Notes under the pieces: generated by a model
The model's database searches: none
What the model saw: the letters and a program-made list of their open reading frames with translations, nothing else
What the model was told of the DNA's origin: nothing
Made by a program: the position numbers and the translations under genes
Shown here: positions 1-32,996 of the stretch, piece by piece
How positions within the stretch are numbered: the stretch's first letter is position 1
How the letters are laid out: each line of letters starts with the position of its first letter
From: a virus
Taxonomy: Duplodnaviria > Heunggongvirae > Uroviricota > Caudoviricetes
Reading direction: 5' to 3' (one strand)
Length of the DNA stretch: 32,996 nt
IMG/VR virus record: IMGVR_UViG_2778261300_000002
Coordinates: 1-32,996 of that record

Positions 1-170
1 CTACGATAACCCACTCTTTTGTTGCCCCATTTTTGCCCCTTTTGCAGCGTTTTGCCCCATTTTTGCCACCGAAAAATGCGAGAATTTCTCAATCTGTAGC
101 CTGCAAATTGCGCCCATGAATTCTTTCCAAGAGAATCAGTTTCGGCTGGAAATCATTCAATACTCACACT

Positions 171-207
171 AAAACAAAAAGCCCGCTTATGGTGGACTGC
201 AGGCTTT
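171..207 (-). terminator. Rho-independent terminator downstream of adhesin gene
   Basis: Minus-strand hairpin AAGCCTGC/GCGGGCTT (one G-U pair) followed by a T-run, 40-75 nt past the stop of the 247..1533 gene. Confidence 0.45.
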
Positions 208-246
208 TAGATTCCGTGATTTAAAAACAATAGTTATAGAAACAAA

Positions 247-1533
247 TTACCAGCCTACAGCAATACCCCCTCCGATTACTGCTCCATCAGTATTATTCCA
301 TGAAGACGATGCACGAATATTGGTGTTTTCATTAAGTTTGTATTGAACACCAACAGCTACTGCATTACCGTTTCTATAGTTACCAACCCCAACGCCGGCA
401 CTAAATGTCTGGTTATTCACATACGGGATATTGGTCATTGCTGCTACGGAAGCAATACCTGCATTAGCTTTTTTAGCATTAGCTTCTATCTTATCATTCA
501 GCTGCTTAAATGTTGAATTTATCTTCCCATTAATTTGGTTAAATTTTGTATCAGTATATGCGAATGATTCTTGTTTTGCTGATTGTATGTTTTTATTAAT
601 AACACCGTTATTTTTCGTAACTTCCTGATCAGTGTATGCCATTGATTCGCTTTTGGCATTATTAATATTCTGATTTATCACAGCATTATTTTTGGTAACC
701 TGCTGATCTGTATATGCCAGTGATTCATTCTTGGCATTATTAATATTCTGATTTATTACAGCATTATTTTTGGTAACCTGCTGATCTGTATATGCCAGTG
801 ATTCATTCTTGGCATTATTGATGTTTTGATTAATTACGGTATTATTTTTAGCTATCTCATTCCCAGTATAATCTTTCAGTTGCTTAACGTTAACACCATC
901 AGTATCCTCAGTACCTGCGGCAACATGGGTCAATTGTCGATTAGTATTACCCGTCCCAAAAGATACACTATACTCTCTGTCAGTTGTACTTCCCCCGCCG
1001 ATGGCAACACTATTATTATGTTCAGCCACACTCTGTGAGCCTAGTGAGATGGCATTTTCTGCATTAGATGTAGCCCCTACACCAATAGCTAATGTATCTC
1101 CTGCAGTCGCCTGGGCGGAGGAACCAAATGCAACACTGTTTTCCCCGGTTGCTTTAGACGCAGCACCTACACTTGTAGAATTAGCGACTGCCTCACTACC
1201 CGCACCATTTGCTATAGCTGAATCACCGTTTACTTTACTAAATGAACCAATGGCTACCGAGTTATTTCCAACAACATTTGCATTTGCGCCAATAGCTGAC
1301 GATGAGTTACCTTGAGATGAAGAATATGAACCAATTGCAGTATTATAGGCTCCTTCGGTTTTTGAAACAGCGCCAATTGTTGTAGAAGAAGAACCTGAAG
1401 CATTTGCATATGCACCAATAGCTGTCGCATTACTATCAGTTGCCTGGCTATTATCACCGGCATTATAAGAATTATATGCATAAGAATTTGCTGAAACTGT
1501 AAATATAACAGAGGCTACAAATAGTTTTTTCAT
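247..1533 (-). CDS. YadA-like trimeric autotransporter adhesin, Eib-like (immunoglobulin-binding family candidate)
   Basis: Start at internal Met (MKKLFVASVIFTVSANSYA signal peptide) rather than the ORF-track start at 1575; Ser/Ala/Asn/Gly-rich passenger; tandem 26-aa repeats; C-terminal YadA-type anchor (...GIASVAAMTNIPY...AVAVGVQYKLNENTNIRASSSWN...GGGIAVGW). AT-rich gene directly downstream of a phage tail fibre gene, as known for prophage eib genes. Confidence 0.8.
   Translation of the reverse strand: MKKLFVASVIFTVSANSYAYNSYNAGDNSQATDSNATAIGAYANASGSSSTTIGAVSKTEGAYNTAIGSYSSSQGNSSSAIGANANVVGNNSVAIGSFSKVNGDSAIANGAGSEAVANSTSVGAASKATGENSVAFGSSAQATAGDTLAIGVGATSNAENAISLGSQSVAEHNNSVAIGGGSTTDREYSVSFGTGNTNRQLTHVAAGTEDTDGVNVKQLKDYTGNEIAKNNTVINQNINNAKNESLAYTDQQVTKNNAVINQNINNAKNESLAYTDQQVTKNNAVINQNINNAKSESMAYTDQEVTKNNGVINKNIQSAKQESFAYTDTKFNQINGKINSTFKQLNDKIEANAKKANAGIASVAAMTNIPYVNNQTFSAGVGVGNYRNGNAVAVGVQYKLNENTNIRASSSWNNTDGAVIGGGIAVGW
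577..888. repeat. 78-bp tandem direct repeat, about 3.5 copies, inside the adhesin gene
   Basis: Near-identical units starting at 655, 733 and 811 (GGCATTATTAATATTCTGATTTAT...), encoding the repeated peptide NNAVINQNINNAKNESLAYTDQQVTK. Confidence 0.85.
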
Positions 1534-1575
1534 AGAAATGACGTATGTTAAATAGATTGAAAAGATAAGATTCAA

Positions 1576-2151
1576 ATCAATTAAATGACGCTTTAAAAAT
1601 AAGCGGCAGGATTTTATTCATCTGATAAAAATAGCGCAAGCGTTGTCTTATATGGAATATTCAGATAAGTCTTATCAAAAAAAGCGGTATAACAAATACA
1701 TAACATTGCGGCCATTATAAATACATTATAAAAATGACAGAGATATTTAATTAAATCCAAAGCATTTTTTCAATATGGATTTCGAAGAACTTGTTATAGT
1801 ACATTAATCAATCAATTATTGGTATTTCGCTCACTGTTCATATAGTTTTAATACATCAATGCATAAGAACATTTTCTCATTCATAAAAGCGATAAAAACT
1901 GTTGTACCTTATATTGTTAATGTTTGGTAACAAAGACAAATCCGACAAGGCATTGATCATCCCCTATGATACCCATAGAAAGAATTATCTGAAATATAAT
2001 AACAATATAAAGTATATTATTGCTAATGAAACTATATGATAGCTTCACATTCAGCAATACCTGCTCAACCTTATCTCTGGAAATGAACATTGCTAACTTT
2101 CCTACTCCTTAATCGTTCTCCCAGAGCGCATCATCCACACCGACAATCCCC
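1576..2151 (-). promoter_or_regulatory. AT-rich 5' region of the adhesin gene (likely own promoter)
   Basis: 575 bp strongly AT-rich non-coding DNA between stf stop and adhesin start; no ORF of at least 60 aa. Confidence 0.3.
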
Positions 2152-4404
2152 TCAGGCATCATCGTATGTTGCCCGATACAGTTCACCGTTCATCCCGTAA
2201 AAAACAGCCATCTTCAGCATCAGCGGGACAGTAAGGTTATTCCGCATCTCATCAGCGAAAAATAAATCAATCACACCTGTAAACTGTACTTCCGGTATAA
2301 TTTCGCAGTCAGCGCTGACCGTATACCGCCCCGGTGTGGCATTTGAGATCCAGTCAAGAAGCACTTCCTTCGACGAAAAGCTGAGAACGTCACCTTTTGT
2401 GAAGATATGCCCGAATCCCAGACTTCCTGCAACAGCGGCCCGCCCCTGCGTTCTGTCATAAATGCCTGACTGAAGCCCATAATTTCCGCCTGCTGCTGAG
2501 TTTCCACTATTTCCATTGATACCCAGAACGTCACACATCTCTTCGGCTGTGGATTGTGACAACAGCTGTTTCCCTTTTTCAGAAACAGGAGCCAGAGAAC
2601 ACTGCCCGTTACCGCTAAAACTGGGAAACCCATCTTCACCGGATGGAAGACTGCCTAACGCAGTCAGAACGGGATTTAAAGGCTGTTTTCCGGCCAGCAT
2701 CTTCATTATCGTTACGGAAAACGCCGGGTCATTACCCAGCGCCTCCGCCAGTTCGTTCAGCGTGTCCAGGGTTTCAGGAGATGAACCCACAAGAGCAGCA
2801 AGCAGTTTGCGGACAAACGCCGCATTCACTGTTTCCAGACCTGAAGCATCGTCCGGTGGTGTCGGTGTCATAGGGGTACCGGTGAAGACCGGACTATCCA
2901 GTGACGCTTTTGTCTTCACCTCATTCATGACGTTACTGACTGCAAGGGATGTGGCGGCCTCTGTCTGCGAAGTGCTGTCAGTACGGTTACTGAGCTTGAC
3001 AACTCCCTTTGTGGTCGTACTGGCATCTTCCAGGCCCACAGCAGATGCAATCTCCTCTGCCCGTTTTGCCGCATTTTCTGCGCGTGTTGCTGCAGACTCA
3101 GCAGAACTTTTGCTCTGCACTGCCGCTGTCGCACTGCCAGCTGCCTCTGTCGCCTTCGCGGATGCCGTCGTGGCACTGCCCTGCGCCTCTGACGCCAGCC
3201 TTGCCGCCTCATCTTTTGAAGCTGACGCCGATGATGCTGATGACGCCGCCGAACTGGCGGACGATACGGCTGCCGTTTTTGAGGATTCTGCGCTGGCTTC
3301 CGACGCTTTCGCGTTCGTCTCTGATGTCTTCGCTGCGGAAGCAGATCTCTCTGCTGCACTGGCCTGTTCAGCGGCTTCACCAGCCTTCGTTGTGGCTGCT
3401 GAAGCGGACGATGCAGCGCTTTCTGCCGATTTTCCGGCGGCGGTGGCACTGGCTGAGGCCTCCTCCGCTTTAACTGACGCCTCACGGGACGATGATGCAG
3501 CGGCAGTTTCTGAGCCTTCCGCTGCAGAAGCGCTCTGTGCCGCTGCCGTTTCAGAAGACCTTGCGTTCGTCTCGGACGTTTTTGCCGCCTTCGCGGAATT
3601 GCCTGCCGCCGTTGCCGAGGACGCTGCACCACTGGCGCTCAAGGCGGCGTTCGTTTCTGATGATTTTGCCGCCTCTTTTGAAGCCGACGCATCCCTGGCT
3701 GAGGTGGCAGCTTCTGACGCTTTCGTGGTCGCGGTGGATGCAGAAGTGGCGGCTGATTGTTGTGACGCTGCCGCATTCGTTTCTGACATTTTCGCCGCAC
3801 CGGCACTGGTGGCCGCCGCGCGTTTTGAGGACTCTGCAGCAGCGGCACTTTTTGATGCCTCAGTGGCCTTTGCTGATGCCGTTTCTGCGCCGGAAGACGC
3901 TTCCTGAGCCGACGTCGCAGCCTGTCCGGCGAACGTGCTGGCGGCGCGTGCTGAGTCCGCAGCATCAGTCGCATGGGTTGCCGCCTCACGGGCTGATGTA
4001 CCGGCATCGCTGGCTGATTTTTTCGCAGCTGCCGTATTCTGTGCCACTGAGGACGCGTTACGCGCCACCTCTTCCACCATCAGCTCAAAACGGCGCAGTG
4101 CCTCCGGACGGGCATCATCCTCCGTCATGGCACCGAGAAAATCATTCAGCGTACCGGGTTGAGAATCTTCATACACGGTGATGGTCCCGGCATGTGACGG
4201 CGGAAAACCGTCAACCAGCAGGATGACAGCGTACTGGCCATACTCAACATCCATACTGTAACGCCCGGCTTCATCCGGATTTTCTGAGGCCACCGTGTTC
4301 ACCACCACCGTGGTGCTGTTACGTTTTGCTTTCAGCTGAATGGTGCAGTTCTGTACCGGTTTACCTGCACCGTCTTTCAGCACGCCTGAAATCTTTACTG
4401 GCAT
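2152..4404 (-). CDS. stf: Side tail fibre protein Stf (lambda Stf-like N-terminus, divergent C-terminal domain)
   Basis: N-terminus MPVKISGVLKDGAGKPVQNCTIQLKA...GRYSMDVEYGQY...GFPPSHAGTITVYEDSQPGTLNDFL matches lambda Stf as remembered; long Ala/Ser/Thr-rich central region; lies directly after J. Confidence 0.9.
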   Translation of the reverse strand: MPVKISGVLKDGAGKPVQNCTIQLKAKRNSTTVVVNTVASENPDEAGRYSMDVEYGQYAVILLVDGFPPSHAGTITVYEDSQPGTLNDFLGAMTEDDARPEALRRFELMVEEVARNASSVAQNTAAAKKSASDAGTSAREAATHATDAADSARAASTFAGQAATSAQEASSGAETASAKATEASKSAAAAESSKRAAATSAGAAKMSETNAAASQQSAATSASTATTKASEAATSARDASASKEAAKSSETNAALSASGAASSATAAGNSAKAAKTSETNARSSETAAAQSASAAEGSETAAASSSREASVKAEEASASATAAGKSAESAASSASAATTKAGEAAEQASAAERSASAAKTSETNAKASEASAESSKTAAVSSASSAASSASSASASKDEAARLASEAQGSATTASAKATEAAGSATAAVQSKSSAESAATRAENAAKRAEEIASAVGLEDASTTTKGVVKLSNRTDSTSQTEAATSLAVSNVMNEVKTKASLDSPVFTGTPMTPTPPDDASGLETVNAAFVRKLLAALVGSSPETLDTLNELAEALGNDPAFSVTIMKMLAGKQPLNPVLTALGSLPSGEDGFPSFSGNGQCSLAPVSEKGKQLLSQSTAEEMCDVLGINGNSGNSAAGGNYGLQSGIYDRTQGRAAVAGSLGFGHIFTKGDVLSFSSKEVLLDWISNATPGRYTVSADCEIIPEVQFTGVIDLFFADEMRNNLTVPLMLKMAVFYGMNGELYRATYDDA

Positions 4405-4415
4405 ATTCGTTCCAC

Positions 4416-4443
4416 AAATAAAAAAGGTGCCATTTGTGGCACC
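4416..4443 (-). terminator. Rho-independent terminator between J and stf
   Basis: Perfect hairpin GGTGCCA-nnnn-TGGCACC followed by TTTTTTATTT on the minus strand. Confidence 0.5.
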
Positions 4444-4462
4444 CGGTCTGGTTTCTGAACAT

Positions 4463-5401
4463 TCAGCTGATACTGATACCTGCTGTGGATTTCTTCATCA
4501 CCACAACCAGTAAATCGCTGATGTACGTTGTCGGCGTCCAGTTGTTCGCACCGGTCGACGACACATTAAACGTCAGGGTGACATGACCCCGTCCTGCTGG
4601 CATGTCAATCACCGATGAGAACACCCGGCTGACATCCGTTGCCGGTTCATGGAAGATCTCAGCCCCGTTTTTCAGCACCTGCAGCTTGCAGGTGGAGTAC
4701 CAGTACGACTGCTGATTCGGGCTGTTGAAATTCTGGTGTTTCGTCCCGCGAAACACCACCGGGGGAATGATAATCTGCCGGTCGAAGCCCTGGTCATCAT
4801 AAACCGTGACAGTTATCTTGCCACTGGCATAACTGTTATTTCGGGGAAAGGCCTTCCCCACTGTTTTGACAATATCGCCTTCAATCTGGTTCGCGGACAG
4901 TTTTCCCAGAACCCGACAGTTCTCGTTAATCGTGACATTGTTGAGCGTCCCGGCGTTCGCATTCACACTGCCACTGATATCCGCATTTTTCGCCGTCAGC
5001 CGCCCGTCCGGTGTCAGGGAAAATACCGGCGGATTTCCACCGCTGGTAATGGTGGGGGCCGTCAGGCGTTTCAGGAACACGTCGTTCATGAATATCTGAT
5101 TGCCCTGCGCCACAAACATCGGCGTTTCATTCCCGTTTGCCGGGTCAATAAACGCGATACGGTTAGCGGCAACCAGAAACTGGCTCAGTTTGCCTTCCTC
5201 CGTGTCCTCCATGCTGAGGCCAATACCCGCGACATAATGTTTGCCGTCTTTGGTCTGCTCAATTTTGACAGCCCACATGGCATTCCACTTATCGTTGGCG
5301 TCCTTCCACTCTTTCGAAAACTCCTCCAGTCTGCTGGCGTTATCCTCCGTCAGCTCGACTTTTTCCAGCAGCTCCTTGCCGAGATGGGATTCGGTTATCC
5401 A
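4463..5401 (-). pseudogene. J: Host specificity protein J, C-terminal fragment only (about 300 aa)
   Basis: Translation ...[116 protein letters not shown]... matches the C-terminus of lambda J (full length 1132 aa); no start codon or N-terminal 800+ aa. Confidence 0.8.
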
Positions 5402-6165
5402 GCACAGCCTGCACGGACAGGCCGGTATATGCCGACACCTTCTGTGCAAACATCCGGCGGGTTGCATCCATCCGGGACTGCAGTGTTTCCCGGACATCAT
5501 CCGGTAGATGGCTGTAGGGGTTGCCATCCACCTTATGGCTGCCGCTGTAAATCAGCGTGATTTCCACGCCCTGTTTCTCCAGCGCAGCGCCGTAATTACT
5601 GTGAGCCATCATGACGCCGATGGAGCCTGTCCGGGCGGTCTGCGTGACCAGACGCCGGGAGGAGGCACTGGCAAGCAGCTGACCTGCGCTGCAGTTCATG
5701 TCATTGGCCAGCGCCCATACCGGCTTTATGTCACGCACACGGGCGATGATGTCAGCACAGTCAAATGCTCCCGCCACCATCCCGCCCGGTGTGTCCATAT
5801 CCAGCAGAATGCCGTCCACCATCGGATCGCTGGCAGCCTGTTGCAGACGGGCGATAATGCCGTTGTAACCGGTCATTCCCGAATACGGCTGCAGCGCCCG
5901 CGTCCGGCTGACCAGCGTACCGGACACCGGCAGCACGGCGATGCCGTTCATGACCTGATAACTGCGGGCCTGTCGTGGTCCGTCATCATCACCGGATAAC
6001 GCCAGCGCCGCGGGTGCCTCTCCGGCAGTCAGGCTGTCGCCGGATACTGCATCCGTCAGGCGGCTGATCCCAAGCTGGCCTGCAAGCGCACAAAAGAAAA
6101 CCCGCGCATAGGCGGGTTCAAGCATCAGCGGCTCATTAAAAGCCATGCTGGCAATATGCGGGAGA

Positions 6166-6185
<20 letters not shown>
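5340..6185 (-). pseudogene. C: Head protease/scaffold protein C (S49 peptidase family), truncated
   Basis: GTG start at 6185 overlapping the end of B as in lambda; VTAELRNLPHIASMAFNEPLMLEPAYARVFF...[17 protein letters not shown] matches lambda C, then diverges near 5400 and stops at 5340; lambda C is 439 aa. Confidence 0.8.
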
Positions 6186-9416
<3,231 letters not shown>

Positions 9417-9442
<26 letters not shown>

Positions 9443-9962
9443 TCAGCAACCCCGGTATCAGTTCATCCAGCGCGGCTGCTTTGTTCATGGCTTTGATGAT
9501 ATCCCGTTTCAGGAAATCAACATGTCGGTTTTCCAGTTCCGGAAAACGCCGCTGCACCGACAGGGGGATCCCGTCGAGAATACTGGCAATTTCACCTGCG
9601 ATCCGCGACAGCACGAAAGTACAGAATGCGGTTTCCACCACTTCAGCGGAGTCTCTGGCATTTTTCAGCTCCTGTGCGTCGGCCTGCGCACGCGTAAGTC
9701 GATGGCGTTCGTACTCAATAGTCCCTGGCTGGAGATCTGTCTCGCTGGCCTGCCACAGTTCTTCAACTTCCCGGCGCAGCTTTTCGTTCTCAATTTCAGC
9801 ATCCCTTTCGGCATACCATTTTATGACGGCGGCAGAATCATAAAGCACCTCATTACCCTTGCCACCGCCTCGCAGAACTGGCATTCCCTGTTCCTGCCAG
9901 TTCTGAATGGTACGGATACTCGCACCGAAAATGTCAGCCAGCTGCTTTTTGTTGACTTCCAT
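9417..9962 (-). CDS. nu1: Terminase small subunit Nu1
   Basis: 181 aa, MEVNKKQLADIFGASIRTIQNWQEQGMPVLRGGGKGNEVLYDSAAVIKWY... matches lambda Nu1; overlaps the start of A as in lambda. Confidence 0.9.
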
Positions 9963-10151
9963 TGTTCATTCCACGGACAAAAACAGAGAAAGGAAACGAC
10001 AAAGGCCAAAAAGCCCGTTTTCAGCACCTGTCGTTTCCTTTCTTTTCAGGGGGTATTTTAAATAAAAACATTAAGTTACGACGAAGAAGAACGGAAACGC
10101 CTTAAACCGGAAAATTTTCATAAATAGCGAAAACCCGCGAGGTCGCCGCCC
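9963..10151 (-). other. cos site: cosB (9963..10139) and cosN 12-nt cohesive-end sequence (10140..10151)
   Basis: Minus-strand sequence ...CCACGGGGCGGCGACCTCGCGGGTTTTCGCTATTTATGAAAATTTTCCGGTTTAAGGCGTTTCCG... equals the lambda cos region immediately upstream of Nu1. Confidence 0.85.
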
Positions 10152-10505
10152 CGTGGCAGACCACCCCACCGGAAGGACCCGTACAAATAGAGTTATTATT
10201 AATTACATTTACAGTAGGAATGATGTACATCATTGAAACACCATTCAGTCATATACCGACAGCATTCGGTGTTGCACTTCATAACTCTGCGACTACGGTT
10301 ATAAAAGCATTGGCTACTTTTGCCACCGGCAAATCTTCAATGGATTTCCCCTGCCGGTTTTTTATTTTCATCGATGCATAACATTGCTTTTACATCAATA
10401 GCAGCTATTGTCAGTAGTATGTTGTATCGATGCATGGGTGGTATTGGCGGTCTTCGCCGGCCGGTTCTGTGTAGCTCCCTATGACCGGTTTTTTTATTTC
10501 TAAGA

Positions 10506-10542
10506 TTATAGAAGTCCTTCACTGTATGAAGGACTTCTATAA
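10506..10542. repeat. Perfect 16-bp inverted repeat with 5-bp spacer
   Basis: TTATAGAAGTCCTTCA-CTGTA-TGAAGGACTTCTATAA; lies between cos and the DUF1398 gene. Confidence 0.8.
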
Positions 10543-10710
10543 CGCTTCTTACTTTGTAATTTTCGCACCTTCCGGTAATTCCATAGGTTAAAAAAACCTC
10601 ATAATCTCTGACAATTATCATCCACACAGGATAAAGACATCTGACCAGATTGCAGTATTAAAAGCTCTCATGCAGACTACGCACCCCATATCATATACAA
10701 GGTTATACTG

Positions 10711-11121
10711 ATGGCTCAGGTTGCCATTTTTAAAGAAATATTTGATCAAGTGCGGAAAGATTTAAACTGTGACCGATTTTACTCTGAACTAAAACGTCAC
10801 AATGTCTCACATTACATTTACTATTTAGCCACAGGTAATATTCACGTTGTATTGAAAAATGATAACACAGTGTTAATAAAAGGACTTGAGGAGGTTGTGA
10901 ATGTTAAATTTCGCAGAGACACGCGACTTATAGAAACTTACTCTCATAAGTTGAAATCAAGAGAAATCACATTTCATGAATACAGGGAAAATCTGGCTAA
11001 GGCTGGAGTTTTCCGATGGGTTACAAATGTCCATGAACACAAAAGGTATTACTATACCTTTGACAACTCATTATTGTTTACCGAAAGCATTCAGAACACG
11101 ACACAATTTTTTCCACGCTAA
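10711..11121 (+). CDS. DUF1398-family protein (YdfO/YbcV-like)
   Basis: 136 aa, [45 protein letters not shown]...[38 protein letters not shown]; same position and strand relation as ybcV next to bor in DLP12-type prophages. Confidence 0.75.
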
Positions 11122-11345
11122 ACCATATCGCCCGGTTTAATCCCCCTCACTATCCGGCACTCCCACACAGGAGTTACCAGTCGGTACTGTGGACATAGTT
11201 AATCCGGGAATACAATGAAAATACAGCACATCTGGCATACTTTAATAAACATTAAAAATATGAGATTTCAACTCATTGTTTAGGTTTTGTTTAAATTTCT
11301 ACAAATACGATTCAACAACCTTAAAAACACAACGGGAATAACACT

Positions 11346-11639
11346 ATGAAAAAAACGCTACTCACGTTCACGCTGGCCCTGCTTATCTCTGGATGTGCTC
11401 AACAGACGTTTACTGTTGAAAACCAACCGACAACAGTAACACCGAAGGAAACCATCACTCATCATTTCTTCGTTTCTGGAATTGGTCAGAAGAAAACTGT
11501 CGATGCAGCCAAAATTTGTGGTGGCGCAGAAAAAGTTGTTAAGACTGAAACCCAGCAAACATTCGTAAATGGATTGCTCGGTTTTATCACTTTCGGCATT
11601 TATACTCCGCTGGAAGCTCGGGTATATTGCTCACAATAA
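11346..11639 (+). CDS. bor: Bor lipoprotein (serum-resistance lipoprotein)
   Basis: 97 aa, MKKTLLTFTLALLISGCAQQTFTV...ETITHHFFVSGIGQKKTVDAAKICGGAEKVVKTETQQTFVNGLLGFITFGIYTPLEARVYCSQ matches lambda Bor; lipobox LISGC; opposite strand to the late genes as in lambda. Confidence 0.9.
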   Translation: MKKTLLTFTLALLISGCAQQTFTVENQPTTVTPKETITHHFFVSGIGQKKTVDAAKICGGAEKVVKTETQQTFVNGLLGFITFGIYTPLEARVYCSQ

Positions 11640-11646
11640 TATCATA

Positions 11647-11670
11647 AGTTGCCCATCTCGATGGGCAACT
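11647..11670 (+). terminator. Stem-loop immediately after bor (possible terminator)
   Basis: Perfect 10-bp stem AGTTGCCCAT-CTCG-ATGGGCAACT 8 nt after the bor stop; no clear U-run. Confidence 0.35.
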
Positions 11671-11956
11671 CTATCTGCACTTGATGCGCAAATAACAATC
11701 TCCAAAAGAAAAATAGCAAAAGCAGACCGTGTCACATAAAGACGTGCAGTTACTTTCTTTTCTATTCCTTTCATAACGGACGGCTTTAAAAGAAGATTTA
11801 TACGATCTGCCGAGGATTTTTCTCTGTACTCACTGATTCATATTCTCCTCTTTGTTTGGTATAAAAACCGAACTCTTTCTCCAGTCGTTTTTCTTGTTCG
11901 GTAAGTCTAATAACAAGCTAACCGCAGGTTGGATTTACTGGCCTCATTAATGCCAA

Positions 11957-12502
11957 CTACACCACCACGCGCTCTTTCATCCAGCCATACACGAACGATT
12001 CATTAGCCTCACGTTTTTCTGCCAGTTCAAGGTAGCGATCTCCCTGCGTACAGTTTAGCGCTGTCAGAATCACCAACTCACCATCCCTGCCACGTTTTGA
12101 CAAATAGGCGCGTAACGCATTAATGGTACGTGGGCCGATACAACCATCTGCATCAATGTCCGGATACAACTCTCCTTTCTGGTTAAATACATTAAGCCAG
12201 CGCTGAAGCATTCTGGATGCCACTGACGGCCCCATGTTTACGCCGGTATCACACAATTCAGCAGCGATCTCCGGAGACAGGCTCGCAACCTTGTGAAAAC
12301 GTGGCCCGTACCAGTAGTCCGCTTCAAGAATTTCGAGGGCCTGCCCACGCGTCAGGTCACGAATATCCCCCTGATAACCGTGTGCACGGGCAACTTTTCC
12401 AGTAATGCCCCATTTAGTCGGACCACCTTTATCATCAGGGTGGTTGACGTAGCCGCCCTCTTTGCCAAGAACAGCATCAAAAATTTCATCTTTCGACTTC
12501 AT
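11957..12502 (-). CDS. Endolysin, GH108-type muramidase with C-terminal peptidoglycan-binding domain
   Basis: Start at internal Met (MKSKDEIFDAVLGKEGGYVNHPDDKGGPTKWGIT..., the GH108 N-terminal signature) rather than the ORF-track start at 12550; directly downstream of two small membrane-protein genes. Confidence 0.8.
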   Translation of the reverse strand: MKSKDEIFDAVLGKEGGYVNHPDDKGGPTKWGITGKVARAHGYQGDIRDLTRGQALEILEADYWYGPRFHKVASLSPEIAAELCDTGVNMGPSVASRMLQRWLNVFNQKGELYPDIDADGCIGPRTINALRAYLSKRGRDGELVILTALNCTQGDRYLELAEKREANESFVYGWMKERVVV

Positions 12503-12503
12503 C

Positions 12504-12785
12504 TCAGCGCCTTCGTAATACAAAGATTTTTGAAACGTTCCCACGAGCACGAACCACCAGCACGCAGAACAGCAGGTTAAAAAACACTTCCAGCCAGCCC
12601 GTTGCTAACGGGCGACCACACAGATAGCTGAGGGGCGCAAAGGCATACAGCAGCATCAGCAGCCAGGCCAGCCATGACATCAGCGGTTTATGTCTGGAAT
12701 CACGGCGACGATAAAAAAAGAGCGTCAGCACGATAACCGTGCATAACGCCACATTCAGTAATCCGGGAAGGTTACTTAACATTGC
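12504..12785 (-). CDS. Lysis-cassette membrane protein (putative holin/antiholin partner)
   Basis: 93 aa from the ATG at 12785 with GGAGGAGG Shine-Dalgarno; three hydrophobic segments; start overlaps the holin stop and its stop abuts the endolysin start. Confidence 0.55.
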   Translation of the reverse strand, partial: AMLSNLPGLLNVALCTVIVLTLFFYRRRDSRHKPLMSWLAWLLMLLYAFAPLSYLCGRPLATGWLEVFFNLLFCVLVVRARGNVSKIFVLRRR

Positions 12786-13164
12786 CGCCTCCTCCACCCC
12801 GCAGGCGGGAGAACAGGCCGGACACCAGCGATGCAATATCCTGCTGGTGGATGAACGAGAGAATCTTCACCGACACCACTGACACCAGCACTGCACACAG
12901 TGCGTCGACAGGCGCACCGTCAAACCCTGTACGCTTTACCAGCCAGGATGCCAGAACCTCTGCGTCCAGCACGCCGATAATGAACGACACCAGAAAATGC
13001 GCCGCCACACGCCAGGCTGAAAGCGCCTGCGGCATCGTTGCCACAAATAACGCCCCGGCGAACGCACCAAACACAATCCCGAAATCCGTTCCGGTAAACA
13101 GCCCGAATACCGTCGCCCCGCCGAGCGCCGCAGCCGTACCGGAACCGGATAAGGGTTCAGACAT
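12772..13164 (-). CDS. Putative holin
   Basis: 131 aa from the ATG at 13164 with GGGAGG Shine-Dalgarno; Gly/Ala-rich hydrophobic segments; first gene of the lysis cassette, preceded by a terminator. Confidence 0.6.
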   Translation of the reverse strand: MSEPLSGSGTAAALGGATVFGLFTGTDFGIVFGAFAGALFVATMPQALSAWRVAAHFLVSFIIGVLDAEVLASWLVKRTGFDGAPVDALCAVLVSVVSVKILSFIHQQDIASLVSGLFSRLRGGGGGNVK

Positions 13165-13180
13165 GCTTTTTCCTCCCACA

Positions 13181-13205
13181 AATAAAAAAGGGCCTCCAGC
13201 GGCCC
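13181..13205 (-). terminator. Rho-independent terminator directly upstream of the holin gene (tR'-like candidate)
   Basis: Minus-strand hairpin GGGCC-GCTGGA-GGCCC followed by TTTTTTATTT, 17 nt before the holin Shine-Dalgarno. Confidence 0.55.
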
Positions 13206-13327
13206 GTAAAAACACCCTGTCAAAGGCACCCGCAGATGCCTTTTGTGTGGTGTTATCTGATGTGATGTGCGCCGGGCGCGGCGCGGATATGAAAAAGGCC
13301 CGCCGGAGCGAGCCATACAAAACTGAA

Positions 13328-13354
13328 TAAAAAAAACCGCCCGGTAGAGGCGGT
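13328..13354 (-). terminator. Rho-independent terminator
   Basis: Minus-strand hairpin ACCGCC-TCTACCG-GGCGGT followed by TTTTTTTT. Confidence 0.5.
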
Positions 13355-13716
13355 TGGTCTATGCATGAGAATAAATCATTTTTATTGTAATAAAAATCAA
13401 GGCGTCGGGTGCCTCCCGAAGTATTCCACTTTACATGGATACTGTGGTTTCCCGCTAAATTGAATATATAAACCACCCTCGCACTGAGGAACGCCTCAAT
13501 TCATAGTTTTCGACACAGAGATTGCGCATCACCGGTTTTCCGGTGCTCCATGCTGCTTGCTTTCGGAGGCAAGCGCCATTTCTTATTCATAAAAAATACA
13601 GCACTGAATCTGCAACCGACCTTCGTAACAGAATGAGGGACGATAATAAAACTACCAAGGTCTGTTCCTCACGAAAAACGCCAGTGCTGTAAAAATTCAC
13701 AAAGCCAGAGTAATGA

Positions 13717-13792
13717 TGGAGCGAAGAACAGGAATCGAACCTGCATCATCAACTCAGAAGATTGATGGTAATAGCCATTATACGATCTCCGC
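13717..13792 (-). tRNA. tRNA-Arg(UCU)-like gene with atypical anticodon-stem/variable-loop geometry
   Basis: 76 nt: acceptor GCGGAGA/TCTTCGC, T-arm GCAGG-TTCGATT-CCTGT, anticodon loop CTTCTGA, encoded CCA. Anticodon stem folds as 6 bp with a 3-nt variable loop. The ORF-track peptide MMERRTGIEPA is this tRNA read as protein. Confidence 0.55.
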
Positions 13793-14145
13793 ATGCCGTA
13801 CTGGCTCACGGAATCACGTGAATTACCGGGAGCCAGCACTGGTCTTTCAGGTGACCTGTAACACCCCTGTTAACATAAAAGATAAACACCTTCCAGACCA
13901 CCGCAAATACTAACGGCAGTTTTTCAGACATCAAAATATATTTGGTATTCATTTTTAAATATATGTATACATCTGTATCAGAAATATATAACTTATATCA
14001 TTACTGAATTAAAAATATTGCGTTATTTCTCTGTCCGTCTGATTAAAACGTTCCTCCTCCAGTTCGATGCCAGTCGCGCGACGCCCTGCACTCAATGAAA
14101 AAGGCCCGCCGCAGCGTGCCTGTTTTCAATGAGTGCAAAGTTCAA

Positions 14146-14889
14146 TTATTCTTGAGTAACACTTAAACTCATCTCATTGAATGCAGCCATCCTGTAACCT
14201 GCCGGTGTAACACCAAAATAACTCCTGAATACGCTGATAAAATAAGATGTAAAATTATAGCCGCACTGAGCAGCGATTCTGTTGATGGCGCAACGAGATT
14301 GACTCAACAGCATTGCTGCCATTCTCATTCTCTCTGTAAGCAACAACTCACTGAAACAGGTGCCTTCTTCTTTCAGTCTTTTTTTTAACAAACTTTCACT
14401 GATACATAACCGCGAAGACACATCTCTCAGAGTCCAGTTTGCTGCAATGTCCGTACGAAACAATGCACTAAGCCTGTCACTAATATTGCTAATACACGCG
14501 GTCAGAAACGACGAAAACATTTTCTCTGATGAGAAAAACGCCAGACACGAAAAGGAAAGCATTTCCGCTAAATTGTCCGTATGAATCTTTTCCTCACAAA
14601 GATAATCAATCAGGATGCCCATCAATTCTGCCTTGGGAAAACTCACGCAAAGATATCGTGGTATTTGCCGGACTAAAACTACATCCTGTTTTTCGTCTCC
14701 ACACAACAGGTAACGGCTAATTGTCGATTCACTGAGACTTATTCGCCGAAAACATTCCGAAAAGGGCAATAACGATCCAGCTCCCCCCCTGACAAGAAGT
14801 GCACTACCACTTTCAAGAGAGAGCTCTTTTCCTTCAAAGAGCACAACAAACGGGGAATGAACAAAAACAACAGAACAGGCTTCATTCAT
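14146..14889 (-). CDS. AraC-family transcriptional regulator, AppY/EnvY/PatE-like
   Basis: Start at internal Met (MNEACSVVFV...) rather than the ORF-track start at 15042; C-terminal AraC HTH region (...ISESLLKKRLKEEGTCFSELLLTERMRMAAMLLSQSRCAINRIAAQCGYNFTSYFISVFRSYFGVTPAGY) resembles the prophage-encoded AppY family. Confidence 0.8.
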   Translation of the reverse strand: MNEACSVVFVHSPFVVLFEGKELSLESGSALLVRGGAGSLLPFSECFRRISLSESTISRYLLCGDEKQDVVLVRQIPRYLCVSFPKAELMGILIDYLCEEKIHTDNLAEMLSFSCLAFFSSEKMFSSFLTACISNISDRLSALFRTDIAANWTLRDVSSRLCISESLLKKRLKEEGTCFSELLLTERMRMAAMLLSQSRCAINRIAAQCGYNFTSYFISVFRSYFGVTPAGYRMAAFNEMSLSVTQE

Positions 14890-15118
14890 ATCAATTGCCC
14901 TGACATTACTGGTCACAAGATAAGTATATATCGATTTACAAAAATACAAGCCGAAAGACCAGTATTCGCAACCACCAGCACGTTTTATGTTCTCTGCCGT
15001 TTTTCGGACATAAAAAACCCGCTCAATGGCGGGTTGTATCAAAGTTCATGCGCTTGGTTCGCCTCGCGATACAGCTTTGCGAAGCATAGCAAAATTGAAG
15101 CAGTTTATACGTAAGAAA

Positions 15119-15661
15119 TCAAGCCATTTTCTCAGCAAATGATTCACGCATGGGAATATATAGGGCATACTCAGCAACGGCCAACCAATTAGCAATTCGC
15201 TTTTCGCATGTGCTAAAACACCACTCTGGGTGTGCATCATTTAGCAATTCAGCCATTTTGCGTTTGGTCATCCCCCGCCCCTCATACCGTTGACGAAGGA
15301 CGCTAATCAATCCTGGATGCTCTGCCAGCACCTCACTTATGACCCGATCAATACATAACGCCTCTGCATCAGTACAATGCACCAGCCAGCTTTTTTGCTT
15401 GCCGTTGATCATATCCCGCAAAAAATCCTCAAGTTCAGGTTTGTCCAGACCTGCTTTTTTCATCCTCCGGAGCGCCTCGTTAATTGCCGTTTTTGTCAGC
15501 TTTTTAGAGGTCAGGAACTGGTTGAACATATTTCCCGTCTTACCGCCGCCAATATACGACCAGCGCCCCCACATACGTAGTTTTCCCTGAATCCAGACAC
15601 TTTCCAGCGTGGTGAGACGAAGGTGTTCCCCGCTTTTGCCTGTATTTGTTGGGTAAATCAT
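15119..15661 (-). CDS. Late-gene antiterminator Q-like protein
   Basis: 180 aa from the ATG at 15661 (GGAGAAAGGAAGG Shine-Dalgarno; start overlaps the ybcO-like stop as ATGA); last nin-region gene before the late region; contains WGRW motif. Family assignment by position plus weak recall. Confidence 0.6.
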   Translation of the reverse strand: MIYPTNTGKSGEHLRLTTLESVWIQGKLRMWGRWSYIGGGKTGNMFNQFLTSKKLTKTAINEALRRMKKAGLDKPELEDFLRDMINGKQKSWLVHCTDAEALCIDRVISEVLAEHPGLISVLRQRYEGRGMTKRKMAELLNDAHPEWCFSTCEKRIANWLAVAEYALYIPMRESFAEKMA

Positions 15662-15948
15662 AAATAACCTTCCTTTCTCCAGATTTCTTGTGTGCGAAAA
15701 ACACCTTCTGCATGCATCAGGCGTAATTCTTCTTTGGTGTAATCGCTGGTTTTTACCCGCCCGTCGATTAAATCGTGGCACGAGCTACAGGCAATCGCTG
15801 CCTGCATATCGTGTGGCTTTATCGCTGTTCCGCACGTTCCCGCCAGTCGGTAATGCGCCAGTACAGACGTTTCGGGATTGTGATTGCAGTAGCCAGGAAT
15901 TCTGACCTGGCACATCTGGCCCCGCGCCGCTTTACGTAAATCCACCAT
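15658..15948 (-). CDS. DUF1364 protein (YbcO-like putative nuclease)
   Basis: 96 aa, MVDLRKAARGQMCQVRIPGYCNHNPETSVLAHYRLAGTCGTAIKPHDMQAAIACSSCHDLIDGR... resembles DLP12 YbcO, Cys-rich. Confidence 0.8.
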   Translation of the reverse strand: MVDLRKAARGQMCQVRIPGYCNHNPETSVLAHYRLAGTCGTAIKPHDMQAAIACSSCHDLIDGRVKTSDYTKEELRLMHAEGVFRTQEIWRKEGYL

Positions 15949-16547
15949 TACGCAAACTCCAGTAACTGCGCGGCCACATTTTCGACCTGTTCCGGAGAGG
16001 AAAATTTACGGAACAGGATCCAGTTCCACAGCACATTCAGTACAGATTTATAAACCTGCTGAAACTCGGTTTCGTCCATATTCGCAAACGCGATGGATTT
16101 CGCCCTGCGCCCACGGCTACCGTCCGGATAAATATGCTCGGTGTAAAATCCGGCCTGAATGGTTACCCACTCGCGGAAAGCCTCAAATGACTTTAGCAAT
16201 GCCGTATCCCGGGTTCTGCGTATCGCAACGGTATTCAGATATTGCTCTGCGGCTTCGCTCAGAGCTGGCGTATGTTCCCGGCCTACTGACTCGCACAGGT
16301 AATCAACGAATCCTGATACCAGTTCTCGTTCTCGAGGCGTGATCGCCCCACCGATAGGAGTCCAGTAATCGAATCCCAGTTGCAGGAGTTTGAAAAAACG
16401 CTTGTGGAATGCGTAGTTACGCACACGCTTAAAGTCTGCGTGTATCAACTCACCTATTTTGATTTGATGCAAAAAATCGCAACTCTCCGGCGTCGCCGGG
16501 AGAAGTAAACCAGAAGAAGTTTGTTTGACCAGTTGTATATGCGCCAT
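15948..16547 (-). CDS. DUF1367 protein (YbcN-like)
   Basis: 199 aa, MAHIQLVKQTSSGLLLPATPESCDFL...ERELVSGFVDYL...KSIAFANMDETEFQQVYKSVLNVLWNWI... resembles DLP12 YbcN. Confidence 0.8.
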   Translation of the reverse strand: MAHIQLVKQTSSGLLLPATPESCDFLHQIKIGELIHADFKRVRNYAFHKRFFKLLQLGFDYWTPIGGAITPRERELVSGFVDYLCESVGREHTPALSEAAEQYLNTVAIRRTRDTALLKSFEAFREWVTIQAGFYTEHIYPDGSRGRRAKSIAFANMDETEFQQVYKSVLNVLWNWILFRKFSSPEQVENVAAQLLEFA

Positions 16548-16617
16548 CGTTGTTCTCCGCTGGCGCAGTAGAATGGGTGTTCAGCCCGTTTGTAGTATAC
16601 CAGAATTAATGTCACTA

Positions 16618-16830
16618 CTAGCAGGATGCTCTGATTCGCAATTCTTCCGCCAACTTGTCATCACCCATGATGTCGCTCGCCCGCATTGGCAAAAATATTG
16701 CTTTATCTCCTTTACGGTACATTATGGCCCTTTCGCTATCAGGAAAATGGTCCATTTCTACCATTACCGCAAGATCATCACGCCTTATGATCGCGTACTT
16801 ACGCTTAATGGTCGATTTAATATTTTTCAC
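16618..16830 (-). CDS. Hypothetical small protein
   Basis: 70-aa ORF with GTG start preceded by AGGAGG at optimal spacing; no family recognised. Confidence 0.45.
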   Translation of the reverse strand: MKNIKSTIKRKYAIIRRDDLAVMVEMDHFPDSERAIMYRKGDKAIFLPMRASDIMGDDKLAEELRIRASC

Positions 16831-17026
16831 TATGCCTCCTAACTACGAAAGGAAAAGTAAAATGTGCGGTGTATCAAAAAATTAATTTGGCGCGTGAATA
16901 TAACCATTGAAACAGGTTGTTTCACGATCATTTTTTGTTGCTTTTTTGCTCGCGCACATGGACATTTTTTATGCGTTTAGTTTCTAATCCAATAGTTGGT
17001 CGTTTTTTGATTTTGTTTTTTCAGGC

Positions 17027-17049
17027 AACAAAAAACCCGCCGAAGCAGG
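17027..17049 (-). terminator. Rho-independent terminator at the 3' end of the hok-like locus
   Basis: Minus-strand hairpin CCTGC-TTCG-GCGGG followed by TTTTTTGTT. Confidence 0.5.
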
Positions 17050-17139
17050 TTAAGTGCGGTTGCGTTGAAGTCTCCTAGCCAAAGAGTAGCGGTGACAACT
17101 CCCCGCCGATAATCTTAGTTGTTTAATTTCGTAAGCTAA

Positions 17140-17265
17140 CTAGGCTAAAAGATCTATGTTCCCTTGCTTGATGTGCAACTCGCAAGGCGAACCGCGAACC
17201 ATCCAGACCAAAACCAGAATGGTGCAACAAACCACCACCAGACAGAACACATAGTTCCTTCGCAT
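17140..17265 (-). CDS. Hok/Gef-family type I toxin homolog (41 aa, ends at an in-frame TAG; possibly truncated or a pseudogene)
   Basis: Translation MRRNYVFCLVVVCCTILVLVWMVRGSPCELHIKQGNIDLLA has the Hok layout (single TM, then CE-x-[HR]-x-[KR] motif). In-frame TAG is immediately followed by codons for LAYE, the conserved Hok C-terminal motif. Below the 60-aa ORF-track cutoff. Confidence 0.55.
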   Translation of the reverse strand: MRRNYVFCLVVVCCTILVLVWMVRGSPCELHIKQGNIDLLA

Positions 17266-17482
17266 GTATGTTGATTTGAAATTTAGTGGGGAGACATTCC
17301 TGTAGGCAATCTTTGATGGAAACCAGTTAATACTTTATAGTGATATCTCAGATAGTTAAACGCAAGTTAACTTTGTGATTGTTCATATACCCGCATTTTG
17401 TTATAACGAATACTATAGGCAATATGTACTAGACTCATATACAATGACTACATGAGAGCAGGAGAAAAATCTGGAGGTTACG

Positions 17483-17701
17483 ATGGCAAATTTTATACCA
17501 CGCATTTTAGGACTGAAATCAGCCGAAAAGGAAATGCAACTTGCCGAGCGCATCGAAAAATCAGGCGCTACGGAAGTAGAAGTTGTTGGACGCGGTGGTG
17601 TGATAACTTCAAAACAAGCTCTCGCATCATCTGAAACAGTTAAACTTATGAGATTTGAAGCGAAAAAAATAGTCGCTCAAACACCGACTAATAAAGAATA
17701 A
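17483..17701 (+). CDS. Hypothetical small protein (72 aa), first gene of a two-gene cassette
   Basis: ATG at 17483 with GGAGG Shine-Dalgarno 7 nt upstream; stop 2 nt before the next ATG (coupled); AT-rich. Confidence 0.5.
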   Translation: MANFIPRILGLKSAEKEMQLAERIEKSGATEVEVVGRGGVITSKQALASSETVKLMRFEAKKIVAQTPTNKE

Positions 17702-17703
17702 AT

Positions 17704-18468
17704 ATGTTTGCATTCTTGATTATTCCTTTGTTGGTGAGCGGTTTTATTATTATAACCACTCATCCATATCATTTTTACAGATTACATCGTTATGATGGAC
17801 AACTTTTGTATATGAAAGCAGCAAAATACGGACTTTGGTGTCTGATTTGGTCTGTATTTATTGCTTTCGCAATCAAATATTACCTTCCTTCAGTTCATAT
17901 TGTGACTCAAGTCTCACAATCATTGAGTTTAGGAGAAAATTCATATCAAAAAAGAATCACTGTCTGGTTGATCCTTCTTTCGTGTACATCTGTAGTAATT
18001 GCATGGCTGTCAGGTATAATTACGAATTGGTTTACAACTTTTCGTAGCCAAATGATTTATAAACTATTATATAAAAAAGATATAAGTATAGAAGATAGCA
18101 AAGAGTTAGTTAAATTAAGGACATTGCAAGATTTAGTCACCGAAGGATCAATGGATAGTGTTTTTTTTGATTCACTGATAGATAGAAAATCAATTCTGAT
18201 TAGTATGAATAACAAAAAAGTCTATGTCGGAATTGTCAACGCATTAGGAGAGCCAAATGAAAAAGACGGCCCAAACCAGCAAATTTCTATTCTTCCCATT
18301 ATGTCTGGATACCGAGAAAATGATACATTAAATGTATGCTTTACTAATGATTATAACAATATAGAAGATTATGATACAAGTGTTATCATTCCAGTTTCCC
18401 AGATCACTCAAGTTTCATGGTTCACCATTGAAGTTCATGATAAAGTTAATAACAACTGTAAAAGTTAG
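17704..18468 (+). CDS. Hypothetical membrane protein (254 aa; three N-terminal TM helices plus soluble C-terminal domain)
   Basis: Hydrophobic segments FAFLIIPLLVSGFIIITT, LWCLIWSVFIAFAIKYYL, ITVWLILLSCTSVVIAWLSGII; AT-rich; ends at a bidirectional terminator shared with the S8 protease gene. Confidence 0.6.
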   Translation: MFAFLIIPLLVSGFIIITTHPYHFYRLHRYDGQLLYMKAAKYGLWCLIWSVFIAFAIKYYLPSVHIVTQVSQSLSLGENSYQKRITVWLILLSCTSVVIAWLSGIITNWFTTFRSQMIYKLLYKKDISIEDSKELVKLRTLQDLVTEGSMDSVFFDSLIDRKSILISMNNKKVYVGIVNALGEPNEKDGPNQQISILPIMSGYRENDTLNVCFTNDYNNIEDYDTSVIIPVSQITQVSWFTIEVHDKVNNNCKS

Positions 18469-18490
18469 TCAAACTTTATGATTAATTAAC

Positions 18491-18518
18491 AAAAAGAGGC
18501 CTAACGGCCTCTTTATTT
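18491..18518. terminator. Bidirectional rho-independent terminator between convergent genes
   Basis: AAAAA-GAGGCC-TAAC-GGCCTC-TTTATTT; serves the plus-strand membrane protein gene and the minus-strand S8 protease gene. Confidence 0.7.
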
Positions 18519-20772
18519 AGCGTATCTGGATTCTTTCCTCATTACTTACTATTATATCATCACTTTCCCAACCTAATAAATCAAGTTCAGAAACGGCTTC
18601 AGAATAAATATCTTTATCCGCAGATAACGAACGTAAAGTAATCAGCAATACAGCCCGCTGTGGAAACTCAAGTTTATCTTGCTCTGCTCTACGTTGCACA
18701 TCTATTTTTAGTCTCCACGTATTCCCTTGTGTGCCTTGAGGGTACTTTTTCCTATACACTTTTATTGGTGACCATTTAAAACCATTCTCTATGAGATACT
18801 TCTCATATAATTCACTTTTATCCTTTACTTGAGGCACCTTGCTTATGTGTTTTCTTTTTTTTGTTTTATCAAAGTCGTATGTTCCAAAAGAAACATCTAC
18901 ATTAGATCGGCAATATTCTGAAGGGTAGTTCGGATCTAATGGCGGAGAGTAAACAAGAGTCATTAATATCTCTCCTGTAAATTTTCCCTCATCATTTTTT
19001 AAAGAATTAGGGATTACAAATGGATAGCGACCAAACTCTTCACCTTCAAGAGTATTAACTTCAAAAAGAAATGTTATTTCATTTTTCTTACAAGATAACA
19101 TATCTGAAATATTATCTTTTGGAATACCAAAACCATGATAATTTATTTCTTTTGGATCAATTTGATCCGTTCGCTCTAACATCGCTGAATGAATGATTAA
19201 TGCTTTCACTCTTTCCGGTGATGGTGAAATATTGCTATTTAATTGCAGCTCATGCCATGTTGCAGCTGCAATACTTGAGATTAGTGGAGTGGAGAGGCTT
19301 GTACCAACAGATTCCGATAAGTGACCATTATCTCCAATAGCAAATATTCCTAAATCAGAAAAATCAAGATTTGCCCTGCAGTTCCCACCAAAATGAGTAA
19401 CTTCAGGTTTTGGAATACAGGAAGGCCCGGGGCCTCTTCTGGAAAAGGATGATGGTTGGTTTGCTTTTACAATGGAGTCGGCACAATCTACATGTGCAAC
19501 AGATCCCACCGTCAAAGCTCGCACAGAATCCCCCGGAGCGGAAATACGATCACAATCTGATAGCTCCTGAGGCGGCCAAGTGCGTTGCGGTAAAGATTCG
19601 TAATTACCAGATGCAACAACAAAAAGGCATCCATGTTCATCATGCAAATAACTCAACAAATGACCAAGTTCGGAAAAATTATCACTATGGCAGGCTTCTT
19701 TCTGTCCGAGAGATAGATTCCATATTTTTACTTCAGGGAAATCCTCAACAGCTGTTGTAATTATATTCGCAAGTTCTGGTAGTGATAGTTCTGTATCCGC
19801 AGGAAACGCTGCAATATCAACCACCTCCGCATGTGTATTAGGAAACCCTTCGTAGTTTCTATTTAACCCTTTACTATCAATGATTAAACTTGCCACCATA
19901 TTGCCGTGAGTATAATCGGCCTTCCTTCCATTAAGAAAGCTCCTTCTTCCCCATACCCATGGAGAGATATCCCTATTGTTTGGGTCAATACCACTATCTA
20001 TTATCCCTACTAATGGATAATGTGCATCTACATCAGGAATCGGTAATAATGCCTTTTTTTCGGCTGCTGTTTTTGATATTATTGCTTCACTATTATCCAG
20101 CTTAAAAGTGGGCATTGGCTGTAACTTCCTAACACCAATGAAATTTGATAATTCATAAATGTTGTTATTTTCAGGAACTTCAAAATAAAAAATATCATTT
20201 CCAATCGTGTGTTTATTTGGCTCAGGAATATTTAACTCAGCCATCATTAATTTCAATGACTCTTCAAGGGATTTATTTTTCTTCCTATTCCTGTGATCAA
20301 ATAATTTCAAGATATATGTTTTGGCCCCCTCATCTGCTATTCTGTCACAAATGAAGGGTTCGATTTTATCAATAACAGCAATATGGAGCGTACCATTTTT
20401 GGTTTTCGTGCTATTTTGTATTTTAGATTCAAGCCTAGAAAGGCCCTCTTCGGTTACACTTACTAATAATTCACCCAAATTACAACTACCAATTACGGGA
20501 CAGGTTTTGTCTCCAAGCAAACTAGTAGGACGATGTGATTTCGCTAAAGCTTTATCATGCAGAGTAACTTTTGCTACCGCAGGCACTCCCGGCCACTTTC
20601 GGAATGAGTCTCTAAAGTGTTCGGACACACATCTAACTTCATTTTTGAGCCTAGATAATAACTCTTTTGTTACTGGGCGAATGGGTTCCTTTTCAGTAAA
20701 ACCGTAGGTTTTGTCATTAAAATCTTTTGCAAATGTCTTAATGATTTTTATGGGCCTTTCAACTTTGCTCAT
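18517..20772 (-). CDS. S8 subtilase-family serine protease (IetS-like)
   Basis: 751 aa; catalytic triad motifs VGIIDSGID (Asp), HGNMVAS (His), GTSLSTP (Ser); about 240-aa N-terminal and 200-aa C-terminal extensions; AT-rich. Confidence 0.8.
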   Translation of the reverse strand: MSKVERPIKIIKTFAKDFNDKTYGFTEKEPIRPVTKELLSRLKNEVRCVSEHFRDSFRKWPGVPAVAKVTLHDKALAKSHRPTSLLGDKTCPVIGSCNLGELLVSVTEEGLSRLESKIQNSTKTKNGTLHIAVIDKIEPFICDRIADEGAKTYILKLFDHRNRKKNKSLEESLKLMMAELNIPEPNKHTIGNDIFYFEVPENNNIYELSNFIGVRKLQPMPTFKLDNSEAIISKTAAEKKALLPIPDVDAHYPLVGIIDSGIDPNNRDISPWVWGRRSFLNGRKADYTHGNMVASLIIDSKGLNRNYEGFPNTHAEVVDIAAFPADTELSLPELANIITTAVEDFPEVKIWNLSLGQKEACHSDNFSELGHLLSYLHDEHGCLFVVASGNYESLPQRTWPPQELSDCDRISAPGDSVRALTVGSVAHVDCADSIVKANQPSSFSRRGPGPSCIPKPEVTHFGGNCRANLDFSDLGIFAIGDNGHLSESVGTSLSTPLISSIAAATWHELQLNSNISPSPERVKALIIHSAMLERTDQIDPKEINYHGFGIPKDNISDMLSCKKNEITFLFEVNTLEGEEFGRYPFVIPNSLKNDEGKFTGEILMTLVYSPPLDPNYPSEYCRSNVDVSFGTYDFDKTKKRKHISKVPQVKDKSELYEKYLIENGFKWSPIKVYRKKYPQGTQGNTWRLKIDVQRRAEQDKLEFPQRAVLLITLRSLSADKDIYSEAVSELDLLGWESDDIIVSNEERIQIR

Positions 20773-20809
20773 TCATTTTTCCTTTACAATTTTCCAGTTC
20801 TATTTTTAA

Positions 20810-21979
20810 CTAACCCACCTTTGTAGTATCTTGCCTTCTTGAGGATTTACTCTTAGACGTTAACCTAGATACCTTATTTGCTGAAATTGAAAGTAAACTA
20901 GCAATTTTTCTTACTGTAAATACTCTCTCATCACAATTTCTAATTAATTTTGCTAATTTTTCTATTATTTGTTCTGGTTGATCAAACTTCTCTCCTTTAG
21001 ATTCCCAAATAGACATCATAAGAAAAGTTGTATCAAATTTACCATTATTAAATAAAATAGAATGGCGAAGCGCACGCTCGCATATTTGTTCAATAAACGC
21101 ACATGACAAGTCTTTTGAGAGAACAGCGGAGTCATATGCAACATCTAATGTTGGAAAATGCTGATTCAATAATCTTTCATATAGACGTTCTCTCACTTTT
21201 AAATCAGGTAAACCAATTTCGAGTCTGTATGAAAATCTACGCCAAACCGCATTATCTAGTAAATTCTCGTGATTGCTGGCAGATATAAGTACAGTATGTT
21301 CAGGAAGATCATCAATGTTTTGTAACAATGCAACAACAACTCTTTTTAATTCACCCAATTCATGTTGATCATCTCTGGCTTTTGCCAAAGCATCAAGTTC
21401 GTCCAGAAATAGAACGCAAGGTTGATTGCTTGCATACTCAAAAAGAGTGCGTATATTTTTAGCTGTTGAACCTAAATATGACGATACCAACGCATCACAC
21501 CGCGCAGTGAAAAGAGGTAATCTCAACTCAGATGCAATATGCTTAGCTGCAAGAGTTTTGCCACAACCTGGAGGACCAAAAAGTATCATTGAGGATGCAG
21601 CTTTTAATCCATATTTCTTCAGTTCATCTCTTCGTATTACTGATGTAATAAATTCATTAATTTTTTCATTAATCGAGTTATTCAAAATAGGTGGAGCTAC
21701 GTTGATCTCAGGCTCTGTTTTATCTGCCAGATGAAATTTTGTTTCATTATCAGTAGGAACTGAATATGCCTTTGTGGAGAGGCTATTTTGAGTAAAGTTT
21801 GCTTTCTGAAGCGAGAATGTAGTTTCCTGCTTCAAGAAGCTTCGTATTGTTTTCGCGAGTTCGCGCTCACCTTCCGCATCCATCTCTCTTGCAACTTTTG
21901 CTGCAATTCTCTGGAAGGTTATTTTATCGCCTATGACCCCTGACTTTATGAGGTCTACCAATAACTCGCCGTTGTTCAT
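20810..21979 (-). CDS. AAA+ ATPase (IetA-like)
   Basis: Walker A GPPGCGKT, Walker B VLFLDELD, arginine-finger region NAVWRRF. Start set at the ATG giving MNNGELLVDL...; the ORF-track start at 22030 is a TTG. Immediately upstream of the S8 protease gene. Confidence 0.8.
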   Translation of the reverse strand: MNNGELLVDLIKSGVIGDKITFQRIAAKVAREMDAEGERELAKTIRSFLKQETTFSLQKANFTQNSLSTKAYSVPTDNETKFHLADKTEPEINVAPPILNNSINEKINEFITSVIRRDELKKYGLKAASSMILFGPPGCGKTLAAKHIASELRLPLFTARCDALVSSYLGSTAKNIRTLFEYASNQPCVLFLDELDALAKARDDQHELGELKRVVVALLQNIDDLPEHTVLISASNHENLLDNAVWRRFSYRLEIGLPDLKVRERLYERLLNQHFPTLDVAYDSAVLSKDLSCAFIEQICERALRHSILFNNGKFDTTFLMMSIWESKGEKFDQPEQIIEKLAKLIRNCDERVFTVRKIASLLSISANKVSRLTSKSKSSRRQDTTKVG

Positions 21980-22039
21980 GTGATACAAAAATCCCCTAAC
22001 ATAGTTGAAAACCGTGTGATAATGACACAAATCCTGATT

Positions 22040-22488
22040 TTTTCAAAAATATCATTGTAAATATGGAACATCAATACTCACAAAGATACTCAGTTCTACT
22101 TACGTTGCTTTATCCATTCAAGTGCTTTCAATACGGTTTCCATTTCCCCCCTTAAACTCTGTTACCAGCTCCCCGCCTGCTCCAGAAAATTTTGTGTATC
22201 TGGTATCAGCACCAGTTACGGCGGCATTCCTACACTACTGCGGTTATCGGTGGTGTCGGTCTTTCGGTCACCGCTTTGGAGACACAGACTTTTTCCTGCC
22301 AGCTCGGTGCAAGCCAATACTTTTTCCCTTCCCGGCTAAGTCGCCCGTACCGCAGCATGTTCTGAATTAGGTTGTGTATTTTTTGATAGTTACGCCAAGA
22401 GCATCAGCCATCTCGCGGGGGGGGGGATCCCCGTTCTCCAGCAGATACCTGATAGCGGCCTGTTGGTTTTCCTGTTCATACCTCTGAC
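22040..22488 (-). other. Decayed remnant DNA at the island/replication-module junction, containing a G10 homopolymer
   Basis: Only short broken reading frames (e.g. ...EQENQQAAIRYLLENGDPPPREMADALGVTIKKYTT); G10 run at 22417..22426 followed by ATCCCC. Confidence 0.35.
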
Positions 22489-23235
22489 CTACCTCACTGC
22501 GCCAGCCTGACCAACATTCGGGCGCCAGCTCTCCCAGTTAAAATTCACCCAGCGCCCGCCGTTCATGGTCATGCGATCCATAATTCGCTCGCCGAGCAAT
22601 GTTTTCATGGCCTCATAGTTCAGGTTTGTCAGCATCCCCACGCTGCGCATCGACGCTGTCCGGCGATCAACAATCTGATGCAGCACCACCTGCTCGTTTT
22701 TTGTCTCGCGCTGAATGCCAATTTCATCAAGAACCAGCAGATCCACTTCGCACAGTTCCCGCAAAAATTTTTTGCCTGATTGCCCGTCGTCATAGCTGGC
22801 GTGTAGAGCACTCATGACATCAGCCACGGTAACCACAATCACTGTCTGGCCATCTTTCAGCAAGCGATTCCCGATAGCCGCCGCCAGATGGTTTTTTCCG
22901 GTACCAGGTTTTCCGCTGAACGCAAAATTTGTACACCCGGCCATCAGTTCATCAGCGATAGATTTCGCCTGGCTCAACGCGTATCGCTGACCGTCGTTCT
23001 GCACCAGGTAATTCGCAAACGAGCATTTACAGTGCAACGGCTGGATGCCTGAGCGATTCAGAATTTTTTCCACCCGCAACTGGCGATTCAGGCGGTTGAT
23101 CTCCTCGCTACGTTTCTGGCCTTCAGCAAGTTGCCACTCGCGCCACTCCGCTACCGTTCTGAATGGGGCGGTTACATGTGGCGGGGCTAGTCTGCGGATA
23201 CGTTCAAGAACGCCGCCTGTCGCAATATTTTTCAT
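22489..23235 (-). CDS. DnaC-like replication protein (helicase loader, Rac YdaV-like)
   Basis: 248 aa; Walker A FSGKPGTGKNHLAAAIG, Walker B DLLVLDEIG; DnaC/IstB family. Confidence 0.85.
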   Translation of the reverse strand: MKNIATGGVLERIRRLAPPHVTAPFRTVAEWREWQLAEGQKRSEEINRLNRQLRVEKILNRSGIQPLHCKCSFANYLVQNDGQRYALSQAKSIADELMAGCTNFAFSGKPGTGKNHLAAAIGNRLLKDGQTVIVVTVADVMSALHASYDDGQSGKKFLRELCEVDLLVLDEIGIQRETKNEQVVLHQIVDRRTASMRSVGMLTNLNYEAMKTLLGERIMDRMTMNGGRWVNFNWESWRPNVGQAGAVR

Positions 23236-23241
23236 GGTCTG

Positions 23242-24030
23242 TTACCCCCTGAAGCCTGGCGGGATCGCACTGTCCGGCAACGAGACGGTGTTAACCTGTC
23301 GGAGCAACGTCTCAGGCCGAACACCTTTCGGCGCGAACAGGCCCTGGTATTCATTGGCGATGCTGTGTCGAATCACCTGCTCAGGTGTAAAACCCTGCTG
23401 ACGGAATTTTTCCAGTTCCCGTATCGCCCCGTTAGCGCCCTGCTCCGTTCGAATCGGTTTTCGCAATGCCTGTCTGAACCGGACCCACTCATGCCAGAGT
23501 GTTTCCGGCAACCAATCGGGCAGCTCAATAGTCTCCGGCTCGAATTTTTTAGACGCTCGTTTTTGGCGAGGGGGATTTAGGGGGAGATCAGTATTTAGAT
23601 CTTCCTCTTCCTTTTCCTCTGGTAACGCTTTTTGATCCGTTTGTGTAACGCTGGCAGCGTTACCTTGTCGTTTCAGTTCGCGTATTTTGGTTACTCGCTC
23701 GTTTGTAACCGCCCGTTTTTTAGAGCTTTTTCCGTTATGACGTTCAAAGTTAGGTAGAGAAAGCCCACCGTCATTTTCGACCAGCCATCCAACCTGAATT
23801 AACGCATCAGCAAAACCAGACATAAAAGTGATGCGATCTATTGCACTTTTTGTAACGCCGCGAGCGTTACAATCTGCATTACCGTCTATCATTTGTTGAT
23901 CCGCCCATGCCCAGAAGCGAATAACCTTCCCTAATGCGGCATCTGGATCAATATTCAGAATCTCAGCAAGCCTGAATATTTCCGGCTTATCCGGCGTAAT
24001 AACCTCGAGCTTTATCCAGTTTGAAGCCAT
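23242..24030 (-). CDS. Replication initiation protein (O-like / Rac YdaU-like)
   Basis: 262 aa immediately upstream of the DnaC-like gene (6-nt gap); acidic central linker; position equivalent to lambda O. Confidence 0.6.
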   Translation of the reverse strand: MASNWIKLEVITPDKPEIFRLAEILNIDPDAALGKVIRFWAWADQQMIDGNADCNARGVTKSAIDRITFMSGFADALIQVGWLVENDGGLSLPNFERHNGKSSKKRAVTNERVTKIRELKRQGNAASVTQTDQKALPEEKEEEDLNTDLPLNPPRQKRASKKFEPETIELPDWLPETLWHEWVRFRQALRKPIRTEQGANGAIRELEKFRQQGFTPEQVIRHSIANEYQGLFAPKGVRPETLLRQVNTVSLPDSAIPPGFRG

Positions 24031-24107
24031 TTGTTTTCACCTTGTAACGCTCGCAGCGTTACATTTAACTGATACCGAACAAAACAATCCGGCACGATTA
24101 ATTTCAA

Positions 24108-24530
24108 TCAATGCACTACGACAGAATCGCCAGGCGACCCGCCGCCGCTGAAATGCGCTTTACGGTAAACGGCCTGGACTGCATCATCATGCGCATCAAT
24201 TGCTGTACTCAATGCTTCCTGCGCGGCCAGTAATGCACGGCGTTCCAGGGTATCGAAGATGCTGAGTCGGTGGCGCAGCTCGCGCGGAAGGATTGCCAGA
24301 ATTGCAGGGACCAGTTTCTGAATTTTTTCCCTTTGCGCTTCCGTTTCACCTTTTAACCAACGGTGATAGATGTTCTGCTGATTATTCCAGTCCTTGCCTG
24401 GTACCAGGGGCAATTCGCAGCCTCCCAGGCGCAGATATTCTTCAGTAATGGCACTGGCAACCCATGCCTGCCCTTTTTCAGATGCCAGGGCTAACAACAC
24501 TGATTCGATGTGCTCATGCCTGATTTTCAT
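24108..24530 (-). CDS. YdaT-like protein (proposed CII-like regulator of Rac-type prophages)
   Basis: 140 aa, MKIRHEHIESVLLALASEKGQ..., C-terminus ...GGGSPGDSVVVH; follows the Cro-like gene with a 4-nt overlap. Confidence 0.6.
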   Translation of the reverse strand: MKIRHEHIESVLLALASEKGQAWVASAITEEYLRLGGCELPLVPGKDWNNQQNIYHRWLKGETEAQREKIQKLVPAILAILPRELRHRLSIFDTLERRALLAAQEALSTAIDAHDDAVQAVYRKAHFSGGGSPGDSVVVH

Positions 24531-24769
24531 GAATCAACCGCTCCTATGCTGTTTTCGCTATGCTTACCGTCTGGGGGGAATACATCGTCAAGTCCACAAT
24601 GAGCGCCAAGCCGATTAAGGGTTGAAACAATTCTTCTGCACTCCTCTAGCCCAGGGGTACGAAAATTTGCTTCGTAATTTGCCAGTCGGCTTTGTATCCA
24701 CCCTAACTGAACAGCGAGTTGTCTTTGAGACAGCCCAAGCTGTTTTCGATATGTTGAAATTTTGTTCAT
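24527..24769 (-). CDS. Cro-like HTH regulator (YdaS-like)
   Basis: 80 aa with HTH ...QLGLSQRQLAVQLGWIQSRLANYE...; divergent from the repressor gene. Confidence 0.7.
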   Translation of the reverse strand: MNKISTYRKQLGLSQRQLAVQLGWIQSRLANYEANFRTPGLEECRRIVSTLNRLGAHCGLDDVFPPDGKHSENSIGAVDS

Positions 24770-24865
24770 TGAAAACCTCCGATGACAATTTTAAACACAT
24801 CTTGTGTTATATGGTCAAGCTGTTTTGTGTTTTGCGTAAATCACGATTCGTGATACAAGAATGCA
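24770..24865. promoter_or_regulatory. Immunity-region divergent promoter/operator region
   Basis: Contains palindromes AACACA-TCT-TGTGTT (24794..24808) and ATCACGA-T-TCGTGAT (24840..24854) between divergent repressor and cro-like genes. Confidence 0.55.
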
Positions 24866-25285
24866 ATGGAGAAAGAAAACGAAAAAATTGCCGCTAGTAG
24901 GCTCAATGACAAAATTGCAATGCGTCTTAAAGAGCGCAGGCAGAAGCTTGGTTTATCTCAAGGAAAACTTGCTGAAATCTGCGGATGGACGCAATCGCGC
25001 ATAGGTAACTATGAGGCGGGCAGCAGAAATGTTGGAGTGCATGACGCTGTCGTATTGGGAAAGGCACTTGGCATATCTCCTCCTGAGCTCCTCTTTGGAG
25101 AACAGGAATCTTCTGAATTGTGGTTAAATGAATCCCAACGAAAACTTCTTGAGTTGTTTAACCAGCTACCGGGCTCAGAACAACAACGAATGATTGAGCT
25201 ATTTGAGGTCCGGCTAAAAGAAATCGATGAGTATGTAGAAAAATATTTGAGAGGCAGACTTAAAGATAATCCCCCACCGGAGTAA
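24866..25285 (+). CDS. CI-like prophage repressor (RacR-like, XRE-family HTH)
   Basis: 139 aa with HTH ...KLGLSQGKLAEICGWTQSRIGNYEAG...; divergent to the cro-like gene. Confidence 0.7.
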   Translation: MEKENEKIAASRLNDKIAMRLKERRQKLGLSQGKLAEICGWTQSRIGNYEAGSRNVGVHDAVVLGKALGISPPELLFGEQESSELWLNESQRKLLELFNQLPGSEQQRMIELFEVRLKEIDEYVEKYLRGRLKDNPPPE

Positions 25286-25315
25286 TGATCTTGCTATCAC
25301 AGTAATATGCCAATC

Positions 25316-25339
25316 AGCCCGCTATCAGCGGGCTTTTTT
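25316..25339 (+). terminator. Rho-independent terminator after the repressor gene
   Basis: Perfect hairpin AGCCCGCT-ATC-AGCGGGCT followed by TTTTT. Confidence 0.7.
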
Positions 25340-25367
25340 GTACCATCATCATATTACACCACCACAA

Positions 25368-25409
25368 AACACACATCGTGTTGACACATGAGAACACATT
25401 GTGTTTAAT
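25368..25409 (+). promoter_or_regulatory. Near-consensus sigma70 promoter overlapped by two operator-like palindromes
   Basis: -35 TTGACA (25381..25386), 17-nt spacer, -10 TTTAAT (25404..25409); palindromes AACAC-N5-GTGTT (25368..25382) and AACACA-T-TGTGTT (25393..25405) share the half-site seen at 24794..24808. Confidence 0.5.
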
Positions 25410-25589
25410 AAGCATATCCAAACAACGCCCCACCAGAGAACGGCAGGACAATACCTCGAGTTATCCAGCCACTGAACAGGGCTAAGTAGCCAGCCTGAGG
25501 CATACGAACATGACGGCAGTTGTTGATTGATACAAAGCGCAGTAGATAAAACGTTCCGCCACCCGGCGTTAAGGGGAAATGAGGTCAAC

Positions 25590-25745
25590 ATGGATACTAT
25601 CGATCTTGGTAACAACGAATCTCTGGTATGTGGCGTGTTCCCCAACCAGGATGGAACATTCACCGCCATGACATATACCAAAAGCAAAACGTTTAAAACC
25701 GAAGGTGGCGCGCGTCGCTGGTTGGTCAAAACATTAACGGAGTGA
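25590..25745 (+). CDS. Small protein in the repressor-proximal slot (YdaF/YdaG-like candidate)
   Basis: 51 aa from the ATG at 25590 (MDTIDLGNNESLVCGVFPNQDGTFTAMTYTKSKTF...), AGGGGAAATGAGG Shine-Dalgarno; the ORF-track start at 25527 is upstream of the RBS. Confidence 0.55.
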   Translation: MDTIDLGNNESLVCGVFPNQDGTFTAMTYTKSKTFKTEGGARRWLVKTLTE

Positions 25746-25746
25746 C

Positions 25747-25989
25747 TTATTCGAAGCGCTTAGTGCAAGGGTTCCATGTTTCAAGTATTAGTTCCTCATA
25801 GTCGGAATCGAGTTGAAAATGGGAGTTAGTGCCTAATGAGCACTTTCTAACAAAACGAATTATTCCCGTTCTAACAAGCAAGGCTGTACTTTGATTTTCA
25901 GGACAAAGCGCAAGTAGGTCATTGAACTGGAGGAATGATTCAATAATACGAATTTGTTCTACATTTAGCGAATTCAGATTTTTTAGCAT
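25747..25989 (-). CDS. Hypothetical protein (80 aa), AT-rich
   Basis: ORF only; convergent with the YdaF-like gene; no family recognised. Confidence 0.35.
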   Translation of the reverse strand: MLKNLNSLNVEQIRIIESFLQFNDLLALCPENQSTALLVRTGIIRFVRKCSLGTNSHFQLDSDYEELILETWNPCTKRFE

Positions 25990-26032
25990 TTTGCGCTTTT
26001 TTACGAAATCCCGAATCAGCTAGAACAGGCTC

Positions 26033-26263
26033 ATGAAAAGGATAACAACTCTATCAAAGATTAAAGTAGAGACAAAAGCCATGCTAAAGCAGAATAGTTG
26101 CATGGAATATGGAATGGCACTTTTCTTTTCCAGGTACTCTGACAAGTTTTCTGGTACCAACATTAATATCAGAAAAAATATAACTATAGTAATCATAAAC
26201 CGACTAACTGATTTTTCGGCAAGAATTTTGCCAATGTTAAAAGACTTTCTAACATTTCAATAA
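26033..26263 (+). CDS. Hypothetical protein (76 aa), AT-rich
   Basis: ORF only; no family recognised. Confidence 0.3.
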   Translation: MKRITTLSKIKVETKAMLKQNSCMEYGMALFFSRYSDKFSGTNINIRKNITIVIINRLTDFSARILPMLKDFLTFQ

Positions 26264-26473
26264 CTCTCAACTGTAAGGGTATTGAAATGTTAACACAAGC
26301 TCTCGCTGTAGGGGTATAGCAGAGACCACCGAAGCCCGGAGGTGGTGAAATAAAACCGGGCACAACACGAAGGCGCATTTCCGATATCCATAAAGAGTCG
26401 GTCTTGTCTGTTAAATTTAAATGGTGGGAGTGCGCCTCCGGTTGTGAATAACAACACTGCTGTGTGTAGTCTT

Positions 26474-26520
26474 GGCGGCATCAGTTTTTTCTTGAAGTTC
26501 GACTGATGTCCGCCCTTTTT
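26474..26520 (+). terminator. Terminator-like hairpin with U-run in a structured non-coding region
   Basis: GGCGGCATCAG...CTGATGTCCGCC inverted repeat (one bulge) followed by CTTTTTAAAG. Confidence 0.4.
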
Positions 26521-26695
26521 AAAGTGAATTTTGTGATGCGGTGAATGCGGCTAAGCGCACGCGGCACAGTTAAAAGTCATGTTAGTCCTTATTGGTTTGG
26601 GTGGGAAAGCCGACTGTAATTGTTAACTGGTTGCAGTCACCTGGAGGCACCAGGCACCGCATCAACAAAGTTCATTTGTAAAAATGGAGATAATT

Positions 26696-26917
26696 ATGAT
26701 TGCACATCACTTCGGAACTGATGAAATACCACGTCAGTGTGTGACTCCTGGTGATTATGTTCTTCATGAAGGCCGGACATATATCGCCTCGGCAAACAAT
26801 ATTAAAAAGCGAAAACTTTATATTCGTAACCTGACTACAAAAACATGCATTTCTGACTGCATGATTAAAGTCTTCCTCGGTCGTGATGGTTTACCTGTAA
26901 AGGCGGAGTCATGGTGA
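26696..26917 (+). CDS. kilR: KilR cell-division inhibitor
   Basis: 73 aa from the internal Met, [49 protein letters not shown]...[14 protein letters not shown], matching Rac KilR as remembered. Confidence 0.8.
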
Positions 26918-27087
26918 TGACTAAGAAAATAAAATGTGCTTACCACCTTTGCAATAAAGGAATTGAAGAAAGCAAAAGCATTAAAAGACCACTTCATTTC
27001 ATGCGTGGAGTTATCCCAACGACGGAAATGAAAAAATATTGTAGTGAAAATTGTGCCGAAAAAGACCAGATGGCACACGAACTTTAA
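26917..27087 (+). CDS. ydaE: YdaE-like small zinc-binding protein
   Basis: 56 aa (below the ORF-track cutoff), [56 protein letters not shown]; start overlaps the kilR stop (TGATG). Confidence 0.7.
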   Translation: MTKKIKCAYHLCNKGIEESKSIKRPLHFMRGVIPTTEMKKYCSENCAEKDQMAHEL

Positions 27088-27160
27088 TTAACTGACTATG
27101 CGAAACTGAATTTATGCCAGCAATGGCAGGGATTCGCTCAACCTTAATTAAGGAGAAAAA

Positions 27161-27436
27161 ATGATTACCAATTATGAAGTCACTGTTGTAACTACCGATG
27201 ACATTGTTCACGAGGTTAATCTGGAAGGAAAGCGTATTGGCTACGTGATTAAAACAGAAAATAAAGAAACCCCATTCACTGTGGTTGATATTGACGGCCC
27301 ATCAGGCAACGTAAAAACACTTGATGAAGGTGTCACAAAAATGAGTCTGGTTCACATCGGAAAGAATCTGCCCGCAGAAAAAAAAGCCGGATTTCTGGCA
27401 ACTCTGATTGCAATGAAATTAAAAGGTGAAATCTGA
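27161..27436 (+). CDS. racC: RacC-like protein
   Basis: 91 aa, MITNYEVTVVTTDDIVHEVNLEGKRIGYVIKTENKETPFTVVDIDGPSGNVKTLDEG...; AAGGAG Shine-Dalgarno; between ydaE and recE as in Rac. Confidence 0.7.
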   Translation: MITNYEVTVVTTDDIVHEVNLEGKRIGYVIKTENKETPFTVVDIDGPSGNVKTLDEGVTKMSLVHIGKNLPAEKKAGFLATLIAMKLKGEI

Positions 27437-27534
27437 AAAAAGAAAGCCTGCACAACGTGCAGGCCTGAGTGAAGAACCTGGGACATTTATTCATCACTCG
27501 CAGTAATTTTAATCTGAGTTGAGGTTAAAAAACA

Positions 27535-30186
27535 ATGAGCACAAAACCACTCTTCCTTTTACGGAAAGCGAAAAAATCATCCGGTGAACCTGACGTCGTC
27601 CTGTGGGCAAGCGACGATTTTGAATCAACCTGTGCCACTCTGGACTACCTGATCGTTAAGTCAGGTAAAAAACTGAGCAACTATTTTAAAGCTGTTGCCA
27701 CAAATTTTCCTGTCGTTAATGACCTTCCCCCTGAAGGTGAGATCGATTTTACCTGGAGTGAACGCTATCAACTCAGCAAAGACTCCATGACCTGGGAACT
27801 AAAACCGGGAGCAGCGCCAGACGACGTTCACCATCAGGAGGATGCACCGGAAACCGAAGAACCGACGGGAGGCCAGGAAGAAAACGCGCAGGCAGACGCC
27901 CACGAGGATTGCCAGGATTGCGAAGTCTCTGTAGCCACTTTGCGGTTCACACAGCGTCTTCTGCACATTTTTACGTATGCAGCCGGGGATCGAAAATACC
28001 TGCATCATGCCACCCGTGAACAACGCAAACACATTACTGCTCTTGAGATGGATCAGGAAAACAGCTATGTCCAGAATCTGCTGTTGGCCATACGCAGCAT
28101 GGCAGAACCGACAACTCTGGATAATGCCGCCCTGCTCCGCCTGACTGATGCAATTAAGGCAGTGTTCTCTATCACGAAAAAACATCAGCCCTATGAATTT
28201 AAGAATTTCATTTCAGCCTGGCTGGATACCGAACACATTGATCGCGGTCTTCTGACAAAAGAATGGCGAAAAGGGAATCGTGTTTCACGCATCACTCGCA
28301 CGGCTTCCGGTGCTAATGCTGGCGGCGGGAACCTCACCGATCGCGGCGAAGGTTTCGTCCACGATCTGACGTCACTGGCGCGCGATGTAGCCACTGGCGT
28401 ACTGGCCCGTTCAATGGACGTGGACATCTATAACCTTCATCCGGCACACGCTAAACGCATTGAGGAAATTATCGCTGAAAATAAACCACCCTTTTCTGTT
28501 TTCCGCGACAAATTCATCACCATGCCTGGCGGGCTGGATTATTCCCGCGCCATCGTGGTTGCGTCCGTGAAAGAAGCACCAATTGGGATCGAGGTCATCC
28601 CCGCACACGTCACTGAATATCTGAACAAAGTACTGACTGAAACCGATCATGCCAACCCTGATCCGGAAATCGTGGATATTGCCTGCGGTCGCTCCTCGGC
28701 CCCGATGCCGCAGCGAGTAACAGAAGAAGGAAAACAGGACGATGAAGAAAAACCACAACCATCTGGCGCAATGGCAGATGAACAGGCAACGGCTGAAACA
28801 GTGGAACCGAATGCAACTGAACATCATCAGAACACGCAGCCGCTGGATGCTCAGTCACAGGTAAATTCTGTTGATGCGAAATATCAGGAACTGCGGGCAG
28901 AACTCCATGAAGCCCGGAAAAACATTCCATCAAAAAATCCTGTCGATGCCGATAAATTGCTTGCTGCATCACGTGGTGAATTTGTTGACGGAATTAGCGA
29001 CCCGAACGATCCGAAATGGGTTAAGGGGATCCAGACTCGCGATTCTGTGTACCAGAACCAGCCAGAAACGGAAAAAATCAGCCCGGATGCGAAACAACCT
29101 GAGCCAGTAGTGCAACAGGAACCGGAAATAGTCTGCAATGCCTGCGGTCAGACTGGCGGGGATAACTGCCCTGACTGTGGTGCGGTGATGGGCGACGCAA
29201 CATACCAGGAAACATTCGGTGAAGAGAATCAGGTTGAAGCTAAGGAAAAAGATCCGGAGGAAATGGAAGGCGCTGAACATCCGCACAATGAGAATGCTGG
29301 CAGCGATCCGCATCGCGATTGCAGTGATGAAACTGGCGAAGTCGCAGATCCCGTAATCGTAGAAGACATAGAGCCAGGTATTTATTACGGAATTTCGAAT
29401 GAGAATTACCACGCAGGTCCCGGTGTCAGTAAGTCTCAGCTCGATGACATTGCTGATACTCCGGCACTGTATTTGTGGCGTAAAAATGCCCCCGTGGACA
29501 CTACAAAGACAAAAACGCTCGATTTAGGAACCGCTTTCCACTGCCGGGTACTTGAACCGGAAGAATTCAGTAACCGCTTTATCGTAGCACCTGAATTTAA
29601 CCGCCGTACAAACGCCGGAAAAGAAGAAGAGAAAGCGTTTCTGATGGAATGCGCAAGCACAGGAAAAACGGTTATCACTGCGGAAGAAGGCCGGAAAATT
29701 GAACTCATGTATCAAAGCGTTATGGCTTTGCCGCTGGGGCAATGGCTTGTTGAAAGCGCCGGACACGCTGAATCATCAATTTACTGGGAAGATCCGGAAA
29801 CAGGAATTTTGTGTCGGTGCCGTCCGGACAAAATTATTCCTGAATTTCACTGGATCATGGACGTGAAAACCACAGCGGATATTCAACGATTCAAAACGGC
29901 TTATTACGACTACCGCTATCACGTTCAGGATGCATTCTACAGTGACGGTTATGAAGCACAGTTTGGTGTGCAGCCAACTTTCGTTTTTCTGGTTGCCAGC
30001 ACAACTGTTGAATGCGGACGTTATCCGGTTGAGATTTTCATGATGGGCGAAGAAGCAAAACTGGCAGGCCAGCAGGAATATCACCGCAATCTGCGGACCC
30101 TGGCTGACTGCCTAAATACCGATGAATGGCCAGCAATTAAGACGTTATCACTGCCCCGCTGGGCTAAGGAGTATGCAAATGACTAA
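27535..30186 (+). CDS. recE: Exonuclease VIII (RecE)
   Basis: 883 aa; N-terminus [44 protein letters not shown]..., acidic central region, C-terminal nuclease domain ...[20 protein letters not shown]...[13 protein letters not shown]...; stop overlaps the recT start. Confidence 0.9.
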
Positions 30187-31012
30187 GCAACCACCTATCG
30201 CAAAAGCCGATCTGCAAAAAACTCAGGGAAACCGTGCACCAGCAGCAGTTAACGATAAGGATGTGCTGTGCGTGATTAACAGCCCGGCAATGAAAGCGCA
30301 ACTGGCAGCAGCTCTGCCACGTCACATGACAGCGGAACGCATGATCCGCATTGCTACAACAGAAATCCGTAAAGTACCGGAACTAAGAAACTGTGACTCG
30401 ACGAGTTTTATCGGTGCCATCGTACAGTGTTCACAGCTCGGACTTGAGCCAGGTAGCGCCCTCGGTCATGCATATCTGCTACCGTTCGGCAACGGAAAAG
30501 CAAAAAACGGTAAGAAGAACGTACAGCTGATCATCGGTTATCGCGGCATGATCGACCTTGCCCGTCGATCAGGTCAAATCATCAGTCTGTCAGCTCGTGT
30601 TGTCCGTGAATGTGATGAATTCAGCTATGAACTTGGCCTTGATGAAAAACTGGTTCATCGTCCCGGTGAAAACGAAGATGCCCCTATAACCCATGTCTAT
30701 GCTGTTGCAAAACTGAAAGACGGAGGAGTGCAGTTTGAAGTCATGACCCGCAAACAAGTAGAAAAAGTTCGCGACACACACAGCAAGGCGGCAAAAAACG
30801 CAGCGTCAAAAGGGGCGTCGTCCATCTGGGATGAACACTTTGAAGACATGGCCAAAAAGACAGTGATACGAAAACTGTTCAAGTATCTGCCGGTATCTAT
30901 TGAAATCCAGCGTGCAGTATCGATGGATGGAAAAGAGGTGGAAACAATTAATCCAGACGACATATCGGTTATAGCCGGGGAATACAGTGTAATCGATAAT
31001 CCAGAAGAATAA
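30179..31012 (+). CDS. recT: Recombinase RecT (single-strand annealing protein)
   Basis: Start at ATG 30179 ([25 protein letters not shown]...), overlapping the recE stop; ...[22 protein letters not shown]...[17 protein letters not shown]... matches Rac RecT. Confidence 0.9.
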
Positions 31013-31056
31013 TCCAGCCTGGCGGTGTAATGCACCGCCAACGTGAGATAGTTTTT

Positions 31057-31200
31057 ATGACAAAAACTTTGAGATATGACGATGTTAAACCATGTCCGTT
31101 TTGTGGTTGTCCATCAGTAACGGTGAAAGACATTTCAGGATATTACCGGGTAAAATGCAACGGATGCGAATCCCGAACTGGCTATGGTGGAAGTGAATAA
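31057..31200 (+). pseudogene. ralR: Restriction-alleviation protein RalR/Lar, interrupted by a premature TAA
   Basis: MTKTLRYDDVKPCPFCGCPSVTVKDISGYYRVKCNGCESRTGYGGSE then TAA at 31198..31200; the same frame continues EALERWNKRTTENINGGVHV and ends in a stop overlapping the ydaC start, the expected full-length arrangement. Confidence 0.7.
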
Positions 31201-31255
31201 GAAGCGCTCGAAAGATGGAATAAACGAACCACTGAAAATATTAATGGAGGCGTTC

Positions 31256-31444
31256 ATGTATAAAATTACCGCTACAATTGAAAAGGAAGGTGGCACTCCT
31301 ACTAACTGGACAAGATATTCAAAATCTAAACTAACGAAATCAGAATGCGAAAAAATGCTCTCAGGTAAAAAAGAAGCAGGCGTTTCCAGAGAGCAGAAAG
31401 TAAAACTGATAAATTTTAATTGCGAGAAACTTCAGTCCTCGTGA
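31256..31444 (+). CDS. ydaC: YdaC-like small protein
   Basis: 62 aa from the ATG at 31256 (GGAGG Shine-Dalgarno): MYKITATIEKEGGTPTNWTRYSKSKLTKSECEKMLSGKKEAGVSREQKVKLINFNCEKLQSS. Confidence 0.65.
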   Translation: MYKITATIEKEGGTPTNWTRYSKSKLTKSECEKMLSGKKEAGVSREQKVKLINFNCEKLQSS

Positions 31445-31543
31445 ATTGCATTGTATTCAAATTAAAACTTCATAGCTGATTATTAATAATCAACATCAGG
31501 CGTCAATTTCAGTCTAACATTGGCGCCTGCCAGAGGTGATGCG

Positions 31544-31759
31544 ATGGCACAAGTAATCTTTAATGAAGAGTGGATGGTTGAATACGGCCTGATGCTTCGC
31601 ACTGGTCTGGGGGCCAGACAAATTGAAGCATACCGCCAGAACTGTTGGGTGGAGGGCTTCCACTTCAAACGAGTATCTCCTTTAGGTAAGCCAGACAGCA
31701 AACGAGGGATTATCTGGTACAACTATCCAAAGATAAATCAGTTTATCAAAGACTCATGA
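31544..31759 (+). CDS. xis: Excisionase (Rac XisR/YdaQ-like)
   Basis: 71 aa from the internal Met, [50 protein letters not shown]...; directly upstream of int. Confidence 0.75.
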
Positions 31760-31760
31760 T

Positions 31761-32996
31761 ATGTCTAAATTACCAACAGGTGTCGAGATTAGAGGTAGAA
31801 ACATTCGCATCTGGTTCATGTTTCGAGGAAAACGATGTCGGGAAACATTAAAAGGCTGGGAGATTACAAACAGTAATATTAAAAAGGCCGGAAATTTAAG
31901 AGCGCTGATAGTTCATGAAATAAACTCCGGTGAATTTGAGTATTTAAGACGTTTTCCCCAGTCCAGCACTGGGGCAAAAATGGTGACAACGAGAGTCATA
32001 AAAACGTTCGGGGAGCTTTGTGATATCTGGACAAAAATTAAAGAGACAGAGTTAACAACAAACACAATGAAGAAAACGAAATCACAATTAAAAACACTCA
32101 GAATAATAATTTGTGAAAGTACCCCGATATCATATATTCGTTATAGCGATATCTTAAACTACCGGAATGAACTGCTGCATGGAGAAACGCTTTACCTGGA
32201 TAATCCAAGATCCAACAAAAAAGGAAGAACCGTGCGCACAGTTGATAACTATATCGCCCTGCTCTGTTCGCTGTTACGTTTTGCGTATCAGTCGGGATTT
32301 ATATCAACCAAACCATTTGAAGGAGTAAAAAAATTACAGCGAAACAGAATAAAGCCTGACCCGTTATCTAAAACAGAATTCAATGCATTAATGGAAAGTG
32401 AAAAAGGACAGAGCCAAAACTTGTGGAAATTTGCCGTTTACTCCGGGCTTCGTCACGGGGAACTGGCAGCTCTGGCGTGGGAGGATGTGGATTTCGAGAA
32501 GGGAATTGTGAATGTCAGAAGAAACCTGACGATACTTGATATGTTCGGTCCCCCAAAAACAAATGCCGGGATCCGGACGGTAACATTACTACAGCCAGCT
32601 CTTGAAGCACTGAAGGAGCAATACAAACTGACCGGGCATCATCGCAAAAGCGAAATCACTTTTTATCATCGGGAGTACGGCAGAACCGAAAAGCAAAAAC
32701 TGCATTTTGTTTTCATGCCCAGGATGTGTAACGGAAAACAGAAACCTTATTACTCGGTAAGCAGTTTGGGTGCGAGATGGAATGCAGCAGTAAAACGTGC
32801 TGGTATTCGCCGCCGTAATCCGTACCATACGCGACATACTTTTGCCTGCTGGCTGTTGACGGCAGGAGCGAACCCGGCATTTATAGCCAGCCAGATGGGG
32901 CATGAAACTGCGCAGATGGTGTATGAAATTTACGGTATGTGGATTGATGACATGAACGACGAACAGGTAGCTATGTTGAATGCGCGGTTATCGTAG
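31761..32996 (+). CDS. int: Tyrosine integrase (Rac IntR-like, lambda integrase family)
   Basis: 411 aa; catalytic-domain motifs ...GLRHGELAALAWEDVDF... and ...RNPYHTRHTFACWLLTAGANPAFIASQMGHETAQMVYEIYGMW...; stop codon is the last 3 nt of the window, so the att site is outside it. Confidence 0.9.
   Translation: MSKLPTGVEIRGRNIRIWFMFRGKRCRETLKGWEITNSNIKKAGNLRALIVHEINSGEFEYLRRFPQSSTGAKMVTTRVIKTFGELCDIWTKIKETELTTNTMKKTKSQLKTLRIIICESTPISYIRYSDILNYRNELLHGETLYLDNPRSNKKGRTVRTVDNYIALLCSLLRFAYQSGFISTKPFEGVKKLQRNRIKPDPLSKTEFNALMESEKGQSQNLWKFAVYSGLRHGELAALAWEDVDFEKGIVNVRRNLTILDMFGPPKTNAGIRTVTLLQPALEALKEQYKLTGHHRKSEITFYHREYGRTEKQKLHFVFMPRMCNGKQKPYYSVSSLGARWNAAVKRAGIRRRNPYHTRHTFACWLLTAGANPAFIASQMGHETAQMVYEIYGMWIDDMNDEQVAMLNARLS

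Follow-up and report, generated by a model that had tools for sequence, protein, structure and literature searches.

A gene for a transcription factor of the AraC/XylS family lies between the late antiterminator gene and the lysis genes of a prophage, and its position raises the question of what such a regulator does there and whether it serves the host or the phage. The window (the whole 32,996-nucleotide stretch of DNA that was analysed) belongs to a defective lambdoid prophage at the Rac site, E. coli ZYB62-like; in the annotation the terminase gene adjoins a tail-fibre gene, indicating that the head and tail genes have been lost. On the minus strand, the gene order runs from a DUF1133 Q-like gene through the AraC regulator and a tRNA to the holin and endolysin genes, with the regulator co-oriented with the lysis genes (Table 1); the Pfam domains, the DUF1133 gene upstream and the holins downstream bear out the arrangement proposed in an earlier, sequence-only reading. 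Its likening of the slot to that of Stx phages also holds, as an Stx2k phage carries there a related AraC gene (a copy 92% identical to probable PsrB, discussed below) just upstream of tRNAs and stx2. We regard it as probable that the gene belongs to a self-contained accessory 'moron' in the late-operon leader, and that it encodes an intact, host-acting AraC/XylS factor whose expression would be boosted by Q on induction.

Table 1. Features of the interval from the Q-like gene to the lysis genes, in window coordinates.
Feature	Position	Strand	Evidence or details
Q-like late antiterminator gene, DUF1133, 180 aa	15119–15661	−	PF06576, E=1.5e-106
Candidate late promoter pR′	15094–15122	−	−35 TTGATT 15122–15117, 17-nt spacer, −10 TTCAAT 15099–15094
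tR′-like intrinsic terminator in the gap between the Q-like and AraC genes	15010–15035	−	AACCCGC-loop-GCGGGTT + U6; −11.2 kcal/mol, z=−2.6
Mobile AraC cassette (terminator, upstream region, gene, terminator), 944 bp	14095–15038	−	
Candidate own promoter	14923–14949	−	TTGTAT 14949–14944, 15-nt spacer, TATACT 14928–14923; conserved AT-rich block
AraC/XylS-family regulator gene, 247 aa, intact	14146–14889	−	RefSeq WP_032316927.1; Pfam HTH domains
Extended hairpin, predicted terminator of the regulator gene	14084–14140	−	−40.3 kcal/mol, z=−4.69
tRNA-bearing insert	13315–14094	−	Flanked by 26-nt direct repeat of terminator
tRNA, anticodon UCU (TCT), glyT-type body	13717–13792	−	ARAGORN; Rfam RF00005, 47.8 bits
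Three more intrinsic terminators before the holin gene (span 13190–13355)	13335–13355, 13297–13314, 13190–13205	−	
Lysis gene block as a whole	11957–13164	−	
Phage_holin_8 gene	12772–13164	−	Pfam; RefSeq annotation
Phage_holin_3_7 gene	12504–12782	−	Pfam; RefSeq annotation
GH108 endolysin gene	11957–12505	−	Pfam; RefSeq annotation

The Q-like gene product matches PHROG 753 ('anti-termination protein Q-like') at 5e-79 and, weakly, PF06530 Phage_antitermQ (4.6e-5); a Q role for DUF1133 proteins has been assigned by HHpred (PMC8136144). On homology only, it is a putative Q-type antiterminator. The −35 element of the candidate late promoter overlaps the Q stop codon (15119–15121), and a strongly conserved initial transcribed region follows, to about 15050. 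In an alignment of DUF1133 modules whose proteins are 75–96% identical to that of the window, the TTG of the −35, the entire −10 and the downstream block are invariant, and it is this conservation that makes the element a candidate pR′. The sole match of a promoter scan, at 15184–15155 inside the Q gene, is not conserved in these modules and was discarded. The segment first singled out as of interest, 14088–15118, ends on the base preceding the Q stop codon.

The tR′-like stem is retained in EDL933 O-island 57 with a different loop, and related sequence is also found after other Q types. Because this strong terminator stands between the candidate late promoter and the regulator gene, expression in the lysogen would need a promoter of the gene's own. 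No promoter meeting the consensus criteria of the scan was found upstream of the gene; nevertheless, the two cassette variants differ at only about 7% of the approximately 80 nt next to the ATG, compared with about one third of the distal 60 nt, a degree of conservation that points to a 5′ UTR or a promoter of the gene's own. The element within this block is a sub-consensus candidate promoter.

Directly 3′ of the gene, the hairpin arms reported previously (14088–14101 and 14123–14136) are indeed complementary at 13 of 14 positions, and the fold, computed on minus-strand RNA 14060–14160, was equalled by none of 200 shuffles. It comprises a core GC stem-loop (14102–14121), a U-run (14096–14101), an A/U extension and an 11-bp outer stem pairing 14130–14140 with 14084–14094. 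The core alone folds at −15.7 kcal/mol (z=−3.7) and is kept in the three other copies of at least 96% identity that were aligned; the 88% variant has it partly changed. Only where the cassette of this strain meets the tRNA segment does the outer 3′ arm occur. On its predicted fold, the core is a canonical intrinsic terminator of the regulator gene. Terminator-like sites number 11 in the interval 13100–15800, where shuffled sequences would give 2.5. As in a Q-dependent late operon, the regulator gene follows Q, the candidate pR′ and tR′, with which it is co-oriented, and precedes the lysis genes; one terminator upstream of the gene and four downstream form an architecture that Q-driven expression would fit.

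The terminator-to-terminator unit is mobile, with homology break-points at 14095 and 15038 in unrelated prophages. It is carried by 65 of 5426 complete E. coli genomes, over at least 98% of its length each and always on the chromosome: 42 at ≥96% identity, in bovine and STEC strains, and 23 at about 88%, in porcine ETEC and O139:H1. A Q-type gene is upstream and co-oriented in 42 of 46 IMG/VR loci (directly adjacent in 38), two further IMG/VR loci are Q-flanked contig-end fragments with the 5′ part of the gene only, and a holin gene follows the cassette wherever the contig is long enough. The same 944-bp unit recurs behind at least four unrelated Q types (DUF1133, 273-aa, QuuD and W13). In O157 Sp6/O-island 50, only a 78-nt leader remnant is found, without the gene there. 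A moron in the sense of Juhala and Hendrix is reportedly an additional gene that has been inserted between conserved phage genes together with a promoter and a terminator of its own. The cassette shares presence/absence polymorphism at a fixed site, a terminator of its own at its flank and a lower G+C content (42% in the regulator gene, 48–60% in neighbouring genes), but differs in that its autonomous promoter is a candidate only.

The tRNA gene, which lies outside the segment 14088–15118 yet inside the slot described, is carried on a separate insert, bounded by terminator repeats at 14095–14120 and 13289–13314 that are 92% identical. In strain 52F4, which lacks the tRNA insert, the repeat occurs once and the AraC terminator adjoins the holin leader. 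The earlier description of the gene as tRNA-Arg-like stands for the anticodon but not for the rest of the molecule, which agrees with K-12 glyT, and not with argU, in its D-arm, variable region, T-loop and discriminator base (U73). In argU and in the tRNA-Arg of the EDL933 phage, position 73 is G and the body differs. Recognition by ArgRS depends on A20 and on A or G at discriminator position 73; these identity elements, like homology to argU, are lacking here. All phage homologues are annotated as tRNA-Gly, and the exact sequence occurs in two of the 5426 genomes. With a glyT body under an arginine anticodon, the charging identity of this tRNA is uncertain, a small and separate tRNA-identity puzzle.

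The open reading frame around the regulator runs on the minus strand from 15042 to 14146; its 298-aa product, from a TTG codon, was rejected, since the frame crosses the tR′-like terminator and every homologue aligns only from the ATG at 14889 onwards. That start is backed by RefSeq WP_032316927.1 and by the family's conserved N-terminus, M-x-x-x-C-S-V. The C-terminal ~100 residues carry the two helix-turn-helix motifs of the AraC/XylS family, with Pfam matches to HTH_18 (51.7 bits, cut-off 33.6, E=1.1e-13, profile positions 2–78 of 80) and HTH_AraC (49.7 bits, cut-off 26.6, E=3.5e-13); the protein also matches the GadX DNA-binding domain structure 3mkl (E=1.2e-22) and PHROG 1450 (3.6e-57), whereas a PADLOC scan gave no match. 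AlphaFold2, run on a 9-sequence alignment, models the DNA-binding domain with pLDDT 79–96, whilst its N-terminal domain is unreliable (pLDDT 36–62, lowest at residues 60–134). Against the 88% cassette variant, the gene has a dN/dS of 0.28 at a dS of 0.23, falling to 0.21 in the DNA-binding half; it is full-length and uninterrupted in 41 of 46 IMG/VR copies, and an identical protein is found on 570 contigs. By these substitution ratios the regulator evolves under purifying selection and is selectively maintained; with a full-length frame and a complete HTH domain, it is not a pseudogene, an outcome that would have undone the original proposal.

A resemblance to AppY, EnvY and PatE had been proposed from both ends of the protein, and it stands for PatE and AppY but not for EnvY. 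The best-matching characterised protein is the PatE candidate (40% identity over 234 aa; both proteins are 247 aa), followed by YdeO (37%), probable PsrB (37%), GadW (36%, tblastn) and AppY (30%, full length; BLASTP except as stated). With each of these the homology is end-to-end and the M-x-x-x-C-S-V N-terminus is shared. The EnvY match is confined to the DNA-binding half (40% over 127 aa, residues 107–232), with no BLAST similarity to the EnvY N-terminal domain, so that an 'EnvY-like N-terminus' is not supported; AdiY and GadX likewise match only in the C-terminal DNA-binding domain. The phylogeny suggested as a check agrees: in a neighbour-joining tree without bootstrap, the regulator falls inside the YdeO/GadW/AppY/PatE/Psr group, whilst EnvY, AdiY and GadX, which cluster together, and YbcM fall outside it.

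Within this small clade the protein forms a distinct, uncharacterised lineage. Its best NCBIfam model, YdeO (NF007407), aligns end-to-end at 148.2 bits, far below the curated cut-off of 348 for a YdeO equivalog; at 30% identity to AppY, and with EnvY matched over residues 107–232 only, it is not an orthologue of either; and probable PsrB of EDL933 O-island 57, being only 37% identical, represents a different lineage, which places the window protein outside the Psr family. No homologue between 75% and 43% identity was found among 1.84 billion representatives, and the GTDB species representatives lack a close relative. The DNA-binding motifs are better conserved: HTH1 is 54–71% and HTH2 54–67% identical between the regulator and PatE, probable PsrB, YdeO and AppY, and the first recognition helix, SESLLKK, is the same in PatE, probable PsrB and YdeO (SESLIKK in AppY). 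Since identity to characterised relatives is at most 40% overall and 21–32% in the N-terminal domain, the signal input and the target set may differ from theirs.

Our literature search found no explicit description of an 'AraC between Q and holin'. The layout itself is nonetheless already known, on genomic comparison, from the probable psrB locus of E. coli O157; what is new is the regulator lineage, within a known kind. EDL933 O-island 57 (probable psrB, L019:30274–30987) has DUF1133, AraC, tRNAs, linker terminator and, further on, holin, like the window; its DUF1133 protein is 82% identical to that of the window, the late leader and terminator are conserved, and the 47-nt linker terminator is the same. 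PsrB and PsrA belong to the same clade of AraC/XylS regulators and share its N-terminal motif. In EDL933 a PerC/Pch gene comes after the holin. The differences are that EDL933 has a 65-aa hypothetical ORF between Q and probable psrB, and that its tRNAs include a tRNA-Arg(tct) which is argU-like, whereas the window tRNA is glyT-like. Psr-type genes occur in 726 of the 5426 genomes with a median of two copies, compared with 65 for the cassette. The gene at L019:30274–30987 is taken to be PsrB, and ECs_0287 PatE, by location and as the sole AraC-type gene in the O-island stretch examined; for the three proteins looked up, the names in the source records are generic. For psrA (z1789), which reviews place in O157 Sp6/O-island 50, no AraC homologue was found in the Sakai or re-sequenced EDL933 stretches examined, which is why the gene of O-island 57 was used for the comparison with Psr; PsrA and PsrB share 90% identity (PMC10877973).

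The other relatives occupy different positions. PatE (z0321/ECs_0287, O-island 8/prophage Sp1) is prophage-borne like the regulator, but its gene lies at the far prophage end beside tail-fibre genes, then a transposase, outside the Q-to-lysis slot. AppY, likewise prophage-borne (DLP12), is encoded past the tail-fibre genes, at the end of the prophage. YdeO and GadW are full-length homologues, but are chromosomal acid-resistance regulators of E. coli K-12 with other inputs, that of YdeO being the EvgAS–YdeO–GadE circuit (PMC10057817).

We propose the following mechanism. In the lysogen, polymerase starting from the candidate late promoter would stop at the tR′-like terminator, and the regulator would be made only from the weak, AT-rich promoter in the conserved 80 nt upstream of its ATG, which, by analogy with relatives, is probably conditional or H-NS-silenced. 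The regulator would act in trans on host promoters, most likely those of the GAD acid-fitness regulon together with its downstream targets, as its recognition helices are near those of PatE, PsrB, YdeO and AppY, all four gadE/hdeA activators, of which PatE and PsrB bind the −132 to −45 fragment of hdeA. Such activation has been assigned to PatE, PsrA/B and AppY (PMC10877973; PMC10057817), with PatE activating gadE and hdeA (PMC10877973) and AppY activating gadE (PMC10057817). On induction, Q-modified polymerase would pass tR′ and the four downstream terminators, co-expressing the regulator, the tRNA and the lysis genes.

The same architecture could instead mean that the regulator serves the phage and not the host, as a lytic-phase product that controls phage or prophage promoters (for lysis timing, neighbouring accessory genes or other resident prophages) or reprogrammes the dying cell. 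The gene is downstream of Q in the contexts examined, mostly directly and whatever the Q type, the terminator shields it from late-promoter transcription in the lysogen, and the scan found no consensus own promoter; we nonetheless consider this unlikely, as purifying selection has kept the gene intact within a prophage that lacks head and tail genes, the 80 nt before the ATG show conservation, and PatE, PsrA/B and AppY bind promoters of the host and have phenotypes in lysogens that are not induced (PMC10877973; PMC10057817).

It is similarly improbable that a host-acting regulator would be devoted to virulence or colonisation rather than acid resistance, governing adhesins, secretion systems or toxins of livestock STEC and of porcine ETEC and oedema-disease carriers, with PsrA (type III secretion) and Rns, CsvR and ToxT (pili, toxins) as models. 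The distribution of the two variants among bovine/STEC and porcine ETEC/O139:H1 strains would suit this, and matches to Rns (5e-18), CsvR (1e-17) and ToxT (2e-14) extend past the DNA-binding domain. Over its full length, however, the protein resembles YdeO, GadW, PatE and Psr rather than Rns or ToxT, and although Psr regulators repress type III secretion, they do so through GadE (PMC10877973). Rather unlikely, too, is that the cassette is chiefly a lytic-cycle device, in which a regulator mainly expressed by Q antitermination (as its retention downstream of Q, usually first after tR′ and whatever the Q type, might indicate) would redirect host gene expression (that of the GadE stress regulon, for instance) to the phage's advantage during induction, in this strain paired with a glyT-bodied tRNA(UCU) that would decode its AGA codons, possibly with non-standard charging; AGA or AGG accounts for 9 of its 17 arginine codons. 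That the gene is a decaying passenger without current function is very improbable: the prophage is defective, truncated or frameshifted copies are known (P0006–P0011; L061, L062) and the annotation is split in strains C3 and C7, but the window copy is a full-length frame with a complete DNA-binding domain, and the dN/dS values, the intact IMG/VR copies and the widely found identical protein described above all speak against decay.

The favoured reading, of a host-acting regulator boosted by Q, bears on a group of prophage AraC regulators, AppY, PatE and PsrA/B, that feed into the networks governing acid resistance and virulence in E. coli. To these the cassette adds an uncharacterised lineage, most of whose carriers are associated with cattle and pigs, STEC and porcine ETEC among them. 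The cassette further illustrates how such regulators move, namely as a unit that reaches from terminator to terminator and recombines at the conserved sequences of the late leader and the linker terminator, after Q genes of many kinds. If the regulator does control acid survival or colonisation, it would join the strain-specific determinants of gut passage and livestock persistence.

The 247-residue AraC/XylS-type regulator has a complete AraC DNA-binding domain and is encoded between a Q-like gene and the holins of a prophage, as the sequence-only reading had proposed; that reading is largely right, with refinements. Positions 13600–15200 of the window match the chromosome of the bovine isolate E. 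coli ZYB62 with 100% identity; by RefSeq annotation they lie there in a lambdoid prophage that occupies the Rac site, flanked by ompN and uspF to one side and by recE, recT and ralR to the other. The late genes lie on the − strand. In addition to its Pfam match, the DUF1133 protein gives a sub-threshold hit to Phage_antitermQ and one to PHROG 753 (‘anti-termination protein Q-like’) at 5e-79; a Q role for DUF1133 was assigned in a survey of Stx phages by HHpred only (PMC8136144).

Features of the late region, in order along the − strand
Feature	Position	Strand	Evidence or remark
DUF1367	15948–16547	−	
YbcO	15658–15948	−	
DUF1133 protein, Q-like	15119–15661	−	Pfam end to end, E=1.5e-106
AraC-type regulator gene	14146–14889	−	247 aa, RefSeq annotation
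tRNA, anticodon TCT	13717–13792	−	ARAGORN and Rfam
Two holin genes	12772–13164 and 12504–12782	−	
GH108 endolysin	11957–12505	−	

By the annotation of the identical record, the terminase gpA gene lies directly against the tail-fibre gene (window about 4130–9440), and the prophage is defective since its head and most of its tail genes are missing. The early region carries the anti-phage defence pair IetA (AAA ATPase, 2e-131) and IetS (S8 protease, 1e-270) at 18517–21979 (−), and RefSeq annotates a Hok/Gef family toxin gene (17140–17265, −) between this pair and the nin-like region. The RalA antitoxin sRNA (31262–31440, −; Rfam RF02694, 218 bits) adjoins the ralR toxin gene, a pseudogene with an internal stop in the RefSeq annotation; RalA and ralR are typical Rac prophage content.

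Among NCBIfam models the regulator fits YdeO best; the alignment runs from end to end but its 148 bits fall far short of the equivalog cut-off of 348. Identity is 40% to the PatE candidate (Sakai ECs_0287, the sole AraC-type gene in prophage Sp1 / O-island 8), 37% to both YdeO and the probable PsrB of EDL933 O-island 57, 36% to GadW and 30% to AppY, whereas matches to EnvY, AdiY and GadX are restricted to the DNA-binding half. The likeness claimed to an AppY/EnvY/PatE group thus holds for PatE and AppY, but for EnvY it extends to that half only. The phylogeny suggested against AppY, EnvY, AdiY, GadX and PatE, run as a neighbour-joining tree (no bootstraps), gives the regulator a clade of its own next to the phage-borne groups of PatE, Psr and lambda-2G7a; it falls within the YdeO/GadW/AppY set, and EnvY, AdiY and GadX lie outside. 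Identity to the full-length relatives is 21–32% in the N-terminal domain, for which an AlphaFold2 model was too poor for use, and 42–49% in the DNA-binding domain, where the first recognition helix motif SESLLKK is common to the regulator, PatE, probable PsrB and YdeO (SESLIKK in AppY).

A HMMER search of 1.84 billion cluster representatives recovered the regulator's own cluster (83% identity) and then matches of at most 43%, with just 8 clusters at E ≤ 1e-30; a word-based search gave a similar gap, from 75% to 42%. None of the source names was more specific than ‘AraC family / helix-turn-helix’. Compared with the variant that is about 88% identical in DNA, the gene has dS 0.23, dN 0.066 and dN/dS 0.28 (0.21 in the DNA-binding half). 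The possibility of a pseudogene had been raised; this ratio and the complete DNA-binding domain mark the gene as functional.

The gene sits within a 944-bp cassette (14095–15038), at the ends of which homology with other E. coli genomes stops, at 14095 and, in many, at 15038; its G+C content is 42%, against 48–60% in its neighbours. The 5′ edge is an intrinsic terminator (15016–15035 plus a U-run), whilst the 3′ edge is the core (GGCACGC-UGCG-GCGGGCC, then UUUUU) of the long hairpin reported 3′ of the gene, whose folding (−40.3 kcal/mol, z=−4.69) bears out that report. The core is kept in the other aligned copies of at least 96% identity, and the hairpin owes its ‘long’ form to an outer arm that is confined to the junction in this strain.

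Of 5426 complete genomes, 65 carry essentially the whole cassette, in every case on the chromosome; 42 copies are at least 96% identical to the window's and come mostly from cattle, food and STEC strains, and the other 23, at about 88% identity, belong for the most part to porcine ETEC and O139:H1. In the contexts surveyed (six annotated genomes and 46 IMG/VR prophage loci), the AraC gene lies downstream of an antiterminator gene in the same orientation, be it of the DUF1133 type (three sub-types), a 273-aa type (two sub-types), the QuuD type or a further Q type. An upstream Q gene was recognised in 42 of the 46 IMG/VR loci, with two more being Q-flanked contig-end fragments, and in two none was recognised. 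A holin_8/holin_3_7 pair follows wherever the contig reaches far enough; in some loci further accessory genes intervene, namely TerB/DUF3927 or a DNA methyltransferase between the AraC gene and the holins, and an OmpC porin or DUF6731 after Q and ahead of the AraC gene.

Following the DUF1133 stop, a block at 15050–15122 (−) consists of TTGATT (overlapping the stop), 17 nt, TTCAAT and about 45 nt, and is nearly invariant up to the terminator across DUF1133 modules whose proteins are 75–96% identical to the window's. Its conservation makes this block a candidate for the late promoter and Q-utilisation region of this uncharacterised Q type. The single match of a promoter scan was set aside because it is not conserved in DUF1133 modules. 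A leader RNA of about 75–80 nt would run from the candidate promoter to the tR′-like terminator at the 5′ edge of the cassette, between the DUF1133 and AraC genes. The stretch from the regulator gene to the holin has four further canonical terminators, and 13100–15800 holds 11 terminator-like sites against 2.5 expected, as one would predict for an operon under Q antitermination. Conservation between the two variants is far higher in the 80 nt next to the regulator ATG than in the preceding 60 nt; these 80 nt contain TTGTAT-15-TATACT, plausibly a weak promoter of the regulator's own. In the lysogen, expression of the regulator gene would be low or conditional; on induction, the gene would be swept into late transcription.

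The tRNA proposed for the slot is present, although ‘tRNA-Arg’ is right by anticodon only: in D-arm, variable region, T-loop and discriminator (U73) it agrees with K-12 glyT, and it is unlike argU and the tRNA-Arg(tct) that EDL933 has from a phage. ARAGORN gives it a 6-bp anticodon stem, its phage homologues are annotated tRNA-Gly in all cases, and 2 of 5426 genomes contain the identical sequence. It is reminiscent of the classical glyT AGA missense suppressors. The regulator gene, which adjoins this tRNA with its UCU anticodon, is rich in the rare arginine codons AGA/AGG (9 of 17, against 0–2 in each neighbouring gene); any tRNA–codon link is optional, as many cassettes lack the tRNA. The tRNA segment (13315–14094; 780 bp, or 806 bp counting one repeat copy) is flanked by a direct repeat, with a 26-nt terminator copy at 13289–13314 repeating 14095–14120 at 92% identity. 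In strain 52F4 there is a single repeat copy and no segment, the AraC terminator leading straight into the holin leader; this makes the segment an indel with a copy of the terminator on either side. The 88% variant has a homologous segment with tRNA-Gly(tcc) in place. The same terminator linker, about 50 nt long, is seen again at accessory-gene junctions of other prophages, EDL933 O-island 57 among them, and may thus be a hot spot of recombination. The glyT-bodied tRNA(UCU) is a small separate curiosity.

EDL933 O-island 57 has, in order, DUF1133 (82% identical), a leader and terminator, a short ORF, a 237-aa AraC gene, tRNA-Ile/Met and tRNA-Arg(tct), then a linker terminator stretch, TerB, DUF3927, an esterase, holin and lysozyme genes and a PerC/Pch regulator. 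The leader and terminator are the same as in the window (80% DNA identity as far as 14947), and the linker stretch, of 47 nt, is 89% identical to the window's linker terminator. The AraC gene is very probably psrB, since reviews place psrB (z2104) in this island in association with Pch regulators. An Stx2k phage has a 92%-identical copy of this gene just before its tRNAs and stx2, and lambda-like phage 2G7a has another clade member between Q and holin; the Psr type occurs in 726 of 5426 genomes. PatE and AppY, unlike the window's regulator, are found at the tail-fibre end of the prophages that carry them. According to reviews, psrA (z1789) belongs to O-island 50, but the stretches examined of Sakai Sp6 and re-sequenced EDL933 showed no AraC homologue; at this locus (O157 Sp6 / O-island 50; L017 13263–13338, L018 21863–21938) the Q gene is followed only by a 78-nt remnant resembling window 14947–15022, then by a TerB pseudogene. 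The slot architecture highlighted earlier is therefore already represented by characterised regulators, and what is new is the lineage in the slot and its clean modular boundaries.

PatE, PsrA/B and AppY are all activators of gadE and/or hdeA, and it is by this route that PsrA represses type III secretion (PMC10877973; PMC10057817). Because the recognition helices are conserved, a GAD-island target set is, by analogy, our best if tentative guess for the regulator, whose inputs or partners may differ given its divergent N-terminal domain.

Follow-up and report, generated by a model that had tools for sequence, protein, structure and literature searches.

The short hok-like gene on the minus strand of this rac-like prophage (17140..17265) is most probably a silenced and decaying relic of a type I toxin gene, the 5' half of which was replaced by a neighbouring cassette that adjoins an IetAS defence pair. 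Positions throughout refer to the window, by which we mean the whole stretch of viral DNA that was analysed (32,996 nucleotides). The open reading frame has 41 codons, begins with ATG, stops at a TAG at 17142-17140 and encodes MRRNYVFCLVVVCCTILVLVWMVRGSPCELHIKQGNIDLLA; in these respects the minus-strand frame is exactly as an earlier sequence-only reading of this DNA had described it. That reading had also proposed an alignment to Hok-family proteins, and the alignment proved convincing: Pfam HOK_GEF (PF01848) matched the product with 46.5 bits (E=2.7e-12, profile positions 3-33 of 42), far beyond chance and well over the curated gathering cutoff of 22 bits. Reading through the TAG extended the match over the remainder of the profile (positions 3-42 of 42, 47.6 bits). 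The N-terminus is basic and is followed by a single hydrophobic helix (MRRNY-VFCLVVVCCTILVLVWMV), as is typical of the Hok family, and C13 and T15 of the product align with the conserved Cys16 and Thr18 (R1 numbering). Judged by its sequence, then, the ORF is a member of the Hok/Gef family. A chance ORF was considered and was ruled out by the Pfam E-value and by the existence of close full-length homologues.

The gene had been described as hidden, which it is not, as the same DNA already carries a RefSeq/PGAP annotation. The region is identical in E. coli C41 and ZYB62, where PGAP lists the 126-nt ORF as a "Hok/Gef family protein" (WP_072032134.1) with no pseudogene flag; the same product name has been given to a copy with 98% identity in a blood isolate from Germany (WP_072661208.1). 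The exact 41-aa protein occurs in 174 blocks of the contig index. In the phage collection, a tblastn search with the repaired 49-aa peptide returned nothing at E<=0.01, and a DNA search matched only the ~40-nt terminator, with no sequenced phage there carrying the 41-aa allele.

The stop codon (17140..17142, minus strand) is a premature amber at the position equivalent to F45 of R1 Hok. In our DNA alignments (A3 and A4) the Salmonella and Citrobacter relatives read GCG TAT TTA where the window reads GCC TAG TTA; since the closest full-length relatives have TAT (Tyr) at this very codon, these alignments show that a single-base change has turned a Tyr codon into the TAG, which is a nonsense mutation, as had been suspected, rather than a native stop. 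The further observation that the frame continues past the TAG with LAYE was also borne out: the vestigial codons 3' of the stop read LAYEIKQ (17119..17139, minus strand), they align with the ...LAYEVEQR of the 50-aa relatives, and they include the family-conserved Tyr48-Glu49 (TAC GAA), which in the window is placed after the stop. Over the whole 3' end the relatives read GCG TAT TTA GCC TAC GAA GTT GAA CAA CGT TAA and the window reads GCC TAG TTA GCT TAC GAA ATT AAA CAA C--TAA. The gap marks a 2-nt deletion between 17118 and 17117 (CAAC--TAAG in the window versus CAACGTTAAG in alignment A3) that has left the ancestral TAA stop (17115..17117, minus strand) out of frame. The hallmark at position 48 (Tyr/Cys, in a TAC-GAA context) is lost from the 41-aa product, as is the entire periplasmic C-terminal tail (~20 residues with an A-(Y/C)48-E49 end, for ~50 aa in total), the ORF stopping at residue 41. 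Position 48 is among the conserved positions of Hok (bioRxiv 10.1101/2025.08.07.668861).

An additional lesion lies within the remaining coding sequence, where a CCT Pro codon (17185..17187, minus strand) replaces the conserved Leu30 (R1 numbering) directly before the conserved Cys-Glu, so that the Leu30-Cys31-Glu32 core reads Pro-Cys-Glu in the window, whereas Leu is found in 5/5 non-E. coli relatives. Across Hok peptides, conservation exceeds 80% at seven residues, L30 among them (bioRxiv 10.1101/2025.08.07.668861). Overexpressed R1 Hok keeps its toxicity with an L30A substitution, and the same is the case under overexpression for alanine at every conserved Hok residue. Two ways around the amber codon were rejected: suppression, as the sole tRNA gene in the window is an Arg(TCT), and recoding by TadA editing, which needs a UACG motif (bioRxiv 10.1101/2025.08.07.668861) that the UAG context CCUAGUU does not offer.

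On the 5' side of the gene, the regulatory half of a canonical hok/sok locus is missing. The Rfam model RF01794 (sok) covers the hok-sense strand from the 5' end of tac to the hok AUG, with sok lying antisense within it, and it found no match at E<=10 in an 801-nt slice around the locus (16850-17650). Five positive controls scored between 92.5 and 110.3 bits, namely the Citrobacter-type loci L011 and L014 (110.3 bits each), an E. coli prophage hokD (L005, 106.7 bits) and two metagenomic relatives (L016, 103.8 bits, and L017, 92.5 bits), and in all five the match stopped at the hok start codon. The model likewise found no match in the Salmonella loci L006 and L015, in K-12 hokD (L004) or in an O157 remnant (L003). 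What is left of the leader in the window is its last 13 nt, CAAATCAACATAC (17266..17278, minus strand), which are joined straight to the ATG because the 11-nt Shine-Dalgarno (SD) segment AGGAGGTTGTA, present in L011, L014 and L016, has been deleted. When the 220 nt preceding the ATG were aligned locally with the Citrobacter leader, only a 13-nt block by the start codon, AAATCAAC(A/T)TACA, was recovered; the more distal upstream sequence aligned at chance level, with 116 of 300 shuffles scoring equally well.

Traces of mok are equally sparse. A possible vestige of its start, ATG TCT CCC CAC TAA (MSPH*; 17283..17297, minus strand), was noted in the sequence and in alignment A3 as a frame of four codons, where Citrobacter L011 has an intact mok that overlaps hok, and the 7-nt similarity on which the vestige depends is not significant when taken alone. 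The ORF list holds no minus-strand frame that begins upstream of hok and overlaps it, and no tac box (GGGUGCUUGAG) was found within or near the locus with up to three mismatches allowed. The place of the canonical promoter, tac, ucb and sok region is taken by AT-rich DNA (17298..17482, minus strand) that has no RF01794 match, serves as the intergenic/promoter region of the divergent 72-aa gene described below, and is ~93% conserved with the Salmonella loci L006 and L009, which have the same cassette. Within it lies a sigma-70-like site on the plus strand (TTGATG-17-TATAGT, 17313..17341) that is directed toward the 72-aa gene and is followed by no plus-strand terminator within the interval; it is not a sok promoter. 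A sigma-70 consensus scan of the minus strand upstream of hok found no promoter, a negative that is uninformative because the scan also misses the promoters of genuine hok/sok loci. The earlier proposal of a hok/sok-type locus with an antisense RNA on the plus strand near 17270-17400 thus fell, given the silence of RF01794, the deletion of the SD and of most of mok, and the missing tac box. We also considered a tac/fbi-like pairing by an inverted repeat (17351-17365 with 17060-17074; 15 nt, 80% complementary) that overlaps the fbi box, and attributed it to chance: nine pairs of comparable quality occur within 511 nt, and in the Salmonella copies its 5' arm has changed (UUGCGUU to UUGUAUU) with the fbi side (AACGCAC) unchanged.

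The 3' module of the locus has been retained. It contains a first 3'-UTR hairpin (17089..17108, minus strand; GGCGGGGA..TCACCGC) that is weaker than the perfect GGCGGGGA..TCCCCGCC of the relatives, and a fold-back inhibition (fbi) box, CTTCAACGCAACC (17058..17070, minus strand), with two mismatches to the CCTCAACGCACCC of hokD-type loci; with no tac partner, this box is an orphan. The module ends in a Rho-independent terminator (17028..17051, minus strand) homologous to that of hokD, and its minus-strand hairpin and T-run (hairpin at 17051-17034) confirm the terminator that had been noticed 3' of the ORF. The 38-nt core of the terminator is 94.7% identical to a site just downstream of K-12 hokD, and the terminator (~40 nt, at the end of the locus) recurs in >3000 E. 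coli genomes; in the window it may still end transcription locally. The ~130-nt module as a whole is 95% identical between the window and O157-type copies that have diverged or decayed coding halves. The locus also shows that lambdoid prophages have a recurrent recombination boundary at the 3' end of hok. The predicted fold of the 118-nt 3' region was no more stable than those of shuffles (z=-0.21). Against Rfam isrK the hok 3' UTRs scored consistently but below threshold (12-27 bits, with a gathering score of 50), and a weak similarity of the hok 3' UTR to rsmX was well below the gathering score.

The window itself is a rac-like lambdoid prophage, with a RalA sRNA (31262-31440), a tRNA-Arg gene and holin/lysozyme genes. 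The minus-strand order is hok, a 70-aa ORF, DUF1367, DUF1364/YbcO and a DUF1133 Q-like antiterminator, and hok occupies the slot that hokD ancestrally has in lambdoid prophages, flanked by the early region and the nin/Q genes. On its other side is a divergent unit of two genes encoding 72 aa and 254 aa (17483..18468, plus strand), which is always linked to leaderless hok and whose two products had no matches in Pfam or PADLOC. Beyond this unit as seen from hok, and convergent with it, lies a defence pair of IetS (S8 protease) and IetA (AAA ATPase) on the minus strand (18517..22030; PADLOC 898 and 436.6 bits). The sequence-only reading had argued that hok adds to the defence-island character of the region, but this argument is weak, as hok is in its ancestral slot and a survey of Hok found an enrichment in prophages but none in the vicinity of defence systems (12% observed versus 9.4% expected; bioRxiv 10.1101/2025.08.07.668861). 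For the latter reason we read the adjacency of hok and IetAS as cargo that was inserted beside an ancestral prophage gene, and not as a defence role for hok.

A protein search returned six clusters, consisting of the 41-aa E. coli form and five relatives at 78–85% identity (P0002-P0006) from Salmonella, Citrobacter braakii and metagenomes. Four of the relatives have 47–50 aa and one is a 63-aa frameshifted form; the full-length ones end in ...LSAYLAYEVEQR, and at the TAG codon these 47–63-aa proteins have Tyr, or His in one of them. The replaced leader and the SD deletion are common to every locus with the 72/254-aa cassette, in Salmonella as in E. coli, and the 41-aa allele had the same 72-aa gene upstream in all contexts that were read. 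Because the cassette loci share the leader loss and the Salmonella ORFs remain 47–50 codons long, and because every context read for the 41-aa allele includes the 72-aa gene, we conclude that the leader was lost before the TAG arose.

Of 5426 complete E. coli genomes, 176 carry the 3' module with the TAG, and three of these have the 41-codon ORF. In the other 173, which are of O157:H7, O111 and similar types (EDL933, for example), an extra in-frame TAA and a frameshift interrupt the hok-like 5' half; in these O157/O111-type copies the extra TAA is at the Glu32 position, the copies are unannotated, and a different divergent cassette adjoins them. Together with them the window allele makes up a decay series. 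Across the family, pN/pS over the first 41 codons is 0.13–0.53, indicating purifying selection. Two leaderless Salmonella alleles have complete ORFs of 47 and 50 aa and differ by five synonymous and three non-synonymous changes (Sd 5, Nd 3), a ratio of 0.18 that rests on only eight differences. Leaderless copies may therefore remain under selection, since the Salmonella alleles keep complete ORFs and their synonymous differences outnumber the non-synonymous ones. Among catalogued Hok CDSs, about 10% possess a start codon and yet lack a recognisable SD (bioRxiv 10.1101/2025.08.07.668861), which is a further point against the relic reading.

The history that we propose for the relic would begin in an ancestor shared with some Salmonella prophages, in which the entire 5' regulatory half would have been swapped for unrelated AT-rich DNA belonging to the divergent 72-aa/254-aa gene pair adjoining IetAS. 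The swap would have removed the promoter, the tac box, the mok start region, the sok gene along with its target, and the hok SD, and its outcome would have been a hok CDS free of Sok, Mok and SD, with a 3' UTR that has an orphan fbi box and a terminator. Later, in the E. coli lineage, the coding sequence would have acquired the Leu-to-Pro change beside the conserved Cys, the Tyr42-to-amber change (TAT to TAG) that removed the conserved C-terminal A-Y-E tail, and the 2-nt deletion that destroyed the old stop. Work on R1 gives an idea of what such losses might mean. Translation of Hok there needs translation of mok up to the hok SD, and a mutational scan of R1 Hok found loss of function with Y48N, with loss of the stop codon (a 17-aa extension) and with stops at 18 of 20 accessible codons, while a C-terminal FLAG tag abolished toxicity (PMC9841398); the periplasmic C-terminal part of Hok has been proposed as the toxic domain (PMC8509063). 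The analysis itself establishes the family membership, the origin of the TAG, the loss of the leader elements, the survival of the fbi box and terminator, and the distribution among genomes. We infer that the hok relic is barely expressed or not expressed and that its 41-aa product is no active toxin, in which case the locus would no longer be a toxin-antitoxin, post-segregational-killing or phage-exclusion module.

The main competitor of the relic reading, which we regard as unlikely, is that the 41-aa peptide is a functional, C-terminally truncated Hok variant. An unrecognised promoter within the AT-rich spacer would drive its expression, weakly or only under certain conditions, perhaps with a start at the in-frame GTG at 17250, and the peptide would act as a membrane toxin outside Sok control, for example during prophage induction or infection. 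It still has its basic N-terminus, transmembrane helix and Cys-Glu core, its ORF carries no PGAP pseudogene flag, there is an AAGGA 5 nt upstream of the GTG (17250-17248), and our promoter scan was too insensitive to exclude a promoter. Codons 1-41 are intact and have been under purifying selection across the family, the leaderless Salmonella alleles included, and the toxicity of Hok is highly tolerant of mutation; these points can be made against the relic reading as well, given that the selection over codons 1-41 is family-wide and that many substitutions in Hok are tolerated. However, the peptide lacks the conserved C-terminal tail including position 48, and in R1 Hok Y48N, C-terminal changes and nearly all premature stops are inactivating (PMC9841398). 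The 2-nt deletion and L30P fit relaxed constraint, and 173 of the 176 E. coli genomes with the same 3' module have a 5' half that is obviously dead. A toxin that could be expressed constitutively with no antitoxin would be counter-selected, and although the allele is found in 174 blocks of the contig index, its copies hardly differ from one another, and their abundance is thus a sign of recent spread and not of selection.

We give even less weight to a related idea, namely that leaderless, cassette-linked hok is a Sok-independent arrangement, silent for want of promoter and SD but switched on in particular circumstances, for instance by read-through, on prophage induction or during infection. 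In its favour, Salmonella and E. coli have both conserved the linkage of cassette and hok, and neither Salmonella ORF is interrupted, with low pN/pS between the two; if the idea were right, the cassette would have in hok a membrane-killing effector or an addiction element, of which the 41-aa E. coli form would be a weaker variant that is tolerated. Very improbable, in our estimate, is the proposal that the 3' RNA module (hairpin, fbi box and terminator) has been kept as a terminator or small RNA at the nin boundary with the hok CDS as a passenger. It would account for the 95% identity of ~130 nt between the window and O157-type copies with decayed coding halves, for the terminator core in >3000 E. 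coli genomes and for the consistent sub-threshold isrK matches (12–27 bits versus 50), but the 118-nt fold is no better than shuffles (z=-0.21), the first hairpin is weaker than in the relatives, every isrK score is far below threshold, and recent recombination among E. coli prophages explains the high identity equally well. The least credible reading of all, already largely refuted, is a canonical hok/sok locus in which a nonsense-mutated hok accompanies an intact plus-strand Sok at ~17270-17400. A plus-strand sigma-70-like site is indeed present (17313-17341), and the canonical sok promoter region has left its -35-like TTGATT opposite 17270-17275; however, transcription from the former would start at ~17348, upstream of and away from the hok initiation region, the 18-nt segment with the sok -10 region and the Sok-body sequence is absent or non-homologous, no plus-strand terminator occurs in the interval, and RF01794 has no match at E<=10 as compared with 92–110 bits in true loci.

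With a decaying relic as the preferred reading, the practical consequences concern annotation for the most part. A better annotation of the ORF would mark it as a truncated and probably inactive form of a 50-aa prophage Hok, with its Sok/Mok control region lost, and a scoring of this defence island should leave it out both as a type I toxin-antitoxin system and as a defence gene, the real defence cargo nearby being IetAS. The locus also gives a clear picture of how prophage hok/sok erodes, in which the 5' half is replaced by cargo, point lesions follow in the toxin, and full decay is reached in the O157 prophages. Beyond such annotation hygiene its importance is small.

That hok genes become disabled by lesions in or near the locus is reportedly a long-known pattern, said to go back to Pedersen and Gerdes in 1999. 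Degenerate hok CDSs are a recognised class in the recent survey of Hok, which sets aside CDSs that are <40 aa (5.1% of unique CDSs) or have internal stops (2.6%; bioRxiv 10.1101/2025.08.07.668861). Compared with the degenerated CDSs of that survey, the window ORF with its 41 aa narrowly clears the length filter, and its annotation is that of an ordinary Hok/Gef protein. The window locus has neither the C-terminus nor the length of an intact Hok, and it lacks most of the features that define hok/sok.

Among individual loci, the leaderless hok genes of Salmonella enterica (P0003 and P0002; L006-L010 and L015) have an identical cassette, and their replaced upstream DNA is ~93% identical to that of the window; they share with it the SD deletion and the lack of an RF01794 match, and differ from it in having full ORFs of 50 aa and 47 aa, with Tyr at codon 42 and Leu at L30. 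The Hok of Citrobacter braakii (P0004, at L011) has 83% protein identity to the window Hok over 41 aa, and its gene, like that of the window, is upstream of the DUF1367/YbcO/DUF1133 nin genes and has the same 3' UTR layout. Unlike the window, this locus and the E. coli prophage hokD of L005 have complete leaders (RF01794, 110 and 107 bits, respectively, versus none), an intact mok, an AGGAGG SD and ORFs of 50–51 aa.

The nearest analogue is hokD (relF) of the Qin prophage of K-12, the classical 5'-truncated prophage hok. The gene order is the same, with hok followed by a small ORF (rem in K-12 versus the 70-aa ORF in the window), nin-type genes and a Q-like antiterminator. The coding sequence and 3' UTR are homologous, both loci have an fbi box and near-identical terminators, and in both the canonical 5' leader is gone, with no RF01794 match in either. 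K-12 hokD has an SD of its own and an uninterrupted ORF of 51 aa, whereas the window copy has lost its SD and is truncated at codon 42. The K-12 gene lies downstream of relBE on the same strand, whereas the genes upstream of the window hok (17483-18468) are on the opposite strand. At the protein level the window Hok is closer to the "CELHIKQ" group than to HokD.

The hok relic lies on one side of an anti-phage locus that forms part of the prophage's cargo, with the replication genes on the other side. PADLOC matched two minus-strand genes at positions 18517-22030 of the window to the S8 protease IetS (751 aa) and the AAA ATPase IetA (898 and 437 bits, respectively), and on these matches the pair is predicted to be a complete IetAS-type anti-phage system. 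Between the relic and this system are two plus-strand genes, encoding proteins of 72 aa (17483-17701) and 254 aa (17704-18468). Searches of Pfam and PADLOC returned no match for either protein; N-terminal segments of the 254-aa protein appear hydrophobic. The leaderless hok and this gene pair were linked in all E. coli and Salmonella loci that we read, and IetAS lay beside the pair at all loci read except L019, where the position of the 254-aa gene had no called gene. The pair could represent an uncharacterised accessory or defence module.

Elsewhere in the window, Rfam RF02694 identified the RalA sRNA on the minus strand (31262-31440, 218 bits), so the window has one RNA-antitoxin toxin-antitoxin locus, away from hok. 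RalA is the antitoxin in the RalR/RalA toxin-antitoxin system of the rac prophage.

A more decayed, unannotated hok pseudogene was found in E. coli O157:H7 EDL933 (L003 2445-2790) and in ~170 other genomes, adjoining a divergent gene pair for an ATP-binding protein and an O-methyltransferase. It shares the TAG-bearing 3' module with the window at ~95% identity and carries an additional in-frame TAA and a frameshift. The hok 3' UTRs also gave weak Rfam isrK matches at seven loci, all at 12-27 bits and below the gathering score of 50: the window (17030-17102, minus strand), K-12 hokD (L004 2458-2539), a prophage hokD with a full leader (L005 1458-1539), two Salmonella loci (L006 4161-4241 and L015 2662-2741), and two metagenomic relatives (L016 2660-2739 and L017 358-433). 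A true IsrK (79 bits) is present downstream of the Q gene in L006. The likeness could reflect a common hairpin-hairpin-terminator layout or a remote relationship.

In prophages from Citrobacter braakii and metagenomes (L011, L012, L014), a 73-aa gene matching Pfam STb_secrete (heat-stable enterotoxin B) lies directly downstream of intact hok/sok (4444-4665 in L011). The metagenomic L016 hok (2501-2692, protein cluster P0005) has an intact canonical leader (RF01794, 104 bits) but has lost 1 nt from its LAYE region, so that its product is frameshifted and 63 aa long, a further independent C-terminal lesion within this Hok cluster. The leaderless 47-aa Salmonella allele (L015 2501-2644, cluster P0002) ends in YLVCEV, with Cys in place of Tyr at family position 48, which hints that some leaderless hok copies may still be under selection; this Cys48 parallels the known Y/C dimorphism of the Hok family.

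Follow-up and report, generated by a model that had tools for sequence, protein, structure and literature searches.

The stretch of DNA analysed here (the window; 32,996 nucleotides of a Caudoviricetes virus, IMG/VR record IMGVR_UViG_2778261300_000002) carries two adjacent genes, A and B, next to the genes of the anti-phage system IetAS, and the locus raises the question what such a pair does and whether it acts on its own or on behalf of its neighbour. Our best guess, to which we give a probability of roughly 0.4, is that the two genes are an autonomous module of phage exclusion or abortive infection (Abi) with a RexAB-like logic.

Gene A (17483..17701, + strand) encodes a basic soluble protein of 72 amino acids (pI 9.5) and gene B (17704..18468, + strand) a predicted inner-membrane protein of 254 amino acids. 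B follows A on the same strand, and since the TAA of A lies only 2 nt ahead of the ATG of B, as read from the sequence, translational coupling is plausible; the coupled pair of 72 and 254 amino acids proposed by an earlier, sequence-only reading of this DNA was thus found as described. A Shine-Dalgarno sequence, GGAGG (17473..17477, + strand), stands five nt before the ATG of A and is kept in the related locus of a Scandinavium P2-like prophage (L002). Further upstream, a consensus scan returned a promoter-like site, TAGGCA-18-TACAAT (17416..17445, + strand), which is a pattern match only and of which the -10-like TACAAT (TATAAT in L002) is conserved, but not the -35. Both A and B are real genes and not chance open reading frames; dN/dS values against orthologues (0.05-0.11 for A, 0.02 for B) show purifying selection on both. 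At about 100 loci, drawn from Enterobacterales, Vibrio, Shewanella, Methylophaga, Legionellaceae and Pseudomonas, an A-like open reading frame stands directly upstream of every B homolog and the pair is never split. These upstream frames encode 58-100 amino acids, are spaced from B by -10 to +54 nt (mostly -10 to +18 nt) and all keep the same design of a helix, a V-V-G-R-G hairpin and a second helix. In the window, protein A has an h-x-x-h-FG-L segment at its N-terminus, the V-V-G-R-G beta-hairpin motif at residues 34-38 and a helix at its C-terminus; its structure model, built from a shallow alignment, is poor (pLDDT 53). The hairpin, in the form 'VVGRGgV', gave rise to the idea of an antitoxin of the AbrB/MazE swapped-hairpin type, which was abandoned as no SpoVT/AbrB or other antitoxin family of Pfam was found among 26 homologs of A. 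No Pfam family of any kind matched these 26 homologs at E<=1, and a search of the PDB sequences with the A profile gave no match.

Protein B can be divided into three parts. Kyte-Doolittle hydropathy places hydrophobic spans at about residues 1-22, 39-64 and 84-108, and the K+R counts (4 in loop 1, 9 just after TM3) fit an N-out/C-in topology; the last 146 residues are acidic (pI 4.8), so that the three N-terminal transmembrane (TM) helices and the charged C-terminal domain of roughly 140 residues that had been claimed for this protein are both recognisable. Residues 1-43 (17704..17832, + strand), comprising TM1 and the cytoplasmic loop 1 with the motifs LLIIPLLVSG and RLHRYDGQLLY, are the most conserved part: in 39 sequences with identities down to 27%, the columns S12, G13, L27, H28, R29, G32, Q33 and L35 are invariant, and the mean majority fraction is 0.73-0.76 in TM1/loop 1 versus 0.37-0.46 in TM2, TM3 and the linker. 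Residues 44-108 (17833..18027, + strand) are assigned by hydropathy and charge to TM2, a periplasmic loop and TM3, the AF2 model of B (pLDDT 81) showing helices at 32-60 and 80-123. Residues 149-240 (18148..18423, + strand) are modelled as a cytoplasmic Sm/LSm-like domain, in which a helix precedes a small beta-barrel of six strands with the motifs KVYVG, GEPNE and SGYR; helix and bent barrel superpose on Hfq/LSm as expected of this fold. B is thus predicted to span the inner membrane with three helices in an N-out/C-in orientation and to end, in the model, in an Sm-like barrel on the cytoplasmic side. A fold search of B against BFVD matched only unnamed Sm-like viral proteins, and the B family profile found no match among the PDB sequences.

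Sequence databases offer no name for either protein. Neither A nor B matches a Pfam family at E<=1, RexB, SieB, Imm and Abi/CAAX being among the families looked for in Pfam and, with no relevant family, in PADLOC. The sole NCBIfam match, of A to DusC, is not credible (13 bits against a cut-off of 395 bits). For A and B, PADLOC gave only a spurious match of B to HEC-01B, which is partial (13.8 bits, E = 0.009) and falls on the Sm-like barrel, not on a TOPRIM domain; HEC-01B carries a TOPRIM domain and is paired with an ABC ATPase (bioRxiv 2024.01.29.577857), and such a partner is likewise not present here. Among the PHROGs, A belongs to phrog_37504 (9.7e-22, residues 1-66 on a profile of 78 positions) and B to phrog_3630 (1.9e-71, residues 1-252 on 274 positions), both labelled 'unknown function', and PGAP names both 'hypothetical protein' in all carrier E. 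coli genomes. The absence of a recognised family, as stated in the sequence-only reading, therefore holds for Pfam and NCBIfam, with PHROGs of no assigned function as the only matches, and homology to a characterised function outside defence, which would have spoken against that reading, did not turn up in the profile and fold searches. Defence-finding tools miss the pair, which accordingly stands as 'hypothetical protein (x2)' in every genome examined.

The architecture of B admits a reading outside defence altogether, in which the pair would serve lysogenic conversion or host physiology, for example as an ion or osmolyte channel or as a membrane-tethered RNA- or ligand-binding factor. Three TM helices together with an Sm-like beta domain recall MscS, Sm-like domains classically bind RNA, and no defence model matches the pair. 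Moreover, the P2 hotspots in which members of the family reside also carry non-defence cargo, e.g. partition systems and toxins (Rousset 2022, PMC9122126). We nonetheless regard such a role as highly improbable: Pfam MS_channel, LSM and Hfq do not match B at E<=1, and the pair is patchily distributed (32 of 5,426 complete E. coli genomes, in three lineages), always in mobile or variable AT-rich DNA and often near defence or toxin-antitoxin (TA) genes, a distribution that is the pattern of a conflict system rather than of physiology genes.

The neighbour on the opposite strand is IetAS, which is said to have been described as a TA system by Yamamoto in 2009 and as a defence system by Gao in 2020. 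IetS, an S8 protease and the toxin component (18517..20772, - strand), is matched over its full length by the PADLOC profile IetS (1.2e-270) and by Pfam Peptidase_S8, and it adjoins the AAA+ ATPase IetA (20810..21979, - strand; PADLOC IetA 2.3e-131, likewise full length and aligned from residue 19; Pfam AAA), so that a protease and an ATPase with the profiles of IetAS (Gao_Iet) lie side by side. The open reading frame of IetA opens at a TTG at 22030; translation probably begins at the ATG at 21979, which is also the PGAP start (L001). With 796 and 389 bits, the proteins stay below the equivalog cut-offs of the NCBIfam models IteS_antiphage (900) and IteA_antiphage (510), and the closest proteins named 'IteS' are about 42% identical to IetS of the window; judged by these scores and identities, the window IetAS is a divergent subfamily. 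The mechanism of IetAS was described as unknown in 2026 (PMC13069673).

B and IetS converge on a common bidirectional intrinsic terminator hairpin (18493..18514), which has a GC-rich stem of 9 bp flanked by an A-run and a T-run, lies inside the 48-nt spacer between the two genes and reaches -17.1 kcal/mol (z = -3.4 versus shuffles); by chance, 0.9 terminator-like sites are expected in the region. The corresponding spacers of 33-50 nt hold a hairpin, differing in sequence, in all six cassette types compared. GC content is 0.30-0.43 across 17500-22000 versus 0.46-0.56 on either side; the shared bidirectional terminator and the AT-richness noticed earlier have consequently both been substantiated. 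A, B, IetS and IetA together make up a cassette of 4.7 kb (17373..22073) that moves as one unit: blastn aligns it with the Scandinavium P2-like prophage (L002, 5670-10361) in one continuous block of 76.7% identity over 4,718 nt, and the similarity ends sharply at both edges of the cassette. In the window, the pair is adjoined by Hok/Gef; an Rfam search over 16500-18800 for Sok, the hok leader or any other RNA gave no match at E<=0.1.

Is the pair, then, a part of IetAS? The B types with an identity of 52% or more, 10 distinct ones from 28 loci, all fall into one clade and have IetS-IetA in convergent orientation 33-50 nt downstream, with no exceptions. Across these 10 cassette types, the pairwise identities of the four proteins correlate with r of 0.94-0.99, the value for B versus IetS (0.989) exceeding that for IetS versus IetA (0.960). 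The cassette occurs in at least five backgrounds, among them a Rac-like lambdoid prophage, hotspots of the P2/186 type in five genera, an island of Pectobacterium and an integrase island of Providencia, and in complete E. coli genomes the pair and IetAS are found together in 15 of 15 cases, in both directions. Conversely, IetAS is missing from the vicinity of 43 of the 53 distinct B types, and this applies to all other clades. On the side of IetS, an HMM search of three homologs with 57%, 49% and 44% identity, the three look-ups that set the limit of the linkage, gave no B-like open reading frame downstream; canonical Gao-type IetAS in P2 hotspots is not accompanied by the pair, and a survey of IMG/VR for IetS with clade-specific back-translated patterns returned only the six already-known loci. 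As IetAS occurs without A and B, the pair is not a core component of that system. Hence it is autonomous in most lineages, and in the lineage of the window it is inherited together with a divergent IetAS as one cassette of four genes. The sequence-only reading had offered independence from IetAS or a link to it as alternatives, and both parts stand, each for its own share of the family.

Within the window clade, this strict co-inheritance could mean that the pair is perhaps not autonomous there, and a functional tie to IetAS is possible as a candidate. A and B might be a working part of a four-component IetAS, as membrane effector, membrane-sited sensor or protease substrate; IetS could, for instance, cleave A or the linker of B and thereby open B, or the pair could report the entry of a phage genome to IetA/IetS. 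Besides the unbroken association in one clade and at least five backgrounds, the correlation between B and IetS, the sharp common ends of the cassette and the complete co-occurrence, there is precedent in IetHAS, an IetAS with a recruited extra essential gene (PMC13069673), and in the finding that IetAS is weak alone and acts in synergy with the membrane system Zorya II (bioRxiv 2022.08.21.504612). In Pseudomonas (P. putida), moreover, one A-B pair is convergent to another protease gene, encoding a caspase-like C14 protease. Monophyly, however, means that the association arose once, and its persistence may reflect mere physical linkage over 48 nt. The two halves are convergent with separate promoters and therefore are not one operon; both are complete, each occurs alone elsewhere, and they are curated as separate systems, not linked to one another, in the catalogue of Rousset 2022 (PMC9122126). 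IetS of the window aligns end to end with canonical IetS (coverage 99-100%), so that nothing appears to be missing that A and B would supply. On balance, we consider a four-component system unlikely. Its bolder version, in which the pair would be the missing membrane arm of an IetAS variant and an Sm-like ring of B, gated by A, would either sense phage genome entry at the inner membrane and thereby license IetS or be cleaved by IetS to open a lethal pore, appears to us less likely again. If true, it would provide the first target or effector for the IetAS family and would define a widespread new class of effectors, Sm rings anchored in the membrane, with about 2,700 clusters at 50% identity. 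The clade in which the pair and IetAS co-diverge offers an experimental handle on IetAS, as a natural cassette of 4.7 kb that can be dissected gene by gene and with the B family members lacking IetAS as a built-in control.

Beyond this clade, the family is large: 112 homologs of B were retrieved by indexed search and 2,689 clusters at 50% identity by exhaustive search. In Gammaproteobacteria, the family resides as cargo in temperate phages, on conjugative plasmids and in genomic islands. The pair stands alone in the P2 gpA-portal anti-phage hotspot of Yersinia-type phages (L060, L058), and distant relatives occupy the same hotspot in Salmonella phage SEN5 and Klebsiella phage ST15-OXA48phi14.1. 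In the latter, B is a true distant homolog (hhalign E 7e-28) and the pair adjoins a bSEFIR/TIR defence gene, a link of adjacency only. Further settings are the int-attP interval of Cronobacter phage phiES15 and of a common E. coli prophage, the vicinity of the tailspike gene in K1-type phages, IncC plasmids, islands near ParE, IS elements, integrases and a C5-methylase, and plasmids and non-phage islands of Vibrio, Pseudomonas and Legionellaceae. A conserved third gene was sought beside the solo pairs and none was found, the downstream neighbours being mutually unrelated. That the pair might be absent from every other defence context had been named as an argument against a defence role; it recurs widely, the experimentally defined P2 anti-phage hotspot included, and such a location lends support by association only. 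On our best explanation, A and B are an autonomous, mobile two-gene accessory module of a large uncharacterised family.

Mobility of this kind is also compatible with an addiction module of the TA type, composed of a membrane toxin B and a labile antitoxin A, which would stabilise the carrier element and have no direct anti-phage role. The layout is typical of type II systems, with a short first gene closely coupled (here at a distance of 2 nt) to a longer second one, the pair resides on conjugative IncC plasmids, near ParE and, in the window, beside Hok/Gef, and IetAS itself entered the literature as a TA system that stabilises plasmids (cited in PMC13069673). The 26 homologs of A, on the other hand, show no SpoVT/AbrB, RHH, HTH, Phd or other Pfam antitoxin fold at E<=1, B exceeds known membrane toxins such as Hok or TisB by far in size and complexity, and the extreme conservation of TM1/loop 1 and the Sm-like barrel points to a specific partner or ligand rather than to plain damage of the membrane. 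We consider pure addiction decidedly unlikely; many TA systems also act by Abi, and the distinction from our preferred explanation is blurred to that extent.

The conserved TM1/loop 1 would equally fit the binding of a conserved membrane component, of host or phage, that serves genome entry, and B could in this case be a superinfection-exclusion protein comparable to P22 SieA, T4 Imm and HK97 gp15, blocking the injection of DNA at the inner membrane without killing, with A as an assembly or regulatory partner. B is indeed a predicted inner-membrane protein encoded by a prophage in a moron slot with its own terminator. Yet the Sie proteins we know of are single genes, and the obligate cytoplasmic partner as well as the large cytoplasmic Sm-like domain would be left unexplained. 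Pfam gives no match to SieB, Imm or other exclusion families, and the occurrence of the family on plasmids and in non-phage islands (Vibrio, Pseudomonas, Legionellaceae) also speaks against pure exclusion, which we hold to be very improbable.

An Abi or exclusion module with RexAB-like logic, our preferred reading, could work as follows. A and B would be expressed from the prophage in the lysogen by means of their own promoter and terminator and would protect the host or the prophage against other phages. Through its Sm-like domain, B might form a ring-shaped oligomer, as do Sm, Hfq and MscS beta-domains, which would bring 3 x n TM helices together in that membrane; both the oligomer and the formation of a pore are extrapolated from the modelled fold. 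The small basic A may bind the acidic cytoplasmic face of B and either keep B inactive or relay a cue, an interaction proposed solely from gene order and opposite charge. An infection signal would then remove or alter A, or a ligand or nucleic acid would bind the Sm/WYL-like barrel, whereupon B would depolarise the membrane, cause leakage or block genome entry, and the infection would abort. The logic would be that of RexA/RexB or of a TA system, built from unrelated proteins, and IetAS and the pair would be two self-sufficient systems packaged together. If A and B do act against phages, they represent a new family of immunity proteins spread over phages, plasmids and islands across Gammaproteobacteria, with an unusual effector, namely an inner-membrane-tethered Sm-like ring with a small partner protein of 60-100 residues.

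The family has a prior record. In Table S5B of Rousset 2022 (PMC9122126), the pair appears, unannotated, as P2-hotspot system #57 with no Pfam, '2 TM in protein 1' and 75 occurrences. Both proteins of #57 are homologous to those of the window, in the same order and with the motifs LHRYDGQ, SGYRDKD and VVGRG. Protein 2 is identical to A of the E. coli P2-type cassette (L036/L038) and protein 1 is an orthologue of B, about 55% identical to B of the window; the proteins of that cassette are 53-55% identical to those of the window, and #57 likewise neighbours IetAS in the gpA-portal hotspot of P2. The window copy differs in being another subtype (55% identity), in a Rac-like lambdoid prophage rather than in a P2-like phage. 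System #43 of the same catalogue (Rousset 2022, PMC9122126) is a distant single-protein relative. The candidate novel system of the sequence-only reading is therefore new with respect to Pfam, PADLOC and NCBIfam models, but not as a pair, since it had already been catalogued as #57. System #57 is not among the cloned systems of Table S2 (Rousset 2022, PMC9122126) and apparently was neither cloned nor tested there; AC1, '2TM + 1TM + TIR', was considered as a relative and discarded, the family motifs not being found in that table of cloned systems. A literature search by protein accession, sequence motif and keyword returned no functional study or anti-phage report of the family.

Compared with known systems, the pair combines familiar traits in unfamiliar proteins. 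Neither A nor B has homology to IetA, IetS or IetH, and both are convergent with IetAS and not co-transcribed with it. The closest parallel in logic is lambda RexA/RexB, an Abi system of a cytoplasmic sensor and a polytopic inner-membrane effector. Like RexAB, the pair is a prophage module of two genes, for one soluble and one multi-pass inner-membrane protein (predicted in the case of B), situated in an accessory slot with transcription that appears to be independent of the lytic genes. Unlike RexAB, it has no Pfam match to RexA or RexB and the gene order differs; A comprises 72 amino acids versus about 280 in RexA, and B has three TM helices and an Sm-like domain, whereas RexB has four TM helices and no such domain. 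The barrel of B is 8-20% identical to Sm/LSm/Hfq and WYL domains and matches no Pfam LSM, Hfq or WYL family, its motifs KVYVG, GEPNE and SGYR differ from the Sm1/Sm2 motifs, and it is predicted to be tethered to the membrane, as none of these relatives is. With three TM helices ahead of an Sm-like beta domain in the cytoplasm, B has an overall layout similar to that of MscS, whose beta domain builds a heptameric ring.

Gene A (17483-17701, + strand, an ORF of 72 aa) encodes a small soluble protein and gene B (17704-18468, + strand, 254 aa) a predicted three-helix inner-membrane protein. A GGAGG motif, read from the sequence, lies five nt 5' of the ATG of A, and only 2 nt separate the stop codon of A from the ATG of B, in keeping with the translationally coupled pair proposed in the sequence-only reading. 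The terminator which that reading had assigned jointly to the pair and the S8 protease gene is also present: the 48-nt spacer between B and the stop codon of the convergent protease gene contains a GC-rich 9-bp hairpin (18493-18514) set between an A-run and a T-run (folding energy -17.1 kcal/mol, z = -3.4). The AT-richness described for the region likewise holds, GC being 0.30-0.43 across 17500-22000 versus 0.46-0.56 in both flanks. The values of dN/dS against orthologues are in the purifying range (0.05-0.11 for A, 0.02 for B), and both are real genes.

The surrounding prophage is Rac-like lambdoid (recET, kilR, ydaSTUV-type replication genes, a DUF1367/DUF1364/Q-like nin region, lysis genes, terminase). 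Just upstream of gene A and divergent from it, a 41-aa ORF (17140-17265, - strand) encodes a Hok/Gef-family membrane toxin, and PGAP labels it so in E. coli ZYB62, where the locus is identical. This gene lies beyond the limit (17373) of the 4.7-kb cassette formed by A, B and the genes of the S8 protease IetS and the AAA+ ATPase IetA; it was seen only in the window-type loci (L001 and L037) and is absent in the other cassette types, and no Rfam match to Sok or a hok leader was found near it at E<=0.1. Between hok and the DUF1367 nin-region gene lies a 70-aa ORF (16618-16830, - strand) matching phrog_1813 (7e-29; unknown function). A 298-aa ORF (14146-15042, - strand, GC 0.42), annotated by PGAP over a shorter span (744 bp) as 'helix-turn-helix domain-containing protein', looks like another moron; it is located between the Q-like antiterminator region and a tRNA-Arg gene (anticodon TCT; 13717-13792, - strand), which in turn is placed between an AraC-type HTH gene and the lysis cassette. 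Rare-codon tRNAs such as this one are frequent in lambdoid phages.

Neither protein had been recognised as a member of any family, and the databases agree: Pfam gave no match at E<=1 and NCBIfam no credible match for A or B, their family profiles retrieved no sequence relative from the PDB, and in PHROGs they fall in phrog_37504 and phrog_3630, respectively, both labelled unknown function. The sole PADLOC match, a partial one to HEC-01B (13.8 bits), was rejected because HEC-01B is a TOPRIM protein. By such profile comparisons, A and B correspond to no characterised system, and current defence-finder models miss both. An indexed search returned 112 B homologs, every one labelled 'hypothetical', and an exhaustive profile search for B yielded 2,689 representative clusters (E<=1e-3; 1,416 of these at E<=1e-10), the best 150 of which mostly comprise 200-350 residues and cover most of the profile.

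Approximately 100 loci were examined, drawn from one-genome-per-species contigs, IMG/VR, assemblies, phage records and plasmids, and spanning Enterobacterales, Vibrio, Shewanella, Methylophaga, Legionellaceae and Pseudomonas. In every one, a 58-100-aa ORF directly precedes the B homolog and follows one design: its N-terminal segment is hydrophobic, a hairpin of the V-V-G-R-G type (also seen as VTERGG, VNKRGG or VSKRGG) comes next, and the C-terminus is a helix; no conserved third gene adjoining the pair was found. A-B is a conserved, mobile two-gene module, always found on accessory DNA in these loci, in cargo and hotspot locations. Cronobacter phage phiES15 and a common E. coli prophage carry it between the integrase gene and attP. 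It is also found next to the endosialidase tailspike gene in K1-type prophages, in small islands with ParE, IS elements, integrases or a C5 methylase as neighbours, and on Salmonella IncC conjugative plasmids; on one of these (pSTY1-2010K-1587, 4791-5789 of the locus) a B homolog of 36% identity and the 68-aa ORF upstream of it sit between a mer operon/AAA ATPase gene and a DNA methyltransferase, as in ~25 similar plasmids. The pair also occupies the gpA-portal hotspot of P2-like phages, alone there in Yersinia-type phages; this hotspot is a reservoir of anti-phage systems (Rousset et al. 2022, PMC9122126). Table S5B of that paper enters A-B as 'system #57', with 75 occurrences, no Pfam and the remark '2 TM in protein 1', and gives the number '#43' to a lone, distantly B-like protein occurring 93 times; neither was found in the accessible text of its table of cloned systems. 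The pair has thus been seen already but apparently not studied.

Distant relatives are carried by Salmonella phage SEN5 and the P2-like Klebsiella phage ST15-OXA48phi14.1 (hhalign E 7e-28 for B). In the latter (3783-6492 of the locus, gpA-portal hotspot), a 69-aa ORF and then the gene of a bSEFIR/TIR-domain defence protein (PADLOC 7e-103) come after the pair in the same orientation, and the whole may be a four-gene operon. In Pseudomonas putida 700447 (7031-9998 of the locus), a distant pair (B 32% identical) is convergent to a two-gene unit encoding a caspase-like Peptidase_C14 protein (PADLOC 'caspase' 2e-11) and a 623-aa protein without family. Like IetAS, this neighbour includes a protease and is convergent to the pair, but the two are unrelated; as it concerns a single locus, it could be coincidence.

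In the window, the neighbouring defence system IetAS consists of IetS (18517-20772, - strand; PADLOC 1.2e-270) and IetA (20810-21979, - strand; PADLOC 2.3e-131), both scoring under the NCBI equivalog cut-offs and therefore representing a divergent IetAS subfamily. The IetA ORF extends to a TTG at 22030 (20810-22030, - strand), the PADLOC profile alignment begins at residue 19 and PGAP starts a 389-aa protein at 21979; this shorter form is likely the product. All B proteins with at least 52% identity to that of the window have IetS-IetA convergent 33-50 nt downstream, and none with 48% or less does. When 53 distinct B proteins are placed in a neighbour-joining tree, the ten linked ones are monophyletic without intruder. 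Their settings range from the Rac-like prophage of the window through P2/186-like hotspots (Escherichia, Enterobacter/Citrobacter, Scandinavium, Rahnella, Yersinia) to a Pectobacterium island beside cpxAR and a Providencia integrase island. The window and the Scandinavium prophage copy align as a single uninterrupted block (17373-22073), similarity ending at both limits, which lie ~110 nt before A and ~90 nt before the start of IetA; the B-IetS hairpin is kept, with differing sequence, in six of six subtypes compared. Across ten cassette types the pairwise-identity matrices of the four proteins correlate at r = 0.94-0.99, B versus IetS (0.989) exceeding IetS versus IetA (0.960). Among 5,426 complete E. 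coli genomes, two linked B subtypes are carried by 3 and 12, exactly those with the matching IetAS subtype, and a solo subtype by 17 others. No B-like ORF was found beside IetS homologs of 57%, 49% and 44% identity. The first of these (L099, a JGI metagenome contig) is nearer to the linked clade than any other IetAS relative found beyond it and so sets the limit of the association for IetS, although the contig is only 4.9 kb long. The P2-hotspot rows for canonical IetAS, labelled 'ietAS (Gao et al.)' in the accessible parts of PMC9122126, likewise lack the pair.

The clean identity split, monophyly, common block and co-divergence indicate that the association arose once and was then inherited and transferred as a unit. 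The A-B clade of the window is co-inherited with IetAS, and each half is self-sufficient elsewhere. The earlier alternative of a pair independent of or linked to the ATPase/protease genes thus divides by clade: the neighbourhood survey finds it travelling alone in most lineages and with IetAS in one clade. That A-B works with IetAS in this clade, as effector, sensor or protease substrate, would agree with the unbroken co-divergence, with the recruitment of an extra essential gene in IetHAS (PMC13069673) and with the reported synergy of IetAS with a membrane system, Zorya II (bioRxiv 2022.08.21.504612); against it stand the single origin of the association, the separate transcription of the convergent genes and the completeness of both halves. 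We consider it unlikely, though the leading alternative to the explanation favoured below.

The three N-terminal membrane spans anticipated for B are recovered by hydropathy (residues ~1-22, 39-64, 84-108), and positive charges in loop 1 and after TM3 predict an N-out/C-in topology. An AlphaFold model (39-sequence input, pLDDT 81) has three long helices, linker helices (129-145, 149-160) and a six-stranded small barrel (164-239), so B is modelled as an inner-membrane protein with an Sm-like cytoplasmic barrel. Conservation peaks in TM1 and cytoplasmic loop 1 (LLIIPLLVSG ... RLHRYDGQLLY) and in the barrel (KVYVG, GEPNE, SGYR), with 14 columns that do not vary in homologs down to 27% identity. 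B has an acidic cytoplasmic part (pI 4.8), and A is basic (pI 9.5). The value of the system lies in the size and spread of the B family, in its unusual membrane-tethered Sm-like design, and in a natural four-gene cassette which could open up the mechanism of IetAS.

The explanation we favour, with a probability of roughly 0.4, is a module that acts autonomously in phage exclusion or abortive infection. The Sm-like domain would assemble B into an oligomeric ring embedded in the membrane and gated by A, which would bind the acidic cytoplasmic face; the trigger for B to perturb the membrane or block genome entry would be a cue from the infection, or else the binding of a ligand or nucleic acid by the Sm/WYL-like barrel. 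A pure addiction module seems rather improbable, a non-lethal injection block somewhat more doubtful still, and a non-defence membrane function the least probable. The layout, in which a small soluble protein and a membrane effector share a prophage cargo slot, is of a familiar kind, and an autonomous exclusion or abortive-infection module built on it would follow the logic of RexAB or of toxin-antitoxin systems.

Follow-up and report, generated by a model that had tools for sequence, protein, structure and literature searches.

The 32,996 nucleotides analyzed, referred to below as the window, constitute a defective Rac-like prophage of E. coli located at ttcA. The prophage sequence is 100% identical to that of E. 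coli ZYB62 over the whole window, and the element is heavily deleted yet kept in its host. Two co-directional minus-strand genes, ietA and ietS, lie 37 nt apart (gap, 20773-20809), as reported in the initial annotation, which read them as a two-gene module with IetAS-like anti-phage architecture (Table 1). The IetAS pair is real, but the AT-rich island in which it lies contains four genes, as a convergent plus-strand pair (17483-18468) had been omitted. The AT richness itself was borne out by a GC content of 0.36 across 17373-22069 versus 0.47 and 0.51 in the flanks.

Homology of the flanks to related prophages (L068-L070) ended at 17068 and restarted at 22514 by blastn, and the intervening sequence is a variable slot of the lambdoid backbone. 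The module sits in this slot between ydaV and hok, in the replication-to-late-gene region. The annotation had likewise placed it between a DnaC-like gene and ybcN/ybcO/Q; the DnaC-like ydaV is found on one side and hok, DUF1367 (ybcN-like), DUF1364 (ybcO-like), and DUF1133 genes are found on the other. Alternative contents of the slot in related prophages are RosmerTA (RmrT/RmrA) and PD-Lambda-2_C-like genes. The module was present in 3 of 5,426 complete E. coli genomes, and no match to the cassette was obtained by megablast in a collection of 50,697 phage records. We conclude that the IetAS module is AT-rich accessory cargo and that the slot is a defense-cargo slot.

Table 1. Features in and around the IetAS cassette (window coordinates)
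Feature	Position	Strand	Evidence or remark
Variable cargo slot of lambdoid backbone	17069..22513		Window part absent from related prophages
hok/gef-type gene	17140-17265	-	Within the variable slot, beside the cassette
Four-gene 4.7-kb cassette, mobile unit	17373..22069		Aligns by blastn in one unbroken block (79% identity) with Salmonella/Citrobacter integrase island L013
72-aa protein, V-VGRG motif	17483..17701	+	PHROG 37504; 2 nt separate it from the following membrane-protein gene
254-aa membrane protein, convergent to ietS	17704..18468	+	Companion of IetAS in this clade
9-bp perfect GC-rich hairpin, AAAGAGGCC-loop-GGCCTCTTT, A and T runs at edges	18493..18514		Terminator scan; 48-nt gap between convergent ietS and membrane-protein genes
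ietS, 751-aa S8 subtilase	18517..20772	-	PADLOC, NCBIfam, Pfam, alignment, model
ietA, 389-aa classical-clade AAA+ ATPase	20810..21979	-	PADLOC, NCBIfam, Pfam, PDB relatives, motif conservation
Two sigma-70-like promoter matches upstream of ietA	22083-22054 and 22046-22019	-	Consensus scan only

Family membership of the gene pair

PADLOC and NCBIfam profile searches returned significant similarity to IetA and IetS, in agreement with the IetAS-like reading. Both PADLOC matches were full length: the IetA profile (PDLC02196; E 2e-131) paired residues 2-378 with profile positions 2-372 of 374, and the IetS profile (PDLC02197; E 1.2e-270) paired residues 1-745 with positions 1-746 of 749. The NCBIfam IteA and IteS anti-phage models (NF042959 and NF042956) were the top matches, with E values of 2.3e-116 and 3e-239, and Pfam detected AAA in IetA (E 1.9e-31) and Peptidase_S8 in IetS (E 2.2e-27). 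Moreover, the order of ATPase then protease on the same strand was found in all of the roughly 45 related loci for which upstream sequence was present.

The NCBIfam scores fell below the equivalog cut-offs, at 389 versus 510 bits for IteA_antiphage and 796 versus 900 bits for IteS_antiphage; such a score means that the pair is no equivalog of the model seed proteins and leaves family membership unaffected. Because of the sub-cut-off scores, the two proteins carry only the generic RefSeq names "AAA family ATPase" and "S8 family peptidase," and the same scores indicate a divergent clade and not a copy of the tested system. Among relatives, the closest one that NCBI names IteS shares about 42% identity with IetS. 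Within the Enterobacterales clade, IetS sequences share at least 57% identity, and they share at most 49% with the broad "IteS" group. In the literature searched, the names IteS and IteA were met only in unrelated senses, and no mention of the RefSeq accessions of the four cassette proteins was found. We conclude, from the full-length profile matches, that the gene pair is a divergent member of the already-described IetAS family. An allele this divergent could differ from the tested systems in phage range or even in activity.

Domain architecture of IetA and IetS

The ATPase motifs named in the initial annotation were located by script at residues 135-142 (Walker A, GPPGCGKT) and 191-196 (Walker B, FLDELD). 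IetA also has a pore loop-1, YLG (168-170), and an arginine finger region, WRRF (246-249). The Walker motifs, an [aromatic]-L-G pore loop, and WRRF were conserved in 44 IetA sequences. The best PDB relatives were the D2 domain of p97/Cdc48, NSF, and Rix7, at about 1e-49. Pore loop-1 together with arginine fingers in the second region of homology places IetA with the classical-clade translocases of the Cdc48/p97, FtsH, and PAN type, and since the aromatic-Leu-Gly loop and the arginine fingers are intact, IetA is probably a hexameric protein-threading machine. Near its C terminus (about residues 352 to 375) there is a helix-turn-helix-looking stretch that is weakly conserved and without a Pfam match. 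The ATG start gives 389 residues and is used by RefSeq and by homologues, although the longest open reading frame reaches a TTG at 22030. The putative promoters fall within the sequence shared with the Salmonella/Citrobacter island (21980-22069 in the 79%-identical 4.7-kb block).

The subtilase triad of IetS was likewise found by script, at 259-261 (DSG), 289-291 (HGN), and 490-492 (GTS), and an oxyanion motif, SGN, lies at 388-390. D259, H289, N390, and S492 were invariant in a family alignment of 30 sequences. A structure model (pLDDT 87) resolved an N-terminal helix with an invariant ALAKSHRP motif, tandem beta-alpha-beta-beta-alpha-beta modules at about 62 to 139 and 152 to 219, a catalytic domain at about 253 to 545, and a C-terminal beta-sandwich at about 560 to 740. 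For the N- and C-terminal regions earlier described as extensions of unknown function, the alignment and the confident model indicate that they are conserved family-wide and are not lineage-specific additions.

In the model the tandem N-terminal modules look like subtilase prodomains, and a Pfam search of IetS returned no I9 (Inhibitor_I9) match. As two prodomain-like modules precede the catalytic domain, IetS is probably a zymogen-like enzyme. By eye, no signal peptide is evident, consistent with a cytoplasmic location. Compared with subtilases that retain a prodomain with inhibitor function (pro-subtilisin E, Tk-SP, PCSK9, and clostridial CspB/CspA), IetS would be distinguished by two prodomain-like modules, the ALAKSHRP helix, a cytoplasmic location, and an AAA+ partner. 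Relatives of IetS and IetA among solved structures were generic subtilases and AAA+ proteins only, and hence they offer no structural mechanism to borrow.

The convergent companion pair

The same four genes were found in P2-like prophage hotspots. The 254-aa protein encoded convergently to ietS is predicted to have three transmembrane helices, a conserved LHRYDGQLLY loop, and long helices, and its C terminus forms a predicted Sm/LSm/WYL-like small beta-barrel (164-239) with GEPNE and SGYR motifs. A homologue of the small open reading frame lies upstream of every membrane-protein family member examined; the 72-aa gene is the invariable partner of the membrane-protein gene. The hairpin between the convergent units is probably a bidirectional terminator.

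A PADLOC match of the 254-aa protein to HEC-01B (E 0.009; 13.8 bits) was treated as chance. At other IetAS loci, the convergent genes lying downstream (201 aa in Dongshaea, 216 aa and 57 aa at L076, and 248 aa and 160 aa at L079) proved not to belong to the membrane-protein family (E > 0.1). Finally, a 1,526-aa gene convergent to a stand-alone E. coli pair encodes an AIDA-type autotransporter and is therefore a neighboring adhesin gene and not a defense partner.

Function of the IetAS module

The IetAS, or IteAS, anti-phage system reportedly goes back to Gao et al. in 2020. The locus resembles that system in its co-directional AAA+ ATPase and subsequent S8 protease of about 750 aa, full-length matches, intact motifs, and residence on a mobile element; it differs in its scores below the equivalog cut-offs, its Enterobacterales clade, and the convergent two-gene companion to which IetAS is always joined in this clade. 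IetS has been described as a toxic protease that active IetA neutralizes, with protease activity needed for defense, by a mechanism that "remains unknown" (PMC13069673, 2026). On the Agrobacterium Ti plasmid pTiC58, IetAS is a stability toxin-antitoxin system (Yamamoto et al. 2009, as cited in PMC13069673). The pTiC58 IetAS has the same two protein families and the same inferred logic of protease toxin and ATPase antitoxin, in a plasmid stability context versus prophage cargo here; IetS relatives from Agrobacterium and Rhizobium plasmids are about 26% identical over the C-terminal two thirds. The IetAS of Bacillus cereus m1293 acts by abortive infection and is triggered by expression of one phage protein, SPbeta yosG (Stokar-Avihail et al., bioRxiv 10.1101/2022.08.27.505566); it is of the same family but comes from a Gram-positive organism, and its phage set differs. 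IetAS is also known from E. coli prophages (bioRxiv 10.1101/2022.08.21.504612), and PADLOC-based genome surveys have recorded it in Salmonella and porcine ETEC. The three-gene ietHAS (Liu-DS4; PMC13069673) is an IetAS variant with an SNF2 helicase; like the locus here, it has additional coding capacity attached to an IetAS core, and it sets a precedent for recruitment of a further module. No helicase open reading frame adjoins IetAS in the window, which sets the locus apart from ietHAS, and the extra genes here encode a small protein and a membrane/Sm-like protein and are convergent and outside the operon.

We consider it likely, judging from the sequence, that the IetAS pair is a two-gene toxin-antitoxin-like abortive-infection system carried as prophage cargo. 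In an uninfected cell, ATP-driven action of IetA would keep IetS harmless by holding, remodeling, or unfolding it; restraint is the candidate direction, and the sequence would also be compatible with activation of the protease by IetA. During infection, a phage product may titrate or block IetA or may engage the accessory domains of IetS. The freed protease would then cleave essential cytoplasmic proteins, and cell death or arrest would precede phage release. The same logic would stabilize the prophage as an addiction module. Against the two-gene abortive-infection reading, the host prophage is defective, so that the module might be kept only as an addiction element.

One alternative, which we hold tentatively and regard as rather unlikely, is that all four genes of the cassette function as one unit. 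The 72-aa and membrane/Sm-like proteins would then be integral to this IetAS clade and could be a membrane effector or sensor that is cleaved by IetS or signals to IetAS, in analogy to the ietHAS helicase. The convergent pair occupied the same position at 13 of 13 examined loci of the clade defined by at least 57% IetS identity, on lambdoid, P2-like, and integrase-island backbones, and this strict co-inheritance is unexplained by a pure two-gene model. Moreover, all four cassette proteins co-diverge (87/87/88/90, 60/72/70/64, 55/63/62/58, and 56/60/55/53% identity), and a distant IetAS locus, L035 (IetS 34% identical), carries a remote homologue of a pair member, likewise oriented. The two families are each uncommon, with 112 and 556 clusters among 5.8 billion proteins. 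Recruitment of further essential modules by IetAS is on record (PMC13069673), and IetAS of ECOR52, which may or may not belong to this clade, was one of the singly cloned systems reported to give limited protection (bioRxiv 10.1101/2022.08.21.504612). Against a four-gene unit, the pair forms its own convergent transcription unit behind a predicted terminator, stands alone, with no IetAS, in E. coli (841 contigs), Yersinia, Vibrio, Pseudoalteromonas, and Legionella, and is missing from the majority of IetAS loci, with about 30 others lacking it, some with IetS as close as 49% and 44% identity. It also counts against such a unit that in other organisms IetAS systems work with their two genes alone. 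The likeliest reading is that the pair is an autonomous module in its own right, joined to IetAS in this clade and not an obligatory subunit.

That the module serves addiction only, stabilizing a prophage remnant by postsegregational killing with no phage defense here, seems improbable to us. Deletion has eroded the prophage and yet it is retained, a hok/gef toxin gene lies beside the cassette, IetS relatives occur on many plasmids, and IetAS was, according to the citation in PMC13069673, first described as a plasmid-stabilizing toxin-antitoxin system. Toxin-antitoxin and abortive-infection roles are compatible, however, and defense by IetAS homologues has been demonstrated; both the slot here and the P2 hotspot occupied by relatives are typical defense-cargo sites, and a chromosomal prophage remnant needs little stabilization. 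An ordinary protease with a chaperone-like ATPase, in housekeeping or phage morphogenesis, would account for generic S8 and AAA domains and for the occurrence of such genes in phage genomes (PHROG 3757 and 3964), but it is hard to credit given the highly specific full-length IetA and IetS matches, a variable accessory slot in place of a morphogenesis module, and the presence of the pair in so few complete E. coli genomes.

We conclude that the kind of system is already known, earlier publications having described it both for its toxin-antitoxin role on a plasmid and for defense by abortive infection, and that it introduces no new principle. What the analysis adds is the placement of IetA in the classical clade with an intact pore loop, the IetS domain layout, and a four-gene cassette with a co-diverged pair. 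The locus is a divergent allele left unnamed by standard genome annotation (PGAP), and it offers a domain hypothesis in which a threading AAA+ ATPase would act on a protease with prodomain-like modules. It is also a natural experiment, as the clade is always joined to a membrane/Sm-like pair that also occurs alone. There is perhaps one chance in a few that IetAS of the Enterobacterales clade is a four-gene system containing a new kind of membrane protein, with three transmembrane helices and an Sm/WYL-like barrel on the cytoplasmic side, always accompanied by a VGRG-motif protein of 60 to 80 aa and possibly serving as effector or sensor of IetS. If so, the four-gene linkage might explain weak phenotypes of IetAS cloned alone, and the lone pair would be a previously unrecognized mobile-element module of P2 hotspots, prophage ends, and defense islands of Gammaproteobacteria.

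Identity of the ATPase and protease genes

The initial annotation had read 18517-21979 as an IetAS-like defense module, and the six-frame ORF list bore out its two minus-strand genes, the 37-nt gap between them, and a protease of 751 aa. The start of ietA is the ATG at 21979, as annotated by RefSeq, which gives a 389-aa product whose alignment with homologues starts at residue 1. A script recovered each motif claimed earlier: Walker A GPPGCGKT (aa 135-142) and Walker B FLDELD (191-196) in IetA, and the triad DSG (259-261), HGN (289-291), and GTS (490-492) in IetS; it also located the oxyanion Asn of IetS within SGN (388-390). Pfam matched AAA in IetA (E = 1.9e-31) and Peptidase_S8 in IetS (E = 2.2e-27).

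Profile searches had been proposed as the check on the IetAS identity, with lack of similarity to IetA or IetS counting against it. The ATPase matched the PADLOC IetA profile over residues 2-378 of 389 (E = 2e-131), the protease matched the IetS profile over residues 1-745 of 751 (E = 1.2e-270), and the best NCBIfam matches were "anti-phage ATPase IteA" (2.3e-116) and "S8 family anti-phage peptidase IteS" (3e-239). Moreover, in 48 IMG/VR loci and in the fetched genome loci, IetS was immediately preceded by a co-directional IetA homologue in every case with upstream sequence. The full-length matches and the gene order therefore support the proposed identity by its own test. PGAP/RefSeq names the proteins merely "AAA family ATPase" and "S8 family peptidase" because both score below the curated NCBIfam equivalog cutoffs (389 versus 510 bits for IteA and 796 versus 900 bits for IteS). 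A database search with IetS found a separate Enterobacterales clade at least 57% identical to the window protein, then one sequence at 49%, and then a broad group at 45% or less that contains proteins to which NCBI does give the name IteS. We conclude that the two genes are IetAS and were correctly interpreted; they are a new, divergent addition to a family already known and not a new kind of system.

As recounted in PMC13069673, IetAS first came to notice as a toxin-antitoxin pair on a plasmid, in which the protease is the toxin and the ATPase the antitoxin, and was later shown to protect against phage in a manner requiring protease activity; plasmids carrying mutated ietA proved impossible to construct. 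IetAS of Bacillus cereus is reported to act by abortive infection and to become toxic upon expression of the SPbeta protein YosG (bioRxiv 10.1101/2022.08.27.505566). In E. coli, IetAS has been noted in prophages and was cloned from ECOR52 (bioRxiv 10.1101/2022.08.21.504612), and PADLOC-based surveys list it in Salmonella mobile elements and porcine ETEC. Thus, neither the kind of system nor its presence in an E. coli prophage is new, and the prophage location of the window allele has precedent.

Positions of features in the window and of the companion pair in compared loci (percent identities are to the window proteins, in the order IetA, IetS, membrane protein, small protein)
Feature	Position	Strand	Remark
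YadA-like adhesin gene	about 1561-2769	-	AT-rich; ompN-side end
tRNA-Arg gene	13720-13792	-	upstream of lysis cassette
Terminator-like hairpins	17034-17051 and 17218-17239		by hok/gef ORF
Hok/Gef-family toxin ORF	17140-17265	-	41 aa; PGAP name; just outside four-gene block
72-aa protein gene	17483-17701	+	converges on ietS
254-aa membrane protein gene	17704-18468	+	converges on ietS
Perfect hairpin, probably a terminator	18493-18514		in 48-nt gap between convergent units
ietS ORF	18517-20772	-	751 aa; six-frame ORF list
ietA ORF, mechanical listing	20810-22030	-	starts at TTG; six-frame ORF list
Ten-G run	about 22417-22426		C on minus strand; inside short minus-strand ORF
ralR toxin gene	about 31070-31264	+	pseudogene with internal stop in identical RefSeq record
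RalA antitoxin sRNA	31262-31440	-	intact; Rfam RF02694, 218 bits
Pair, window	17483-18468	+
Pair, L002	7844-8844		56, 60, 55, 53
Pair, L013 (Salmonella/Citrobacter island)	5779-6765		87, 87, 88, 90
Pair, L016	5775-6771		60, 72, 70, 64
Pair, L018	5754-6762		55, 63, 62, 58
Pair, L035 (distant IetAS)	8123-9261	-

A cargo slot in a defective prophage

RefSeq annotation indicated that the window is a Rac-like prophage at ttcA with intR, xisR, recET, kilR, and ydaS/T/U/V-type genes, and that IetAS sits where it had been placed earlier, between ydaV (DnaC-like) and hok/gef, DUF1367, DUF1364, and DUF1133. The AT-richness that had been noticed was also evident, as GC content was 0.36 across 17373-22069 versus 0.47 and 0.51 in the flanks. 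Most morphogenesis genes are missing: at ~3380-9960 the terminase large-subunit gene abuts tail-fiber genes, separated from them by no gene for portal, capsid, or tail tube, and the prophage is therefore defective. With ralR a pseudogene and RalA intact, the antitoxin RNA has no functional toxin to counter. Over the 4.9 kb encompassing the module, the sequence matched E. coli ZYB62 (bovine, China) at 100% identity and two further genomes at 99.6 to 99.9%; the module occurred in 3 of 5426 complete E. coli genomes, and a search of phage records found no carrier.

Homology to related lambdoid prophages (L068, L069, and L070) ends at 17068 and restarts at 22514, which bounds a variable slot at 17069-22513. 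In those prophages, the slot is occupied by RmrT/RmrA (RosmerTA; E = 1.4e-18 and 5.7e-107), by a PD-Lambda-2_C-like gene and its "cll" partner, or by QueH with a Doc-type toxin. We conclude that the ydaV-hok interval is a cargo hotspot in this prophage family, and the alternative cargo bears out the earlier remark on location and makes a defense role of IetAS more plausible than phage housekeeping. Other E. coli prophages of the family carry DUF1627 and DUF977 genes that are absent from the window. A stretch of about 420 bp (22070-22488) separating ydaV from the conserved cassette border matched neither related prophages nor other cassette copies, and it includes a 10-nt homopolymer that could be slippage prone. 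Rfam at the gathering threshold gave no Sok or hok-mRNA element around the hok/gef ORF.

Domain anatomy and a working model

The nearest solved structures to IetA were the D2 domains of p97/Cdc48, NSF, and Rix7 (~1e-49). An alignment of 44 IetA sequences from the fetched loci indicated conservation of Walker A, Walker B, an [aromatic]-Leu-Gly pore loop (168-170), and an Arg-finger region, ASN..LD.A.WRRF. Walker motifs, such a pore loop, and Arg fingers are hallmarks of polypeptide-threading classical-clade AAA+ machines, and we infer from sequence that IetA would form a hexamer and thread polypeptide. The C-terminal tail of IetA (~352-375; window about 20855-20926, minus strand), FTVRKIASLLSISANKVSRLT, resembles a helix-turn-helix, which would fit an autoregulating antitoxin; the tail is weakly conserved across IetA sequences, and a Pfam search of it gave no match.

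IetS was conserved over its full length in a 30-sequence alignment, in which, besides the catalytic residues, ALAKSHRP was invariant at 75-82 and EYCR and GFKWS were conserved in the C-terminal part; inspection by eye revealed no evident N-terminal signal peptide. A confident AlphaFold model (pLDDT 87, pTM 0.90) contained two N-terminal beta-alpha-beta-beta-alpha-beta units (about 62-139 and 152-219), after which came a linker with poor order, the catalytic domain, and, at the C terminus, a beta-sandwich. The N-terminal units are probably prodomain-like modules, an assignment kept at that strength because Pfam called no I9 domain in IetS. One way in which the system could work is if IetS is kept as a zymogen-like enzyme that IetA holds harmless in an ATP-dependent manner. 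A phage product that titrated or blocked IetA, or that engaged the accessory domains of IetS, would free the protease, which would then kill or arrest the cell. Restraint of IetS by IetA, rather than activation, is our working model, based on the published antitoxin behavior.

The convergent companion pair

The earlier reading of a two-gene module was right about its two genes and missed a convergent pair that makes the cassette one of four genes. The 72-aa and 254-aa proteins gave no Pfam, NCBIfam, or credible PADLOC match, and both fell into PHROGs of unknown function. Members of the pair are a 60- to 80-aa protein with a V-VGRG motif and a protein of ~250 to 290 aa with three predicted transmembrane helices, a C-terminal Sm/WYL-like barrel, and LHRYDGQLLY, GEPNE, and SGYR motifs. 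An identical arrangement of all four genes was found at the tin/old-type hotspot in P2-like prophages (E. coli, Rahnella, and Yersinia) and in an integrase/AlpA island of Salmonella/Citrobacter, to which a single 4.7-kb block (17373-22069) was 79% identical.

The pair was present in 13 of 13 examined loci of the window IetS clade, with the identities of all four proteins declining in step from L013 through L016 and L018 to L002. A distant IetAS (L035; IetS 34% identical) also had the pair, again convergent, in the form of a 69-aa ORF upstream of a remote homologue of the membrane protein (hhalign probability 98%, E = 2e-13); joining in that lineage would have been either independent or ancient. 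About 30 other IetAS loci, including those with IetS at 49% and 44% identity, lacked the pair. The pair also stood on its own following the integrase of an E. coli prophage, where one variant was present on 841 contigs, as well as in Yersinia P2 hotspots and in Vibrio, Pseudoalteromonas, and Legionella islands, invariably as a small ORF plus a membrane protein. We consider a single integrated four-gene system a live but less likely alternative and read the pair, from these distributions, as an apparently autonomous mobile-element module that was welded to IetAS in one clade and is possibly a defense or exclusion system.

In Pseudoalteromonas sp. CR1 (L073, 2463-6801; GCA_019392235.1), a stand-alone pair lies beside a different couple, a 670-aa protein with tandem AAA domains, the second of which matches the IetA profile (3.4e-30), and a convergent S49/SDH-type serine protease. 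The island around them also encodes an MmeI-type restriction enzyme, an HD protein, and an integrase. Their proximity could be fortuitous, or the couple could represent another type of AAA-plus-protease partner of the pair.

The analysis thus offers a domain-level hypothesis for IetAS, a system with an unsolved mechanism, an allele left unnamed by standard annotation, and, next to it, a conserved companion pair that is a candidate new mobile-element or defense module.

Follow-up and report, generated by a model that had tools for sequence, protein, structure and literature searches.

The described systems closest to the locus reported here are the immunity regions of the E. coli prophages Rac, Qin and CP-933P. 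The published operator of the K-12 Rac repressor RacR is (T/A)TAGGC-N3-GCCTA(T/A) (PMC9638921). A fall in racR raises ydaF and ydaG expression about 40-fold and that of ydaC, kilR and ralA by more than 70-fold (PMC6765115), and CRISPRi of racR derepresses ydaG, kilR, recE, recT, xisR and intR (bioRxiv 10.64898/2026.09.06.749655). In Qin, DicA represses the dicBF operon and its transcript, the first gene of which is ydfA (PMC10448788). The PL933P promoter of CP-933P has the same hexamers as the PR of that prophage, carries three operators (OL1-3), and PaaR2 and YdaS repress it about 100-fold (PMC8630535). Leaderless repressor mRNAs have been documented for paaR2 (PMC8630535) as well as for racR (PMC9638921).

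We analysed a region of this kind within a stretch of viral DNA of 32,996 nucleotides, called the window below. A 2-kb query around the region is 100% identical to a prophage of E. coli ZYB62 that adjoins ttcA, the Rac attachment locus, and the window is a Rac-type lambdoid prophage of E. coli at ttcA. According to the ZYB62 annotation, and in the orientation of the window, the leftward genes are ydaV, a ydaU-like gene, ydaT and a cro-like gene, and the rightward genes are the repressor gene, a DUF1391 gene, kilR, ydaE, a gene in the racC position, recE, recT, ralR, xisR and intR. One strand carries in succession the repressor gene, a terminator, a promoter, the DUF1391 gene, kilR, ydaE, recE, recT, xisR and intR. 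Since this promoter (25381-25409) faces DUF1391, a DicF-like RNA, kilR, ydaE, recE, recT, xis and int, in other words the early-left operon, we hold with high confidence that it is the PL/OL equivalent and that the region comprises the whole immunity switch of a lambdoid prophage of the Rac/Qin/CP-933P type. The immunity region was matched with at least 80% coverage in 153 of 5426 complete E. coli genomes. The prophage also contains an anti-phage defence pair, IetS (S8 peptidase, 18517-20772, minus strand) and IetA (AAA ATPase, 20810-21979, minus strand), flanked by the replication genes on one side and a Hok-like gene on the other (PADLOC E-values 1e-270 and 2e-131).

Two divergent genes encode the regulators of the switch:
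24866-25285, plus strand: immunity repressor gene, 139 aa, DicA family, Pfam HTH_3.
24527-24769, minus strand: gene of a cro-like HTH regulator, 80 aa, in the YdaS/DicC position and divergent from the repressor gene, Pfam HTH_3 with an E-value of 2e-9.

The repressor is 30% identical to DicA and both have the C-terminal motif LLELFNxLPxSEQ in common. No S24 peptidase domain was detected in the repressor with Pfam, and with its N-terminal HTH_3 and a short helical C-terminal domain bearing this motif the protein would, as judged from its sequence, belong to the non-cleavable repressors of the DicA family. A PDB sequence search with the repressor returned only generic HTH matches, for example 434 repressor and C.AhdI. 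The HTH of the repressor is 45% identical to that of the cro-like protein over 42 residues, and the recognition-helix regions are near-identical (GWIQSRLANYEA in the cro-like protein, GWTQSRIGNYEA in the repressor), suggesting that the two proteins likely bind the same sites. We also noticed a 30-nt inverted repeat with 80% complementarity (24712-24741 and 24945-24974) in the HTH-coding parts of the two divergent genes, which look like diverged copies of one HTH module.

The original prediction had described the palindrome AACACA-TCT-TGTGTT between the divergent repressor and cro-like genes. It is indeed found there, at 24794-24808, within the 96-bp gap that separates the start of the cro-like gene (24769, minus strand) from that of the repressor gene (24866). 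Two further sites, a half-site operator and a related palindrome (OR2 and OR3 below), had been overlooked. The gap contains the following elements:
24794-24808: OR1, AACACA-TCT-TGTGTT (AACACATCTTGTGTT), a perfect 6-3-6 palindrome over the spacer and -10 of PR.
24817-24831: OR2, AAGCTG-TTT-TGTGTT, a half-site operator sharing 2 nt with the PR -35 and adjoining the -35 of the putative PRM.
24840-24854: OR3, ATCACG-ATT-CGTGAT (ATCACGATTCGTGAT), a related perfect palindrome over the putative PRM.
24790-24818, minus strand: PR-like promoter read from the sequence, TTGACC (24818-24813), a 17-nt spacer and TTTAAA (24795-24790).
24831-24866, plus strand: putative PRM inferred from the sequence, with a weak -35 TTTGCG and an extended -10 TGaTACAAG (24851-24859).

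The centres of the three OR sites (24801, 24824 and 24847) succeed each other in steps of 23 bp, and OR3 has the CAC-N5-GTG core of the other sites. PR is followed by a GGAGG Shine-Dalgarno sequence and the ATG of the cro-like gene. The centre of OR2 lies 42 nt upstream of the repressor ATG. The putative PRM, whose spacing is kept in relatives, is probably leaderless, with a start predicted at the A of this ATG (24866). At the junction of the cro-like gene and ydaT, CTGATTTTCATGAATCAA (24520-24537) differs by one mismatch from the YdaT operator TTGATT-N6-AATCAA (PMC9986795). This junction is the position of OM in CP-933P (PMC9986795); the window-wide count of sites resembling the YdaT operator is not above chance.

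Downstream of the repressor gene the same half-sites had been reported to recur at 25368-25382 and 25393-25405 over TTGACA-17-TTTAAT, and both their coordinates and their overlap with the -35 and -10 are correct. The elements found there are:
25316-25340, plus strand: intrinsic terminator behind the repressor gene, made up of a stem of 8 bp (6 G-C pairs) and a T-run.
25368-25382: OL2, AACACA-CAT-CGTGTT (AACACACATCGTGTT, one mismatch), which overlaps the PL -35 by 2 nt.
25391-25405: OL1, AGAACA-CAT-TGTGTT, in the 15-bp register of OR1, over the spacer and -10 of PL.
25393-25405: a 13-bp perfect palindrome, AACACATTGTGTT, within OL1.
25381-25409, plus strand: PL-like promoter, TTGACA (25381-25386), 17 nt and TTTAAT (25404-25409).

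This is a sigma-70 promoter whose -35 and -10 are both overlapped by operators that carry OR half-sites. The repressor gene separates it from OR, and it reads away from the immunity region into recombination, excision and integration genes. Without gaps, 26 of the 42 positions agree between PL (25368-25409) and PR (24831-24790, minus strand); TTGAC and TGTGTTTAA coincide and the operators stand at identical offsets, with OL2 and OR2 ending 2 nt into the -35 and OL1 and OR1 ending 2 nt into the -10. The centres of the two OL sites, 25375 and 25398, are again 23 bp apart. No third OL site is recognisable 23 bp upstream or downstream of OL2 and OL1, so that OL consists of OL2 and a half-conserved OL1, whereas lambda and CP-933P have three OL operators; three are not required in Rac-type elements, as K-12 Rac shows two as well. 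The TTTAAT of PL has a T in place of the usual A at -11, which is why it was missed by an initial consensus scan and why the strength of PL is not readable from its 11/12 consensus match. The TTTAAA of PR, too, is without the A at -11. A second match to the PL core (28 of 42 positions at 10839-10880, plus strand, containing AACACAGTGTT) was discarded as probably due to chance because it lies in coding (ORF 10711-11121), AT-rich DNA.

Short motifs of this kind could also be fortuitous, with palindromes and promoter-like hexamers arising by chance, or the promoter could be a decayed remnant in a cryptic prophage. PL is the only match to the sigma-70 consensus of at least 11/12 in the window, where 0.69 are expected, so a single match is not rare in itself, and the AACACA hexamer alone is not enriched (18 copies in the 33-kb window against 21 expected). 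The inverted pair, in contrast, has 2 exact matches in the window against 0.00 expected, and allowing at most one mismatch to the AACACA-N3-TGTGTT 15-mer gives 2 matches against 0.13 expected, both in the two regulatory regions. The identical register at two promoters, the selection on the half-sites described next and the recurrence of the layout in four other immunity types all speak against an accident, and in view of these comparative data we give next to no credence to it.

Conservation was assessed in 80 IMG/VR loci that encode the repressor, 64 of them at 98-100% identity and 16 at 84%, which gave 36 distinct OR sequences and 52 distinct OL sequences. Among the 36 OR sequences only 1 of the 30 columns within half-sites (those of OR1 and OR3 plus the right-hand one of OR2) is variable, as compared with 35 of the 66 other intergenic columns (Fisher p 7.6e-7). 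For OR1 this corresponds to 1/12 half-site columns and 3/3 central columns, for OR3 to 0/12 and 2/3, and in OR2 the right half TGTGTT is invariant and the left half variable. OL2 shows the same behaviour across the 52 distinct OL sequences (2/12 half-site and 3/3 central columns vary), and the -10 TTTAAT of PL is invariant in 52/52 variants and the -35 TTGAC present in nearly all. The half-sites are thus under purifying selection, with central triplets and inter-site DNA free to vary. The terminator of the repressor gene is also kept in relatives; in the 84%-identity group its place is taken by a different hairpin.

OL1 departs from this pattern: among the 52 variants its right half, (T/C)GTGTT, is conserved and all 6/6 left-half columns vary. 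The site predicted at 25393-25405 is therefore present, yet the perfect palindrome is specific to this window and one IMG/VR locus and only its right half is conserved in relatives. We rejected the 13-bp palindrome as a functional unit for its unconserved left half and since the 15-bp register matches that of PR. Both OL1 and OR2 are best regarded as weak sites, each beside a strong one, and given its unconserved left half OL may hold one strong and one weak site, not two equal ones.

Such an arrangement of one strong and one weak site could fit a reading in which OL is mainly an anchor for OL-OR looping over about 570 bp that tunes PRM and PR, with repression of PL secondary or PL itself weak. 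Lambda CI and PaaR2 form octamers and lambda CI loops OL to OR (PMC8630535 and references in it), and the PL -10 without an A at -11 would agree with a weak promoter. The sites nevertheless lie exactly on the -35 and -10, TTTAAT is invariant and TTGAC near-invariant across the 52 variants, and the orthologous operons are strongly derepressed in K-12. Moreover, looping and repression are compatible with one another. We consider it very improbable that looping is the main function of OL.

A comparison of immunity types also supports the PL/OL reading. In K-12 Rac, in two heteroimmune E. coli prophages (L005 and L006), in the 84%-identity group and in Qin, the OR and OL operators change together with the immunity type and the flanking modules are unchanged. 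K-12 Rac has four copies of the RacR operator between racR and ydaS and two downstream of racR that flank TTGACA-17-TATAGT (6 matches in 7 kb against 1.7 expected); the two downstream copies were read from the sequence here and we found no description of them in the literature searched. In Qin, DicA-type sites lie over TTGACC-17-TAATCT upstream of ydfA (PMC10448788). In L005 and L006, OR as well as OL have CTCACR-N3-YGTGAG in place of AACACA-N3-TGTGTT. The leader downstream of the PL -10 is nearly identical across immunity types; in L005 and L006 the identity resumes exactly at the PL -10/+1, and this near-identity places a mosaic junction at that point. Such co-variation is the classic mark of an immunity module that can be exchanged and has OL and OR as its borders. 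As the operators of PL are those of the immunity switch, this promoter is very probably under the direct control of the immunity regulators, just as the original prediction had proposed, with register, conservation and co-variation with immunity type as the evidence.

L005 and L006 are also informative on the two regulators. Compared with window positions 24527-24865, their corresponding segments (2053-2395 in L005 and 2089-2395 in L006) encode a cro-like protein that is 96-99% identical, whereas the repressors are only 60-61% identical. Their OR3 (TTCACACATCGTGAT, TCACR-N3-CGTGAT) resembles that of the window. Because a 99%-identical cro-like protein stands beside different operators in these prophages, the assignment of sites to the cro-like protein is uncertain. 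One tentative and rather doubtful possibility may be that the CAC-N5-GTG core is read by the cro-like protein and that the outer bases (AA..TT in the window, CT..AG in L005 and L006) set the specificity of the repressor. If this were correct, heteroimmune prophages would share one anti-repressor-state regulator acting on each other's PL and PR.

Downstream of PL we find:
25410-25589, plus strand: early-left leader of about 175 nt, with a transcript start predicted near 25416.
25590-25745, plus strand: DUF1391 gene, 51 aa, YdaF/YdfA orthologue, Pfam DUF1391 with an E-value of 5e-28, the first gene of the PL operon.
25747-26196, minus strand: divergent sieB homologue, antisense to the PL operon, PHROG 6399.
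26461-26515, plus strand: DicF-like RNA, 42.8 bits (under the gathering score of 48), with its own hairpin and T-run.
26517-26703, plus strand: STnc100-like stretch directly upstream of kilR (26696-26917).

The leader has a homologue in K-12 Rac, where the alignment from the repressor stop to the first gene has a mean column identity of 77%. Its conservation (25412-25589) extends across the heteroimmune prophages L005 and L006 and also to L002. Folding of 185 nt of leader gave a structure no more stable than that of shuffled sequences (z = +0.95); a structured leader or nut-like element was dropped after this result, and no boxA-like sequence was seen by eye. An Rfam search of 24000-27200 gave no match in the leader or the switch; its only matches were the sub-threshold DicF, the STnc100-like region downstream and two weak ones at chance level in the repressor/terminator region and in ydaT. 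A simple scan detected no plus-strand terminator from the promoter to kilR. From about 26248 to 26700 the DNA is 97.6% identical to K-12 Rac, in which the kilS sRNA is annotated upstream of kilR. In some prophages that share this immunity region, a gene for a Rha-family regulator takes the place of the sieB/kilR segment downstream of DUF1391 in the PL operon (L007 2887-3653 and L008 3363-3652).

The DUF1391 protein is 86% identical to YdfA and 84% to YdaF. It has no PADLOC match, its only Pfam match is DUF1391 and its PHROGs families are of unknown function, so that none of the three resources relates it to exclusion or defence proteins. Functional data on DUF1391, YdaF or YdfA were not found in the literature searched; the "ydfA" of PMC12111858 is a plasmid gene in a different context and is not informative on YdfA. 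A single-sequence AlphaFold model of the protein had a pLDDT of 62.6, which is too poor for a fold search.

The original prediction had taken this gene for a lysogeny-slot gene, expressed in the lysogen under immunity control like rexAB or sieB. On the strand of the repressor gene it is the next gene downstream and, being without known function, could conceivably have a protective role. RexAB is expressed because its genes are co-transcribed with cI, and lambda sieB has a promoter of its own that the repressor does not shut. Neither situation is found here. The terminator at 25316-25340 separates the DUF1391 gene from the repressor gene, and both core elements of PL, -35 and -10, are overlapped by operators in the geometry seen at PR, so that the repressor should shut the gene off. 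The gene heads the early-left operon of kilR, recET, xis and int, and its orthologues behave accordingly: K-12 ydaF is derepressed about 40-fold on RacR depletion (PMC6765115) and ydfA is repressed by DicA (PMC10448788). The true sieB homologue is another gene, located downstream of DUF1391 and on the opposite strand; it has 25% identity to K-12 SieB across 160 aa, is split by an in-frame TAG at 26020-26022 and has no RefSeq annotation in the identical genome. With the missing PADLOC match added to these observations, a lysogeny-slot role for DUF1391 is highly unlikely. Most likely it is a gene silenced in the lysogen rather than an exclusion gene.

The anatomy of the switch, the register, the conservation and the co-variation with immunity type are shown by the data above, and the pairing of proteins with sites, the direction of regulation and promoter strength are inferred. 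We propose that the DicA-family repressor would bind 15-bp 6-3-6 operators of the form A-A/T-C-A-C-R-N3-Y-G-T-G-A/T-T. OR1 and OR2 would cover the -10 and -35 of PR, which serves the cro-like gene, ydaT and the replication genes; OR2 would stand 42 nt before the start of PRM, which is probably leaderless, and OR3 would cover PRM. OL2 and OL1 would cover the -35 and -10 of PL in the register seen at OR, and since operators on both core elements in PR geometry imply repression of PL, the repressor would shut both PR and PL in the lysogen. Upon loss of the repressor PL would fire into the leader, DUF1391, the DicF-like RNA, kilR, ydaE, recE, recT, xis and int. The cro-like protein, probably bound to the same sites, would later turn down PL, PR and PRM.

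For an immunity type carried by about 3% of complete E. coli genomes, strains of O157, O145, O103 and O111 among them, our work provides an operator consensus and a PR/PRM/PL map. The expectation for DUF1391 is also corrected: rather than a lysogenic-conversion gene it would be an early gene, silent in the lysogen. The map could help to predict cross-immunity among Rac-type prophages and guide the design of reporter and induction experiments; beyond annotation it is of little importance.

The locus appears to be an ordinary OL/PL of the known Rac/Qin/CP-933P kind, of which only the operator specificity appears undescribed, no description of it having been found in the literature searched. It is similar to dicA-dicC and dicBp of Qin in having a DicA-family repressor without a cleavage domain, a divergent Cro-like gene and a repressor-controlled PL-like promoter just downstream of the repressor gene, followed by DUF1391 as first gene (YdfA in Qin), DicF RNA and a cell-division inhibitor (PMC10448788). 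Unlike in Qin, whose repressor DicA is only 30% identical, the operators are AACACA-N3-TGTGTT and not of the TTGTTAGTCATAACTAACAA type, the leader measures about 175 nt instead of about 70 nt and the inhibitor is KilR and not DicB. With the racR-ydaS/ydaG-ydaF region of K-12 Rac the locus shares the integration site at ttcA, the modules ydaT, ydaU, ydaV, kilR and recET, the homologous leader, 6-3-6 operators and a PL-like promoter, there TTGACA-17-TATAGT, flanked by two repressor operators. K-12 Rac differs in that RacR is mostly unrelated to the repressor (14% alignment identity), the operators are TAGGC-N3-GCCTA, ydaG lies between promoter and ydaF, and sieB is intact. CP-933P of O157:H7 resembles the locus in its CI-like PaaR2 with a leaderless gene, its Cro-like YdaS and CII-like YdaT, and a PL that equals PR in -35 and -10, carries OL operators and is repressed by both regulators (PMC8630535); the near-match to the YdaT operator at the cro-like/ydaT junction adds to this resemblance (PMC9986795). 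Its operators, however, are 18-bp repeats with the consensus GTTTAGTAA, a toxin-antitoxin pair follows paaR2, and PL933P has been described upstream of the paaR2 locus with downstream genes that have no assigned function. In contrast to lambda, the window lacks an S24 autocleavage domain, an N gene and a nut site, and rexAB is absent from the interval separating the repressor gene from PL; only two OL sites are recognisable, and the operators measure 15 bp against 17 bp. The overall plan is nevertheless that of lambda: two operator clusters with common half-sites, sites overlapping the -35 and -10 of both early promoters, an inter-operator spacing of about 23-24 bp, an OR2 near -42 of a leaderless PRM and a PL that drives recombination, excision and integration genes.
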